Origin: Polaromonas sp.
GTDB lineage: Bacteria; Pseudomonadota; Gammaproteobacteria; Burkholderiales; Burkholderiaceae_C
Assembly (NCBI RefSeq): GCF_012927485.1
Contig: NZ_JABBPC010000036.1
Span: 47,996-111,995 of the forward strand
Direction of reading: 5' to 3'
DNA length: 64,000 nucleotides
In this document: one piece after another, positions 1 through 64,000 of the stretch
How positions within the stretch are numbered: the stretch's first letter is position 1
Layout of the letters: each line of letters begins with the position of its first letter
Notes under the pieces: generated by a model
Told to the model about the DNA's origin: nothing
The model's input: the letters and a program-made list of their open reading frames with translations, nothing else
The model's database searches: none
Position numbers and translations under genes: made by a program

Positions 1-39
1 TCCTTCCTGCAAAAGCGCAAGCCGTCCTGGCTGGCATGA
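1..39 (+). CDS. 3' end of probable enoyl-CoA hydratase (methylglutaconyl-CoA hydratase, LiuC-like), partial
   Basis: Frame 1 reads SFLQKRKPSWLA*, resembling the crotonase-family C-terminus (F..KR.P.W); lies upstream of MCC-alpha and HMG-CoA lyase genes. Confidence 0.55.
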   Translation, partial: SFLQKRKPSWLA

Positions 40-177
40 GGCCGTTGATGAGCACGGAAGCCCGATCCCTTGCCCGTCCGTACCAGTATCGGCCGCGAAC
101 TGGCTTTGCCAGGCCGCAGGCGGGGCGGCCACTTCGGGGGGCAGCGCAGTACGCGAAGCGACAAGCGTGGGGGCCTT

Positions 178-849
178 ATGAATGCACTTGATACGGCTCA
201 ACTAATTGCTTTGGCGGGCGCGCTGGGCTGGGCCAGCGGTGTGCGGTTGTATCTGGTGGTACTGCTGACCGGGCTGGCCGGTTTCCTGGGCTGGGTAACG
301 CTGCCGCAAGGCCTTCATTTGCTGGCGCATCCCGTGGTGCTGGGTGCCAGTGGCTTCATGGTATTCGTCGAGTTTTTTGCTGACAAGATTCCCGGACTGG
401 ATTCACTTTGGGATGTGGTTCATACCGTTATCCGCATCCCTGCGGGTGCCGCCTTGGCCGCAGGCGTTTTCGGGGCGGACAGTCACCTCATGGCGCTGGT
501 GGCGGCGCTGCTAGGCGGCGCGCTGGCCGCCACCAGTCACTTGGCGAAGGCGACAACGCGTGCGGCCATCAACACTTCTCCAGAGCCTTTTAGCAATGTC
601 GGCGCGTCTTTGCTTGAGGACGGAATGGTGCCGCTGGGCTTGTGGCTGGCGCTGGCGCATCCTTTTGTGTTTATGGTTTTGCTGGCGGCCACGCTGGTCT
701 TCAGCGTCTGGCTGATTCGAATTTGTTGGCGATTTTTGACACAGCTTTTTGTTCGCGTCACCCGCATTTTTAGCGGCAAGTCCGATCCCGGATTGCCACC
801 GGCTTTTTCCCTGAAGTCCCCTTTTTCAAAGAACGACAGACATGTTTAA
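178..849 (+). CDS. DUF4126-family integral membrane protein
   Basis: Hydrophobic; ALGWASGVRLY, EFFADKIPGLDSLWD, NTSPEPFSN and SLLED motifs; ATG 178 chosen over TTG 70. Confidence 0.75.
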   Translation: MNALDTAQLIALAGALGWASGVRLYLVVLLTGLAGFLGWVTLPQGLHLLAHPVVLGASGFMVFVEFFADKIPGLDSLWDVVHTVIRIPAGAALAAGVFGADSHLMALVAALLGGALAATSHLAKATTRAAINTSPEPFSNVGASLLEDGMVPLGLWLALAHPFVFMVLLAATLVFSVWLIRICWRFLTQLFVRVTRIFSGKSDPGLPPAFSLKSPFSKNDRHV

Positions 850-2842
850 AAAAATATTGATTGCGAACCGGGGCGAGATCGCCTGCCGCGTTGCGGCAAC
901 TGCCCGACGCATGGCCATCAAAACCGTTGCGGTGTATTCAGATGTTGATGCCGACGCCAAGCATGTGCGCTTTTGCGATGAGGCCGTACACATTGGCGGC
1001 AACGCGCCTAAAGACAGCTACCTGCGTTGGGAGCGAATCATTGCGGCGGCAAAGGCCACGGGTGCGCAGGCGATTCACCCCGGCTACGGATTTTTGAGCG
1101 AGAACGAAGAATTTGCGCAGGCCTGTGCCGACGCTGGTTTGGTTTTCATTGGCCCCCCGGCGTCTGCCATCAAGGCCATGGGTCTTAAAGCCGAGTCCAA
1201 GCGTCTGATGGAAACGGCGGGTGTGCCATTGGTGCCCGGCTACCACGGCAGTGACCAGTCGCCGGCCCTGCTGAAGCGTGAGGCGGATCGCATTGGCTAC
1301 CCGGTCCTCATCAAGGCCAGTGCGGGCGGTGGCGGCAAGGGCATGCGGGCTGTGGCCAGGTCGGAAGATTTTGACGCGGCGCTGGCCTCCTGCAAGCGCG
1401 AAGCCATCAACAGCTTTGGTGACGACGCTGTGCTGGTGGAAAAATATGCGCAGCGTCCGCGTCACATCGAGATTCAGGTGTTCGGCGACAGCCACGGCAA
1501 CTATGTGTACCTGTTCGAGCGGGACTGCTCGGTGCAGCGGCGCCATCAAAAAGTACTGGAGGAAGCTCCTGCTCCCGGTATGACCGAGGCCATGCGCCAG
1601 CAGATGGGCGCAGCTGCAGTGGCTGCAGCCCGCGCGGTGAACTATGTCGGTGCCGGAACGGTGGAGTTCATCGTTGAACAGCGCCCCGATGGCAGCATGA
1701 ATTTCTTCTTCATGGAGATGAATACCCGGTTACAGGTGGAGCATCCAGTGACCGAAGCGATTACCGGGCTGGATTTAGTCGAGTGGCAACTCCGCGTTGC
1801 CGCGGGCCAGCCCCTGCCGCTCGCGCAAGACCAGCTGCGCATCAACGGCCATGCCATCGAGGCGCGTATCTGCGCCGAAAATCCTGAAAATAATTTTCTG
1901 CCGGCGACCGGTACTTTGCACGTTTATCAGAAGCCGGCCTGTACCAGCTTTGAGCGGGGCTTGGTTCGCGTGGACGATGGCGTGCGCCAGGGCGACACTA
2001 TTTCTCCGTTCTACGACTCCATGGTGGCCAAACTGATCGTGCATGGCCAGACCCGTGAAGAAGCGCTCGCCAGACTGGACGACGCGCTGGCGCAAACCCG
2101 CATCGTTGGGCTCAACACCAATGTCCAGTTTTTGCGCCACGTGGTGCGTAGCCCTTCGTTTGCCCACGCTAATCTGGACACGGCGTTGATCCAGCGCGAA
2201 GAGGCGGGACTCTTCAAGCAGGAGCCGGTCGGCCTGGCCATGGCAGCGGCGGCCGCAATTGCTCACGCGCTCCTGAATGAAAAAAGCGATGAAGGTGCCG
2301 ACCCCTTCAGCCACCGCGACGGTTGGCGCTCGCATGGCGTGACGCAGCGGCGTTTCGAGTTTGAATTTCACGGCGAACTTGCGCAAGCCGGCTTGACCTA
2401 CTTACATGATGGCGCGCTGCGCCTGGAGGTGGGTGAGGTCTCGGGTCCGCTGCAGTTCTCCAAAGTGGAAAGTGGCGAGGGCGGCATCGACATCCAGTTT
2501 GCCGGCCAGCGCTTAACCGCCGCGGTTTACCGGCAAGGCGAGGTTGACCACGTCTTCACAGCGCGGGGGGCGACGCAGATCAGCGCCATTGATCTGCTCG
2601 CCCACGCCGGTGAGAGCCATGCCGAGGTCGGCCGCCTGACCGCGCCCATGCCCGGCAAAGTCGTGTCTTTTTCGGTCAAGGTGGGCGACAAGATCAGCAA
2701 GGGCCAGCCACTGGCGGTGATGGAAGCCATGAAAATGGAGCACACCATTGCCGCACCCGCCGATGGCGTGGTGCAGGAATTGTTGTATGCGCCGGGCGAC
2801 CAAGTGGCGGAGGGATCCGAGCTGCTCAAAATAACCGTTTAA
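842..2842 (+). CDS. liuD: 3-methylcrotonyl-CoA carboxylase alpha subunit (biotin carboxylase + biotinyl domain)
   Basis: MFKKILIANRGEIA, HPGYGFLSEN, GGGGKG, EMNTRLQVEHPVTE, biotinylation motif EAMKM; liu context. Confidence 0.88.
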   Translation: MFKKILIANRGEIACRVAATARRMAIKTVAVYSDVDADAKHVRFCDEAVHIGGNAPKDSYLRWERIIAAAKATGAQAIHPGYGFLSENEEFAQACADAGLVFIGPPASAIKAMGLKAESKRLMETAGVPLVPGYHGSDQSPALLKREADRIGYPVLIKASAGGGGKGMRAVARSEDFDAALASCKREAINSFGDDAVLVEKYAQRPRHIEIQVFGDSHGNYVYLFERDCSVQRRHQKVLEEAPAPGMTEAMRQQMGAAAVAAARAVNYVGAGTVEFIVEQRPDGSMNFFFMEMNTRLQVEHPVTEAITGLDLVEWQLRVAAGQPLPLAQDQLRINGHAIEARICAENPENNFLPATGTLHVYQKPACTSFERGLVRVDDGVRQGDTISPFYDSMVAKLIVHGQTREEALARLDDALAQTRIVGLNTNVQFLRHVVRSPSFAHANLDTALIQREEAGLFKQEPVGLAMAAAAAIAHALLNEKSDEGADPFSHRDGWRSHGVTQRRFEFEFHGELAQAGLTYLHDGALRLEVGEVSGPLQFSKVESGEGGIDIQFAGQRLTAAVYRQGEVDHVFTARGATQISAIDLLAHAGESHAEVGRLTAPMPGKVVSFSVKVGDKISKGQPLAVMEAMKMEHTIAAPADGVVQELLYAPGDQVAEGSELLKITV

Positions 2843-2861
2843 GTTTTTACGGACGACTGCG

Positions 2862-3791
2862 ATGCGAATTAGCTTTTGTTGTACCGATACCAAGGCCCAG
2901 CCGTGGCTGGATGGCTTGCAGGCTGCGTTGCCGGGTGCGGTGGTTGAGGTCTGGTCCCCGAGCGCCCCCCTGGCGGACTTTGCGGTGGTCTGGGCGCCGC
3001 CCCAGCAGTTTCTGGAGGAGCAGACCCAGCTCAAGGGCATCTTCAATATTGGCGCCGGTGTAGATGCCCTGATGAAACTGCGACTGCCCGACGGCGTCCC
3101 GGTCGTCAGGCTGGACGATGCGGGCATGTCGGTGCAGATGGCGGAGTATGTCTGCCATGCGGTGATTCGCCATTTCCGTGAATTCGACCGCTATGAGGCC
3201 GATGTGGCCAACGGCAAATGGTCTTACCGCAAGCCTTGTTTGCGGCAAGATTTTTCGGTTGGCGTCATGGGTCTTGGCGTGCTGGGCGAGCGCGTCAGCC
3301 GCGCACTGACTCAGTTTGAGTTTCCGGTGATGGGTTGGAGCCGCTCCGCCAAAGCGATTCAGGGCGTGCAATGTTTTGCGGGCGAAGCGGGCTTTCACGA
3401 CTTTCTGGCGGCCACGCGCATTCTGGTTTGCCTGCTGCCGCTGACCGCAGACACGGAGGGCATCCTGCGCCATGACACGCTGGCCCGATTACAACCGGGG
3501 GCTTATGTTATCAATGTGGCGCGCGGCAACCATCTGATCGATCAGGATCTGATTGCGCTGATTGACAGCGGCCATTTGGCGGGCGCCACCCTGGATGTGT
3601 TTCGCACCGAACCCCTGCCCGCCGCGCATCCTTTTTGGACGCACCCCAAAATTACCGTGACGCCGCACACCTCGGCCCGAACACTGCGCGAAGAAAGCAT
3701 TGCGCAGATTGCCGGGAAAATCCGGGCACTGCACACTGGCGCGCCGATTGCCAGCCTTGCCGGTGTGGTTGACCCTAAAAAAGGATACTGA
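2862..3791 (+). CDS. ghrA: Glyoxylate/hydroxypyruvate reductase A (D-2-hydroxyacid dehydrogenase)
   Basis: GAGVD, GLGVLG Rossmann motif, INVARG, LDVF..EPLP..HPFW, TPH. Confidence 0.85.
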   Translation: MRISFCCTDTKAQPWLDGLQAALPGAVVEVWSPSAPLADFAVVWAPPQQFLEEQTQLKGIFNIGAGVDALMKLRLPDGVPVVRLDDAGMSVQMAEYVCHAVIRHFREFDRYEADVANGKWSYRKPCLRQDFSVGVMGLGVLGERVSRALTQFEFPVMGWSRSAKAIQGVQCFAGEAGFHDFLAATRILVCLLPLTADTEGILRHDTLARLQPGAYVINVARGNHLIDQDLIALIDSGHLAGATLDVFRTEPLPAAHPFWTHPKITVTPHTSARTLREESIAQIAGKIRALHTGAPIASLAGVVDPKKGY

Positions 3792-3795
3792 GGCC

Positions 3796-4716
3796 ATGAA
3801 ACTACCTTCCCGAGTCAAACTCGTCGATGTCGGCCCCAGAGACGGTTTGCAGAACGAAAAAGCACCCGTACCTGCGGCTGTGAAAATCGAACTGGTGCAC
3901 CGCCTGCAGGACGCTGGCCTGACAGAAATTGAAGTCACCAGTTTTGTCTCGCCAAAATGGGTGCCGCAAATGGCCGACGCCGCCGAGGTGATGGCCGGAA
4001 TACGCCGCAAGCCGGGTGTGCGTTATTCGGTACTGACGCCGAATATGAAAGGCTTTGAAGCGGCCGTGGCACCAGCGCGTGCGCTTTGGCCCGATGAAAT
4101 TGTGGTGTTTGGCGCGGCCAGCGAGGCCTTCAGTCAGCGAAATATCAACTGCTCGATTGCAGAAAGCATCGAACGTTTTCGGCCCGTGGTGCAGGCGGCG
4201 AAAGCCGCCAATATTTATGTTCGCGGCGCTATCTCGTGCGCTGTGGGATGCCCTTATGAAGGCGAAGTTGCCCCTGAGCGCGTGGCGCTGGTGGCGCGCC
4301 TGATGAAGGACATTGGAGTTCAGCACATCGGTGTGGCCGATACGATTGGCGTAGGGACGCCCGTCAAGGTGCAGCGCGCGATGGAGGCCGCTCTCCAGCA
4401 TTACGACCTCAACGACGTGTCGGGTCACTTCCACGATACCTACGGCCAGGCGTTGGTCAACACGCTGGTCTGTCTGCAAATGGGAGTCTGGCAATTTGAC
4501 ACTTCGTCCGCCGGACTGGGAGGATGTCCCTACGCCAAGGGCGCCACCGGCAACGTGGCCACCGAAGACGTGGTGTATCTGCTCCAGGGCATGGGAATCG
4601 AGACCGGCATCGATCTGGAAAAACTGATCGATGCGGGAAAATTTATCAGCGATTTTCTGGCGCGTAAACCCAACTCTCGCGCAGCGACCGCTTTGCTGAA
4701 CCAAAGAGCGAACTGA
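3796..4716 (+). CDS. liuE: Hydroxymethylglutaryl-CoA lyase
   Basis: DVGPRDGLQNE, HFHDTYGQAL, GLGGCPYAKGATGNVATED; ATG 3796 follows the ghrA stop. Confidence 0.92.
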   Translation: MKLPSRVKLVDVGPRDGLQNEKAPVPAAVKIELVHRLQDAGLTEIEVTSFVSPKWVPQMADAAEVMAGIRRKPGVRYSVLTPNMKGFEAAVAPARALWPDEIVVFGAASEAFSQRNINCSIAESIERFRPVVQAAKAANIYVRGAISCAVGCPYEGEVAPERVALVARLMKDIGVQHIGVADTIGVGTPVKVQRAMEAALQHYDLNDVSGHFHDTYGQALVNTLVCLQMGVWQFDTSSAGLGGCPYAKGATGNVATEDVVYLLQGMGIETGIDLEKLIDAGKFISDFLARKPNSRAATALLNQRAN

Positions 4717-5480
4717 TGTGCGGCTCGGAACTTACAGCACTGCCTGACGGCGTTCAGCGGGTGGCGGCAGTGCTACAGGCCCAGGGTCATGCGCATGCCC
4801 CGGTCATGCTTCAGGGCGCGGCGCGCACCGCGCAGCAAGCGGCAGACGCGCTCGGGGTTGCGGTGGGGCAGATTGCCAAGAGCATTATTTTCCGCCGCAA
4901 GTCGGACGACGTTGCCGTGCTTGTGGTGACCTCTGGCGACCAGCGGGTAGATGAAAAAAAGGTCGAGGCGATGGTCTGTACAGACGGTAAACGGCTCGCG
5001 CGCGCCGACGCGGATTTTGTGAAAACCCGGACCGGTTTTTCGATTGGCGGTGTGTCGCCACTCGCGCACGCCACCCCCTCGGTCACCTTGATTGACCAGT
5101 CGCTCTTTCGCTTTGACGAAATATGGGCGGCGGCCGGACATCCGCATGCGGTATTTCAGCTTTCGCCGCAACAGCTTCAATTACTGACGGGCGCACCCGT
5201 GGCCGATCTGGCGGTGGATACGCCGGTTGAGGCGGAGGACGCGCAAAGAGCTATGCAACGCGCAATCACGTTGGTCCGCTTGCGGGCTCGGTCAGTAGGC
5301 GCTGCCGCTGAGGTACCGTCCCCCTGCATTTCAATCTGCCGCATGAGCGCCACCAACGGATTGTGCGAAGGCTGTTTCCGCACGGGTGACGAGATCGCCG
5401 CCTGGAGTCAGGCTAGCGAGGAAGGTAAACGCGCAATCTGGCGAACGATTGAACAGCGCATGACGGCGATTCAACCATGA
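4716..5480 (+). CDS. YbaK/ProX-family aminoacyl-tRNA deacylase fused to C-terminal DUF1289 Cys-rich domain
   Basis: IAKSI, GFSIGGVSP, WAAAGHPHAVF; C-terminal PSPCISIC...CEGCFRT..EI..W; one uninterrupted ORF. Confidence 0.8.
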   Translation: MCGSELTALPDGVQRVAAVLQAQGHAHAPVMLQGAARTAQQAADALGVAVGQIAKSIIFRRKSDDVAVLVVTSGDQRVDEKKVEAMVCTDGKRLARADADFVKTRTGFSIGGVSPLAHATPSVTLIDQSLFRFDEIWAAAGHPHAVFQLSPQQLQLLTGAPVADLAVDTPVEAEDAQRAMQRAITLVRLRARSVGAAAEVPSPCISICRMSATNGLCEGCFRTGDEIAAWSQASEEGKRAIWRTIEQRMTAIQP

Positions 5481-6220
5481 CTGTGCAGGGTGAGGCAGTT
5501 TCGCAGCCGGCTCAGCAGCAGCCGGTAAATCCGCCCGCCGAAGAAAGCATGAAGCACCTCACGTGCTATCTCGACTTTATTTCGCCATACGCTTATCTGG
5601 CGTTCGAGCTGCTGCCTGAAGTCCTGATGGGGCTGAGCTACACCGTCCGCTACAGGCCCGTGCTGTTCGCCGGCATGCTCAAACACCATGGCCAATTGGG
5701 ACCTGCAGAGATTGCCCCCAAGCGTGACTGGACCTACCGTCAGGTGCTGTGGCTGGCCCACAGCCGGGGCATTCCGCTTCAACTCCCGGCCAGCCACCCC
5801 TTTAATCCCCTGGCCCTGTTGCGGCTCGCCGTGGCGTGCAGTCCGGAGGGCGACCCGGGTGCGCCCAATCGATTCGTTTGCGAAACCATCTTTCGCCACG
5901 TCTGGCGAGGTGGTGCCGCGGCCGACGATGCGGGGCGGCTCGATTCGTTGGTGCAGCAGTTGGCCATCATGCCCCATGCCATCGCGCGCGACGCACAGGG
6001 CCCGGTGCACAGTGAGGCGGTCAAGGCACAGCTCAAAAAAAATACCGTGGAGGCAATCGCGCAGGGTGTCTTTGGCGTCCCTGCTTTTGTAGTCGGCGAC
6101 AAGCTATTTTGGGGGCTGGATTCGCTTCCCATGCTCCGTGAGTACCTCCATGGTGCTCCCTGGTTTGACGGACCCGACTGGAATGCCGTAACCAACGTGG
6201 GGGCGGGCGTGCAGCGTTAA
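5477..6220 (+). CDS. 2-hydroxychromene-2-carboxylate isomerase / DsbA-like GST-kappa family protein
   Basis: YLDFISPYAYL, HPFNPL, GVFGVPAFVV..LFWGLD; ATGA overlap with upstream gene. Confidence 0.8.
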   Translation: MTVQGEAVSQPAQQQPVNPPAEESMKHLTCYLDFISPYAYLAFELLPEVLMGLSYTVRYRPVLFAGMLKHHGQLGPAEIAPKRDWTYRQVLWLAHSRGIPLQLPASHPFNPLALLRLAVACSPEGDPGAPNRFVCETIFRHVWRGGAAADDAGRLDSLVQQLAIMPHAIARDAQGPVHSEAVKAQLKKNTVEAIAQGVFGVPAFVVGDKLFWGLDSLPMLREYLHGAPWFDGPDWNAVTNVGAGVQR

Positions 6221-6366
6221 GGAAGCCGGTTCGCGCCATTGGTAAAAATAGCGCGAACAATCCTTCATTTCATTTTCAGTTCAAAGCGATACTTTGTGGC
6301 GTAGCACTGCCGCAGTGCTGCGCGCCTTGAATGAATTGAAAAATGGAATAACCCGGGGAGTTTGGC

Positions 6367-8193
6367 ATGCCTAGCGCCTTTAATTTTTTGGCTTCTCCGT
6401 TCGACTGCCTGACCCTGGAAGAGCAGCGGCTGGTGCGTGTCAACGTGGACGTGGCCTACTTTCCCCAGGGCGAAACTATCCTCGCCCTGGGTGTCCAGCC
6501 TAGCCATCTGTTTGTCATCATTAAAGGCTTTGTTCAGCAGTTTGACGCGAACGAGGTCGTCACAACCTACGGCCCCGATGATTGCTTCGATGGGCGGGGG
6601 CTGGTGTCGGGCAAGGTCAGCAGCCGGTTTGTGGCCGTGGAAGAAGTCGTAGCCTACCAATTGGCCAAGCAGACGGTCAGTGACCTGATTGCGGGCAATG
6701 CCACCTTTGGCGCTCTGCTATTTTCAGATCTATCCAACAAGCTCAGCGCCCTGTCCGAACGGCAAAGTCGGCACGAATTGCAGTCCCTGACGATGGCCCG
6801 GGTTGACGAGGCTCTTGTGCGCCCCGCGCATTTCGTGGAGGCGGACACCAGTATTCTGGAGGTCGTCAAACACTTTCAGACGCTACACACCGCCACCGTG
6901 CTGGTGCGAGACCGGCGTGTGAATCCCCCGGCGCTGGGCATCTTTACCTCGACCGGTCTGCAGCGGGCGATTTTGCACGGTATGCCGCTAGACCGCTTGC
7001 CCGTGGGTGAATTGGCTAATTTTTCACTGATCAAGGTGCGGCCGAGCGACCAACTGGGGGAGGCGCTGGCGGTCATGATCAAGCACAAGGTGCGCCGGGT
7101 GGTGGTGAGTGAAGGCGAAGAGGTCATTGGCGTGCTGGAGGCGTTGGACCTCTTCAGTCACCTGTCCAACCAGTCGTATCAGATCAATATCCAGATTCTC
7201 AACGCCCAGGACGTGGCCACCTTGAAGCTGGCGGCGGGACAGATCACCCGGCTTATTTCGCTGCTGCACAGCAATGGCACCAAAGTCAATCTGATTGCCC
7301 GGCTAGTGCAAGAACTGAATGCCAAGTTGTTTGAGCGGACCTGGCAACTGCTTGCGCCAGCGGATCTGGTGGCCAACAGCTGTCTGTTCGTGATGGGCAG
7401 TGAGGGCCGCGGTGAGCAACTACTCAAGACTGATCAGGACAACGGGCTGGTGTTGCGCGATGGCTATGTCTGCTCGGTGGATTTGGCGGACGTGTGTCGA
7501 CAATTTTCACAGGCGCTGGCCGATTTTGGTTACCCCGTGTGCCCCGGCAACATCATGGTCAGCAACCCGCATTGGCGTCAGAGCGTGACGGATTTCAGTC
7601 AGATGGTGCGTTTGTGGGTAATGGCGGGCAGCCCGGATAGTCTGATGGCATTGGCAGTCTTCCTGGACGCCCACGCCGTCTGTGGGGATACGGCGCTGCT
7701 GGATCAGGTGCGTGCGGCGGTGTATGAACTGACGGCCGACAACGACGCCATGTTGGCGCGTTTTGCCTCGTCCATCAATGCTTTCGGGACTGGCAGCGGT
7801 TTGTGGAATCGCCTGCTTTCGCTCGGTGATCAACGCAAAGAGGTACTGGACATCAAAAAAGTGGGCACCTTCCCGCTGGTGCACGGCATACGTAGCATGG
7901 CGCTGGCGCAGCGCATCAGCGCCACCACCACGACCGACCGCGTCGAGGCCCTGACCGAGGCGGGAAAACTCCCTCAAAAACTGGCCACTGATCTGATCGA
8001 TAGCCTGCATTTTTTCATGGGACTGAAATTGAAAGTGGGGCTGCAGCAGTTGGCAACAGGGCATGCGGCAACCGGTGACATTCAGATGGAAAAGCTCAGC
8101 AGCCTGGACCGCGACTTACTCAAAGACACGCTTGGCGTGGTCAAGCAGTTCAAGACGCTGCTCAACCAGCGGTTTCATCTGGAGGCCCTGTGA
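6367..8193 (+). CDS. cNMP-binding + CBS pair + GlnD/GlnE-like nucleotidyltransferase (DUF294/DUF294_C) protein
   Basis: N-terminal cNMP-like region, two CBS-like repeats, MGSEGRGEQLLKTDQDNG, CPGNIMVSNPHW, DIKKVG.FPLVHGIR. Confidence 0.85.
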   Translation: MPSAFNFLASPFDCLTLEEQRLVRVNVDVAYFPQGETILALGVQPSHLFVIIKGFVQQFDANEVVTTYGPDDCFDGRGLVSGKVSSRFVAVEEVVAYQLAKQTVSDLIAGNATFGALLFSDLSNKLSALSERQSRHELQSLTMARVDEALVRPAHFVEADTSILEVVKHFQTLHTATVLVRDRRVNPPALGIFTSTGLQRAILHGMPLDRLPVGELANFSLIKVRPSDQLGEALAVMIKHKVRRVVVSEGEEVIGVLEALDLFSHLSNQSYQINIQILNAQDVATLKLAAGQITRLISLLHSNGTKVNLIARLVQELNAKLFERTWQLLAPADLVANSCLFVMGSEGRGEQLLKTDQDNGLVLRDGYVCSVDLADVCRQFSQALADFGYPVCPGNIMVSNPHWRQSVTDFSQMVRLWVMAGSPDSLMALAVFLDAHAVCGDTALLDQVRAAVYELTADNDAMLARFASSINAFGTGSGLWNRLLSLGDQRKEVLDIKKVGTFPLVHGIRSMALAQRISATTTTDRVEALTEAGKLPQKLATDLIDSLHFFMGLKLKVGLQQLATGHAATGDIQMEKLSSLDRDLLKDTLGVVKQFKTLLNQRFHLEAL

Positions 8194-8849
8194 AGGGATC
8201 CCACCTGTCGCCCTTGGCCTGGGCCGCAGCACTCAAGCGCGAATGGATGCTGTACCACTTGGGCGACCAACGGTTTCGGTTTATGTGGGACCAGCCGCCG
8301 CACAACGAGTGGGTGGCGATAGATTGCGAAACAACCGGGTTGAACGTCAAAACCGACGCCATCATTTCAATCGGCGCGGTGCGCATCCTGGGCAATCGGG
8401 TCATGACCAGCGAAAGTCTTGAGTTGCTGGTGCGCCCGGAAAAGAAGCACTTTTCAGCAGACAGTGTGCGGGTGCACCGCCTGCGTGAGCAGGATGTGGC
8501 GCAAGGCATCACGGCTGACGAAGCCGTGATGAAACTGATGCACTTCATCGGCAGTCGGCCCCTGGTGGGCTACTACCTGGAGTTTGATGTGGCGATGATC
8601 AACCGGGTGCTGTTTCCGATACTGGGCATGGGATTGCCCCAGGCCAAAATCGAGATTTCGGGTCTTTACTACGATTACAAATATCAGCAGCTGCCTTCAC
8701 TGGTGCGCGACAGCGGCGCGATCGACCTGAGATTCGACAGCCTCATCAAGGACCTGGGCCTGCCACTGTGGCCAGCGCATGATGCCCTGAACGACGCGCT
8801 CATGGCGGCGTTGGCTTTTTTAAAATTGAAGCAGTTAAAGCCGACGTAA
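8190..8849 (+). CDS. DEDDh 3'-5' exonuclease (DNA pol III epsilon-like)
   Basis: IDCETTG, YLEFD, HDALNDA motifs; GTGA overlap with DUF294 gene. Confidence 0.82.
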   Translation: MKGSHLSPLAWAAALKREWMLYHLGDQRFRFMWDQPPHNEWVAIDCETTGLNVKTDAIISIGAVRILGNRVMTSESLELLVRPEKKHFSADSVRVHRLREQDVAQGITADEAVMKLMHFIGSRPLVGYYLEFDVAMINRVLFPILGMGLPQAKIEISGLYYDYKYQQLPSLVRDSGAIDLRFDSLIKDLGLPLWPAHDALNDALMAALAFLKLKQLKPT

Positions 8850-8871
8850 ATCCAGTGCCGGCGTGAGCAAA

Positions 8872-8901
8872 AAAAAAGCCGGGCAGATGCCCGGCTTTTT
8901 T
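8872..8901. terminator. Bidirectional rho-independent terminator
   Basis: AAAAAAGCCGGGC-AGAT-GCCCGGCTTTTTT between convergent genes. Confidence 0.9.
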
Positions 8902-8922
8902 AGAGGGTTAGACCGGTTGGGT

Positions 8923-10650
8923 TCAATGGCCTGAAGAAACTGAAGCGCCAAGACCTGTCTCCGAGCGCACCTGCTGCGCCTTGTACAGGCCACGTTCCTT
9001 AGCCGCTTGAGGGCTGCGGTCGAGCACCGAGAAGAGCCACACGCCGACAAAGCCAATCGTGATCGAGAACAAGGCCGGCGAGGAATACGGGAACATGGCC
9101 GAGCCCTTGGGATTTCCCAGCACGGCTTCCCATACGGAGGGCGACACGACCGTCAAGCCGACGGAAGAAATCAGTCCCAAGAAGCCACCAATCACAGCAC
9201 CTTTGGTGGTGCAGTCTTTCCAGAGAACGGACATGAACAGCACCGGGAAATTGGCAGACGCTGCAATCGCAAAAGCGAGCGACACCATGAAGGCGATGTT
9301 CTGCTTTTCAAAGGCAATACCCAGGCCCACGGCGATCACGCCGAGTACCACCGTCGTCATGCGTGAAACCTTTAATTCCGAAGCGCTGTCGGCGTTGCCT
9401 TTTTTAATCACGGTGGCATACAGATCGTGCGAGACGGCGGACGCACCCGACAAAGTCAGGCCCGCCACCACCGCCAGAATGGTTGCAAAAGCCACCGCTG
9501 AGATAAAGCCGAAGAAGACGTTGCCACCGACTGCTTTGGCCACCAGAACGGCCGCCATGTTGGCCGAGCCGCCACCACCTTTGATGATGCCGGTGGCTGT
9601 ATTTGCAAACTCAGGGTTGGTCAGAACCAGCGTGATGGCACCAAAGCCGATGATGAAGATCAGCACGTAAAAGTAGCCGATCCACGTCGTCGCCCAAAAT
9701 ACCGATTTGCGGGCTTCCTTGGCATCCGGCACGGTAAAGAAACGCATCAGGATGTGGGGCAGACCGGCGGTACCGAACATCAGCGCCATACCAAAAGAGA
9801 TGGCTGAAATCGGATCCTTCACAAAGCCTCCGGGGCCCATGATGGCCAAGCCTATTTTGGCGGCTTCTTCCGGTGCTTTGCCGCCATTGGCTGCGAGTTG
9901 GGTTTTAACTTCGACGCCTTTGGCAAACAGGGCCTCAAAGCTGAAGCCGAACTGCGACATGACCATGAACGCCATGAAGGTCACGCCAGCGAGCAGCAGG
10001 CAGGCCTTGATGATCTGCACCCAGGTGGTGGCCGTCATGCCGCCAAACAGCACGTAAACCATCATCAGCGCACCGACGATCACAACGGCGATCCAGTAAT
10101 CCAGGCCAAACAACAGCTTGATCAGGGCGCCAGCTCCCACCATCTGTGCAATCAGATAAAACGCGACCACTACCAGCGTGCCCGAAGCCGCAAAAATGCG
10201 GATGGGCGTTTGCTGGAAGCGATAACCGGCGACGTCGGCAAAAGTGAATTTACCGAGATTGCGCAGGCGCTCAGCCATCAGGAAAGTAATTACGGGCCAG
10301 CCGACCAAAAAGCCGATCGAGTAAATCAGCCCGTCGTAGCCCGACGCCATCACGGCGGCAGAAATTCCCAGAAAAGAGGCGGCCGACATATAGTCGCCCG
10401 CAATGGCCAGGCCATTCTGGAAGCCGGTAATGCCACCGCCACCGGTGTAGAAATCGGCTGCAGATTTAGTTCTGGCAGCGGCCCATTTGGTGATGAACAG
10501 CGTGCCGACCACAAAAAGAGCGAACATGCTGATCGCCACCCAATTGGTCGGTTGCTTGTCAACCTGTCCCAGGTCGGCCCCTGCGGCTTGTGCAGCGGCG
10601 GCTGCCAGCAGCGCCGTCAACGCGGCCAGGAATTGGAGTCCAGCCTTCAT
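8923..10650 (-). CDS. actP: Cation/acetate symporter ActP (SSS family)
   Basis: [35 protein letters not shown], multiple TM helices; paired with DUF485 gene. Confidence 0.9.
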
Positions 10651-10955
10651 TTGGAAGCCTCTTTCAAAATTTCAGCGGTCAGGCGGTCGTATTCGCCGTT
10701 TGCACGACGAACATAAATGCCGGTAATAACAATGGTAAAAATAATCACGCCCAAACCGATGGGAATACCCAGGGACGTGACGCCGGCACCGATCGGCTGC
10801 GCCAAAAATGGCTTGTCGAATGCAATCAGTGCGATGTAGCCGTAGTACACCACCATCATGATGATGGTCAGCAACCACCCAAATGAATTCCGTTTTCTGC
10901 GTAGCTCGTGGTACTTCGGATTGGCCTCTATTTTGGCCACAACAGGATCACTCAT
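10647..10955 (-). CDS. DUF485/YjcH-family inner membrane protein
   Basis: Two TM segments ending [12 protein letters not shown]; overlaps actP start as in yjcH-actP. Confidence 0.85.
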
Positions 10956-11043
10956 ATGTTTCCTCCGACTGGTGAAGTCAATATTGACAACTGCCCGGGA
11001 CGGGCACTGCAAGACGTGAATTTTGTGGGGAGGTACTGACCAA

Positions 11044-11076
11044 GTCCTTACGTTTTTACCGCTGTAACGTTAGGAC
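11044..11076. promoter_or_regulatory. Inverted repeat, candidate operator in divergent actP/MFS promoter region
   Basis: GTCCTTACGTT-N11-AACGTTAGGAC (10/11 complementary). Confidence 0.5.
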
Positions 11077-11175
11077 ATTCCCTAATGCGCTGCAGGCTGA
11101 AAAAGGGAGTTAAGGCGGGGTTCACCGCTGATTTATCGCAATGAGAAATGACCCGTTAGGGTTAATGCCTGATAT

Positions 11176-11205
11176 GTAAGTTGATATTCAGTTTCACGTA
11201 AGTTG
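11176..11205 (+). promoter_or_regulatory. Direct repeat GTAAGTTG x2, 22-bp period
   Basis: GTAAGTTG at 11176 and 11198, ~100 bp upstream of the MFS start. Confidence 0.4.
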
Positions 11206-11304
11206 CCGGCGGATTGGCGTCAGAACCGGGTCAGCACGGGATCGGATAGTAATGCTCAGCACCTGTTCGGGGTGATGCGATTAACTACTACAGGAGACAT
11301 AAAA

Positions 11305-12963
11305 ATGGCAATAACAGCACCCAACCGGCCGATGACGCCGGAAGAGAAAAAGGTGATCTTTGCGTCGTCACTCGGTACAGTTTTCGAGTGGTACGACTTT
11401 TATCTTTACGGCACCCTGGCCGTGATCATCGGTAACCAGTTCTTTTCGGCCCTTGATCCCGCTTCGCGCACCATCTTTTCGTTGCTGGCGTTTGCTGCCG
11501 GCTTTATCGTGCGGCCGTTTGGCGCGCTGGTGTTCGGGCGTTTGGGCGACATGATTGGCCGCAAGTACACCTTTCTGGTCACCATCCTGATCATGGGCTT
11601 GTCAACTTTTATAGTGGGTCTGCTGCCCAGTTATGGCTCGATTGGCGTGGCCGCGCCAATTATCCTGATCGCTCTGCGCATGTTGCAAGGGTTGGCGCTC
11701 GGCGGTGAATATGGCGGCGCCGCCACTTATGTTGCAGAGCACTCGCCGGCTGGGCGACGTGGTTTCTTCACTTCCTGGATCCAGACCACGGCGACGGCGG
11801 GCCTGCTGTTGTCGCTGGTGGTGATTCTGGGTGTGCGTACGGTGATCGGCGAAGCCGCTTTTGCCGACTGGGGCTGGCGCATTCCCTTCCTGGTCTCCAT
11901 CCTGCTGCTGGCCGTTTCGGTTTACATCCGCCTGAGCATGAATGAATCGCCTGCCTTCACCAAGATGAAAGCGGAAGGCAGGACGTCCAAGGCGCCGTTG
12001 TCCGAGTCATTCGGACAGTGGAAGAATCTCAAGATCGTTATTCTGGCGCTGATTGGCCTGACCGCCGGCCAGGCGGTGGTCTGGTACACCGGGCAGTTTT
12101 ACGTGCTGTTTTTTCTCATGGGTTCCCTGAAGGTTGACGGTGTCCTGGCGAACTTGCTGGTGGCGGCCTCGCTGATCATCGCCACACCGTTCTTTGTGAT
12201 ATTCGGGTCGCTGTCTGACAAGATTGGCCGAAAGCCCATCATCATGGCGGGTTGTTTCTTGGCCGTAGTCACTTATTTCCCGGTTTTCACTGCCCTGACC
12301 AAGGCCGCCAATCCCGATTTGGCAGCCGCCCAAGCCAAAAACAAGGTCGTGGTGACCGCTGATGCGCGGGAATGCTCGTTTCAGTTCAACCCCACCGGGA
12401 CCGCCAAATACACCAGCTCGTGCGATATTGCCAAGCAGGTGCTCTCCGCCAACTCGGTGAGCTACGAAAATGCAGCGGGGGCAGCGGGTGAACCCGCCAC
12501 TATCCGGATTGGTGAGACGGTCATCACGAGCTATAAATCTGCCGGATTGTTGGCTGATGACGCGAAGAAGAAAGACATCGAATTCAAGAAGGCGACCGCT
12601 GACGCCCTGAAGGTTGCCGGCTACCCCGCCAAAGCAGATCCGGCCAAGGTGGACAAAGTGACCCTCGTCCTCCTCCTCACCTATCTGGTGATTCTGGTCA
12701 CCATGGTTTATGGCCCGATCGCGGCAATGCTGGTCGAGATGTTCCCGACCCGCATTCGTTACACCTCCCTGAGCCTGCCCTACCATATCGGCAACGGCTG
12801 GTTTGGCGGCTTGCTACCGGCGACGGCACTGGCCATCGTGGCGCAGACCGGCAATATGTACAACGGTCTTTGGTATCCGATTGTGGTGGCCGCGATGACG
12901 CTGGTGGTCGGCACGCTGTTCGTCAAGGAAACCAAGGACGTGGATATTTACGCCAACGACTGA
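11305..12963 (+). CDS. MFS transporter, metabolite:H+ symporter (MHS) family
   Basis: SSLGTVFEWYDFY, FGRLGDMIGRK, QGLALGGEYGGA, EMFPTRIRYT; AGGAG RBS before ATG 11305. Confidence 0.88.
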   Translation: MAITAPNRPMTPEEKKVIFASSLGTVFEWYDFYLYGTLAVIIGNQFFSALDPASRTIFSLLAFAAGFIVRPFGALVFGRLGDMIGRKYTFLVTILIMGLSTFIVGLLPSYGSIGVAAPIILIALRMLQGLALGGEYGGAATYVAEHSPAGRRGFFTSWIQTTATAGLLLSLVVILGVRTVIGEAAFADWGWRIPFLVSILLLAVSVYIRLSMNESPAFTKMKAEGRTSKAPLSESFGQWKNLKIVILALIGLTAGQAVVWYTGQFYVLFFLMGSLKVDGVLANLLVAASLIIATPFFVIFGSLSDKIGRKPIIMAGCFLAVVTYFPVFTALTKAANPDLAAAQAKNKVVVTADARECSFQFNPTGTAKYTSSCDIAKQVLSANSVSYENAAGAAGEPATIRIGETVITSYKSAGLLADDAKKKDIEFKKATADALKVAGYPAKADPAKVDKVTLVLLLTYLVILVTMVYGPIAAMLVEMFPTRIRYTSLSLPYHIGNGWFGGLLPATALAIVAQTGNMYNGLWYPIVVAAMTLVVGTLFVKETKDVDIYAND

Positions 12964-13028
12964 TGGGTTTTGCATCCGCCTGGGCTCCAAATCGTCCACG
13001 CTGATCAGAACCACTTTATAAAGGTGAA

Positions 13029-13067
13029 CAGGCCCCCGTCATCATTTGCCGGGGGCTTGTTTCTTTT
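13029..13067 (+). terminator. Rho-independent terminator after MFS gene
   Basis: CAGGCCCCCG...CGGGGGCTTG followed by TTTCTTTT. Confidence 0.7.
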
Positions 13068-13286
13068 GGCAAAAGATTTTGTGAAAGACGGGTGGGGTAT
13101 TTACTGTATTGGCAGATCTGGCACTGTATATAGTCAGTCAAGCCAACGATTTTTAGCCGCAAAACGGACAATCGGGGGGAGAAGAAATAGATTGAATTAA
13201 AATGAGGTGGGGCATCACTACATGACGATGTCGCTGAACGCCGTCCTCCGCAAGGGGGTGTCCACCGCGCGTTGACAGGAGACACA

Positions 13287-13763
13287 ATGATGATTTATTC
13301 GAAGACGGAGTTGGGTCAAACTGCCTTGCGCGATCGTTCCCTCGGGCTAACCCCCCGGCAGCGCTCGGCATTCATCATGTTCGATGGCAAACGCAGCGCG
13401 GATGACGTCCTCAAGGCGACTGCTGGCTTGGGGGTCACGGCAGAGGATGTGAGTCACCTGGTGGAACTCGGTCTGCTGGTGGTCAGCGCAGTCGTATTGC
13501 CTCCTTTACCCGGGCCCCAACTGGTACCCGCTTCCGCGCAAAGTGTTGCCGGAGCGCCCAGCCTGGATGCGCAAGCGCATTATTTAAGGGCCTACCCGAT
13601 TGCTATCCGGCTCACCGCGAGTTTGGGTTTGCGCGGCTTTCGGCTTAATCTGGCGGTCGAAGCCGCAAGCGATGTGACCAAGCTCAAAGAGTTGGCCCCA
13701 AAAATCAAGGAAGCCGTCGGCACCGAGAAGTTCAAGGAACTGGAAACTGCGCTGTTTGACTGA
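13287..13763 (+). CDS. Hypothetical protein (KTE.G..ALRDRS..LTPRQR...FDGKRS type)
   Basis: AGGAG RBS, coherent ORF between terminator and uvrA. Confidence 0.65.
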   Translation: MMIYSKTELGQTALRDRSLGLTPRQRSAFIMFDGKRSADDVLKATAGLGVTAEDVSHLVELGLLVVSAVVLPPLPGPQLVPASAQSVAGAPSLDAQAHYLRAYPIAIRLTASLGLRGFRLNLAVEAASDVTKLKELAPKIKEAVGTEKFKELETALFD

Positions 13764-13986
13764 GGTGGCGTAGCGGAAGCGATTTTTCGACCTGAAAGAC
13801 CCCGGCTTCGCGCTTGAACCGGGGCGGGGGCTTCACTGCGTAGATCCGAATTGGCTTGCTATCGCCGTCAATGGCCGACCGCTTGGCAAAACATTGCTTG
13901 ATGGAAAGACGGGCGTTTAACCCCACGCTTAACGTCTACGAGCCCCCTGTCTAGAATATCTGACCTCTTCAGGAAAGCACCCATCC

Positions 13987-16900
13987 ATGTCCCAGGGAAC
14001 CATCCGCATTCGCGGAGCGCGCCAGCACAACCTAAAAAATCTTGATCTGGATATACGTACCGGTGAAATGACGGTGGTAACCGGGCCCAGCGGATCAGGA
14101 AAGTCTTCGCTGGTGTTTGACACGCTGTTTGCCGAAGGCCAGCGACGCTATGTGGAGACGTTTTCGGCCTACGCGCGGCAGTTTCTGGACCGCATGGACA
14201 AGCCCGCAGTGGATAAGGTGGAAGGGGTGCCCCCGGCGATCGCGATTGACCAAACCAATCCGGTGCGCAGTTCGCGTTCTACCGTGGGCACCATGACAGA
14301 GCTGAATGATCACCTGAAGCTGTTGTACGCACGGGGCGCGCAGCTGTTTGACAAGCAGACCGCGCAAGGCGTTCGTCATGACACGCCTGAGTCCATTTAT
14401 GCCGAGTTGATGTCTCGCACCGGTCACAGCGACCCCAGGGTAGTCATCACTTTTCCGGTTGAACTTCCGGGCAACACCAGTCCCGAGCAACTCGAACAAT
14501 GGCTATCGGCCAGCGGCTTCACGCGCGTGCATGCGGAACGCGAGCTCTCCACCCCCGCCGGGCCGCACAAACTGCTGGATGTTGTGGCCGACCGCGTGCG
14601 CCTGCACACCGCCGAAAAGGTGCGGGTGATGGAGGCGATCGAAACGGCACTCAAGCGCGGCGGTGGTCGTGTCAATGTGTACGTGCAGCAGGGCGCGGAC
14701 GGAGGGGGAGAGCCCGATGAAATGTGGCGCTTTTCTACCGGCCTGCATTGCCCTGAAAGCGATCTGCGCTACGCCGATCCGACCCCTTCTCTGTTTTCCT
14801 TTAACTCGGCGATGGGAGCCTGCGAAATCTGCAAGGGCTTTGGTCGGGTGATCGGTGTGGATTACGGGCTGGTGATTCCCAACGACAAGCTCACGCTGCG
14901 TGCTGGCGCCATCAAGCCCATGCAGACGCCTGCCTGGAAAGAAGCGCAAGACGACCTGATGCGTCATGCTGAAGCCGCAGGCATTCCCCGCGACACGCCC
15001 TGGTACAAGCTCACGCCGGAGCAGCAGGGTTGGGTGATCAACGGGTCTCCTAATTGGAACGGAAAGTGGAACCAGCATTGGTTTGGCATCAAACGGTTCT
15101 TCGGCTACCTGGAAAGCAAAGCTTACAAAATGCACATTCGCGTGCTGCTGTCCAAGTACCGCAGCTACACGCCTTGCGAAACCTGCGGGGGCGCACGCCT
15201 CAAGCTTGAATCCCTGCTTTGGCGGCTCGGTTCCAAAGCCGCCGCCGATGCCGTGCTGCCACCCAGCCAGCGCTTCATGCCGGTGGGTGTGCATTGGAGC
15301 CGCGAGCAACTCGAATTCTTGCCGGGTCTGTGCGTGCATGACCTGATGCGGTTGCCGATAGACCGCCTGCGGAAATTTTTCGACGAATCGGGGATGTCGG
15401 TGAGGGGCGACGATGCCGAGAAGAACGCCCTCAAATCACTCTTTGAGGAAATCCGAACGCGTGTGAAGTACCTCTGCGATGTGGGTATCGGCTACCTCAC
15501 GCTAGACCGGCAGAGCCGCACGCTCTCGGGCGGGGAAGTGCAGCGCATCAATCTAACGACGGCACTCGGCACTTCGTTGGTGAACACGTTGTTTGTGCTG
15601 GATGAGCCTTCGATCGGCTTGCACCCGCGCGACATGGGCCGCATTACCCAAGCCATGCACCGGCTGCGCGACGCCGGCAATACCTTGGTGGTGGTCGAAC
15701 ACGATCCGGCCGTGATGCTGGCGGCCGACCGGATGATTGACATGGGTCCCGGCCCCGGGGAGAAAGGCGGCGAGATCGTGTTTGACGGTACGCCCGAAGA
15801 CTTGAAGCACGCCGATACCCTCACAGGGGCTTACCTTGGGGGGCGCAAGCAGGTGAGCATGGGCTTCAAACGCGCCGTGACCGACAACACGCCCCGCCTT
15901 ATTCTGGAAGGCGCCCGTGACCACAACCTGAAAAATCTCACGATTGAGTTTCCGCTGCAGCGCCTGGTGTGCGTGACCGGGGTGAGCGGCTCTGGAAAGT
16001 CCACCTTGATGCAGGACATCCTTGCCCCGGCATTGCTGCGCCAGTTTGGCAAGGCTACTGAAACGCCGGGTCTGCACGATCGGTTGATGGGCGCCGACCA
16101 CCTGACGGACGTGGTGTTTGTCGATCAGTCGCCCATAGGCCGGACGGCGCGCTCCAATCCGGCCAGCTACGTAGGTGCCTGGGACGCCGTGCGTGAACTG
16201 TTTGCACAGGCACCGCTGGCCCGGCAGCGCGGCTACACCGCCTCGAAATTCAGTTTTAACAATGGTGATGGGCGTTGCCCGACCTGCGGTGGTTCAGGGT
16301 TTGAGCATGTGGAAATGCAGTTTCTGAGCGACGTGTACCTGCGCTGTCCGGACTGTGACGGCAAACGTTACCGGCCCGAAATTCTTGAAGTCACGATCGA
16401 GCGCAAGGCCATCGGCCAGCTCAAACCGGTTCTGCTGAGTGTGTCCGATGTACTGGAACTCACCGTGAGCGAAGCCATCCAGCTGTTTGCGCAGGACCGG
16501 GAAGTGGTCCGCGCACTGCAACCCATTGTCGAGGTCGGACTGGAATATGTGAAGCTGGGCCAGCCCGTTCCAACGCTGTCGGGCGGGGAAGCCCAGCGGC
16601 TCAAGCTCGCAGGATTTCTGGCGGGTGCCAGTAAAACTGCGAGCGCCAGCAAGCAAGCGCTGGCGCTCAGGAATCCCAGCCGCGGCACGCTTTTCTTGTT
16701 CGACGAGCCGACTACCGGCCTGCATTTCGACGATATTGCCAAACTCATGCGAGCGCTGCGCCGGTTGCTGGAAGCGGGACATTCCCTGATCATCATCGAG
16801 CACAATCTGGATGTGATCCGGTCTGCCGACTGGCTGATTGATCTGGGGCCTGAAGGCGGTGAAGCCGGTGGCTTGCTGGTTGCAGAGGGTACGCCTGAAG

Positions 16901-19900
16901 AGGTGCGGCAGCATCCTACCTCGCACACGGGCAAGGCGTTGCGCGACTATGAGCAGGCCATGGGTCAAGTGCACAAAGTTGAGGAATCGCGGCCCAGAGT
17001 GTGGGCGACCCGCCCGGCTTTCTCGAACCTGATCCAGATCGTTAACGCCAAGGAACATAACCTCAAAAACCTGTCGGTGGATATTCCCCGCGGCAAGTTC
17101 AATGTGGTCACGGGCGTGTCCGGTTCGGGCAAATCCACGCTGGCCTTTGATATTTTGTTCAACGAAGGCCAGCGGCGTTATCTGGAGTCGCTGAATGCCT
17201 ATGCGCGCAGCATTGTGCAGCCGGCGGGACGCCCTGAAGTCGACGCGGTGTACGGCATTCCACCCACCGTGGCGATTGAGCAGCGCTTGTCCCGCGGAGG
17301 GCGAAAGTCCACCGTCGGCACCACTACCGAAGTCTGGCATTTTTTACGCTTGCTTTACGTCAAGTTGGGCGTGCAGCACTGCACCAAAGACGGCGCGGCG
17401 GTGATGCCGCAGAGCCCTGAAAGCATTGCCGCCCAGATCCTTAAAACCTACCGTGGTCAACACATTGGTCTTTTGGCCCCGCTGGTGATCAACCGCAAAG
17501 GCGTCTACACAGAATTGGCTGACTGGGCGCGCCCGCGCGGCTACACCCATTTGCGCGTCGATGGCGAGTTCTTGCCCACGACCGGTTTTCCGCGCATCGA
17601 TCGCTTTAAGGAGCACACCGTCGAGTTGCCGATTGCGGACATCCACGTGACACCTGACAACGAAGCCGCGTTGCGGCTGGCTCTGGCCACTGCGCTGGAG
17701 CATGGCAAAGGCGTGGTGCACGTGCTGGCACCGCTCAGTGGCTTGCAGGCTGCGATGGCGGCGGGAGTCAGCACCAAACATCTCGGTCAATTAGAGGCCT
17801 TCTCAACCAAGCGCGCTTGCCCGGTTTGTGCCACCTCGTACCCCGAGCTGGACCCGCGGATGTTCAGCTACAACAGCAAACACGGCTGGTGCCCGGACTG
17901 CGTGGGTACGGGCGTCAAGCTCACGAAAGACCAGCGCAAGGTTTTCGACGATTCAGTCATGGATGATGACAACAAGGGGCGCGAGCAGAGCTTGAACGCC
18001 TATGGCGGCGAATCCGAGGTCGATGATGTGGCGAATACGGTCTGCCCCACGTGCGAGGGATCGCGCTTGAATAGCCAGGCCCGTGCAGTGACGTTTTCCG
18101 GCGTCGGTATTGCCGACATTGCCGCCTTGTCGGTGAAGGAAGTGCATCACTGGGCTGAAAAGCTGGCGCTCGTGGGGCGCCAGGCCGGCATTGCCCGCGA
18201 TCTGATTCCCGAGATAAAAAGCCGCCTTGAATTCCTGGAAGACGTAGGGCTCGGCTATCTCACGCTGGACCGGGGCGCCCCCACGCTGTCGGGTGGCGAA
18301 GCGCAGCGCATTCGGCTGGCAGCCCAGTTGGGCTCTAATTTGCAAGGTGTTTGCTATGTGCTGGACGAGCCGACTATTGGGCTGCACCCGCGCGACAACC
18401 AGATTCTTTTGAGCGCTTTGGGCAAGTTGAGTGATCGGGGCAACACGCTGGTGGTGGTCGAGCATGATGAAGACACCATACGCCGCGCCGACAACATCAT
18501 CGACATTGGCCCGGGTGCCGGCAAACGCGGCGGGCGCTTGGTGGCCCAGGGCACCGTCGCGCAGTTGTCTGCGGTGCCTGAGTCGTTGACGGGCTACTAC
18601 TTGGCGCATCCGCTGATTCACCCGTTGCAGGTTCGCCGGGAAACGCTCAGGGGATCGGCACCTGCGGTTGAGGAAACGCAGCATCTGGCCGACGCCAAGC
18701 CCGTGGGAAAGCAAAAAAAAGCCGCGCTGAAAGCGGCAGCACTGCGCGCCGCAGCCGCGAGCGCCAGTGCCAGCCACAACGCCGGCCCCGTCGCCGCCAG
18801 CCCATTCACATCCTGGATCTCAGTGGCGAATGCGACCTTGCATAACCTCCAACACGTGTCCGTCGCGGTGCCGCTGTACCGGCTGGTGGCGGTGACGGGT
18901 GTGTCTGGCTCCGGCAAATCGACTCTCGCGCGTGACGTGCTGCTCACCAACGTCCACGCGGCGGTGCTGCAACGTTCAACCAAAGCCGGGCGTGACGCCG
19001 ACGACGCAGGTCAACACCCCGCTTGGACCGGTTGCGAGCGCATCGAAGGCTACCAGGTGGTTGACCGTGTGCTGGAAGTGGACCAAACGCCGATTGGCAA
19101 AACGCCGCGCAGCTGCCCGGCCACCTACATCGGCTTTTGGGACACCGTTCGCAAGCTCTTTGCCGACACGCTGGAAGCCCGCGCGCGCGGTTATGCGGCT
19201 GGGCGTTTTTCGTTCAATACCGGAGAAGGGCGCTGCCCGACCTGCGAGGGCGCTGGCGTGCGAACCATTGCGATGAGCTTTCTGCCCGACGTCAAAGTGC
19301 TGTGCGAAACCTGTCACGGCGCGCGCTTCAACCCCGAAACCCAGGCCGTGACCTGGCGCGGCAAAAGCATTGGTGACGTGCTAAAAATGGAAGTGGATGA
19401 GGCGGTGGACTTCTTTGCCTCCATGCCCAGCATCAGCCACCCACTGCAACTGCTCAAAGAGGTGGGGCTCGGCTACCTCACCTTGGGCCAACCATCGCCC
19501 ACATTGTCGGGCGGTGAAGCGCAGCGTATCAAGCTGGTAACCGAGCTGAGCAAAGTGCGCGATGACATCACGCGGCGCGGCCAGAGAGCCCCGCACACGC
19601 TTTATGTACTCGATGAACCGACGGTAGGTTTGCACATGGCCGACGTGGAAAAGCTGATTCAGGTGTTGCACCGGCTGGTCAGCGGCGGCCACAGCGTCGT
19701 GGTGATTGAGCATGATCTCGACGTGATTGCGGAGGCGGACTGGGTCATTGACCTCGGGCCGGAGGGCGGCAACGCCGGTGGCTGTGTTGTGGCCTCTGCG
19801 CCGCCTGAAGCGGTAGTGGCGCTGGGAACCCACACCGGGAAAGCGTTGCAAAGTGTGCTGGCCAGAGGGCGCGAAGTGCTTGACATGGTGGCTATTAAAT

Positions 19901-19902
19901 AG
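13987..19902 (+). CDS. uvrA: Double-length UvrA-family excinuclease ATPase (1971 aa, four ABC modules)
   Basis: Four Walker A (GPSGSGKS, 3x GVSGSGKS), four TLSGGE signatures, four DEP Walker B, several CxxC zinc motifs. Confidence 0.9.
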
Positions 19903-19959
19903 ACGGCGGCAGGGGCACGAAAGGGGCTGTTCCTTCTGACAGTCAGGCCTAAAAACGGC

Positions 19960-20781
19960 TCAGCCGGTGCGTGCGGCCAGCAAGGCTGCCGCCATTTCCG
20001 CAAAACCTGCGCCGCGCTCGCTTTCGGTAATGTAGCGAGGCGGGTGGGCCAGCTGCGCTTCAAAGCGGCGCACATTGGCGACCCCCACTGAGTGCGGAAA
20101 GGCCTCGAACATGAGTTGGTCGTTGGTCGAGTCGCCGACATACACCCAGCGATCCCTTTCAGCGTCTAACTCTCGGCCCAGCAGCTCGCTCACGATCCAG
20201 CGGGCACCTGTCAACTTGTTGTGTGTGCCATACCAGCCGTTGATATGAATGCTGCTGACGGTGGCGTTCATGCCTTCGCTTTGCATGATCTGTACGGTCT
20301 GCGCAATGCGAGCGGCGGACAAGTGCGCAAATTCATGATGGTCAATCGCGATATCGGTTTCGCGCCCAGCGCTGTCTTCAGCAAGGACCGCACCTGCCAC
20401 CTCGCGCAGAATGCGTTGCGCCACCTGTTGCATTCGGGCGTAGTTGGCGCAGCGGGTTGCAGCATCTTGTTGATAACGTTTTGCCAGCGGGTGGTGGTCG
20501 GCGCTGTTCGGCCAGGGCGCTTTTTTCTGTAAGGAAAACGCGACAGCGCCATTTTCTGCCACGACGGCGTCTAGCGGCCACGCCCTTGCAAAAGGCTCAC
20601 TCCAACCCGCTGGGCGCCCCGTGACGGCGATCACCGTGAGACCGGCTCGCTGCAGAGCCGCCAGTGCCGCGAGCGCATCGGCAGTGATGGCCCCGTCGGT
20701 GGTCAGGGTGTCGTCAATGTCTGTCAAAACGCCGGTGATGCCGCGTCGGTCCTTAAGGCTCCAGTGCTTTAATTCTTGCAT
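19960..20781 (-). CDS. HAD-IIB family hydrolase
   Basis: LTDIDDTLT (DxDxT), VTGRP, VAENG, YVGDSTND; start ATG 20781 inferred. Confidence 0.8.
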   Translation of the reverse strand: MQELKHWSLKDRRGITGVLTDIDDTLTTDGAITADALAALAALQRAGLTVIAVTGRPAGWSEPFARAWPLDAVVAENGAVAFSLQKKAPWPNSADHHPLAKRYQQDAATRCANYARMQQVAQRILREVAGAVLAEDSAGRETDIAIDHHEFAHLSAARIAQTVQIMQSEGMNATVSSIHINGWYGTHNKLTGARWIVSELLGRELDAERDRWVYVGDSTNDQLMFEAFPHSVGVANVRRFEAQLAHPPRYITESERGAGFAEMAAALLAARTG

Positions 20782-20848
20782 GGTGAAATTTTCGCACGCC
20801 ATTGCGGGCGCCTGGCGAAGCTTTGAGGTGTTCTATACAATGCACAGT

Positions 20849-20917
20849 TCTTGAGGAGCGTTGCAACCCACGGCATGTGGTCTAGGCTCAAGACTTTCAT
20901 TTGCAACCACGCTCACC
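20849..20917 (+). ncRNA. SAH riboswitch
   Basis: P1 TCTTGAG/CTCAAGA, core GAGGAGCGTTGC...AGGCTC, pseudoknot GAGCGT(20856)/ACGCTC(20909); upstream of ahcY; TACAAT -10 at 20836. Confidence 0.88.
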
Positions 20918-21025
20918 CGCATGTGCCTTGGCGCCGGGTGAGTCAAATCAACAGACTCCCCCAGATTCACGGCCTGCGTCCGGGGCTATTTTGCCAATTC
21001 GATTCATGATTTTGGAGCTTTCCCA

Positions 21026-22462
21026 ATGAACGCCGTACTGAAACCCGTACAGAACCCTGACTACGTTATTGCCGACCTGTCGCTTGCCGACTGGGGCCGC
21101 AAGGAACTGAAAATTGCCGAAACCGAGATGCCCGGCCTGATGGCGATTCGCGAAGAATTCTCGAAAGCGCAGCCGTTGAAGGGCGCTCGCATCACCGGTT
21201 CGTTGCACATGACCATCCAGACCGGTGTGTTGATTGAAACGCTGCAGGCGCTCGGTGCCGACGTGCGCTGGGCCTCCTGCAACATCTTCTCGACGCAGGA
21301 CCACGCCGCCGCCGCAATAGTGGTTAAAGGCACACCCGTCTTTGCCATCAAAGGTGAGACCTTGGCCGACTACTGGGACTACACCCACCGCATCTTCGAA
21401 TTCACGGGCGCTAAAGGCACCCCGGAAGAAGGTCCGAACATGATTCTGGACGATGGCGGCGACGCGACGTTGCTGATGCACTTGGGCAGCAAGGCAGAGC
21501 AAGACGCCAGCTTGCTGGCGAACCCGGGCAGCGAAGAAGAAATTTGCCTGTTCAACGCCATCAAAGTCAAGTTGACGCAGGATGCTACGTGGTACAGCCG
21601 TCGTCTGAAAAATATCGTCGGCGTGACCGAAGAAACGACCACCGGCGTACTGCGGTTGAACGAAATGTCGGCCAAGGGCACGCTAGCCTTGCGCGCCATC
21701 AACGTCAACGATTCGGTCACCAAGTCCAAGTTCGACAACCTGTATGGCTGCCGGGAATCATTGGTAGATGCCATCAAACGCGCCACCGACGTGATGATTG
21801 CCGGAAAAGTGGCCTGCGTGGCCGGCTACGGCGATGTGGGCAAGGGTTCCGCACAAGCATTGCGCGCGCTGAGCGCCCAAGTGTGGGTGACGGAGATTGA
21901 TCCGATCAACGCCTTGCAGGCTGCGATGGAAGGCTACAAGGTCGTGACCATGGAATACGCGGCAGACAAAGCCGATATTTTTGTGTCTGCGACGGGCAAC
22001 CGAAACGTCATTACGTATGACCATATGGCAAAGATGAAAGATCAGGCCATCGTCTGCAACATTGGGCATTTCGACAATGAAATCGATGTCGCCTCGTTAG
22101 AAGCCTGCACCTGGGAAGAAATCAAGCCGCAAGTCGACCACGTGATTTTCCCGGATGGCAAGCGCATCATTTTGTTGGCCAAAGGCCGCCTTGTGAATCT
22201 GGGTTGCGGCACCGGCCACCCCAGCTTTGTGATGTCGTCGAGCTTTGCCAACCAGACCATCGCGCAGATTGAGCTGTTCACCAAGCAGGCCGACTATGAA
22301 GTCGGCAAGGTGTATGTACTGCCCAAGCATCTGGATGAAAAAGTGGCGCGTTTGCACCTCAAGAAGGTGGGCGCAATGTTGTCGGAGTTGAGTGATGAGC
22401 AAGCCGCTTATATCGGGGTGCCCAAGCAAGGTCCTTACAAGGCCGACAGCTACCGCTATTGA
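21026..22462 (+). CDS. ahcY: Adenosylhomocysteinase
   Basis: [58 protein letters not shown]. Confidence 0.97.
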
Positions 22463-22471
22463 TCACTTCAC

Positions 22472-22494
22472 GCCCTCTTCCGCAGGAAGAGGGC
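22472..22494. terminator. GC hairpin after ahcY without U-tract (RNA stabiliser or weak terminator)
   Basis: GCCCTCTTCC-GCA-GGAAGAGGGC perfect 10-bp stem. Confidence 0.45.
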
Positions 22495-22563
22495 AGAGCG
22501 AGGTGAAGCGAACCTGACGTTTGACCGCGCCTTTAAACGTAACCTTGACGTGGGTCGAACTGT

Positions 22564-23583
22564 ATGCGCGCTGATCTTTTTCTGGTCGAACACGGCTTTG
22601 CCACCACCCGCTCCCAGGCCCAGCGCCTGATTGCCTCGGGCGTCCAGTGGCGCGTTGAAGTCGAAGGCGTTTGGAAGAAAGTCGCCAAAAACGGCGATGA
22701 ACTGCCGGTACTGGCCGAACTGCAGGTGCTGGACAACTCCGAAGCGAAATACATTTCGCGCGGCGGGTTAAAACTAGAAGGTGCCTTGAGAAGCACTGGC
22801 CTGTCCGTGAAGGGCTTGCGCTGTCTCGATGTGGGCCAGTCCACCGGAGGCTTCACCGACTGCCTGTTGCAGCACGGTGCGGCGACAGTGGTTGGCGTGG
22901 ACGTGGGACACGGCCAGCTGCATGCCACGCTACTCGATGACCCGCGGGTGGTGTGCATCGAGGGGGTCAATGCGCGATCACTGACAGCGGACGATTTGGT
23001 TGAGCATTGCCGGCGCGCAGTTCAAATCGGCAGCGGCACAGAAGATAACGGCACCGAGGATGAAATAGATTGCACCAGTTTTGGCACAGGATTTGATTTT
23101 CTGACCGGCGATTTGTCGTTTATTTCCCTGACCCTGGTGCTGCCCGCCGTGGTGCGCCTGCTTAAACCGGGCGGGCATTTGCTCATGCTGGTCAAGCCGC
23201 AGTTCGAGCTTCAGCCGGGGCAGGTGGGCAAAGGCGGCATTGTGCGCGATGCGTCGCTGTTTGAATTTGTTGAAAAGCGGCTGCGCGATGCGTGCACTGG
23301 TTTAGGGCTTGCTGTGACGGCGTGGATCGAGTCGCCCATCGTTGGCGGTGATGGGAACCGCGAGTTTTTTATCGGTGCTGAGAAAGGTCACGAGGGCATC
23401 GGTGAAGATCAGCCGCTGGCCGCTGCACCGCAGAGAAAAACGCCCAAACGCCTTCCCCGCAGTGCTCTGCGCGAATCGTACGAACCGAACGAAGACCCAG
23501 AAGCCGCGCATGCGGGCCAGCACGGACCGGCGCGGGGCAAACGACGCGGCAAAAAAGCCGATGAAAAAGAAATAAACGAGTAA
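22564..23583 (+). CDS. TlyA-family rRNA methyltransferase (S4 + FtsJ-like) with charged C-terminal tail
   Basis: S4-like N-terminus, YISRGGLKL, LDVGQSTGGFTD, DLSFISL, VKPQFE, GNREF. Confidence 0.87.
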   Translation: MRADLFLVEHGFATTRSQAQRLIASGVQWRVEVEGVWKKVAKNGDELPVLAELQVLDNSEAKYISRGGLKLEGALRSTGLSVKGLRCLDVGQSTGGFTDCLLQHGAATVVGVDVGHGQLHATLLDDPRVVCIEGVNARSLTADDLVEHCRRAVQIGSGTEDNGTEDEIDCTSFGTGFDFLTGDLSFISLTLVLPAVVRLLKPGGHLLMLVKPQFELQPGQVGKGGIVRDASLFEFVEKRLRDACTGLGLAVTAWIESPIVGGDGNREFFIGAEKGHEGIGEDQPLAAAPQRKTPKRLPRSALRESYEPNEDPEAAHAGQHGPARGKRRGKKADEKEINE

Positions 23584-23591
23584 GGCCCGTG

Positions 23592-24422
23592 ATGAATGTT
23601 CCGGTTAGTTTTGAATTTTTCCCCCCTAAAACGCCCGATGGCGTCGAGAAGTTGCGCGCCACCCGACAAGCCTTGTATCGGCATCAGCCCGAGTTCTGCT
23701 CCGTGACCTTTGGTGCAGGGGGTTCGACGCAAGAGGGCACCTTCCAGACCGTGAAGGAAATTTTGGGCGAAGGGGTGGCGGCTGCCTGCCATTTCTCGTG
23801 CGTAGGCGCGACAAAATCCACGGTGCGGCAACAGCTGGCGGTTCTGCAGGCCATGGGAGTAAAACGCATCGTTGCCTTGCGCGGTGACTTGCCCAGCGGT
23901 TACGGTATGGGCGGAGAATTTCACTACGCGAGCGATCTGGTGGCTTTTATTCGCTCGGAAACGGGGGCTGCATTTCATATCGAGGTCGCCGCTTACCCTG
24001 AAATTCACCCGCAGTCAAAATCTGCTGATGCCGACCTGAAAGCTTTTGCGGCCAAGGTGAAAGCAGGCGCCAATTCGGCCATCACCCAATATTTTTTCAA
24101 CGCGGACGCTTATTTCCGCTTTGTCGACGACGCGTCCCGTCTTGGCGCCGATGTGCCTGTCGTACCGGGCATTATGCCGATTACCAGCTCGACCCAACTG
24201 ATGCGCTTTAGCGATGCCTGCGGCGCAGAAATCCCACGCTGGATTCGACTGCGATTGCAAGGCTTTGGCGATGACACGGCGTCCATTAAAAGTTTTGGGC
24301 TGGACGTGATCACTGACTTGTGCGTCCAGTTGTGTACGGCCGGCGTGCCCGGTATTCATTTTTATACGATGAACCAGGCTGCGGCGACGACGGAGATTCT
24401 CCGTCGCTTGACTCCGCTTTGA
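23592..24422 (+). CDS. metF: 5,10-methylenetetrahydrofolate reductase
   Basis: SFEFFPPK, VALRGD, AAYPE.HP, ITQYFFN, GIHFYTMN. Confidence 0.95.
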   Translation: MNVPVSFEFFPPKTPDGVEKLRATRQALYRHQPEFCSVTFGAGGSTQEGTFQTVKEILGEGVAAACHFSCVGATKSTVRQQLAVLQAMGVKRIVALRGDLPSGYGMGGEFHYASDLVAFIRSETGAAFHIEVAAYPEIHPQSKSADADLKAFAAKVKAGANSAITQYFFNADAYFRFVDDASRLGADVPVVPGIMPITSSTQLMRFSDACGAEIPRWIRLRLQGFGDDTASIKSFGLDVITDLCVQLCTAGVPGIHFYTMNQAAATTEILRRLTPL

Positions 24423-24439
24423 TCTTTGGTTCTGGGTCA

Positions 24440-25036
24440 ATGTACAGGCGCGTCATTAAGTGCTGGATCACCGCAAGCCTGCTGACGTTGTTGACCGGCT
24501 GCTCAACGTTACCGTTACCGTCTCCCTTGGCACCCAACCCTGCAGCGGTGGACGCCAAGAGCCAGGGAAAAGCAGACGAATCACGTCCGCCCTCCGCCGT
24601 TTTGCCGGAGGTCCGGGCGACGGTAGACGATAAGTATCTCCTCACAGGGGAAGCGGCCAAGCAATTGGAACGCGGCAAGGCGTCCTGGTACAGCCCGCGA
24701 TTTCATGGGCGACGCACGGCCAGTGGCGAGCGCTACGACATGTACGCCCTGACTGCAGCTCACAGGACGCTCCCATTTGGCACGGTGGTACGAGTGCGCA
24801 GTGTGGCGCTCGGACGGGAAGTGGACGTTCGGATTAATGACCGTGGCCCGTTTACGCGGGGGCGTGTGATCGACGTAAGTCAGGCTGCAGCAGAGGCGTT
24901 GGGCCTGCTCGAGCTTGGGGTGACGGAAGTATCACTGAAGGTGCCAGAATCTACCCAGTTAGGTGACGAGCTAGTTGCGCCTGTCAAGAAAAACCGACGT
25001 ACCAAACGGCGGTCGTCGTCGTCCGGGTCTCCTTAA
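24440..25036 (+). CDS. rlpA: Septal ring lytic transglycosylase RlpA-family lipoprotein
   Basis: Lipobox LLTGC; GKASWY, TAAHRTLPFGT, RINDRGPF...IDVS. Confidence 0.85.
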   Translation: MYRRVIKCWITASLLTLLTGCSTLPLPSPLAPNPAAVDAKSQGKADESRPPSAVLPEVRATVDDKYLLTGEAAKQLERGKASWYSPRFHGRRTASGERYDMYALTAAHRTLPFGTVVRVRSVALGREVDVRINDRGPFTRGRVIDVSQAAAEALGLLELGVTEVSLKVPESTQLGDELVAPVKKNRRTKRRSSSSGSP

Positions 25037-25135
25037 CGGATGATGCGTCTCGGGCTGGTGCATGGGGTTCTCCTTGATATTTTTACCCCTTATGGCGAGC
25101 AGGTCAAAAACATCGACAAGCAGAAAACTGGCTTG

Positions 25136-25175
25136 AATTATTAAACTTTCAGTAATTCCTGAAACTTCAATAATT
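25136..25175. promoter_or_regulatory. Palindromic operator before GbsR-type regulator/cydAB operon
   Basis: AATTATT-N4-TTTCAG-TAATTC-CTGAAA-N4-AATAATT; both arm pairs share one symmetry centre. Confidence 0.7.
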
Positions 25176-25181
25176 TTGATC

Positions 25182-25805
25182 ATGAACCTTCCTCCCCTGA
25201 CTCAACGTTTCGTCCTCCACTTCGGTGAGATGGGCAGCCGCTGGGGAATCAACCGCACCGTCGGACAAATTTATGCGCTGTTGTACGTGTCGCCCAGAGC
25301 CCTCAATGCAGACGACATCGGCGAGGCGCTGGCCTTCTCGCGCTCCAACGTCAGCATGGGTTTGAAGGAACTGCAGTCGTGGAACCTGGTACGGCCACAG
25401 CATTTGCCAGATGATCGACGCGAGTATTTTCAGGCACCGGAAGACGTCTGGGCGATTTTTCGTACGGTTGCGGAGGAGCGGCGCAAGCGCGAGATCGATC
25501 CAACGCTATCGATGCTGCGTGACGCACTGATGGAGCAACCGTCCGGCCAGGACGATCTGCATGCGCAAGCCAGAATGAAGCAGATGCACGATCTGGTGGA
25601 GTTGATGACGGGCTGGCTCGCCGATGTACAGAAAATGGATTCCGCGACATTGGCCAGTCTGATGAAAATGGGCGCCAAAGTGCAGCGGCTGCTGGAAGTC
25701 AAAGACAAAGTGACCAATACGGTTAAAGCCGGTTTTACGGGTCGCGTCGTACCGACTCTGGTGGGAGCGCAGTGTGCGAATGTTCTTGACGAGAAAAGGG
25801 GTTAA
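25182..25805 (+). CDS. GbsR/MarR-family transcriptional regulator
   Basis: FVLHFGEMGSRWGINRTVGQIYALL, SRSNVSMGLKEL wHTH; heads the cyd operon. Confidence 0.85.
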   Translation: MNLPPLTQRFVLHFGEMGSRWGINRTVGQIYALLYVSPRALNADDIGEALAFSRSNVSMGLKELQSWNLVRPQHLPDDRREYFQAPEDVWAIFRTVAEERRKREIDPTLSMLRDALMEQPSGQDDLHAQARMKQMHDLVELMTGWLADVQKMDSATLASLMKMGAKVQRLLEVKDKVTNTVKAGFTGRVVPTLVGAQCANVLDEKRG

Positions 25806-25807
25806 GC

Positions 25808-27220
25808 ATGGACGGACTTGATGCATTTGTTTTGGCCCGAATTCAGTTCGCCGCCAACATGACGTTTCATATTTTGTTCCCGACGATCAGTATCTCGCTG
25901 GCTTGGGTGCTGCTCTTTTTTAAACTGCGTTACGTGAAGACGCAGGATGAGCACTGGATGGACGCGTACCAGTTCTGGGTGAAGATTTTTGCGCTGACCT
26001 TTGCGTTGGGCGTGGTAAGTGGCATCACCATGAGCTTTCAGTTTGGCACCAACTGGCCTGGGTTCATGCAGAAGGTGGGTAATATCGCTGGCCCGTTGCT
26101 GGCGTATGAAGTGCTGACGGCTTTTTTCCTGGAAGCCACGATGCTGGGCGTCATGTTGTTTGGGCGCAAGCGCGTCAGTGAAAGGATGCACACCGTGGCC
26201 ACGCTGCTGGTGGCGGGTGGCACCACCTTGTCCGCGTTCTGGATTCTGGCCTTGAACTCGTGGATGCACACGCCTGCAGGATTTGAAATGATCAACGGGC
26301 AGGCCCACGTCACCAGCTGGTTCGAGGTGATCTTCAACCCCTCATTTCCCTACCGCTTTACCCACATGATGTTGGCGTCTGGCCTGACGGTGGCTTTTCT
26401 GGTCGCTGGCCTGTCTGCCTATCGCTGGTTGCGCAATGAACGCGGCGCAGAGGTCATGGCCACTCTCAAAACGGGCATTTACCTCGCTGCGGTCTTGATT
26501 CCGCTGCAGATCATCGCGGGCGATTTCCACGGCCTCAACACGCTGGAGCATCAGCCGGCCAAGCTGGCGGCGATGGAAGGTATCTGGCAAACCCAGAAGG
26601 GGGTACCGGCGGTGCTGTTTGCATTGCCCGACGCCAAGGCCCGGGAAAATCGCTACGAAATCGCGATCCCAAAACTGGCTTCGCTGTACCTCACTCACAG
26701 TCTCGACGGCGAAGTCAAAGGCCTGAATGATTTTCAAGGCAAGCATCCGCCTGTTGCGCCGGTGTTCTGGGCGTTTCGCATCATGGTCGCCATGGGGTTG
26801 CTGATGCTCGCCGTGAGTTGGGCGGCGACCTTCCAGCTGGCACCGTGGAAAAAAGAGGCTTCGCGTACGCTCAAGCCTTGGCAGGCGCGGGTGTTGGTGG
26901 CGATGACTTTTGCGGGCTGGGTGGCACTCGTTGCAGGCTGGTACCTGACGGAGATTGGAAGGCAGCCCTGGCTGGTGTCTGGTGTTCTGACAGCTGCAGA
27001 TGCCGCCTCTCAGGTGCCGGCACCGCGGATTGCGCTGACACTGTCGCTGTACCTCACGCTTTATGCGGCGCTCCTCGTGGCTTACGTCTCGGTGTTGTTC
27101 CATCTTGCCAATAGCAAAGCGACTGGTGGAAAGACTTCGACCAACAACCTCGAGGACGGGCCGAATGTTGTCAACTACCCGGCTAATTATTTAACTGGCC
27201 AAGGTGCTGTTCATGCTTGA
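25808..27220 (+). CDS. cydA: Cytochrome bd ubiquinol oxidase subunit I (short Q-loop type)
   Basis: FHILFP, FQFGTNW, RFTHM, KLAAMEG, FRIMV, EIGRQPW; 470 aa. Confidence 0.92.
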   Translation: MDGLDAFVLARIQFAANMTFHILFPTISISLAWVLLFFKLRYVKTQDEHWMDAYQFWVKIFALTFALGVVSGITMSFQFGTNWPGFMQKVGNIAGPLLAYEVLTAFFLEATMLGVMLFGRKRVSERMHTVATLLVAGGTTLSAFWILALNSWMHTPAGFEMINGQAHVTSWFEVIFNPSFPYRFTHMMLASGLTVAFLVAGLSAYRWLRNERGAEVMATLKTGIYLAAVLIPLQIIAGDFHGLNTLEHQPAKLAAMEGIWQTQKGVPAVLFALPDAKARENRYEIAIPKLASLYLTHSLDGEVKGLNDFQGKHPPVAPVFWAFRIMVAMGLLMLAVSWAATFQLAPWKKEASRTLKPWQARVLVAMTFAGWVALVAGWYLTEIGRQPWLVSGVLTAADAASQVPAPRIALTLSLYLTLYAALLVAYVSVLFHLANSKATGGKTSTNNLEDGPNVVNYPANYLTGQGAVHA

Positions 27221-28244
27221 CCTGGCGCCCAATCTATCGGAGGCCGCAGGCTGGATGCCGATTGTCTTTCTGGTGGTCATGGGCCTGGCGATGCTGGCCT
27301 ATGTGATTCTGGACGGCTACGATCTCGGCGTCGGCGTGCTGATGCGCCGCGCCAGCGAAGAGGACAAGGACACCATGATTGCCAGCATTGGTCCGTTCTG
27401 GGATGCCAATGAAACCTGGCTGGTTTTGGGGGTCGGCATTTTGCTCACCGTTTTCCCCATGGCCCACGGCGTGATACTCGGCGCCTTGTATTTGCCAGTC
27501 GCAATGATGCTGATTGGGCTGACGCTGCGCGGCGTGGCTTTTGACTTTCGCGTCAAGGCACGCGGCGCCCACAAGCCGCGTTGGAACCGTGCGTTTTACG
27601 CCGGCTCGCTGTTGGCCGGGTGGTCCCAGGGGTACATGCTGGGGTCGCTGATCACCGGTTTTGCCACCACAGGCTGGAGCATCGTCTTTAATGCGGTGAT
27701 CGGCCTGGCGCTCGTGGCGGCCTACTGCCTGCTGGGCGCAGGCTGGCTTCTCATTAAGGCAGAAGGCGCCTTGCAGCTGCGAGCGGTGCACTGGGCCAGA
27801 GGCAGCCTGCTGCTCACTATGGCGGGTGTCGCCGCCATCTCGATTGCTACGCCGCTGGTCAGCCCGAGCATTTTTAACAAGTGGTTCTCGTTTCCCAACA
27901 TCGTGTTGTTGTTGCCGATTCCAGTGGCCACGGCAGTGCTGTTTGCCGTCATTTACAGGAGTCTGCAGCGCTTGCCGGTGCGGCTGGCTCAAGGCAACGA
28001 ATACGGCGCCTGGGTGCCCTTTGGGGCGACGGTGGGCGTATTCCTGCTGGCGTTCTATGGACTGGCTTACAGTCTGTTTCCCTGGCTGGTCATTGACCGG
28101 ATCACTGTCTGGCAGGCCGCTACGGCACCTGAAGCCATGGGCGTTATTCTGGTGGGCGCCTTGGTCGTGCTACCCATGATTATTGGCTACACCGTATTTG
28201 CTTACCGCGTGTTCTGGGGCAAAAGTACAGCGCTGAAGTACTGA
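27213..28244 (+). CDS. cydB: Cytochrome bd ubiquinol oxidase subunit II
   Basis: LDGYDLGVG, GPFWDANETWLV, RGVAFDFR, YRVFWGK; ATG overlaps cydA stop region. Confidence 0.9.
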   Translation: MLDLAPNLSEAAGWMPIVFLVVMGLAMLAYVILDGYDLGVGVLMRRASEEDKDTMIASIGPFWDANETWLVLGVGILLTVFPMAHGVILGALYLPVAMMLIGLTLRGVAFDFRVKARGAHKPRWNRAFYAGSLLAGWSQGYMLGSLITGFATTGWSIVFNAVIGLALVAAYCLLGAGWLLIKAEGALQLRAVHWARGSLLLTMAGVAAISIATPLVSPSIFNKWFSFPNIVLLLPIPVATAVLFAVIYRSLQRLPVRLAQGNEYGAWVPFGATVGVFLLAFYGLAYSLFPWLVIDRITVWQAATAPEAMGVILVGALVVLPMIIGYTVFAYRVFWGKSTALKY

Positions 28245-28281
28245 GGCGTCTATGCCGTGCCAGTTGGGCCAGTACTACGGA

Positions 28282-29301
28282 TCAACTGCCTTGTTCCAAC
28301 GTGAAGCCTGCGTTGCGGTCTTGTCCGAGGAAGGCGACCATCTGCGGTAAAGCCATTTGTAACTCCGCTTTGAGCGTGTGCGGCGGATTGATGATGAACA
28401 TGCCGCTGGCGGGCAGCCCTGGCCGAATGACTTCCCCGGCATCGTCAGTGGTTAATTTGCTGGATTTCACTGTCAAGGTGGCGCTCAACCAGCTCCGCCC
28501 TGTTTTAACGGCGAGGGTTTTCAGCTTACGCGGTAAATCATGCGCCTCGGGTCGCGGAATGATGGGATACCAGACCACATAAGTGCCGGTGGCAAAGCGC
28601 TTGACGGCATCAACCAGGCAGGCGGCCACGCGGGCATAGTCGGTCTTCATTTCATAGCTGGGATCGCACAGCACCATGGCCCGACGAGCAGGGGGGGGTA
28701 AAAAGGTTTTAAGGGCTTCAAAGCCGTCCTCGCGGGCAACCGTCACTTGGCGGCCAACACCAAGCTGCTCAATATTGCCGGCAAGCGATTTAAAGTCGGT
28801 GGGGTGCAACTCAAACAGCTTGAGCTTGTCACGGCCGCTCAGGAATTTCTGCTCAATAAATGGCGAGCCTGGATAAATTTTCAGGTGGGCCACATCGCCG
28901 GTCTCAGCGAATTGGGGGTTCAGGCCGCGTAATACGTCGATATAGTCTTGCAAGGCCGGTGCCCACCCACCGGCTGGCGTAGCCTGGACGGCGAGACGCG
29001 GTTTGATTGGCTCCGCAGAAGGTGAGGCGGCGTTACCTTTTTTAGTCGCTGAAGGTCGGTGGTCTGCGGGGGCAGAAGCCGTTTTCTGTGCCGAGAGAAG
29101 CTTGAAAATTCCCTCCAAAGCTTCGCCGCTGGTTTCGGTGTAGTCGCCATCGAGTCGGTACAACCCCGCCCCCGCGTGAGTGTCGATCACAGTCAACGCC
29201 GTGTCCTTCTGGGTCAAATACTTCATCAACGCGATTAGCGTGGTGTGCTTGAGGACGTCGGCGTGATTGCCTGCATGAAAGGCGTGGCGGTAGGAAAACA
29301 T
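28282..29301 (-). CDS. rlmJ: 23S rRNA (adenine2030-N6)-methyltransferase RlmJ
   Basis: SYRHAFHAGNHADVLKH, DTHAGAG, YPGSP, ELHPTD, DPSYE. Confidence 0.93.
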   Translation of the reverse strand: MFSYRHAFHAGNHADVLKHTTLIALMKYLTQKDTALTVIDTHAGAGLYRLDGDYTETSGEALEGIFKLLSAQKTASAPADHRPSATKKGNAASPSAEPIKPRLAVQATPAGGWAPALQDYIDVLRGLNPQFAETGDVAHLKIYPGSPFIEQKFLSGRDKLKLFELHPTDFKSLAGNIEQLGVGRQVTVAREDGFEALKTFLPPPARRAMVLCDPSYEMKTDYARVAACLVDAVKRFATGTYVVWYPIIPRPEAHDLPRKLKTLAVKTGRSWLSATLTVKSSKLTTDDAGEVIRPGLPASGMFIINPPHTLKAELQMALPQMVAFLGQDRNAGFTLEQGS

Positions 29302-29331
29302 GGGTATATCCTACCTTCTCGCTGCGAGAAA

Positions 29332-29361
29332 TTGGCGCAAGTCCTTGATTTTTCATATAAT
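29332..29361 (+). promoter_or_regulatory. Probable sigma70 promoter of rplM-rpsI
   Basis: TTGGCG-N18-TATAAT. Confidence 0.55.
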
Positions 29362-29534
29362 CTGGGGCTCTGCAGCGCCGAGTGGTTCCGCGGCAGAGTT
29401 GTCCCATGCTTTCGGCGGCCTCGTTTCGATGAGGATTTTCGGGGGTTCGTGTACAAATTACCACCTAAGAGGTTCCCAACAGAGGAACGCCGACCGTGGA
29501 AAAGAACCCGACAAACCATTTCGAAAGATAACTC

Positions 29535-29963
29535 ATGAAAACGTTCAGCGCCAAACCCGCTGACGTGACGCACGAGTGGTTTGTGATTGACGCGACCGAC
29601 AAGGTCCTCGGACGAGTAGCCAGCGAAGTTGCTCTCCGTTTGCGCGGCAAACACAAGGCCATTTATACGCCTCACGTCGATACCGGTGACTTCATCGTCA
29701 TCATCAACGCAGCGCAGCTGCGTGTCACGGGTGCCAAAGCCACTGACAAAATCTACTACCGTCATTCGGGCTACCCCGGCGGTATTACTGCAACCAATTT
29801 CCGTGACATGCAAGCCAAGCATCCTGGCCGCGCTTTGGAAAAAGCCGTCAAGGGCATGCTGCCCAAAGGTCCGCTTGGTTACGCCATGATCAAGAAACTC
29901 AAGGTGTACGGTGGTGCAGAACACCCGCATACCGCCCAACAGCCTAAAGTGCTGGACATCTAA
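29535..29963 (+). CDS. rplM: 50S ribosomal protein L13
   Basis: [30 protein letters not shown]. Confidence 0.98.
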
Positions 29964-29973
29964 GGAGCTATTG

Positions 29974-30366
29974 ATGATTGGTGAATGGAACAATGGCACC
30001 GGCCGTCGCAAATCAAGCGTCGCCCGCGTGTTTCTCAAAAAAGGCACTGGCAAGATCACGGTGAACGACAAGGACATCCAGATGTTCTTTGGCCGTCAAA
30101 CCTCGATCATGATTTGCCGTCAACCCCTGTTTCTGACAAATCACGTCGAGACGTTTGACATCATGGTCAACGTTCACGGCGGTGGCGAGTCCGGTCAGGC
30201 GGGCGCAGTGCGCCACGGCATTACCCGTGCGCTGATTGACTATGACGCCACACTCAAGCCGGCATTGAGCCAGGCTGGTTTTGTAACGCGTGACGCACGT
30301 GAAGTCGAACGTAAAAAAGTCGGTTTCCGCTCAGCACGCCGTCGCAAACAGTTCAGCAAGCGTTAA
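29974..30366 (+). CDS. rpsI: 30S ribosomal protein S9
   Basis: [27 protein letters not shown]...[10 protein letters not shown]. Confidence 0.98.
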
Positions 30367-30383
30367 TCCGCTTTTTCTGGTCG

Positions 30384-30425
30384 AAAAGAAAGCCGCCACG
30401 GTTCCCGCCTGGTGGCTCTTTTTTC
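30384..30425 (+). terminator. Rho-independent terminator after rpsI
   Basis: AGCCGCCA...TGGTGGCT followed by CTTTTTTC. Confidence 0.7.
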
Positions 30426-30465
30426 TGGTTGTTCTGTCCCCGGACTGAAAAACTAAGGAGCTGCT

Positions 30466-31173
30466 TTGAAATTCCGCCTGTTTCGTCGCCGTTTGACCCT
30501 CAGTTCTCCGCGCATGGTCGTGCGCAACGCTCTTCCCTGGCCTTTACGCTGGATTGCCGGAGCGGTGGTGCTGGGGTTTTCCGCCGCGATCGCCTTGTGG
30601 GCGTTTGAGTTCGGCAAAGGAATTACGGGCCTGGACACCGATGCCAAAGACGAGTTGAACTTGCTTCGGCAAGAGGTCATCAGCCTGCATTCAGACCGCG
30701 ACAAAGCGCAGTCAATTGCCAATACCTCTGGCAGCCTGATGACCGCAGAAAAGGCGGCTCAGGAGAAGATGATGAGCCAGATCAAGCAACTCGAATTGGA
30801 CAATAGCAGCTTACGCGATGATCTCGGTTTTTTTGAGAAACTGTTGCCCGCCGGGAGTGCTGAAGTGGCATCCATACGTAGTTTGCAGGCCGAAAGCTTG
30901 TCGGCATCCCAGTTGAAGTGGCAGGTGCTGGTCATACAGCCGGTCAAAAGCGCGCAGGGGTTTAACGGCAAGCTGGATCTGACGCTCAGTGGTACGCAAG
31001 GCGGAAAGTCCTGGACCATGAGCTTACCCGGTGGTTCACAGGTTTTGCAGTTCAAACAATACCGCAGAGTGGAGGGCGTCTTCGATTTGCCTCCTCAAGC
31101 CGTGGTAAAAACCATGACGGCCAAAGTTATTGAAGGATCGGCAGTTCGCTCCGTTCAAACGTTCAAGCTCTAA
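30466..31173 (+). CDS. DUF6776-like membrane-anchored coiled-coil protein
   Basis: N-terminal TM, coiled coil, LRDDLGFFEKL, FKQYRRVEG; precedes bactofilin; TTG start. Confidence 0.65.
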   Translation: MKFRLFRRRLTLSSPRMVVRNALPWPLRWIAGAVVLGFSAAIALWAFEFGKGITGLDTDAKDELNLLRQEVISLHSDRDKAQSIANTSGSLMTAEKAAQEKMMSQIKQLELDNSSLRDDLGFFEKLLPAGSAEVASIRSLQAESLSASQLKWQVLVIQPVKSAQGFNGKLDLTLSGTQGGKSWTMSLPGGSQVLQFKQYRRVEGVFDLPPQAVVKTMTAKVIEGSAVRSVQTFKL

Positions 31174-31204
31174 TCTCCACTTCCCCACCCACAGGAATCT
31201 GTTT

Positions 31205-31606
31205 ATGTTCGGTATAAAAAAGCAGCCCCCGATCAAAAGTTTGATTGCCGAGGGCAGTTGCATTGAAGGCAACCTTAAATTCACCGACGGGTTGCGGGTC
31301 GATGGCAAGGTGATTGGCGACATTCGCTCCAGTGAAGGCGGTGCCAGCATTTTGGTGATCAGTGAGTCCGCCGTTGTGACCGGTCTCATTCATGCCGACC
31401 ATGTGATCATCAATGGTCGTGTAATCGGTCCGATCCATGCCTCTGAATTACTGGAACTTCAGCCGAAAGCTAAAATTGAAGGGGACGTCTCCTACAAGGC
31501 GCTTGAAATGCACCAGGGGGCCGTCATCTCAGGAAAGTTGTGCCCTCTCGCGCACCAGGTACTGGAAGAAAAGCCGACCTTGAAGCTGGCCGCCAACAAT
31601 AACTAG
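31205..31606 (+). CDS. Bactofilin (polymer-forming cytoskeletal protein)
   Basis: SLIAEG..IEGNL.F..GLRVDG.V.GDI beta-helix repeats, VIINGRV.G.I. Confidence 0.88.
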   Translation: MFGIKKQPPIKSLIAEGSCIEGNLKFTDGLRVDGKVIGDIRSSEGGASILVISESAVVTGLIHADHVIINGRVIGPIHASELLELQPKAKIEGDVSYKALEMHQGAVISGKLCPLAHQVLEEKPTLKLAANNN

Positions 31607-31656
31607 CTGGTGATTAGCTATTAATCACGCCAAGGCCAGATATACGCATGCGTGTT

Positions 31657-31681
31657 ATGGTTGATTGATTTACTGTACTAT
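31657..31681. promoter_or_regulatory. Candidate IscR type-1 site upstream of erpA
   Basis: ATGGTTGATTGATTTACTGTACTAT matches 20/25 positions of ATASYYGACTRWWWYAGTCRRSTAT. Confidence 0.6.
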
Positions 31682-31714
31682 TCATTGGGTAAATTCTGAA
31701 TATTGGAGTCTCCT

Positions 31715-32080
31715 ATGAACGCCGTCGCCGAAAATATCCCAACCGAGATGCCTGCCCCTTTCGTCTTTACCGACAGTGCAGCGTCCAAAGTGGCTGAATT
31801 GATTGCTGAAGAAGGCAATCCGGACCTGAAGCTGCGTGTCTTTGTGCAGGGAGGCGGCTGTTCCGGCTTTCAGTATGGATTCACTTTTGATGAGGTCACC
31901 AACGAGGACGACACCACGATGACGAAAAATGGCGTGTCCTTATTGATCGATGCGATGAGCTATCAATATCTGGTCGGTGCCGAGATTGACTACAAAGACG
32001 ATTTAGAAGGTGCCCAGTTCGTCATCAAGAACCCCAACGCCACCAGCAGTTGCGGTTGCGGTTCAAGCTTCTCTGCCTGA
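31715..32080 (+). CDS. erpA: Fe-S cluster insertion protein ErpA
   Basis: [31 protein letters not shown]. Confidence 0.95.
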
Positions 32081-32115
32081 GTCTTTTATGGGGTAAAGTC
32101 ACTTTATCCGCAAGT

Positions 32116-32148
32116 AAAAGCCGCCTCTCTGGCGGCTTTTCGCTTTTT
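32116..32148. terminator. Rho-independent terminator after erpA
   Basis: AAAAGCCGCC-TCTCT-GGCGGCTTTT then CGCTTTTT. Confidence 0.85.
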
Positions 32149-32429
32149 GCCCTTTGGGGCAATCGGGTCAACTTGGGCTTACTATCAATCACACCAGCCA
32201 AAAACGGGGCAAGGGTGAGTTAGCGAAAGCAATCTGCAATGCCACCTCCAAAAATTGACGCCAGACCTTCCGCAGGCGACGATTTACCGCTGCAGCATCT
32301 GCCCGCGATTTTTCCACTGGCGATCCCTCAGGAGTTGTGCGGTCATGGTTGAGTCTAAAAGTTTTGCTCGTGAAATCAGGAAGCCGATTTCTAGTAGGCT
32401 CCCGTCGGTTCAACACTAGGGCGTTTTCT

Positions 32430-33854
32430 GTGACTCAAGCCGAAGAAAAATCACTGCGCAAGCTGCTCTGGTTGGTAGCGGTTGGGTTTTTCATGCAAAC
32501 CCTCGACGCTACGATCGTCAATACGGCCTTGCCGGCGATGGCCAGAAGTTTTGGCGAAAGCCCATTGCGCATGCAATCCGTGGTGGTGGCGTATTCGCTG
32601 ACCATGGCCATGGTGATTCCGGCCTCGGGCTGGATTGCTGACCGCTTCGGCACACGACGGATTTACGTGTGGGCGATATCCCTGTTTGTAGCCGGCTCCA
32701 TTGCTTGTGCCCTGTCGCAGAGCCTGACCCAGCTTGTCGCTGCGCGCGTGTTGCAAGGTTTGGGCGGCGCTCTGCTGCTGCCCGTGGGGCGGCTGGCGGT
32801 ATTGCGGGCTTTTCCGCGCGAGCGCTTTCTGCAGGCTATGAGCTTTATCGCCATTCCCGGTCTGGTGGGTCCACTGATTGGCCCCACGCTAGGCGGGTGG
32901 CTGGTGGAAGTGGCCACTTGGCATTGGGTTTTTCTGATCAATATTCCAGTCGGGGTGGTGGGTTGCTTAGCCACGGTGTTCTATATGCAGGACAACCCTC
33001 GGCTCACCACTCCCCGCTTTGATTTACCGGGTTACCTCTACCTCGCTTTTGGCATGGTAGCGGTGTCCCTGGCGGTTGATGGGCTGTCCGGGTTGGGACT
33101 GAAGCAGGCGATCGTGCTGGTGTTGCTGGTGTTTGGCATGGCCAGCCTGACCGCTTATTGGCTCCATGCCGCAACGCGTCCAGATCCACTTTTTTCACCC
33201 CACCTCTTTTCTATTCCCACGCTCAGTATCGGCTTGCTGGGAAATCTTTTTTCGCGCTTGGGTAGTTCGTGTATGCCGTTTCTGGTGCCCTTGCTGTTAC
33301 AGGTCAGTCTTGATTACTCTCCGTTCCGGGCCGGGCTCATGATGGTGCCAGTCGCTTTGGCGAGTATGCTGGTCAAGCGGGTCACGACACCGCTGATAAC
33401 GCGCTATGGCTACCGGAAAGTGCTGGTAGTGAATACTTCGCTGGTGGGACTCACGATGGCGAGCTTTGCGTTCATCGCGCCCGCGCAGCCGGTGTGGCTG
33501 CATATTTTACAGTTGGTAGTGTTTGGTGCGGTCAACTCCATGCAGTTCACCGCCATGAACACGGTGACTCTGCGGGATCTGGACGGCAGCATGGCCAGCA
33601 GCGGCAACAGCCTGCTTTCCATGGTGCAAATGCTCGCCATGAGTATGGGCGTCGCGGCGGCGGGAGCCGTGCTGGCGGCCTTCTCTGGTTTTTTCGGCAG
33701 CGGCGATGCTGCGCAGACACTGCACTCCTTTCAGGCGACCTTTGCCTGCATGGGCCTCATCACGCTCGCCTCGGCAAGCATTTTCTGGCAGCTGTCACCC
33801 GCAGTGCGGGTGGTAAAAAAAGCCGAAGCGTCAGAAGTTTCGGGCCATGGTTAA
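32430..33854 (+). CDS. DHA2-family MFS efflux transporter (MdtD/HsrA-like)
   Basis: FFMQTLDATIVNTALP, GWIADRFGTRR, GPLIGPTLGG, ~14 TM; GTG 32430 start inferred. Confidence 0.85.
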   Translation: MTQAEEKSLRKLLWLVAVGFFMQTLDATIVNTALPAMARSFGESPLRMQSVVVAYSLTMAMVIPASGWIADRFGTRRIYVWAISLFVAGSIACALSQSLTQLVAARVLQGLGGALLLPVGRLAVLRAFPRERFLQAMSFIAIPGLVGPLIGPTLGGWLVEVATWHWVFLINIPVGVVGCLATVFYMQDNPRLTTPRFDLPGYLYLAFGMVAVSLAVDGLSGLGLKQAIVLVLLVFGMASLTAYWLHAATRPDPLFSPHLFSIPTLSIGLLGNLFSRLGSSCMPFLVPLLLQVSLDYSPFRAGLMMVPVALASMLVKRVTTPLITRYGYRKVLVVNTSLVGLTMASFAFIAPAQPVWLHILQLVVFGAVNSMQFTAMNTVTLRDLDGSMASSGNSLLSMVQMLAMSMGVAAAGAVLAAFSGFFGSGDAAQTLHSFQATFACMGLITLASASIFWQLSPAVRVVKKAEASEVSGHG

Positions 33855-33872
33855 CCCGCCATTGCCCGGACG

Positions 33873-35018
33873 TCAGGCCGGGTAAAAGGCCCCCAATATG
33901 CGCGGGTTGGCCGCGCCGGTCACGCTCGGCAGATTACCCGGTTCCCGCCGGACCATTTGGCGCGCCAGCCAGGCAAAAGCGGCTGCCTCGACCTGCAAAG
34001 GAGGCAAACCGTATCGATCTGAGGGGCAGACGCACAGGAACGGCAAGCGGGTCTGGAGGCGCTCCATGAGGTACTGATTAAAAGCACCGCCTCCGCAAAC
34101 GATCAGTTCTTTGCTATTTTTTCCATAGCTTAAAACGTCCGCCGAACAAGCGTAAGCAGTCAATTCCGTCAATGTATTTTGAATGTCTTCGGGGCGTTCT
34201 GTGCCGAAGGATGCCAATTTCTCACGCAGCCAAGCCAAGCTAAAAAGATCCCTGCCCGTGCTTTTGGGAGGTGGCTTGAAAAAATAAGGTTCCTGCAGCA
34301 ATCGGGCCAACAGAACCGGCAACAGTTGCCCAGTGGCCGCCCAAGCCCCTCCCGCATCAAAGGCTTGACCGGTGTTCTGCTGGCACCAGGCGTCAATTAG
34401 CGCATTGCCTGGTCCGCAATCGAAACCCGATATGGGCGATCGGAAGGAGCTTGGTTCGTGGGACAGCACGCTGAGGTTGGAAATGCCACCTAAATTCAGC
34501 ACCGCCACGATGGCATCCGGCCGACCAAACACACTTTGATGGAACGCAGGAACCAGTGGGGCGCCCTGGCCGCCAGCCGCCACATCCCGGCTACGGAAAT
34601 CTGCGACCACGTTCAGCCCGGTGAGCTCGGCCAGCAAAGCGGGATTGTTAAGCTGAAGGGTGTAGCCAACGCCTGCGGCTTCGCTGGACGTTCGCTGAGG
34701 CTGGTGCCGTACCGTCTGCCCATGAGCGCCAATAGCCTGAATTTGCGTTGCGGAAATGCCTTGCGCAGCGGCGCGGGCCAAGAGGGCGGCGACCACCTTG
34801 GCATAGACCGCAGCCAGCTGGTTCCCCGCCAGTGCCGCTCGGTGCAGTTCGTTGTCCGTGGGCGAATTCAGCGCCAGCAGTTCTGCCCGGAAACTGTCAG
34901 AAAACGGCTCCGTGGCACTGGCTAATACCTGCGGCTTTTTACTGGAAAAATCTACCAGAACGCCATCCGCACCGTCGAGAGAGGTGCCTGACATCAGGCC
35001 AATGTAGTAGTCGGACAT
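33873..35018 (-). CDS. anmK: Anhydro-N-acetylmuramic acid kinase
   Basis: IGLMSGTSLDG, HGQTVRH, DFRSRDVAAGGQGAPL, NLGGISN, FDCGPGN. Confidence 0.95.
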   Translation of the reverse strand: MSDYYIGLMSGTSLDGADGVLVDFSSKKPQVLASATEPFSDSFRAELLALNSPTDNELHRAALAGNQLAAVYAKVVAALLARAAAQGISATQIQAIGAHGQTVRHQPQRTSSEAAGVGYTLQLNNPALLAELTGLNVVADFRSRDVAAGGQGAPLVPAFHQSVFGRPDAIVAVLNLGGISNLSVLSHEPSSFRSPISGFDCGPGNALIDAWCQQNTGQAFDAGGAWAATGQLLPVLLARLLQEPYFFKPPPKSTGRDLFSLAWLREKLASFGTERPEDIQNTLTELTAYACSADVLSYGKNSKELIVCGGGAFNQYLMERLQTRLPFLCVCPSDRYGLPPLQVEAAAFAWLARQMVRREPGNLPSVTGAANPRILGAFYPA

Positions 35019-35057
35019 GCAACTATTTTGCCGCATGCGCCGTTGTAGACGGCGGAC

Positions 35058-36422
35058 CTACTCTGTGCGGGTCTGGTTGATGGTGGCAGCCGCTTGAAGC
35101 TGATTCTTGACGCCAGAGGCCAGTTGCCGGAACAAAGGCAGCGCCGCGGTTGGAACCGGAATGGTTTCGCTCTGCTGGGCCGCTGCCATCGGGTCCTGCT
35201 GCACACCGTTGACGCGGACCTCGAAATGCAGGTGTGGACCAGTGGCCCATCCGGTGGAGCCAACCAAGCCAACGGTCTGGCCTTGAGTCACACTTTGGCC
35301 GCGCTGCACCAGGATTTTGCTCAGGTGCGCATACACCGTTTCGTGGTTGTTGCGGTGCTTGATAAAGATGACATTGCCATAGCCGGTCTGCACACCGGCA
35401 AACTCCACCACGCCGTCGCCCACGGTTCGAGCGGGCGTGCCGGTGGTAGCCGCAAAGTCCGTCCCCATGTGCATACGCCATTTTTGCAAAATAGGGTGAA
35501 AGCGCATCGCGAAGCCACTGCTCACGCGCGAGAACTCGACCGGCGAGCTCAGGAAAGCGCGACTCATGCTCTGGCCGTCCAGCGTGTAATAGCCCCCTTT
35601 ATTGGGAGCGCCTGCAGTGTCCCGGCCCGGTGGCTGGAACCACATGGCCTGGAACGCCTTGCCCGCATTGACGAACTCGGCTGACAGTACGCGGCCGGTG
35701 CGCATCGCCTCTCCGTCTGCTTCGAGGGTTTCATACACCACGTTGAAACGGTCACCCTTGCGCAGGGATCGGCGAAAATCGATATCGCCTGAAAAAATTT
35801 CCGCGATCTGCACACCCACGCCATCGGGAATATGGGCTTCGTCAGTCGCGGCAAATAGCGACGTCTGGATGCTGCCGCTGGCCAGTCGGGCGGAGCTGGT
35901 ATAGGGCGCCGTTTCGACGCGTGAACTGAAACCGGTGCTGGTGCGCTCGATCAGGAGACGGTTGAACAGCGCTTTATCTTCGCTCGGCCAGCGCATGCTG
36001 AGCTTGAGAAGTCGCTGGCTGTCGCTGGTTTCCGCTGTGACGGTTTTCCCTGGGCGGCCCGCCAATATCGCCCGGGCGTTGGGGTCGATACGTAAAAAGG
36101 CCGCTGCCGCTGGGTCGTCAATGTTCAGTCGCTTAAGCAAGGCATCGGCGGTGTCGGTGCTGCGCGTGTTTTCGGTCCGAAATAGCTTGAAGCGAAAATC
36201 CGTCAGCGCGTCGGTCTGCGCCTGCGTGGGCAAAGGAAGCACCGCCTCCAATACTTGGTGAACCGGCAAATCGGCCGCATCGGGCGCTAGGGGCGCTACG
36301 CCGAAGGCCGTGACCCCGGTCCCCAGCAGCAGCGCTGCGAGGCTGGCGGTAATTCGTTTGGGGTGGCGTCGGAGGGTGTCTGTGAGGGAAAGAAGGATAC
36401 GGGAGGGGACGGGCAGGCGCAA
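35058..36422 (-). CDS. M23-family peptidoglycan endopeptidase (OapA-like + M23)
   Basis: N-terminal TM, SSGFAMRFHPI, HMGTDFA (HxxxD), GPHLHFEVR; exact start uncertain. Confidence 0.88.
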   Translation of the reverse strand: MRLPVPSRILLSLTDTLRRHPKRITASLAALLLGTGVTAFGVAPLAPDAADLPVHQVLEAVLPLPTQAQTDALTDFRFKLFRTENTRSTDTADALLKRLNIDDPAAAAFLRIDPNARAILAGRPGKTVTAETSDSQRLLKLSMRWPSEDKALFNRLLIERTSTGFSSRVETAPYTSSARLASGSIQTSLFAATDEAHIPDGVGVQIAEIFSGDIDFRRSLRKGDRFNVVYETLEADGEAMRTGRVLSAEFVNAGKAFQAMWFQPPGRDTAGAPNKGGYYTLDGQSMSRAFLSSPVEFSRVSSGFAMRFHPILQKWRMHMGTDFAATTGTPARTVGDGVVEFAGVQTGYGNVIFIKHRNNHETVYAHLSKILVQRGQSVTQGQTVGLVGSTGWATGPHLHFEVRVNGVQQDPMAAAQQSETIPVPTAALPLFRQLASGVKNQLQAAATINQTRTE

Positions 36423-36641
36423 AGCGGAATTCCCAACTAGTGTGCATCAGGCCACGTTCGTCGGCCAGACTGCGATATAAGGACATCGGTGACCAGCACG
36501 TACGATAGGGTAGGGCCTGCGGTCATCGGACTAAAAAAGTTCAAAGACGGATCAGCTACTAAGCCAACTAAAATAACGAGCTGATGTAGGAAAGCGCCAA
36601 TTATATCTGTCAGACACTTCCCCAGCACTCAAAAAATCCTT

Positions 36642-37874
36642 ATGAATCAAGAGCTTGTTACAAATTTTCCGATAAGTGATCGTGTAAAGACGGCTTTGGC
36701 CGTTTCGCTGCGCGGCTGCGAAGAGTTGATTCCACAGGATGAATGGGTCAAGAAACTGGCCCGCAGCGAAGCCACTGGGGTCCCGCTGCGCATCAAGCTG
36801 GGACTGGATCCCACGGCGCCTGACATTCATATTGGGCATACGGTTGTTTTGAATAAGATGAGACAGCTTCAGGATTTGGGCCATACGGTAATTTTCCTGA
36901 TTGGCGACTTCACCACCATGATTGGGGACCCCTCAGGGCGTAACAGCATCCGGCCAACGCTGTCCCGCGAACAGATTGAGGCCAACGCCAAAACCTATTA
37001 CAAACAGGCCAGCCTGGTACTCGACCCCGCCCGGACGGAGGTTCGGTACAACAGCGAATGGAGCGACCCGCTAGGCGCGCGCGGCATGATCCAGCTGGCC
37101 GCCAAATACAACGTGGCCCGCATGATGGAGCGCAACGATTTTCATGACCGTTTCAAGGCCGGCACACCGATCAGCGTGCATGAGTTTTTATACCCGCTGC
37201 TGCAAGGCTACGATTCGGTCGCCCTGAGAAGCGATCTGGAACTCGGCGGCACCGATCAGAAATTCAACCTGCTGATGGGCCGTCACCTGCAGGTTGAATA
37301 CGGTCAGGAGCCGCAATGCATTCTGACCATGCCCCTCCTGGAAGGTCTGGATGGGGTCGAGAAGATGTCCAAGAGCAAGAACAACTACATCGGTATTTCC
37401 GAATCGGCCAACAGCATGTTTGCCAAGGTCCTTTCGATCTCGGATGTGTTGATGTGGCGCTGGTATACCTTGTTGTCCTTCAAGAGCGAAGCCGAAATTA
37501 CCGCGTTGAAAGTCGAGGTTGGCGCCGGGCGCAATCCTAAAGACGCCAAGGTAGCGCTTGCCAAAGAGATCACAGCGCGTTTTCACGCCAGCGCTGCCGC
37601 CGATGCGGCCGAGCAGGATTTCATCAATCGCAGCAAAGGCGGCGTGCCGGACGAGATTCCCGAGGTGTTGTTGTCAGGCGCACCGCTGGGTATTGGCGCC
37701 GTGCTGAAGTCCGCGGGCCTGGCGCCTTCGGGTAGCGAAGCCACCCGCCTCATCGAAGGCGGTGGCGTGCGCGTGAATTCCAGTGTGGTCAGCGACAAAG
37801 CGCTGAAGCTGGCCGCCGGAAGCTATGTCGTGCAGGTAGGCAAGCGCAAGTTCGTGCGGGTCACCTTGACGTAA
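36642..37874 (+). CDS. tyrS: Tyrosine--tRNA ligase
   Basis: GLDPTAPDIHIGH, KMSKS, C-terminal S4 ending QVGKRKF. Confidence 0.97.
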   Translation: MNQELVTNFPISDRVKTALAVSLRGCEELIPQDEWVKKLARSEATGVPLRIKLGLDPTAPDIHIGHTVVLNKMRQLQDLGHTVIFLIGDFTTMIGDPSGRNSIRPTLSREQIEANAKTYYKQASLVLDPARTEVRYNSEWSDPLGARGMIQLAAKYNVARMMERNDFHDRFKAGTPISVHEFLYPLLQGYDSVALRSDLELGGTDQKFNLLMGRHLQVEYGQEPQCILTMPLLEGLDGVEKMSKSKNNYIGISESANSMFAKVLSISDVLMWRWYTLLSFKSEAEITALKVEVGAGRNPKDAKVALAKEITARFHASAAADAAEQDFINRSKGGVPDEIPEVLLSGAPLGIGAVLKSAGLAPSGSEATRLIEGGGVRVNSSVVSDKALKLAAGSYVVQVGKRKFVRVTLT

Positions 37875-37985
37875 GCGTCTGATGACTTGCGTGAGAAAGC
37901 CATTTTTAAGCGGGTCGCCGGGGGCAGCGGGTTGATCGCTTCCAAACGGTAGCTCGGTTCGGCTTGAATCGTCAGGGTTCCCGGG

Positions 37986-39671
37986 CTAAGGTCGGGTTGG
38001 TGACGATTCCGTTGTCGGTGCTTCGGCAGCAGCTTTGGCTGCGTCGTCCACGCTCCAGAACAACGCGACGCCGCCACTAGCGGCATCCGTCAAGCCGACG
38101 CGCACCAGTGCCGCGCGCGGCCGGTCTTTGACGCGGGCCAGCAGCAGCGCGGTGCCCTGTTGCCGCAAGCTGGCGGCGAATTCTGCCAAGGCTTCTACGG
38201 CAGTGCTGTCCAGGTCGTCGCAGACCTCCAGACTCAGCACCACGACCTGCGCGTGCGTTGCGTCAGCGCGCCGGTGTACGCGCTGGAACACCTGCTCGGC
38301 ATTGGCGAAAAATAGCGGCTCCTCGGGCCGCATGATGAGCGTGCCTTCTACGGCGGATGCCTCTGGATGGCGTGCGCGGTCGAGGTAGTCGCGTGTGCCG
38401 GGCAGCAGGCCCAGCTCGGTGACCAGCGGTTGCGCGAAGCGCCGGATCGCTCCGAGTAGCGACAGCGTCACTGCCAGCAACATGCCGAACAGCACGCCAA
38501 ACAGTAAAACGCCGGCGGCGGCCACCAGCGCCAGCCAGGCGTCGCCCCCCAGACGCAGCGTGTACAGCACCGCGCGCGGCCATAAATTATGCGAGAGAAT
38601 TCCTATCACCACGGCGGCCAGAACCGGCACCGGTAGCAGCGCCAGCCAAGGGCGCGCCTGCCACAGCAGGAGGGCCAGCGCGAGTGCGGCAACCACACCG
38701 GACCATTTACTACGCCCGCCGGCCGCTTGGCTGGCCGAAGCGGCCGAAAAGCCAGCGCCCACTGGCAGACCCTGCACCAGACCGCTCGCGAGGTTGGCAG
38801 CGCCGAGGGCCAGCAATTCGTGGTTGGCGTCGACCCGGTCTCCGCTTTGCAGTGCCAGTGAGCGCACCGAGCCCCAGGATTCGGCAAACAGGATCAGTAA
38901 CAGCGCTGGTGCAATTTCCATGGCGCGCAGCCAATGCTCAGTGCTTAAGGCCGGCAGGCTCCAGGCCAGCGGTTGCCAAGCGATGTCGCCCACCAGAACC
39001 ACGCCTTGCGCTCCCAAGCCGAGCGTTGCGGATAGCACCACGCCCAGTCCAAGGACCAACAGCGAGGTCGGTAAGAACAGCCAGCGCTTTAAGCCGTGAA
39101 AAAGCGACAGCCAAAGCACCAGGGCCGCCGAACCCAGCGCGACACTGGGCCGGTGCCAGTGCGCCGCGTCGGCCATCAAAGCCCATAAGAGAGGGCCGGT
39201 CTGAGATGCCTGAACCGGCACGCCTGCAATCTGCGGCAATTGCTTGATCATGATAGTCAGTGCCAGCGCCCAGGCGAAGCCGCGCAGCACCGGGCGCGAG
39301 ATGAAGGCGCCGAGGAAGCCCGCGCGCAGCGCGGAAGCGACCAGGAACAGCGTACCGGTCAGGCCCACCAGCGCGTAACCCATGGCGGGCCCACCAATCA
39401 CTGCCGCCGAGGCGAACACCGCCGCCGCAGACGAGGTGGGAGCCACCATCGCGAAGCGACTGGTGCCGAACAAGGGGTAGAGACAAAGGCCGACCAAGGT
39501 AGCCAGCAGCGCGTGCATGGGCTGAACGCCTGCAATGGCCGCATAGGCCACGGCTTCTGGCAGCAGCACGCCGGCCACCGAGATACCGGCCAGGAGGTCG
39601 GGCCACCAGAGCGCCCAGGCAACGTCGTTGCTGGCGGGAGAGGTCAGTGGCTGGATCTCGCTCATCTTCAT
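37986..39671 (-). CDS. SulP (SLC26) anion transporter with STAS domain
   Basis: DLLAGISVAGVLLPEAVAYA, ELLALGAANL, C-terminal EPLFFANAE...LDST. Confidence 0.88.
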   Translation of the reverse strand: MKMSEIQPLTSPASNDVAWALWWPDLLAGISVAGVLLPEAVAYAAIAGVQPMHALLATLVGLCLYPLFGTSRFAMVAPTSSAAAVFASAAVIGGPAMGYALVGLTGTLFLVASALRAGFLGAFISRPVLRGFAWALALTIMIKQLPQIAGVPVQASQTGPLLWALMADAAHWHRPSVALGSAALVLWLSLFHGLKRWLFLPTSLLVLGLGVVLSATLGLGAQGVVLVGDIAWQPLAWSLPALSTEHWLRAMEIAPALLLILFAESWGSVRSLALQSGDRVDANHELLALGAANLASGLVQGLPVGAGFSAASASQAAGGRSKWSGVVAALALALLLWQARPWLALLPVPVLAAVVIGILSHNLWPRAVLYTLRLGGDAWLALVAAAGVLLFGVLFGMLLAVTLSLLGAIRRFAQPLVTELGLLPGTRDYLDRARHPEASAVEGTLIMRPEEPLFFANAEQVFQRVHRRADATHAQVVVLSLEVCDDLDSTAVEALAEFAASLRQQGTALLLARVKDRPRAALVRVGLTDAASGGVALFWSVDDAAKAAAEAPTTESSPTRP

Positions 39672-39677
39672 TGCAAC

Positions 39678-40322
39678 TCAAGAGGCCCGAGGGGGCACCG
39701 GGCCCGACCAGCCCGGGAGGTGGGAGGCTTGCGGGCTATGGCACAGGGTCAAGGCCAGCTGAAGGGTGGCGTCTGGATCTTTCTGAAATTGCGCGAGTGT
39801 GATGCGGCGGCGAAAGAAATCAGCCCATAGGAATTCCGCGAATGGGGTGGCGTCTTTCGGAAAACCACCCGTGTGGCGGACTTCGCCAGCCAGGCTGCGA
39901 TAGGGATCGTCGGCCAACTCCCCGAGCGCCTTGGGCAAGGCGGCGGCCGAGAGGCGACGGCCACGCGAATCGTAGGGATGCACCCACTGGTGGTGGTCCA
40001 TCACGATCCAGAACTCGTCCTTGTCGAGTTGCCCTAAGTCCTTGAGAAGCACCACATAGCACTCATTGACGCCTTCGTCGAGCAGTGCGCGGCCTAAATG
40101 GTGATGATCGACGATGTAAAAGTTGTCCTTGGGGCCGCGTACTGCGGGAAACCAATGGTTGTCAAGGAACTTTTGGCGATCGCTTTTGCCCATGCCGCTC
40201 CACAGGCCGCGTTTTTGCTCTACTTCGGCATAACCTACGGTGAGCTGGGTCGGACGCAGCCGGCGCAGGTCGGTCTTGAAAAGGTGCTGGTGATGGGTTT
40301 GAATGGCAGGACTCCTCGGCAA
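39678..40322 (-). CDS. ParB/Srx-fold protein (ParBc_2-like)
   Basis: LRPTQLTVG, FYIVDHHHLGRAL, DDPYRSLAG, PFAEFLWADF. Confidence 0.8.
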   Translation of the reverse strand: MPRSPAIQTHHQHLFKTDLRRLRPTQLTVGYAEVEQKRGLWSGMGKSDRQKFLDNHWFPAVRGPKDNFYIVDHHHLGRALLDEGVNECYVVLLKDLGQLDKDEFWIVMDHHQWVHPYDSRGRRLSAAALPKALGELADDPYRSLAGEVRHTGGFPKDATPFAEFLWADFFRRRITLAQFQKDPDATLQLALTLCHSPQASHLPGWSGPVPPRAS

Positions 40323-40350
40323 GTAGCGATGAACTGCCCGCCAGTATCTC

Positions 40351-40803
40351 TCAGTACGGATTGTCGAAGCCGAGTTCGCTCAGTAGAAGAATTTCCAGCG
40401 CTTCCATCTCCAGCGCCTCTCGCTCGTTCGTTTCGTGGTCGTAACCCTGCGCGTGCAGCGTACCGTGCACCAGCAGGTGGGCATAGTGCGCCCGCAATGT
40501 CTTGCCCTGCTCGGTCGCTTCGCGTTGCACCACTGGCGCGCAAAAGACCAGGTCGGCCGTCACCACGGGCTGTTGCGAGTAGTCGAAGGTGAGTACGTTG
40601 GTCGCGTAGTCGCGCTGCCGGTAGTCGCGATTTAAGGTCTGACCTTCTTCGGCATCGACGATGCGGACGGTGATCTCGGCATCGCGCAACAGCGCATGAC
40701 GAATCCAGCGCGCCACGCTGTGACGAGGTAAGGCCGCACGGTGCTGTGCTCGCTCTTCGATGTCACCGAATTGCAGCGATAAATTCAGATGGTTAAGAGC
40801 CAT
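40351..40803 (-). CDS. ybeY: rRNA maturation endoribonuclease YbeY
   Basis: [30 protein letters not shown]. Confidence 0.93.
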
Positions 40804-41815
40804 TTCGGCTCCGCGCCTTTGAGAGTCGAACAGCCGGCACTATTGATTCAAGTGCGTTTAAATTAATCTTGGCGTTGGCAGCGGGGCTCTGGGGTTTGTC
40901 ATAGGCGTCCACAATGCGTGCTACCAGCGGGTGGCGCACCACATCGGCACTGGTCAGATGCGTAATGGCAATGCCTTGGACGCGCTTGAGCACCCGCTCT
41001 GCATCGACCAGCCCGCTGAGCTGAGTGCGCGGCAAATCGACTTGACTCACGTCACCCGTCACCACGGCCTTGCTGCCGAAACCGATACGCGTTAGAAACA
41101 TTTTCATCTGCTCAGGCGTGGTGTTTTGCGCCTCGTCGAGAATCACAAAGGCGTGGTTCAAGGTGCGGCCACGCATGAAGGCCAGCGGCGCAATCTCAAT
41201 CTGCTGGCGTTCAAATGCTTTTTGCACGCGTTCAAAGCCCATCAACTCATGCAGCGCGTCATACAGGGGACGCAGATAAGGGTCCACTTTCTGGTTCAGG
41301 TCGCCCGGCAGAAAACCCAGCCGCTCGCCCGCTTCGACAGCCGGACGCGTCAGCACGATGCGTTGCACGGTGCTGCGCTCCAAGGCATCGACCGCGCAGG
41401 CTACCGCGAGGTAGGTTTTGCCAGTACCTGCCGGACCAATGCCAAAAGTGATGTCGTGCGTGGCAATATTTTCAAGGTAGGTTCCCTGGTTGCTGGTGCG
41501 GGCGCGCAGGTCGGCGCGTCGGGTCGATAGTGCCACGCTGCCGTCGGGCGCCACGCTAAGCGCTGTGTCACCGGCCAGCATGAGCTGCACGGTTTCCGGT
41601 TCGATCGGTCGCTGGGCAATTTCGTACAGGGCTTGCAACAACTCCAGCGCCTGCTGGGCCCTGACCTTGGTGCCATCGATCTTGAACTGCTCGAAGCGGT
41701 GTGCAATCGTGACCTGAAGGGCCGCCTCAATGGTGCGGATGTGGGCGTCCATCGGTCCGCACAAATGTGTCATGCGGGTGTTATTGGGCGGTATGAAGGT
41801 GTGGCGAAGAATCAA
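40793..41815 (-). CDS. PhoH-family ATPase (YbeZ-like)
   Basis: [44 protein letters not shown]; TTG 41815 (LILRHTF) inferred as start. Confidence 0.9.
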
Positions 41816-41896
41816 GGCGCAGGTTTTCCTGAAGGACTGGCAAAATTCAATTGTCCGCCCAAATGGGAACGCCCGCCCGACTGCTAAGATTTGGTC

Positions 41897-42469
41897 ATGA
41901 TTGGAAGACTTACTGGCCAGCTGGCCGAAAAAAATCCACCGGAGATCCTGGTCGATTGCAACGGTGTCGGCTATGAGGTACTGGTGCCCATGAGTACTTT
42001 TTACAACCTGCCCGGCCTGGGTGAAAAAGTCAGTTTGCTGACCCATTTCGTGGTGCGTGAAGACGCCCAGATTCTCTATGGTTTTGGCAGTGGCACCGAG
42101 CGCGCCGCCTTTCGCCAGCTCATCAAGATCTCCGGCGTCGGCCCGCGCACCGCGCTCAGCGTGCTCAGCGGGATGAGCGTTGAAGACCTGGCCCAGGCCG
42201 TGACCAGCCAGGAAGCCGGTCGCATCATCAAAGTGCCCGGCATCGGTAAGAAAACGGCTGAGCGCCTGCTGCTCGAACTCAAGGGCAAGCTCGGTGCGGA
42301 TATAGGACTTCGCGTTAGTGTGGCGGAGGATGCGCAATCCGACATCCTGCAGGCGCTGGTGGCGCTTGGCTACAGCGACCGGGATGCGGCGCTGGCCTTG
42401 AAGGCATTGCCGCGAGAGGTGGGTGTGAGTGACGGCATCAAGCTGGCGTTGAAGGCGTTGGCAAAATGA
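41897..42469 (+). CDS. ruvA: Holliday junction branch migration protein RuvA
   Basis: [37 protein letters not shown]. Confidence 0.96.
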
Positions 42470-42500
42470 TGCCAGCGCTGAACTTCTGGCACCAAGTCTC

Positions 42501-43565
42501 ATGAGCATCCAGACCGACGACTTCGACATGTCCGACCTACCGCCGGCCAAGCGCATGCTGTCGGCGGCGCCTGCCTCACCGCGCGAAGAGGCGATTGAGC
42601 GCGCGCTTCGGCCCAAGCTATTTGACGAGTACGTGGGTCAGACCAAGGCGCGCGAGCAACTTGAGATTTTTATCGGTGCGGCAAAGATGCGTAGCGAAGC
42701 ACTGGACCATGTGCTGCTCTTCGGACCGCCCGGTTTAGGCAAGACCACGCTGTCGCACATCATTGCGCACGAACTGGGGGTCAACATGCGGCAGACGTCG
42801 GGCCCGGTGCTGGAGAAGCCGAAGGATCTGGCAGCGCTTTTGACCAACCTCGAAAAGAACGATGTTCTCTTTATCGATGAAATTCATCGGCTGAGTCCGG
42901 TGGTCGAGGAAATTCTTTATCCTGCGCTGGAGGACTACCAGATCGACATCATGATCGGAGAAGGCCCGGCGGCACGCAGCATCAAGCTGGATTTGCAGCC
43001 CTTCACCCTGGTCGGCGCTACCACCCGCGCCGGCATGCTGACCAACCCGCTGCGCGATCGTTTTGGGATTGTCGCAAGGCTGGAGTTTTACACTCCAGAA
43101 GAACTGGCGCGCATTGTCAAACGCAGCGCAGGGCTGCTCAACGTGCGCACCGACGCAGAAGGTGGTTTTGAAATTGCGCGTCGCTCACGCGGCACGCCGC
43201 GCATTGCCAACCGCCTGTTACGCCGCGTGCGGGATTACGCCGACGTCAAGGGCAGCGGCCAGATTACATTGGACATCGCCAACAAAGCGCTCGCCATGCT
43301 CGATGTGGACCCGCAAGGCTTCGACGTCATGGACCGCAAACTGCTCGAGGCTGTGATTCACCGTTTCGATGGGGGGCCGGTCGGCTTGGACAACATCGCC
43401 GCCAGCATTGGCGAAGAACGCGACACGATTGAAGATGTGATCGAGCCGTATCTGATTCAGCAGGGATTTTTGCAGCGCACCCCGCGGGGACGCATCGCCA
43501 CGCTCGCCGCCTATCGGCATCTAGGGGTGACGCCGCCGGTGAGTGGCAACGACATGTTCGACTGA
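42501..43565 (+). CDS. ruvB: Holliday junction helicase RuvB
   Basis: [38 protein letters not shown]. Confidence 0.97.
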
Positions 43566-43618
43566 ACGCGCAGCAGCTATTGGAATTCTGACCAACCCGG
43601 TTGTCGCGCCATCGTCAA

Positions 43619-44800
43619 TCAAGTCATCGCACCGCGCGCATCCACGGTGTAAATCCGTTGCACGGTGCCGTTCCGAAGGCCGCCGCCCACGCCAATCATT
43701 ACATCGTGCAGATTCACGGTGGGGTCGCAGTGGCCAGGGATCAGCCACAGCATTTGGCCCAGTCCTGGCAGGCGCTGGCTGCCAGCGGCGGGGCGCAAAA
43801 TGCCGTGTTCATCGCCGCCGTTGAAGTAGTCCAGTTCGCTCTCGCTGTCGAAAGCGTGAACCAGCGGCATTCCGGAGTCAATGGCGTGGCTTTTGTGGCC
43901 AGCGTCGCACACGGCATGGTGGGTGTGCGTGCTGATCACCTGGGTTTTTACAAACAGCGCGTGCTCGAACTGCGGCTGGGCGGCATCACGCTCGTTTTTT
44001 GCGTAATCGGCGTCCATGAAAAGGAACGAGCCCGCTTGCAGTTCGCTGTAAACGCCGCTGGCCGCTTCCAACACCAGGCTGCCGGTGCCGGCGCCAGTCA
44101 CCAGACCGACTGAAATGCCCTGGGCTTCGATCAGCTGGCGCGTCAGCACCACCGCGTCCACGGCCTTGGCGATGGCCTCGCGTCTGGCTTGCGCGCTCCG
44201 CAGGTGTTGGGCCTTGCCGTGGTAAGCCTGAAGGCCGGCGAAGCGCAGCGCCGGGTGTTTGCGGATTTCAAGCGCCAACGCCACCGCTTCGGAACCGGGC
44301 TCGACGCCGCAGCGGCCTTGCCCGACGTCGATTTCCACCAACACATCAATCACGTTGGCTACGCCGTTGAGGGCGCGGGCGTCCGTCATGGCTTGTGCCA
44401 AGCGGACCACGCCCTCGGTGCTGTCTACTGCAATGGCAAGTTGGCCGCCATGTTCCGACACCTTTTGCACCAGCGCCGCGATGCGTGCGAGCTTGCCAGG
44501 GGCGATCACCTCGTTGCTGATGAACAGGTTGTAAACTCCGCCCGCCACCATGGCTTCAGCCTCCGCGGTTTTTTGAACGCACACGCCCACCGCACCGGCC
44601 TTGATCTGCTTCTTGGCCAGCGTGGCGCTTTTGTGCAGCTTGGCATGCGGGCGCCAGAGGATGTTGTGTTTTTTGGCGAATTCCGCCATTCGGTTCAGGT
44701 TGCGCCTCATCGCGTCGAGGTCAATCACCAGCGCGGGTGTGTCAATATCATGGACCGGCTTGCCCATCAAGTCGGCGATATGAGGTGGCAAAGAAGTCAT
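43619..44800 (-). CDS. DSD1-family PLP enzyme (D-threonine aldolase / D-serine dehydratase-like)
   Basis: DTPALVIDLD, RPHAKLHK, GLQAYHG, SELQAGSF.FMD, GDEHG, PGHCDPTVN; ATG 44800 inferred. Confidence 0.85.
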   Translation of the reverse strand: MTSLPPHIADLMGKPVHDIDTPALVIDLDAMRRNLNRMAEFAKKHNILWRPHAKLHKSATLAKKQIKAGAVGVCVQKTAEAEAMVAGGVYNLFISNEVIAPGKLARIAALVQKVSEHGGQLAIAVDSTEGVVRLAQAMTDARALNGVANVIDVLVEIDVGQGRCGVEPGSEAVALALEIRKHPALRFAGLQAYHGKAQHLRSAQARREAIAKAVDAVVLTRQLIEAQGISVGLVTGAGTGSLVLEAASGVYSELQAGSFLFMDADYAKNERDAAQPQFEHALFVKTQVISTHTHHAVCDAGHKSHAIDSGMPLVHAFDSESELDYFNGGDEHGILRPAAGSQRLPGLGQMLWLIPGHCDPTVNLHDVMIGVGGGLRNGTVQRIYTVDARGAMT

Positions 44801-44816
44801 TGCGCGCCTGATTTGA

Positions 44817-45482
44817 TCATTGGGTACGGGCAGCGCCATTTGCAAACGGGCCGTCATCCAGCACTTGATCGTCCAGATGCTGGGTGTCGGCCCACCCCAC
44901 CAGTGTGAACCCCTCGGAAGTCCATAGCAGGCGGTTGATGGCCGCATTGCCGAGGGCCCAAGTGCGCGGCGCCTGAATGTCCAGGCGGGTGGCTGCGCGG
45001 TACAGCACATCCATCACGCCGCCATGCCCCACCATGGCAATCAGCTCTCCCGCATGTTCAGCGGCCAGCCGCTCTGCGGCCTCAACGACGCGGCTGCGCA
45101 GCGCCAAGAGTGACTCACCGCCGGTTGGCGCAAACTCCGGATCGCGCTTGCGCCAACGCCGGGACTGGTCCGGCAACAGTTTTTCAATTTCGGCAAAGGT
45201 CTTTCCTTGAAAGTCTCCAAAACCGCGTTCGCGCAGGCCCTCTTCTTTAATGACCTCAATATTCAGCGCGCGCCCAAGGTATTGCGCCGTTTCCCAAGCC
45301 CGTGTGAGGTCACTGGCGTAAATCGCCGTGATCGGACTGTCCGCCAGCGCCTGCGCCATACGTTCGGCCTGCAGGCGGCCCGTGCGATTTAACGGAATGT
45401 CGAGGTGACCCTGAATACGGGTGTCCACATTCCAGGTGGTTTCGCCATGGCGGATGGCGATGATGCGGGTGGGTTCAGTCAT
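44817..45482 (-). CDS. Histidine phosphatase family protein
   Basis: RHGETTWN, ASDLTRAWETA, GGES, VGHGG. Confidence 0.88.
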   Translation of the reverse strand: MTEPTRIIAIRHGETTWNVDTRIQGHLDIPLNRTGRLQAERMAQALADSPITAIYASDLTRAWETAQYLGRALNIEVIKEEGLRERGFGDFQGKTFAEIEKLLPDQSRRWRKRDPEFAPTGGESLLALRSRVVEAAERLAAEHAGELIAMVGHGGVMDVLYRAATRLDIQAPRTWALGNAAINRLLWTSEGFTLVGWADTQHLDDQVLDDGPFANGAARTQ

Positions 45483-45540
45483 CGGGAGTACAACAATTTG
45501 CAGTGAAGTGAAGGTTAAATGCTGAAGTGGCGCGGGATCA

Positions 45541-46158
45541 TCAGCGAGGAATTTCGACATTGATGCGGCGCGGACCCGGCGGTGGCTGGGGGAAGCCGCG
45601 CAGTGCGGCGTCCAGCATGCCGGACAGCACGGCCAGGGTATCGCTCCACACGCCGTCGTTCAGGGCTCGGGTTTCAAAGACGACCTGGTTGGAACTGAGG
45701 TCGCGAATCAAAATGGAGAGTTCGCGTTTGAAGTAAGGCTCCGAAAAGCGCATGGGAAATGACAGGCCCAACGAAGCCCCCCGGCTTCCACCTCCCAGAA
45801 AAACACCGGGGGTGGGAAATCCGAAGCCGTCATAGCCGACGCCGTCATAGGGCACACGCTCAACGACCTGTGTGTTGATCATGACTTGTACGCTGTAGCG
45901 TGCGACAGAGGGATTGAGGTCCATGCCGACCTTGGCCAGCGCGGTGCGCGCCAGCCCTTCCACGTAGTCCTGTTGCGCTCCAACCACCTGTTGTGAGGGT
46001 AGGCGTTCGAATCGGTAAGCCGTGCCGGGCACGGGCGGGGCGGCGCTCCAGCGAGAGAACGCGGTGACATCGCTATCGACCACCCTCAAGCCGGAGCAGC
46101 CCGCCATGAAAAAGGCCAGGACCGCTACTGAAAATATAGCTGTGATTGCTCGTTTCAT
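45541..46158 (-). CDS. DUF4136-like lipoprotein
   Basis: AGGAGG RBS, lipobox FMAGC, YRFERLPSQQ, VVFETRA. Confidence 0.75.
   Translation of the reverse strand: MKRAITAIFSVAVLAFFMAGCSGLRVVDSDVTAFSRWSAAPPVPGTAYRFERLPSQQVVGAQQDYVEGLARTALAKVGMDLNPSVARYSVQVMINTQVVERVPYDGVGYDGFGFPTPGVFLGGGSRGASLGLSFPMRFSEPYFKRELSILIRDLSSNQVVFETRALNDGVWSDTLAVLSGMLDAALRGFPQPPPGPRRINVEIPR
46124..46140. repeat. GCTA-N9-TAGC palindromic core inside lipoprotein signal-peptide coding region
   Basis: GCTACTGAAAATATAGC, 16/17 identical to the core at 53176-53192. Confidence 0.55.
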
Positions 46159-46188
46159 GAGACCTCCTGATACGTTTTGAAAACCTCG

Positions 46189-47133
46189 TTATTGCGGGGA
46201 AATTCCGATCACCGAAAGACCCGAAAGATTGGGGCGGTCCGGTTGGATAAATTCTTCGACATCAAACGCCCTGTCTCCGTCGGCATCGGCGACGCCGGTC
46301 GTCCTGATGTTCTTGAAGTCGTGGCGTTTGCTGTCCATCAAATGCGAAGGCACGATGTTTTGCAGCGCAGCGAACATATTCTCCAGGCGGCCGGGGTGCT
46401 TTTTCTCCCATTCGCGCAGCAGGTTGCCGACCTGCTTGCGCTGCAGGTTTTCCTGGCTGCCGCAGAGCGAGCACGGAATGATGGGGAAATCTTTTACCTG
46501 CGCCCAGCGTGTCAAGTCGTTCTCGGTCACATAGGCCATGGGACGAATCACAACATTTTTACCGTCGTCGCTCACCAGCTTGGGCGGCATGCCCTTGAGC
46601 TTGGCCGCAAAAAACAGGTTCAAAAAGAACGTCTGCAGCATGTCGTCACGGTGATGACCCAGTGCGATCTTGGTCGCGCCGAGTTCGCCTGCTACCCGGT
46701 ACAAAATCCCGCGCCGCAACCGTGAACACAGCGAGCACAGCGTTTTCCCTTCGGGAATGACGCGCTTGACGATGCTGTAAGTGTCCTGGTTTTCGATATG
46801 AAAAGGCACCCCGAGCTTGGCCAGGTAATCCGGTAACACATGCGCTGGAAAGCCTGGCTGCTTCTGGTCCAGGTTGACGGCGACGAGCTCGAAATTGATG
46901 GGCGCGCGCTGTTGCAGTTTCAACAAAATATCGAGCATGGCGTAACTGTCTTTGCCGCCCGATACACACACCATGACCTTGTCGCCTTCTTCAATCATGT
47001 TGAAGTCCACGATCGCGCGGCCCACCTCTCGACAAAGCCGCTTTTCGAGCTTGTGATCTTCGCGTTCAATTTTCAGGGCGTTCTGCACGCGCGCCGAACT
47101 TTCAAGCCGGTCTTCTATCCACAAAGCGTTCAT
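46189..47133 (-). CDS. ttcA: tRNA 2-thiocytidine(32) synthetase TtcA
   Basis: SGGKDSY PP-loop, [31 protein letters not shown]. Confidence 0.95.
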
Positions 47134-47138
47134 AGCGT

Positions 47139-47510
47139 TTACCACTGTCCCGTCTCGACGCGAATCGCCACTTCGCAGTCGTCAAAAATTTCGAGTTTTG
47201 CAATCTTCACACGCACACCGAGCACACCGGGCAGCTGCATCAGCCGATGCGCCAGCTTGCCGATGAGGCTTTCCAGCAGGTTGACGTGCTCCGCCGTGCA
47301 TTCGGTGATGATGATTTGGCGCACCTTGCGATAGTCCAGCACGCGGCAGATATCGTCATCTTGGGGCAGCAGGTGCTGCGTGCCCAGGTTCAATTCGGCG
47401 TCCACCTGAATCGGCTGAGGCGCGTTTTTTTCGTGTTCCAGGATTCCCAGATTCGCGTCGAAGCGCAGACCTGTCAGGTTCAGAATTTGAGTACCTCGGG
47501 TGTTGAACAT
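47139..47510 (-). CDS. folB: Dihydroneopterin aldolase
   Basis: LGILEHE...[23 protein letters not shown]. Confidence 0.8.
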
Positions 47511-47564
47511 GATGTCAGTGTGTAGTGTTTTCAGGTGTCGGGTCTGTCAGCGGTTGCCGATGTT

Positions 47565-48332
47565 TCACATCAGCGAAAAATCGCGCTCGAACTTCATCAG
47601 GTGCTGGCCCCCGTCCACCAGCAAGGTGGTGCCGGTTATGGACGCGTTCTCCAGCGCAAACTTGACGGCTGCGGCAACGTCGGCGGGCGTAGAAGAGCGG
47701 CCCAGTGGCGAAAGCTTGTGCCGCGCCTCGAATTCGCTGCCGCTTAACAAGTGGCTGGTCAAGGTCAGCCCGGGTGCGACGCCCACCACACGCACCTGTG
47801 GTGCCAGCGCCAGTGCCAGCATGGTGCCGGCCGCCTCTAACGCGGCTTTGGACAGCGTGTAGCTGAAAAAGTCGGGGTTCTGGTTCCACAGCTTTTGGTC
47901 GAGTAAATTGACCACCGCGCCGCTGGCGTTCCGGGCGGCAACGTGGCCATGCAGCGCCTGGGCCAGCACGATGGCCGCGCCGGTGTTGCTGTGCAGATGC
48001 TTGTCCAGGCTCGCAAAGCTAAAGCTTGCGGCCGAGTCGTGTTCAAAGGTCGAGGCGCTATTCACCACGGCATCGACCCGGCCAAAATGGGCCACCACGC
48101 GCGGCAACAGTTCGCGCACCGCCGCTTCATCTGCTAAATCAGCATCGAAAGCCGCCGACGCCCCCGAAAGGTGGGCGCAGTCCGCGACTGTTTTATCCGC
48201 ATCCGGTTTTGAACTGCGGTAGTGCACCGCGATCTGCCAACCGCCCGCCGCCAGCGCCAATGCAATTTCCCGGCCAAGCCGCTTGGCTGCGCCGGTTACG
48301 AGAACGACAGGTTGAGTTTGGGATGAGTTCAT
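47565..48332 (-). CDS. SDR oxidoreductase, pteridine reductase/FolM-like
   Basis: TGAAKRLG, IAVHY, VVNSAS, YTLSK; adjacent to folB; ATG 48332 inferred. Confidence 0.8.
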   Translation of the reverse strand: MNSSQTQPVVLVTGAAKRLGREIALALAAGGWQIAVHYRSSKPDADKTVADCAHLSGASAAFDADLADEAAVRELLPRVVAHFGRVDAVVNSASTFEHDSAASFSFASLDKHLHSNTGAAIVLAQALHGHVAARNASGAVVNLLDQKLWNQNPDFFSYTLSKAALEAAGTMLALALAPQVRVVGVAPGLTLTSHLLSGSEFEARHKLSPLGRSSTPADVAAAVKFALENASITGTTLLVDGGQHLMKFERDFSLM

Positions 48333-48402
48333 CAGGGCTGAGGCGATGGTGAGGCGATAAGGAACAAGGGTAGATCGCCGACAATCAGCGGCAGTGATAA
48401 AT

Positions 48403-49551
48403 ATGACCCAAACCTCTATTTTAACGAACGACCTGCAGGTGCACATCGCCAAGGCCATTGGCGCTGCGGGCGGCTGGCTTGGATTTGACGACTTCATGGC
48501 CTTGGCGCTTTACACCCCGGGCTTGGGTTACTACGCCAACGACTCGCTTAAATTTGGCCTGATGCCCGCTGGCGCGCACGGACTGAAGGGCGCCGGCAGC
48601 GATTTTGTGACAGCGCCCGAATTGTCCCCGCGTTTTGGCCAAACCTTGGCCCGTCAGGTGGCCCAAGCCCTGCAGGCCAGCGCCACCGCCGAAGTATGGG
48701 AATTCGGGGCGGGTTCTGGCGCGCTGGCGCTGCAGATTCTTGACACGCTTGGGCCGGAGATCGAGCGCTACACGATCGTGGACTTGTCAGGCAGTTTGCG
48801 TGCGCGTCAGCGCGAACGGCTGGCCGTACATGGCGCCAAGGTGCGCTGGGCGACCGAGTTGCCGGCAGAAATGCGCGGCGTGGTGCTGGGCAATGAGGTG
48901 CTGGATGCCATGCCGGTTAAATTGCTGATGCGACTGAACGGCGTCTGGCACGAGCGCGGCGTAGTGGCCGCCAGTCTCGAAGCGCCGCAAGGCCGTTTTA
49001 TTTACGCCGACCAATTGACTGCGTTGCGGCCACCGCTTGAGGTGCCGGGCCAGCAGGACTATCTGACCGAAATTCACCCTCAGGCGGAAGGTTTTATCCG
49101 CACGCTGGCGGACCGGCTGAAAGTCGGCGCGGTGTTTCTGCTGGACTACGGTTTTCCCGAACACGAGTACTACCATCCCCAGCGCAGCATGGGGACGGTG
49201 ATGTGTCACCGCAACCACTTGGTAGATGCCGACGCGCTGGCGGATGTGGGCCTTAAAGATATCACGGCACATGTCAATTTCACCGGCATCGCCTTAGCCG
49301 GGCAGGAAGCCGGTTTAGCAGTCGCGGGCTACACCAGTCAAGGCCGTTTTCTGCTCAACTGCGGATTGCTGGACGGCATGGAAAATTCAAGCCTTAGCGA
49401 GCGCGCCATGGTACAAAAGCTGGTCAATGAGCACGAAATGGGGGAGTTGTTCAAGGTCATCGCCTTTGCAACCGGCAAGCTAAAGAATCCCGACGGCACG
49501 GCCTGGGAACCGCTGGGGTTTAATGCAGGTGACCGGACCCACACGTTGTAG
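48403..49551 (+). CDS. SAM-dependent methyltransferase, NDUFAF7/MidA-like
   Basis: FMALALYTPGLGYY, DFVTAPELS, EFGAGSG, NEVLDAMP, DYG, DITAHVNF. Confidence 0.85.
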   Translation: MTQTSILTNDLQVHIAKAIGAAGGWLGFDDFMALALYTPGLGYYANDSLKFGLMPAGAHGLKGAGSDFVTAPELSPRFGQTLARQVAQALQASATAEVWEFGAGSGALALQILDTLGPEIERYTIVDLSGSLRARQRERLAVHGAKVRWATELPAEMRGVVLGNEVLDAMPVKLLMRLNGVWHERGVVAASLEAPQGRFIYADQLTALRPPLEVPGQQDYLTEIHPQAEGFIRTLADRLKVGAVFLLDYGFPEHEYYHPQRSMGTVMCHRNHLVDADALADVGLKDITAHVNFTGIALAGQEAGLAVAGYTSQGRFLLNCGLLDGMENSSLSERAMVQKLVNEHEMGELFKVIAFATGKLKNPDGTAWEPLGFNAGDRTHTL

Positions 49552-49562
49552 AGCCAGGCGCC

Positions 49563-49757
49563 ATGATTCGCTGGTTCATCGTTATTTTTCTCGCACTGGT
49601 TTTTATCAGCTGGTTCAGCCCCTTGCTGCAGAAACTCGGCTTCGGCAAACTGCCGGGCGACCTGCGCTTTCGACTGTTTGGCCGCCAGTGGTTTATTCCG
49701 CTGACCAGCACGATTTTGCTGAGCTTCGTGGCCAGCTTGATCGCCCGATACATTTGA
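49563..49757 (+). CDS. DUF2905 small membrane protein
   Basis: GFGKLPGD..F....FIPLTSTILLS. Confidence 0.8.
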   Translation: MIRWFIVIFLALVFISWFSPLLQKLGFGKLPGDLRFRLFGRQWFIPLTSTILLSFVASLIARYI

Positions 49758-49778
49758 TTAGCTTGAAAAGGTGATCGC

Positions 49779-50744
49779 ATGAAAGCTTGTGTCGATTTGG
49801 GCGGTACCAAAGTCGCTGTCAGTCTGGCGGGAACTGGGGCCGGGGCGAACGCAGCATCGGCCGCGCACGCCGTTCCGTGGCTGGCACGGCGCTCCGAGCC
49901 CACTGCCAAGACCGGCAATCCGGATGCCGTGGCGCTGCAGATACTGCGCCTGCTTGCGGCCACTTGCCAGGACGCCGGTGTCAGCGAGCAGGCCATCGAG
50001 GCGGTGGGTGTGTCCTCCTGTGGCCCCTTTGTGATCAAGGCGGGCATGATCGAGCTGGCAGCTCCCAACATCTGCGGTGGCCTGGCCGGACCCGCGCGCG
50101 GCCTGCCCAACGAATGGACCAGCGCGCTGCTGGAAGCGCCCCTCCGCCAGAAATTTGCCAATCTGAGAATTGAAAACGACGGCATCGGCGCGCTGCAAGC
50201 CGAACGTCGCTGGGGCGCCCTACAAGGCATCGATAACTGCGCCTATGTAACCTGGAGCACGGGCATTGGTTGCGGGCTATGTGTCGACGGCCACGTGTTG
50301 CGGGGTAAACATGGCAACGCCGGCCATGCGGGCCACATGTTTGTGATTGACAACAACGATGCGTTGTGCGGCTGCGGCAACATTGGGGACGTGGAAGCGC
50401 TGGTCGCTGGCAATGCGGTAGCGCGCCGTTTTGTTGCGGCAGGCTACACCGACGCCGCCAGTGTTTTTTCGGCTGCGCAGGGGGGCAAACAAACCGCAGT
50501 CGCCATCGTGGACGAGCTATGCCGGGTGATGGGACGCGCGCTGTACAACCTGGTTGTTACGCTGGACTTGGAGCGCATCAGCCTGGGCGGCAGCGTGTTC
50601 TGGCATCACCGCGACTATCTGCTGCCGCGCTTGCAGTCGTTCATCGGCAGCAAGTTGCCGGCGCTGACGGGCGGTTTTGAGCTGGTGCCTGCTGGGCTGG
50701 GAGAGCAGGTCGGCGACTTCGGCGCTTTGGCGCTGGTGAGCTGA
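49779..50744 (+). CDS. ROK-family sugar kinase
   Basis: VDLGGTKV, IENDG, STGIGCG, CGCGNIGDVE zinc motif, ISLGGSV. Confidence 0.85.
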   Translation: MKACVDLGGTKVAVSLAGTGAGANAASAAHAVPWLARRSEPTAKTGNPDAVALQILRLLAATCQDAGVSEQAIEAVGVSSCGPFVIKAGMIELAAPNICGGLAGPARGLPNEWTSALLEAPLRQKFANLRIENDGIGALQAERRWGALQGIDNCAYVTWSTGIGCGLCVDGHVLRGKHGNAGHAGHMFVIDNNDALCGCGNIGDVEALVAGNAVARRFVAAGYTDAASVFSAAQGGKQTAVAIVDELCRVMGRALYNLVVTLDLERISLGGSVFWHHRDYLLPRLQSFIGSKLPALTGGFELVPAGLGEQVGDFGALALVS

Positions 50745-50808
50745 TGCGGCTGGCATCAGGGTAAACATCGGCGCTTCCGGCCACTGCTCTAACCGCTCCG
50801 AAACGGCG

Positions 50809-52908
50809 TTATGGCAAATCCTTGTTGACTTCAGGCACAGACGTATCGCGTGGACCGATCAGGCCCAGACGCGCCTTCAGAGACTGCGGCTGTCCTGTCA
50901 GTATCGCGGCATAGTTGGTGGTGTTTGACAACACTTTTTTCACGTAATCGCGGGTCTCGCTGAAGGGTACGTTCTCGGCCCAAATCGCCGCATCCAGCAG
51001 GTTTCCGTTGCGCCAGGTGCGGGGTCGGCCAGGGCCGGCGTTGTACGCGGCTGCGGCCATGGCCATGGAGCCGCCCAAGTCATCCAGCGCAAGCTTCAAG
51101 TAGGCTGTGCCAATCTTGATGTTGGTGTCGCGATCACTCAGCTGGTCCGCGCTAAATCCTTGAAGGCCGAGTTTGCGGGCGGTCCAGCGGGCCGTTGCGG
51201 GCATGACCTGCATCAGCCCGGAAGCGCCCACACCGGAGCGTGCGTCCATGACGAAACGACTTTCCTGGCGGATCAGTCCATACACGTAAGCGGGGTCCAG
51301 GTTGACACTTTGACTGCGTTTGATCACCGTCGCACGAAAAGGCATGGGGAAACGTTGGTCGAAGTCCACTTCGCGTCGGGTGCGCTCGCTGGTGTTGATG
51401 CAGCGATCCCAGATTTGGCGGTCGCAGGCAAACTGCGCGGCGGCGAGCAGTTCGCGTTCGGTCATGCCGCCGTGCTGGTGCATGTTCGTGGTGTAGTTCC
51501 ACTCACGTACGCCTTCTGAACGCAGACCGATTCCGATGGCATAGGCGCCGCGGTTCAATCCCGGGTTGAGACGGGCGCCTTCTTTTTCTTCAGCCGTGAG
51601 GGGTCCTGGTTTGGCCGGCACCGTAATTTTTTGGCCCAGGTCTTCCAGTGCGAGCTGCTCGTAAAACCCGCGTACCGAGGCCATCGACTGCAGTATCGCA
51701 AGCGCTTCTGCACGTTGCGGTGCGATGCTGAGCGGCTGGACAAGCCCCGCGCTCTGAGCCGTCGCGATCGGGGCGGCGGTCTTGATGGCAGCATCCGGCG
51801 GCGACGTAGCCAGCAACGCGCGCGCTTTCCAGTAGCTCCAGGCGGGTTCCTTGCGCGACTCCCCGCTCATCGCATCGACGGCCGCCAGCACCTGCTGCCA
51901 GTTGGGTTGGGCTCCTGCGCGCAGGGCCGCCCGGGCTTTCCAGGCCAGCATGTCGTCGGTCAGGTCGGAGTCGTCACTGACTTTGGCAAAGTACTGCAGC
52001 GCGTCGCTTGCCGGTACGGTGCCCAGCCGGGTGGCCGACTGTTTGCCGATAACGCCCCAGACCCAGTTGCGTTCTTCGGGGGTGAGCTGTACCGCCCATT
52101 TGGTTTCCATCTGGAAAGCCGCACCTCCCGGGTCGCTCGTGGCCAACTTGATCAGCGCGAGGGTGATGATTTCCTTGCGCACGGCGCGCACGGCAAGGTA
52201 TTTTTCCATCAGAAATTTGATCGGGCTGTTGTTCAGATCGGTCACCAGCCCCAGGGCTTCCGGGGCAATGATCTGCACCGCATCGCGGGCGGCGCGCGGA
52301 CGATTGGCCTCCGTAGCGAGACGCGCTTTTTGCCAGACATCCTGTGGCGTGAGGTTTTTGGCGCCGACCAACCGACTGGCCGCTGCCGTACACCCGTCGT
52401 CCGCTTCGCGCTGTGACTGCCAGTTCTTCCGTACTTCATCGGCCAGGCGTGGGTCCATCGCCGGATTTTTCAGATGTTCTACCAGCAGGGCGTAACAGCG
52501 CACTTCGCGGTCGTCGTTCATGCGGTAATTGGGATATTCAGCGGCAAAAGCGGCCCAGTCGCGTCGTTGACCGAGTAACAGCAGCCAATCGTTGCGCAAG
52601 CGGTCTTCCTGGTAAGTTCCGGGATAGCGACCGAAAAAGTCCTGTACCTCTTGGGGACTGGCTTCGTCCAGGCGGGCTTTGAGTTCCCAATAGGCGGCCC
52701 AGGGTTCCAGTGCATTGCCTTTGGCCTGCGGCAGCAGCTGCGTTAACCTGTTTTTGTCGCCGCGCCGGAAGGCTTTGTTCATCTCCAAAATCACGCCGTC
52801 GCTGGCGCTACCGATGCCTGCTTCGGGACTCTGGGCGGCCGCGGGCGCCATCAACGTAGCGGAGAGCGCAGCGGAGACAACCGCGCTCAAAAGAAATTTG
52901 TATAGCAT
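50809..52908 (-). CDS. slt: Soluble lytic murein transglycosylase (Slt70-like)
   Basis: Signal peptide, helical repeats, IRQES, GLMQVMPATA, AAYNAGPG, IPF/VPFSETRDYV. Confidence 0.9.
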   Translation of the reverse strand: MLYKFLLSAVVSAALSATLMAPAAAQSPEAGIGSASDGVILEMNKAFRRGDKNRLTQLLPQAKGNALEPWAAYWELKARLDEASPQEVQDFFGRYPGTYQEDRLRNDWLLLLGQRRDWAAFAAEYPNYRMNDDREVRCYALLVEHLKNPAMDPRLADEVRKNWQSQREADDGCTAAASRLVGAKNLTPQDVWQKARLATEANRPRAARDAVQIIAPEALGLVTDLNNSPIKFLMEKYLAVRAVRKEIITLALIKLATSDPGGAAFQMETKWAVQLTPEERNWVWGVIGKQSATRLGTVPASDALQYFAKVSDDSDLTDDMLAWKARAALRAGAQPNWQQVLAAVDAMSGESRKEPAWSYWKARALLATSPPDAAIKTAAPIATAQSAGLVQPLSIAPQRAEALAILQSMASVRGFYEQLALEDLGQKITVPAKPGPLTAEEKEGARLNPGLNRGAYAIGIGLRSEGVREWNYTTNMHQHGGMTERELLAAAQFACDRQIWDRCINTSERTRREVDFDQRFPMPFRATVIKRSQSVNLDPAYVYGLIRQESRFVMDARSGVGASGLMQVMPATARWTARKLGLQGFSADQLSDRDTNIKIGTAYLKLALDDLGGSMAMAAAAYNAGPGRPRTWRNGNLLDAAIWAENVPFSETRDYVKKVLSNTTNYAAILTGQPQSLKARLGLIGPRDTSVPEVNKDLP

Positions 52909-52917
52909 TGGGACATT

Positions 52918-53556
52918 ATGGACAAATTAAGTATCCGCAAAGCGCTGATTGAGGCCAGGCTCAATATGCCTGACCGCCTGGCAAGAGCTGACTTGCTGCA
53001 GCGCGTCCTGCGCATCTGGCTAATCGGTCGTACCGACGTGGTGATAGGCGCTTACTGGCCGATCAAGGGTGAGTTTGACCCGTTACCCGCGCTGTACCGT
53101 TGGCAGGAGGATGCTACGTTGAGCCGGGAGTCACAAGAAAATCAGATATTGGAGCCCGAGCAGCGTGCGCAACTAGCTACTGAAAGTATAGCAAGCAGGT
53201 CGCCGCGCAAGATTGGGTTGCCGGTCGTCAACAAACTGCACAAGACCCTGACCTTTCATGCCTGGTACCCGGGCTGTCCGATGGAAGAAGACGCCTACGG
53301 CATTTCGAAACCCAAAGATACCGAAGAGATTGTGCCTACGCTGCTGTTTGTGCCCTGCGTGGGATACGGCACGGGCGGTTACCGCCTTGGCTATGGCGGC
53401 GGTTTTTACGATCGCACGCTGGCGACCCTTCAGCCCAAGCCCTTTACGGTGGGCCTGGGCTACAGCCACGGTTGGCTGCCGGATATGGAGCCGGAGCCGC
53501 ACGATATTCCGCTGAATGCGTTGCTCAACGACAAGGGCGTCGTTTGGCCGGTGTGA
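52918..53556 (+). CDS. 5-formyltetrahydrofolate cyclo-ligase (YgfA/Fau-like) with internal insertion
   Basis: AYWPIKGEFD, FVPCVGY, RLGYGGGFYDR, EPHDIPL. Confidence 0.9.
   Translation: MDKLSIRKALIEARLNMPDRLARADLLQRVLRIWLIGRTDVVIGAYWPIKGEFDPLPALYRWQEDATLSRESQENQILEPEQRAQLATESIASRSPRKIGLPVVNKLHKTLTFHAWYPGCPMEEDAYGISKPKDTEEIVPTLLFVPCVGYGTGGYRLGYGGGFYDRTLATLQPKPFTVGLGYSHGWLPDMEPEPHDIPLNALLNDKGVVWPV
53140..53195 (+). repeat. Palindromic repeat-like segment read in frame (NQILEPEQRAQLATESIA)
   Basis: Ends in GCGCAACTAGCTACTGAAAGTATAGCAAG; core shared with 46124 and 59376. Confidence 0.55.
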
Positions 53557-53571
53557 CAGTGTCATGGCGCG

Positions 53572-53591
53572 GGCTTCACGCGCGTGAAGCC
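53572..53591. repeat. Perfect 20-bp palindrome between cyclo-ligase and ppk2
   Basis: GGCTTCACGCGCGTGAAGCC equals its own reverse complement. Confidence 0.6.
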
Positions 53592-53669
53592 TGTGGCGGG
53601 TCGGGCGATCTAAAATAAAAACTTTAGCTGTCTGCCCGCGGGCGGGTTGACCCAAAAGAGAGCCGTACC

Positions 53670-54863
53670 ATGCCCGAATCGACTGTCAATACACCCTCTC
53701 CGGTGCCTTCAGCGAGGCGCAAACCAGCGCCTCGCAGCAAAGCGCTTCAGCCCAAAGCCCCTGCTGGCGTCCGCGCCGTAGCGAGCGGCGACCGGGCACC
53801 GTCGACCAGCCCGCGTGCGCTGGAGCAGTTTGTGACAACCGAGGCCACGCAGGCGGCGCAGGCAGAGCAATTGTCTGCCGCACTCTCGCTGCTGGGTGAT
53901 AAAGAGGTGACTAGTGAACCTATTGCCCGTGCGCAGGCGTTACGGGCTTTGCTGGAGGGCGCTTCGTCGGACGATCGTCGCGTGCTGCGCGCCGCGTTAA
54001 CAGGCAGACAGGTTGACGAGGACATCACAGGGCAGAGTCCCGATGAGGAGCTGGCCCTTGACTGGCGCGATGGCGGCTATCCCTACCGCAACCTGATGCG
54101 GCGAAGCACCTACGAAAAAGACAAGTTTCAACTCCAGGTGGAACTGCTCAAGCTGCAGGCCTGGGTCAAGGAAACCGGCCAGCGCGTGGTGATTTTGTTC
54201 GAGGGACGCGATGCAGCCGGCAAGGGCGGCACCATCAAGCGCTTCATGGAACATCTGAATCCCCGCGGCGCCCGCGTGGTGGCGCTTGAAAAACCCTCTG
54301 AAACCGAGCGCGGGCAATGGTACTTTCAGCGCTACGTTCAACACTTGCCCACGCGCGGCGAAATCGTTTTGTTTGACCGCTCCTGGTACAACCGGTCCGG
54401 CGTTGAGCGCGTCATGGGCTTTTGTAGTGATGAGGAATATGCCGAGTTCATGCGTCAGGCGCCTGAGTTTGAACGGCATCTGGTTCGAAGCGGCGTCTAC
54501 GTGATCAAGTTCTGGTTCAGCGTGAGTCGAAAAGAACAGCGCCGCCGCTTCAAGGAGCGCGAGGGGCATCCGCTCAAACAATGGAAACTCAGTTCCATCG
54601 ATCTGGCGTCGCTGGACAAATGGGATGACTACACGCGCTCCAAGGAAGCTATGTTCTTTGAAACGGATACTGCCGATTCTCCCTGGAGCGTGATCAAGAG
54701 CGACTGCAAAAAGCGCGCACGCCTGAACGCGATGCGTTACGTGCTGCACAAATTACCCTATGGCAACAAAGATCTGCTGCATATCGGCAAGCTGGACCCG
54801 CTGATCGTGGGGCGGGCGAACGTGGTGTACGAACGCGGCGAAAAGCCGGGCGCCATTCTTTGA
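53670..54863 (+). CDS. ppk2: Polyphosphate kinase 2 with long N-terminal extension
   Basis: FEGRDAAGKGGTIKR, QWYFQRY, FDRSWYNR, WKLS.ID. Confidence 0.93.
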   Translation: MPESTVNTPSPVPSARRKPAPRSKALQPKAPAGVRAVASGDRAPSTSPRALEQFVTTEATQAAQAEQLSAALSLLGDKEVTSEPIARAQALRALLEGASSDDRRVLRAALTGRQVDEDITGQSPDEELALDWRDGGYPYRNLMRRSTYEKDKFQLQVELLKLQAWVKETGQRVVILFEGRDAAGKGGTIKRFMEHLNPRGARVVALEKPSETERGQWYFQRYVQHLPTRGEIVLFDRSWYNRSGVERVMGFCSDEEYAEFMRQAPEFERHLVRSGVYVIKFWFSVSRKEQRRRFKEREGHPLKQWKLSSIDLASLDKWDDYTRSKEAMFFETDTADSPWSVIKSDCKKRARLNAMRYVLHKLPYGNKDLLHIGKLDPLIVGRANVVYERGEKPGAIL

Positions 54864-54928
54864 GCCGGAGCGGGCGAGTTCGGGTGGGTGGCCAGGGATA
54901 AGGCACGCAACGCCGGATTAAAAGCCGC

Positions 54929-55900
54929 TTATGCTTTCGGGTCTGCTTCCTCGCCGATTGCCTTGCGGGTTTGCGCCGCCTGATCTTTCAGCCAGTCGCA
55001 AAATGCCAGCACTTCAGGCCTGGCCGCGTTGCGCGGTCCGATGATGAGCCAACAGGCCATGGGCGAATCCAGACGCCTATCTGGAAAGGGTTCAATCAGA
55101 TCGCCTGAGGCCAAACTGTCGGCAATCAACGGTGTGCGTACCAATGCCACGCCTTGTCCGGTCAGGGCTGCTTGGGCGATCTGGTGGGCATAGTTGAAAT
55201 ACAGCCAGCGCTTGGGCTCGAAATGGGTGATGTGATTCTCTTCAAACCAGCGCTGCCAGGTTAGCCACTCAATGTGCTGGCCATGGTTCGCGTCCCTGGA
55301 CTCCACCAGCGCGAATTGGGCCAAATCTTGTACTTTTTGCAGGCCTGGTCCGCTTTTCAGGAGCCAAGGACTCACCACCGGCGTGAGTTGCTCCCCAAAG
55401 AGGCGCTGCGCATGGGACGGCACGTTACCGGGCACGCTGTAGCGCAGAGCCAGGTCCACATCGGTGGTTTCCAGGTCCACCGAGATGTCGGTGGCGTCAA
55501 TGCGGATGTCGATATCGGGGTGCGCGCGTTGAAAGTCCTCTAGCCGCGGGATCAACCACATCGAGGCAAATGAGGCGTAGGTGCTAATGGCCACGCTTTT
55601 GCGACCCGCACTTTGACGAATAAGCCGTACGGCCGCGTCGACGCGATCCAGCGCGGGTATGACCGCGCGCAGCAGCTGGGCGCCCGCGCCAGTGAGTTCC
55701 ACCGCGCGGGTGTGGCGGAGAAACAGACTGACTCCGACCTCCTGTTCCAGCCCCTGGATCTGACGGCTCACTGCCGACTGCGTCAGGGCCAGTTCCTCCG
55801 AAGCCGCCCGAAAATTGAGATGACGCGCCACCGCCTCGAAGGCGCGCAGTTGACCCACCGAGATCGGCCGGGAACGTTGATGGCTTTGTGAATGCTGCAT
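54929..55900 (-). CDS. LysR-family regulator, GcvA-like
   Basis: LRAFEAVARHLNFRAASEELALTQSAVSRQI, WLIPRL..FQ..HPDI. Confidence 0.9.
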   Translation of the reverse strand: MQHSQSHQRSRPISVGQLRAFEAVARHLNFRAASEELALTQSAVSRQIQGLEQEVGVSLFLRHTRAVELTGAGAQLLRAVIPALDRVDAAVRLIRQSAGRKSVAISTYASFASMWLIPRLEDFQRAHPDIDIRIDATDISVDLETTDVDLALRYSVPGNVPSHAQRLFGEQLTPVVSPWLLKSGPGLQKVQDLAQFALVESRDANHGQHIEWLTWQRWFEENHITHFEPKRWLYFNYAHQIAQAALTGQGVALVRTPLIADSLASGDLIEPFPDRRLDSPMACWLIIGPRNAARPEVLAFCDWLKDQAAQTRKAIGEEADPKA

Positions 55901-56026
55901 GACAAACGGTAAATTTATTAATGCGTTTATGGAATGAATAGCGTAGCGCTATTTCATTGGACATGGCGATTTTTCAGCAGGATCATTGATGCTTCGGCAA
56001 GGAGTACATTTTTTTTGGAGTACCTC

Positions 56027-56401
56027 ATGGAGCACATGATGACGCGTCAGCCAGGCCCCCGACTTGGCGCATTGCGCAGCGGTTGGACGCTGGGCCCGGG
56101 TCTGGCCTCGACCATGAAAACCCATCGCGCCGGGGTGCTCCGCGTCTCGCAAGGACGACTATGGCTGACTTTTACCCATGCGCGGCATGACCTCGGCGTG
56201 CGGGCTGGCGACTATTTTCTCAACTGCGGCGAGAGCTTGGCGCTGGGGGCCGGGGAAGTCGTTGTGATGGAGTCTTATGGCTTGCGCCATGCGCCCGCTG
56301 TTGCTTTAGCCTGGGCGCCTGTACCGAATCCGCTGTTTGCCCTACCCAGAAACCTTCCAGGGGCAAAGTCATTAAAGCATTTGCTTCGCAGTCCGACCTG
56401 A
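56027..56401 (+). CDS. DUF2917-like small cupin protein
   Basis: LRVSQGRLWLT...GDYFL..GESL; divergent from LysR; start inferred from GGAG RBS. Confidence 0.7.
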   Translation: MEHMMTRQPGPRLGALRSGWTLGPGLASTMKTHRAGVLRVSQGRLWLTFTHARHDLGVRAGDYFLNCGESLALGAGEVVVMESYGLRHAPAVALAWAPVPNPLFALPRNLPGAKSLKHLLRSPT

Positions 56402-56680
56402 CGGACCAAACTATAACTTTTGACCAACTCCGGCGTGATCATCGGTGATAAATTTATTCTGGTGAGCGATGCCACCGCGACGCCGGCCATGGCGCGCACA
56501 CGCAAAAGCATGGATCCGATTTTCGGCCAGGTATTTATTTACGAACACTGCCTGCCGTTTGATGTGAGTCGCGCCTTTGACGAAGCCAGCGGCATCAAAA
56601 ACTCTTGTATCTGGATGGCCGAGCGTGAGAAGGCCATGTGGGGGGCGCTTCAGAGCCGAAACGTCGCTAGCTTGTCGGCG

Positions 56681-57085
56681 TCAAAAATCCATTGTCAGCG
56701 ATGAAATTAAAGACTGGAAAGTGACAATGGCGGTCTGACCTTGCAGCTTGTTAAGCCGCTCCAAAACATCCTCATCGTCCAACGTGGTGTATCCCATGCT
56801 GAAGCGCTGGAATCGCCGTTCGGCAAGCGGCCCATGGTGAACGACGTTGACATTGATGTGACGCGAATCTTGGCGAATTCGGTCCAACAAGGCCAAAACT
56901 TCTTTTTGGGCACCCTCGATTTGTTGGCAAAATCGCGAACCGTCAAAAATCAGCAGGCCGGTAATCTTGAGCGCACTGTTCGCTGGGCGTGATTGCCTCG
57001 CAATATCCCCCACCACGCGAATATCAGCGTCGGGCGCAAGGGTGCTGACGTAAAGCACTTCATATAAATGAGGAGGTTTTTGCAT
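56681..57085 (-). CDS. Stand-alone BLUF blue-light sensor
   Basis: LYVS (Tyr), N...ITGLLIF, FCQQIEG (Gln), I..DSRH, RFQRFSM. Confidence 0.88.
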   Translation of the reverse strand: MQKPPHLYEVLYVSTLAPDADIRVVGDIARQSRPANSALKITGLLIFDGSRFCQQIEGAQKEVLALLDRIRQDSRHINVNVVHHGPLAERRFQRFSMGYTTLDDEDVLERLNKLQGQTAIVTFQSLISSLTMDF

Positions 57086-57410
57086 AACTGTATGTAAATG
57101 TACCAATCCGCGGCTAAGTTCGCAACGTAAACGCGTTGGTGTTGCCTCGGTAAGTGTTGTATTTTGAGACTCAACAGAGGCATCCTCTGCGTCTGCTTGC
57201 GCTGTCGAACCAGTGACAGCTTGTTTCGCGCTGGGCTGGGTGATCTCTGTAGCGGATCTTTGCGCCGTGGTCGACGCCCCCTGTCAGAAGTTTGGCCACT
57301 GTTGAAACCTTAGCGGGCGAGGGCGAACAGGGGTAGGCCGTGACTGACAACACACGACCAAGGAGGACGACAAACCGGGCTACTTGCGTCGCTTAGTCTC
57401 CTGGTTCGAT

Positions 57411-57433
57411 CAAAATTTTCAACTAAAATTTTG
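57411..57433. promoter_or_regulatory. Perfect inverted repeat in BLUF/small-protein divergent region
   Basis: CAAAATTTT-CAACT-AAAATTTTG. Confidence 0.4.
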
Positions 57434-57466
57434 TGTAACGGCAAGACCCGCACTCAGGAGACCCGC

Positions 57467-57754
57467 ATGAAGCACGATAAACCAACGTCGCAATCCTCTC
57501 AATCGAGTACCCGGCAGCAAAGTGGCAGCCCGCGCGAACCTCAGCCCAACCAGTCGCCGCCCGCTGCGACTCAAATGGGCGAGGGCAGCTATGAAGGCAC
57601 GCGTGATTACGATGAAGGCTTGAAGTCGTATCTTGAAACAGCCGATGTGAAGGCGGATGCAGAGGCCGCCAAACCAGCCTCGCCGCAGGAAGCGGTCGAG
57701 TTAAAGAAGGCAGAGCAAGAAGGTCTTTCGCATTCAAAAGCGCCAGGACAATAA
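57467..57754 (+). CDS. Small hydrophilic hypothetical protein (QMGEGSYEGTRDY motif)
   Basis: CAGGAG RBS; 95 aa, polar, disordered-looking. Confidence 0.65.
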   Translation: MKHDKPTSQSSQSSTRQQSGSPREPQPNQSPPAATQMGEGSYEGTRDYDEGLKSYLETADVKADAEAAKPASPQEAVELKKAEQEGLSHSKAPGQ

Positions 57755-57884
57755 AGGCACAAGCGCCGCCTAGGCGATCGCGAGTGGTCTGCCGTCTCGG
57801 TCGGCGGACTGATAATCCGTGTGCGGAAACAGAGTTGAGCTACGACTGCTCGACGCTTTATAACCAAAATGCACAGGATATTTC

Positions 57885-59315
57885 ATGGCAATCCCTATCG
57901 ATGTCGTCATCATGGCTGCGGGCAAAGGCACGCGGATGAAAAGCACCTTGCCGAAAGTGTTGCACCGTTTGGGAGGGCGTGCTTTGTTGGTTCATGTGAT
58001 CGATTGCGCAGCCCGGTTGTCGGCTCGCCAGGCGGTGGTGGTCACAGGACACGGTGCCATGGAAGTTGAAGCGGCTTGTGCCAGCTTGGCCGAGTCGACA
58101 GCCATTTTTGAAAAAAACATAAGCCTCAAATTTGTTCGCCAGGAGCCGCAGCTTGGAACCGGTCATGCCGTGCAGCAGGCGCTGCCTTTATTGGCTGACG
58201 ATGGCGTGACATTGGTGCTGTCGGGTGACGTGCCGCTGACGCAGGCCGCAACCCTGGTGACGCTTCTGGAGCGATGCGATGGCAAGCGATTGGCGCTACT
58301 CACGCTCAGTATGGCCGACCCCACGGGCTACGGGCGGATTGTGCGAGCGGGGGACGGGACCGCTAGTCAGGTGCGCGCCATCGTTGAGCACAAGGACGCT
58401 AACGATGCCGAGCGCGCCATCCGCGAAATCTACAGCGGCATCATGGCGGTGCCGACGCGGCTGCTGCGTGGTTGGCTGGCCCGACTTGACAATAGAAATG
58501 CACAAAATGAGTATTACCTGACCGATATCGTGAAATATGCCGTGGCCGACGGCGTCCCCGTGGTGGCGTACCAGATCAGCGATGCCGCTCAAGTGGCGGG
58601 CGTGAACAGCCCCCTTCAACTGGCCGAACTGGAACGCGTCTATCAGAGCCGCCGCGCCTCGGCCCTTATGGAGCAGGGCGTACGGCTGGCTGACCCCGCG
58701 CGATTCGACGTGCGCGGCACGCTGGCCTGCGGCCAGGATGTCGAGATTGACGTGAACTGCGTGTTTGAAGGTCATGTCACTTTGGGTAATCAGGTGCGCG
58801 TGGGTGCGAACTGCGTGATCGCCAATGCCACTATTGCTGCTGGCGCGGTGATCCATCCTTTTACGCACATTGACGGCGAGAAGCTGGGCGTGCAGGTGGG
58901 CGAGGGCGCGCGGATTGGCCCGTTTGCGCGCCTGCGACCGGGTGCAAATCTGGGCCCGGAAGTCCATATCGGCAACTTTGTCGAGGTGAAAAATTCCACC
59001 TTGGCTAGAGGCGCTAAAGCGAACCACCTGGCCTACTTGGGCGACGCCACGGTGGGTGAACGCGTGAACTATGGCGCTGGCAGCATCACCGCCAATTACG
59101 ACGGCGCTAATAAGCACCGCACGGTGATTGAAGATGATGTGCACATTGGCAGCAACTGCGTGTTGGTCGCGCCCATCACCATCGGCCAGGGCGGCACCGT
59201 TGGCGGAGGCTCGACGCTGACCAAAGACACGCCCGCTGGCGCGCTCAGCGTAGCGCGCGGCAAGCAAATCAGCTTGGCGAACTGGAAGCGGCCGGTCAAA
59301 AAGGTCAAAGGCTAA
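57885..59315 (+). CDS. glmU: Bifunctional UDP-GlcNAc pyrophosphorylase/acetyltransferase GlmU
   Basis: MAAGKGTRMKS, QLGTGHAV, EYYLTD, hexapeptide repeats, HLAYLGDA. Confidence 0.97.
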   Translation: MAIPIDVVIMAAGKGTRMKSTLPKVLHRLGGRALLVHVIDCAARLSARQAVVVTGHGAMEVEAACASLAESTAIFEKNISLKFVRQEPQLGTGHAVQQALPLLADDGVTLVLSGDVPLTQAATLVTLLERCDGKRLALLTLSMADPTGYGRIVRAGDGTASQVRAIVEHKDANDAERAIREIYSGIMAVPTRLLRGWLARLDNRNAQNEYYLTDIVKYAVADGVPVVAYQISDAAQVAGVNSPLQLAELERVYQSRRASALMEQGVRLADPARFDVRGTLACGQDVEIDVNCVFEGHVTLGNQVRVGANCVIANATIAAGAVIHPFTHIDGEKLGVQVGEGARIGPFARLRPGANLGPEVHIGNFVEVKNSTLARGAKANHLAYLGDATVGERVNYGAGSITANYDGANKHRTVIEDDVHIGSNCVLVAPITIGQGGTVGGGSTLTKDTPAGALSVARGKQISLANWKRPVKKVKG

Positions 59316-59373
59316 GCCCAGCTTTTGGCTGCCCGCTACATCGGCCGGAAGAGCGTTGAGAAAATCTCCTGAC

Positions 59374-59436
59374 TTGCTATCTATTTAATAGCTTTTTGTG
59401 ATTACCTCTATTGGGCTAAAAGCACTTTTGGCTCGA
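59374..59436 (-). repeat. GCTA-N9-TAGC repeat copy overlapping the lrp 3' end
   Basis: Minus strand ...CAAAAAGCTATTAAATAGATAGCAAG; 16/21 identical to 53175-53195. Confidence 0.55.
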
Positions 59437-59908
59437 ACTTGGCGCGCTTGGTGCTGAAGAAAGCTTTCACGTTCCGTACGTTGGCATCACTGGTAAAAAG
59501 CCGCTGAGCCAGCGCCAGATACTGAGGCATGTTGCCCACATGCACCAACAAGATAAAGTCCGGTCCCGGCGACACGCGGTAGCACTGCTGAACCGAGTCG
59601 TCCAGTACCACCCTGGCCTCAAAGGCTTCCAGGTAGTCGGAACCCTGCCGGTCAAGGGTAATTTCAACCACTGCGGTCAGGCCGTAGCCCAGCGTTGCCG
59701 CTAGCTTGTCGGGACTGAGCAGGGCAATTTCGCGTTCAATCAACCCGGCCTCCCACAATCGCTTGACTCGTCGCAAACAGGTGGGCGGTGAGACATAAAC
59801 CTGTTCTGCCAAGGCTTGGTTGCTGAGCGAAGCGTCATGTTGTAGAGCCTCCAGGAGCTTGATGTCCGTGGTATCCAAGTCAATCTTGGGCTCGATAATT
59901 TGTTTCAT
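59408..59908 (-). CDS. Lrp/AsnC-family transcriptional regulator
   Basis: LD..DIKLL..LQ.DASLSN..LAEQV.VSPPTCLRRVKRL; QCYRVSPGPDF. Confidence 0.9.
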   Translation of the reverse strand: MKQIIEPKIDLDTTDIKLLEALQHDASLSNQALAEQVYVSPPTCLRRVKRLWEAGLIEREIALLSPDKLAATLGYGLTAVVEITLDRQGSDYLEAFEARVVLDDSVQQCYRVSPGPDFILLVHVGNMPQYLALAQRLFTSDANVRNVKAFFSTKRAKFEPKVLLAQ

Positions 59909-60040
59909 AAAATATATGATAGTGAAATAAAATTTAATTTATAAAGTTATGTGAAATTTAATTCCATATATTGCGAAAAATTAACTACATAAAAAATATT
60001 TAATACGTAGTATTGGCATCTTGTCTTTTTTGGAGCGCTT

Positions 60041-61891
60041 ATGTGTGGCATCGTTGCAGCGGTTTCTACGAGAAATATTGTTCCCATTCTGGTGCAGGGT
60101 TTGCAGCGGCTGGAGTACCGAGGGTATGACTCTTGCGGCGTGGCGGTGTATGACGGTGGCCTGAAGCGGGCACGCAGCACCGCTCGCGTTTCGGAACTTC
60201 AGCGTGAGGTTGAGGCCGAGAAACTGGAAAGCGGAACAGGCATTGCCCATACCCGCTGGGCTACTCACGGCGCACCCGCCATCCACAATGCCCATCCCCA
60301 TTTCAGCCACGGTCCCGGGCCCGATAGTGCGGCCCGCCCCGGCAGAATCGCCTTGGTGCACAACGGAATCATTGAAAACCACGACGAGTTGCGCGCTGCC
60401 TTGCAGGCCAAGGGCTATGTGTTTGAAAGTCAGACCGACACCGAAGTCATCGTGCACCTCGTCGATAGCCTCTATAACGGCGATTTGTTCGAAGCACTCA
60501 AGGCAACGATTACCCAACTGCATGGCGCCTATGCCATTGCCGCCTTCTGCAAGGACGAGCCACATCGCGTGGTCGGTGCCCGTGCCGGCTCGCCGCTGAT
60601 TTTGGGTGTCGGCACAGAGCACTCCGAAAACTTTTTGGCCAGCGACGCCATGGCGCTGGCGGGCGTCACCGATCAGATCGTGTACCTCGAAGAAGGTGAC
60701 CTGGTCGACATCCAGCTGGGCAAGTATTGGGTCTTCGACCGACATCACAAGCGAGTGGAGCGCGAAGTAAAAACCGTTCACGCCCACAGCGGCGCGGCAG
60801 AGCTCGGCCCTTACCGCCACTACATGCAAAAGGAAATTTTCGAGCAGCCGCGCGCCATTGCCGACACGCTCGAAGGTATGGTCGGCATCGTGCCCGAGTT
60901 GTTCGGCGACGGCGCTTATCGTGTGTTCAAGGACATCGATTCCGTGCTTATCCTGGCCTGCGGCACCAGCTACTACAGCGGGTGCACGGCCAAGTACTGG
61001 CTGGAATCCATCGCGGGCATACCTACCCAGGTGGAAGTGGCCAGCGAATACCGCTACCGCACGTCAGTACCCAACCCCAAAACGCTGGTGGTCACCATCA
61101 CGCAAAGCGGTGAAACCGCCGATACGCTGGCAGCGCTTCGCCATGCACAAGCGCTGGGCATGACACAAACGCTCACCATCTGCAACGTCGCCACTTCGGC
61201 CATGGTGCGCGAGTGCAAGCTTGCTTACATCACACGCGCCGGTGTCGAAATCGGTGTTGCATCGACCAAAGCTTTTACGGCTCAACTGGCCGGTCTTTTC
61301 CTGCTGACGCTGACGCTGGCGCAAAGCAAAGGGCGGCTGAGCGAGCAGCAGGAAGCCGAGCACCTGAAGGCCATGCGCCACTTGCCCGCCGCTCTGCAAG
61401 CCGTGTTGGCGCTGGAACCCCAGGTCATCAGTTGGTCCGAAGACTTTGCGAAAAAGGAAAACGCGCTGTTTCTCGGGCGCGGTTTGCATTACCCGATCGC
61501 GCTCGAAGGTGCGCTGAAGCTGAAAGAAATCAGCTACATACACGCCGAGGCCTACCCCGCTGGCGAACTCAAACACGGTCCGCTGGCGCTGGTCACCAGT
61601 GCCATGCCCGTGGTCACGGTAGCCCCCAACGATAGTCTGCTGGAAAAGCTCAAGAGCAATATGCAGGAAGTCCGCGCGCGCGGCGGCGTGCTCTACGTGC
61701 TGGCCGACGCCGACAGCCGCATCGACAGCAGCGAAGGCGTTCACGTCATCCGGATGCCAGAGCACTACGGTGCGCTGAGCCCATTGCTGCATGTAGTACC
61801 GCTGCAACTACTGGCTTATCACACAGCGTGCGCGCGCGGCACCGATGTGGACAAGCCGCGCAATTTGGCGAAGAGCGTTACGGTGGAGTAA
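60041..61891 (+). CDS. glmS: Glutamine--fructose-6-phosphate aminotransferase
   Basis: [48 protein letters not shown]. Confidence 0.98.
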
Positions 61892-61914
61892 TCCGGAAAC
61901 GGTTTGGCCAGTTT
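61856..61914 (+). other. attTn7 (TnsD-recognised glmS 3' end plus insertion point)
   Basis: [11 protein letters not shown]-coding sequence is the established TnsD target; insertion occurs ~25 bp downstream of the stop. Confidence 0.7.
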
Positions 61915-62005
61915 TGGTTTTATTATTAAAGTCTGTAAACTAATATTAAAGTCTGTCAAAGTTCCGAGCAATGAACGTCGCAATCGTATAAATAAAGACC
62001 GTATT
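61915..62005 (+). mobile_element. Putative Tn7-like transposon end (TnsB-site repeats)
   Basis: TG at 61915, 24 bp after stop; TATTAAAGTCTGT at 61924 and 61944 (20-bp period), degenerate TAAAGACCGT at 61993; AT-rich; resembles Tn7 TAAAGTCTTAAACT. Confidence 0.65.
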
Positions 62006-62318
62006 CCCGGAATGACTGACCGCTATTCCGGCCTTTACCAACCATGTTGGTGCTAGTGACCTCTGAATCCACCAACAGCCGCTATGTAGCGGGAGCGGTT
62101 ATGCACCGAAACCTGGTTAATGGCCGGTTTGGGCTAGGTGTTGACGTAAGGCGTTTCTGGCGGGATGTCTGCTTCCGAGACAAAGCAGTCTTAGACCGTT
62201 CTTGATTCGCGTCCGGAAAGCAGTCATCCAGAATAGCCATGGCGAAGGCGATGGACAGTATTAATAGCTACCAAGTCTAGCCAGACGCAACCCTTAGAAG
62301 GTCAGAGAGCTGCCCCGC

Positions 62319-62732
62319 CTACAGCTTCCCGGACTGAAGGCGCAGCTGTTTCTGTGGATTAGTGTCCATGTCGGCGTTCTCCTTGAACACCAGCCAGGCA
62401 ATGACGGCGGTCAGAACCGCCTCCAGGTTCAGCAGCAACGAAGCACTTGAGCCACTGGTGGTGGTCAAGCCGAACATCAGCAAAACAGGCCCCACCACGC
62501 CGCCGAAGAAAATCACCCCCATCAGCCAAGGCCATCCCGCGCGCTGCAAGCCGGACGCCTGCCCGCCGCGATGCCGCACCAATCGGATCAGGGTGAGACC
62601 AATGCCACTGCCAAGGTAGAGCAACCCGGCCAGCAAGATGGGCGGCATATCGCCCACCAGCAACTTGGCAAACGGGGTGCTGGCACCAAACAAAGCGGCG
62701 GCGAACAGCGCAAAAAGAACGTTCCGGTTCAT
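62319..62732 (-). pseudogene. Truncated EamA/DMT transporter (first EamA repeat only)
   Basis: AALFGASTPFAK...LLLNLEAVLTAVIAWLVFKENAD (121 aa) then 16 unrelated polar residues; complete members have two repeats. Confidence 0.7.
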
Positions 62733-62762
62733 GCGTTTAGTGTCAGGGATTGGGTTGATCGG

Positions 62763-63815
62763 TCATTGAGGTGTCAAGGCCCTGCAGGTTGCTTCGACCA
62801 GCGGCTGGATCGCCGATTCGGGAAACGGGGAAACGCTGCTGACGTTAATCTCGCACAATACGTATTGCTCGGCTGTATCTGCCAACCCTTGCCCGAGCAA
62901 GAAGTCGGCATCCCAGAGCAACGGCAAGGCGTCACGACGAATTTCCAGGCGTTCGCACAGCATTTCTATCCATTCGCCTTCCAAGTGTTGCCGCAGGTCC
63001 TGGAAGCGCGGATCGCCGGGACCGCTGTACAGCCTGGGGCCAGGCAGCGGTACTTCACTTCCGGCCACGCCCGGATTCAGCGCGATGACCGCCTGATGTC
63101 CGAAACCTGCGACGTGGTCACCCACGAGGTAGGCCCGCGTCATGCCCTCCACCATACGCGGTTGCCAGGCCTGATCGATCAGGTGACCGCCACCGTCAAA
63201 GTACGGAGCAAGCCGCTGTCCAACGCCAGCAAAATCCACCAGTTCCTCCAGGCAACCGCGCTGCGCGTGCCGCATGGCGTAGCGGTCCACCGCGCGTTGC
63301 TCTATGCGCCAGATGCCGATGCCGCTGTGTCCGCGCGCCTGCTTCAGCACCCGTACTCCCATCGCCAGCCGCGCTGGCAACTCTGTGTTGAGCTGCGCCA
63401 GACTGTCGATCCGGTACACATCACTGCCGAACGGCAAGTCGCGCACTGCCAACAGCACATCCTTGGTGCCCAGCTTAAGAATAATGTCTGGATGCGTGCT
63501 GACAAAGACTCCACTGGAGGAAGCTTCGCGTAGCGTCGCGTCAAGTTTGTGGCGGTCACGTCCACCCTCAATGGGGTTGTGCCAGACCAGCACCCCGCGC
63601 ACTCCCATCAGTTGCTGCAAGACTTCATCGCAAAAATCATCGCTGTAAATCGCAGGCTCGATCACAATGCCAACCTTCTCGAATGCTTCAAATAACGCGG
63701 CGAAACGACTCTGCGTTGGATCAGACCGCTCCCGAGCAGGGCGATCCCCTGGATAGAGAATGGCAAGCCGAGGACGAATGTCTTTTTTCATACTAAGCAC
63801 CTCAATAGTTGACAT
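62763..63815 (-). CDS. Cj0069-like ATP-grasp-fold protein
   Basis: VLVWHNPIEGG, STHPDIILKLGTKDVL, RVLKQARG.SG.GIW, WDADF..G, LCEINVSSV.PF. Confidence 0.75.
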   Translation of the reverse strand: MSTIEVLSMKKDIRPRLAILYPGDRPARERSDPTQSRFAALFEAFEKVGIVIEPAIYSDDFCDEVLQQLMGVRGVLVWHNPIEGGRDRHKLDATLREASSSGVFVSTHPDIILKLGTKDVLLAVRDLPFGSDVYRIDSLAQLNTELPARLAMGVRVLKQARGHSGIGIWRIEQRAVDRYAMRHAQRGCLEELVDFAGVGQRLAPYFDGGGHLIDQAWQPRMVEGMTRAYLVGDHVAGFGHQAVIALNPGVAGSEVPLPGPRLYSGPGDPRFQDLRQHLEGEWIEMLCERLEIRRDALPLLWDADFLLGQGLADTAEQYVLCEINVSSVSPFPESAIQPLVEATCRALTPQ

Positions 63816-63822
63816 CGGTTCC

Positions 63823-64000
63823 CTATGCGATAGGAACTACAGGCTGCCCATGATCCTGCCAGGCCGAGATACCGCCATGCAGATGAACCGCCTCAACCCC
63901 CATGGCTAAAAGCGTGGCCGTCAGTCCCTGGCTGATTTCATGGCCGTGTGCACAGTACACCACCACAGGCGTTTGATTAGGTATGCCGTCTTTCCAATCC
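63823..64000 (-). CDS. Rhodanese-domain protein, C-terminal part (runs off window; not in ORF track)
   Basis: Manual translation: DWKDGIPNQTPVVVYCAHGHEISQGLTATLLAMGVEAVHLHGGISAWQDHGQPVVPIA*; stop 7 bp before the ATP-grasp start. Confidence 0.8.
   Translation of the reverse strand, partial: DWKDGIPNQTPVVVYCAHGHEISQGLTATLLAMGVEAVHLHGGISAWQDHGQPVVPIA

Follow-up and report, generated by a model that had tools for sequence, protein, structure and literature searches.

A probable stranded end of a Tn7-like transposon downstream of glmS in Polaromonas sp.

The window analysed here (the whole stretch of 64,000 nt taken from the forward strand of contig NZ_JABBPC010000036.1 of Polaromonas sp.) closes with glmS, a short spacer, a Tn7-like transposon end and part of a chromate-resistance cluster, arranged as follows.

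60041-61891, plus strand: glmS, an ORF of 616 aa with its TAA stop codon at 61889-61891
61892-61914, plus strand: host spacer of 23 nt separating the transposon terminus from the glmS stop, differing from the spacers of other copies
61910/61911-61914: candidate target duplication (A)GTTT, the last 4-5 nt of the spacer
61915-62002, plus strand: Tn7-like end of the closely spaced ('right-end-like') type, with terminal TGG
61921-61939: site 1, predicted TnsB-type site
61941-61959: site 2, predicted TnsB-type site
61993-62002: weak site 3, a degenerate copy with core TAAAGACCGT
62003-62368: residual non-coding segment, presumed transposon interior, unique in the genome
62368/62369: deletion junction (scar), 455 nt inside the transposon terminus
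62319-62732, minus strand: truncated EamA transporter gene (Pfam EamA, 7.7e-18; ORF of 137 aa)
62763-63815, minus strand: gene of the DUF6815 (Cj0069) family (PF20668, 8.5e-30)
63823-64000 and on past the window end, minus strand: rhodanese gene (Pfam Rhodanese on L016)
beyond the window, minus strand: chrA and chrB (Pfam Chromate_transp and ChrB on L016)

From position 61915 the terminus reads TGGTTTTATTAT, and its TGG begins at the 24th base past the glmS stop, leaving between them the 23 nt that an earlier note on this DNA had counted. The same note described a pair of 13-bp repeats, spaced by 20 bp, together with a weaker third copy, and both repeat and motif searches recovered them: TATTAAAGTCTGT (13 bp) is identical at 61924-61936 and 61944-61956, 20 nt apart, the 10-mer TAAAGTCTGT lies at 61927-61936 and 61947-61956, and the 19-nt units at 61921-61939 and 61941-61959 share 89% identity in the repeat search. 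The 11-mer TTAAAGTCTGT, allowing at most one mismatch, has 4 matches in the window against 0.27 expected, a number that 0 of 100 shuffles reached, and the two exact matches among the four are the pair formed by sites 1 and 2. The sequence thus carries the terminal 5'-TG and the several directly repeated sites that characterise a Tn7-like end. Rfam, promoter and terminator scans of 61800-62400 returned nothing notable.

The 3' end of glmS, which we take to be the segment recognised by TnsD-type proteins, shares 80-86% DNA identity with that of relatives in the genus, and this homology ends at the stop codon. The earlier note had proposed a comparison with an empty site, and downstream of glmS each of 30-40 genus relatives indeed has different DNA. 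As homology stops at the glmS stop and the flanks differ from relative to relative, the end sequence at 61915 is not native to the locus. In this genus, attTn7 has the look of a hotspot for insertions.

The same region of the genus relatives shows several further peculiarities. In two of them the last ~35 nt of glmS, together with ~80 nt containing hairpins, are tandemly repeated with a period of 114-115 nt (3 copies in L013 and 2 in L009), giving 2-3 copies of the attTn7 recognition segment, and L014 and L010 have one copy each of this unit; TRF did not detect the tandem units because the copies have diverged. Two relatives, G017 (L007) and G021 (L012/L018), have other Tn7-like-looking ends 22-25 nt past glmS, with TGT followed by AAAGTC(G)TAAAC-like repeats, and the ORFs inside the glmS-side end of G021 have the sizes and the HTH start typical of an IS21 istA/istB pair, for which, by ORF size, they are candidates.

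The 24 nt inward from TGG are found identically in five other public contigs, four of which carry them 23-24 nt past glmS in unrelated flanking DNA. Four lie at glmS: a contig of a Rhodoferax MAG (L047), a metagenome contig that shares both its glmS flank and its end sequence with L047 (L146), and two further metagenome contigs (L145 and L147), of which L145 stems from a genus relative that shares 81% identity with our genome in the glmS region. In the fifth (L148), the terminus abuts the end of a different Tn7-like element. Alignment to L047 gives identity over the 24 nt inward from TGG and high identity over ~55 nt, while no relatedness is seen across the 23 nt towards glmS; since identity starts at TGG and the spacer is unrelated, the element boundary is sharp. 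The 20-bp TnsB-site unit (window 61924-61943) is present in two copies in our genome, L146 and L147, and in a single copy in L145 and one contig from a glacier run (X7).

The earlier note had treated the TGG terminus as an anomaly, a view that does not hold, as TGG is conserved in the five related copies and is not a lesion. Mutagenesis of a related element identified as essential the terminal TG and the distance separating it from the first site (PMC10201428). Consequently, TGG is not a defect, being kept in five copies where only the terminal TG is essential. Other subfamilies of the same end family begin with TGA or TGT. A search for the TGG terminus in 400 genomes of the bacterial family gave chance matches only, with 3 mismatches.

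To place the end in a wider context, species-representative genomes were scanned for two copies of TAAAGTCTGT 8-14 nt apart. Dozens of proteobacterial matches were obtained with exactly 10 nt between the copies, their hosts including Pseudomonas, Alcaligenaceae, Rhodocyclaceae, Methylophilaceae and Rhodoferax, and many of these pairs lie directly past a glmS C-terminus. Across 21 distinct glmS-adjacent ends (our own and those of 20 contigs), the first TnsB-type site stands 34-38 nt past the stop codon, so that the insertion distance downstream of glmS is fixed, as is characteristic of Tn7-like elements, with 23 nt to the terminus here.

TniQ/TnsD was found in the three relatives searched for it, one of which, studied in detail, also has TnsA, TnsB and TnsC-like genes. 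In Pseudomonas fluorescens PfR37, an end of the same type 24 nt past glmS is followed by a TniQ gene and an AAA_22 ATPase (TnsC-like), and its proteins of 665 and 345 aa match Tn7 TnsB (PDB 7pik, E 1.1e-7) and TnsA (1f1z, E 6e-6), respectively. Inside the end of L148, which belongs to the TGG subfamily, are TnsD (PF15978, 4.5e-51), a second TniQ protein and one cargo gene with a RelA/SpoT domain. In Azospira sp. I13, a type I restriction-modification system comes first after the end, and TnsD (PF15978, 3.6e-27), TniQ and genes of TnsA/TnsB size come next. Both ends were recovered in two relatives, with 36 kb between them in P. mercuritolerans and 42 kb in Azospira. In these two, and likewise at three tandem junctions, two sites spaced by 20 nt make up the glmS-side end, and the far end has three sites at a spacing of 50-58 nt, an arrangement that mirrors Tn7, with its contiguous sites in the right end and dispersed ones in the left end. 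Given the TnsA, TnsB, TnsC, TniQ and TnsD genes of the relatives and this end architecture, the TAAAGTCTGT family is classified, from its sequences, as Tn7-like, with the closely spaced end towards glmS.

These comparisons bear out the reading of a Tn7-like end at attTn7 put forward in the earlier note, given the shared terminus, the fixed distance from glmS and the relatives with tns genes, and on its sequence we assign the 61915 end as a genuine Tn7-like transposon end. The note's further expectation that the right end, with tnsA, normally faces glmS is only half confirmed: the closely spaced end does face glmS, but its neighbour is never tnsA in the relatives examined, being cargo or tniQ/tnsD in every one. 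In L122, the genes beside the closely spaced end resemble tnsABC in size alone, and Pfam identified them as cargo (RhuM, helicase, T5orf172 and PIN).

Target-site duplications in Tn7 are normally 5 bp long. In three two-ended relatives of our end, the flanking duplication is perfect for 4 nt only (AGAG, TAGC and CCCC), and a fifth base matches in two of the three only if the terminal base is counted as target. At three tandem junctions, 4 nt lie between ...TCA and TGA... (duplications and junctions were read at L160/L161 in P. mercuritolerans, L162/L163 in Azospira, L142/L165 in P. fluorescens, and at L164, L077 and L122).

Some 10 ends of the family lie just past the stop codon of another conserved gene, the product of which ends in ...ERE(P/S/T)xW (L022, L028, L030, L040, L061, L067, L089, L095, L111 and L130), which points to a putative second attachment site of the TAAAGTCTGT family at this gene. 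A text search of the literature for the site motif returned unrelated primer sequences and nothing relevant, and no description of the end family was found by this route. As a by-product of our analysis, a widespread Tn7-like end family with TAAAGTCTGT sites thus emerges in Beta- and Gammaproteobacteria, and as its termini, gene order and flanking duplication differ somewhat from those of Tn7, it could merit separate study.

Our genome lacks what these relatives possess. Its assembly (3.51 Mb in 37 contigs, 99.99% complete) places the window on a 316-kb contig. No match to Pfam TniQ or to the TnsA N-terminal domain was found in the genome, while as a positive control TniQ matched the expected positions in three genomes with related elements; the P. 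fluorescens TnsB, used as query, found no match either, and tblastn of 13 proteins (nine Tns proteins and four L122 cargo proteins) gave noise only (E >= 0.025). A second end was sought by matching the motif exactly or with as many as 3 mismatches and by looking for clusters of 2-3 degenerate sites, the far end being modelled on relatives, and no inverted TAAAGTCTGT-type site or cluster was found on any contig of the 3.5-Mb assembly; single motif matches are due to chance and fall inside coding sequences (e.g. an HU-like gene, C2:47090). These negative results, on tns genes and on a second end, apply to the assembled DNA, and the searches turned up no two-ended intact copy of the TGG subfamily from which the far end could have been modelled. 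Around the chromate cluster a search for inverted repeats found a local hairpin only, and where synteny resumes (C21:209877) no far end is recognisable in G000, G021 or G023. As tns genes and a second end are absent here and both are present in relatives, the 61915 locus is a remnant and not a functional member of the family.

The genes beyond the end suggest how it may have been left behind. An intact chr-EamA module (L166) matches the cluster here with 84% DNA homology, which breaks off abruptly at C21:110364 (window position 62369). Of the EamA gene, codons 1-121 (62370-62732) are genuine and the last 16 are read-through into foreign sequence; tblastn against a 346-aa homolog aligns residues 1-121 only, at 86% identity, and the remaining 225 aa at the C terminus have no counterpart in the genome other than a 48% paralog on another contig. 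Since the protein alignment and the DNA homology both end at 62368/62369 and the rest of EamA is absent, this point marks a deletion scar. Contigs of four runs from four studies (an ice metatranscriptome, two glacier and one sediment) cross it with 0-4 differences, and as such independent environmental contigs span the junction it is not an assembly artefact. The adjoining segment 62003-62368 has no homolog in any fetched locus and no Rfam match, and is 97-100% identical in contigs of the ice and glacier runs.

An exact-protein look-up of the DUF6815 gene found no match, and the intact cluster was reached through a homolog: the DUF6815 protein is 87% identical to P0003, which is encoded in an intact chrB-chrA-rhodanese-DUF6815-EamA cluster of another genome, with an EamA of 346 aa, in an ordinary chromosomal context with no transposon genes. 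The chromate-cluster genes beside our end are accordingly annotated not as intact cargo but as a cluster cut at the deletion junction. Two side observations concern this cluster: it lacks (L016:3142-3158) the 306-aa Sod_Fe_C/rhodanese gene that lies between chrA and the small rhodanese gene in L166:8632-9552, and in a plasmid collection chrA and chrB were matched at ~75% identity only, unaccompanied by the end.

We consider it highly probable, from these sequence comparisons, that the locus holds the stranded glmS-proximal end of a Tn7-like transposon (one with TnsA/TnsB/TnsC and TnsD/TniQ) whose remainder was lost by deletion. Under this scenario, a Tn7-like element would have homed to a point 23 nt downstream of the glmS stop via TnsD-type targeting, inserting with its closely spaced TnsB-site end oriented towards glmS. 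A later deletion would then have run from 455 nt inside this end to within the EamA gene of the neighbouring chromate-resistance cluster, so that two thirds of EamA were lost along with the tns genes, the far end and possible cargo. What would be left over is one end with two or three predicted TnsB sites, immobile and encoding nothing, in a genome with no transposition proteins. Such a history agrees with the immobilised or internally deleted element that the earlier note had listed among its options, in that tns genes and second end are absent and a truncation junction lies inside. The end, its family, its fixed insertion position, the truncation junction and the lack of tns genes and of a second end are shown by the comparisons; we infer that one deletion lies behind all the losses and that the 360 nt from the sites to the junction are of transposon origin.

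A single deletion is the most economical scenario only, and a multi-step history is possible in view of the IS30, the truncated IS3, 39 kb of accessory DNA and ~100 kb of variable DNA that lie downstream. In such a history the chromate cluster would have been cargo, and IS30/IS3 activity or other rearrangements would have cost the element its tns genes and far end in events apart from the truncation of EamA. An IS30 transposase and a 5'-truncated IS3 indeed occur 12 kb downstream, the 39 kb past glmS (searched as two 20-kb queries) are accessory and largely absent from 30 genus relatives, and ~100 kb separate glmS from the next conserved block (C21:209.9-217 kb), as against ~12 kb in two relatives. 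However, more events would be needed than the one deletion, and the chromate module stands elsewhere in an ordinary chromosomal setting devoid of transposon genes. We consequently regard this alternative as rather unlikely, with perhaps a minority share of our confidence.

The DNA in question has features of its own. The IS30-family transposase gene is directly followed by an IS3 orfB fragment without orfA (L016:11645-13549, i.e. C21:120644-122548), and fragments of the two are also found on other contigs and at the contig ends of relatives. Further along, a 108-nt direct repeat of 94% identity (C21:128859-128966 and C21:144374-144481) encloses 15.5 kb; these repeats may be attachment sites of an integrated element, and no tRNA gene was found at them.

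A non-autonomous element was a second option of the earlier note; here it would be a two-ended Tn7-like element with the chromate cluster as cargo, mobilised in trans by an autonomous relative. It is usual in the TAAAGTCTGT family for cargo to lie immediately inside the glmS-side end, but the supposed cargo starts with a gene cut at codon 121, no inverted copy of the site or of the site cluster exists anywhere in the assembly to serve as second end, and the genome offers no tns genes for mobilisation in trans. Rather than the two matching ends around cargo that define a mini-element, there is one end and a truncated neighbour gene, and we hold this reading to be very improbable. Still harder to credit is an intact element with its far end and its tns (or CAST) genes outside the window or in unassembled DNA, and the note's suggestion that such genes lie past the window end is refuted: the window does stop 2 kb past the transposon end, and the ends of relatives are 36-42 kb apart, but the contig continues for 204 kb beyond glmS, the 99.99% complete genome is without TniQ, TnsA, TnsB, TnsC and TnsD although the TniQ control was positive, and the truncated EamA junction sits 455 nt inside the end. 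Finally, the notion that the repeats belong natively to the region past glmS, as sites for protein binding or regulation, and form no transposon end, which has their intergenic position alone in its favour, may be taken as refuted by the comparisons, since the sequence is absent from every genus relative with a compared glmS downstream flank and the same terminus occurs beside transposition genes and at a non-glmS site.

The terminus is 100% identical to the copies of its subfamily (including L148, beside tnsD/tniQ), as against ~80% identity of host DNA between species, a disparity that fits either selection or recent loss. Retention of the lone end as a target-immunity signal, blocking insertion of cognate Tn7-like elements at a busy attTn7, may be imagined but strikes us as very doubtful. 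DNA nearly identical to window 61400-63000 is present in ice, glacier and sediment metagenomes of several studies (runs X1-X20), which suggests cold freshwater or ice as the habitat of this lineage. For annotation, the attTn7 of this genome is best described as occupied by a dead remnant, and the EamA neighbour as a pseudogene, and it would be mistaken to regard the chromate cluster as intact transposon cargo; beyond annotation, the locus is of little importance.

In its likeness to Tn7, the end combines a fixed short distance past the glmS stop, closely spaced TnsB sites towards glmS and a terminal TG, and its relatives add a far end with three dispersed sites and encoded TnsA, TnsB, TnsC and TnsD/TniQ. 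It differs from Tn7 in being a single end with no tns genes, and the relatives differ in having A, G or T as third base of the terminus and cargo or tniQ/tnsD as glmS-side neighbour, while in three two-ended ones the flanking duplication is perfect over 4 nt only. CASTs are Tn7-like elements with the same end architecture, some of which keep TnsD-directed homing to glmS (PMC13251919); unlike these, our genome is without tniQ (by Pfam, with a positive control), and no cas genes were noticed in passing near the end or in the relatives examined. A parallel is found in Acinetobacter baumannii, where Tn7-like insertions past glmS occur in 54 of 203 closed genomes and only 21 insertions are predicted to be functional, as judged by transposition genes and both ends (PMC11014353). 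Decayed Tn7-like insertions at glmS are thus already documented, and the 61915 locus is another such remnant, a decayed element at the same glmS site as the inactive A. baumannii insertions (PMC11014353). Unlike that case, it comes from a betaproteobacterial genus of ice and glaciers, belongs to another TnsB-site family and has its junction placed to the base, and so offers a base-level example of the decay of a Tn7-like island.
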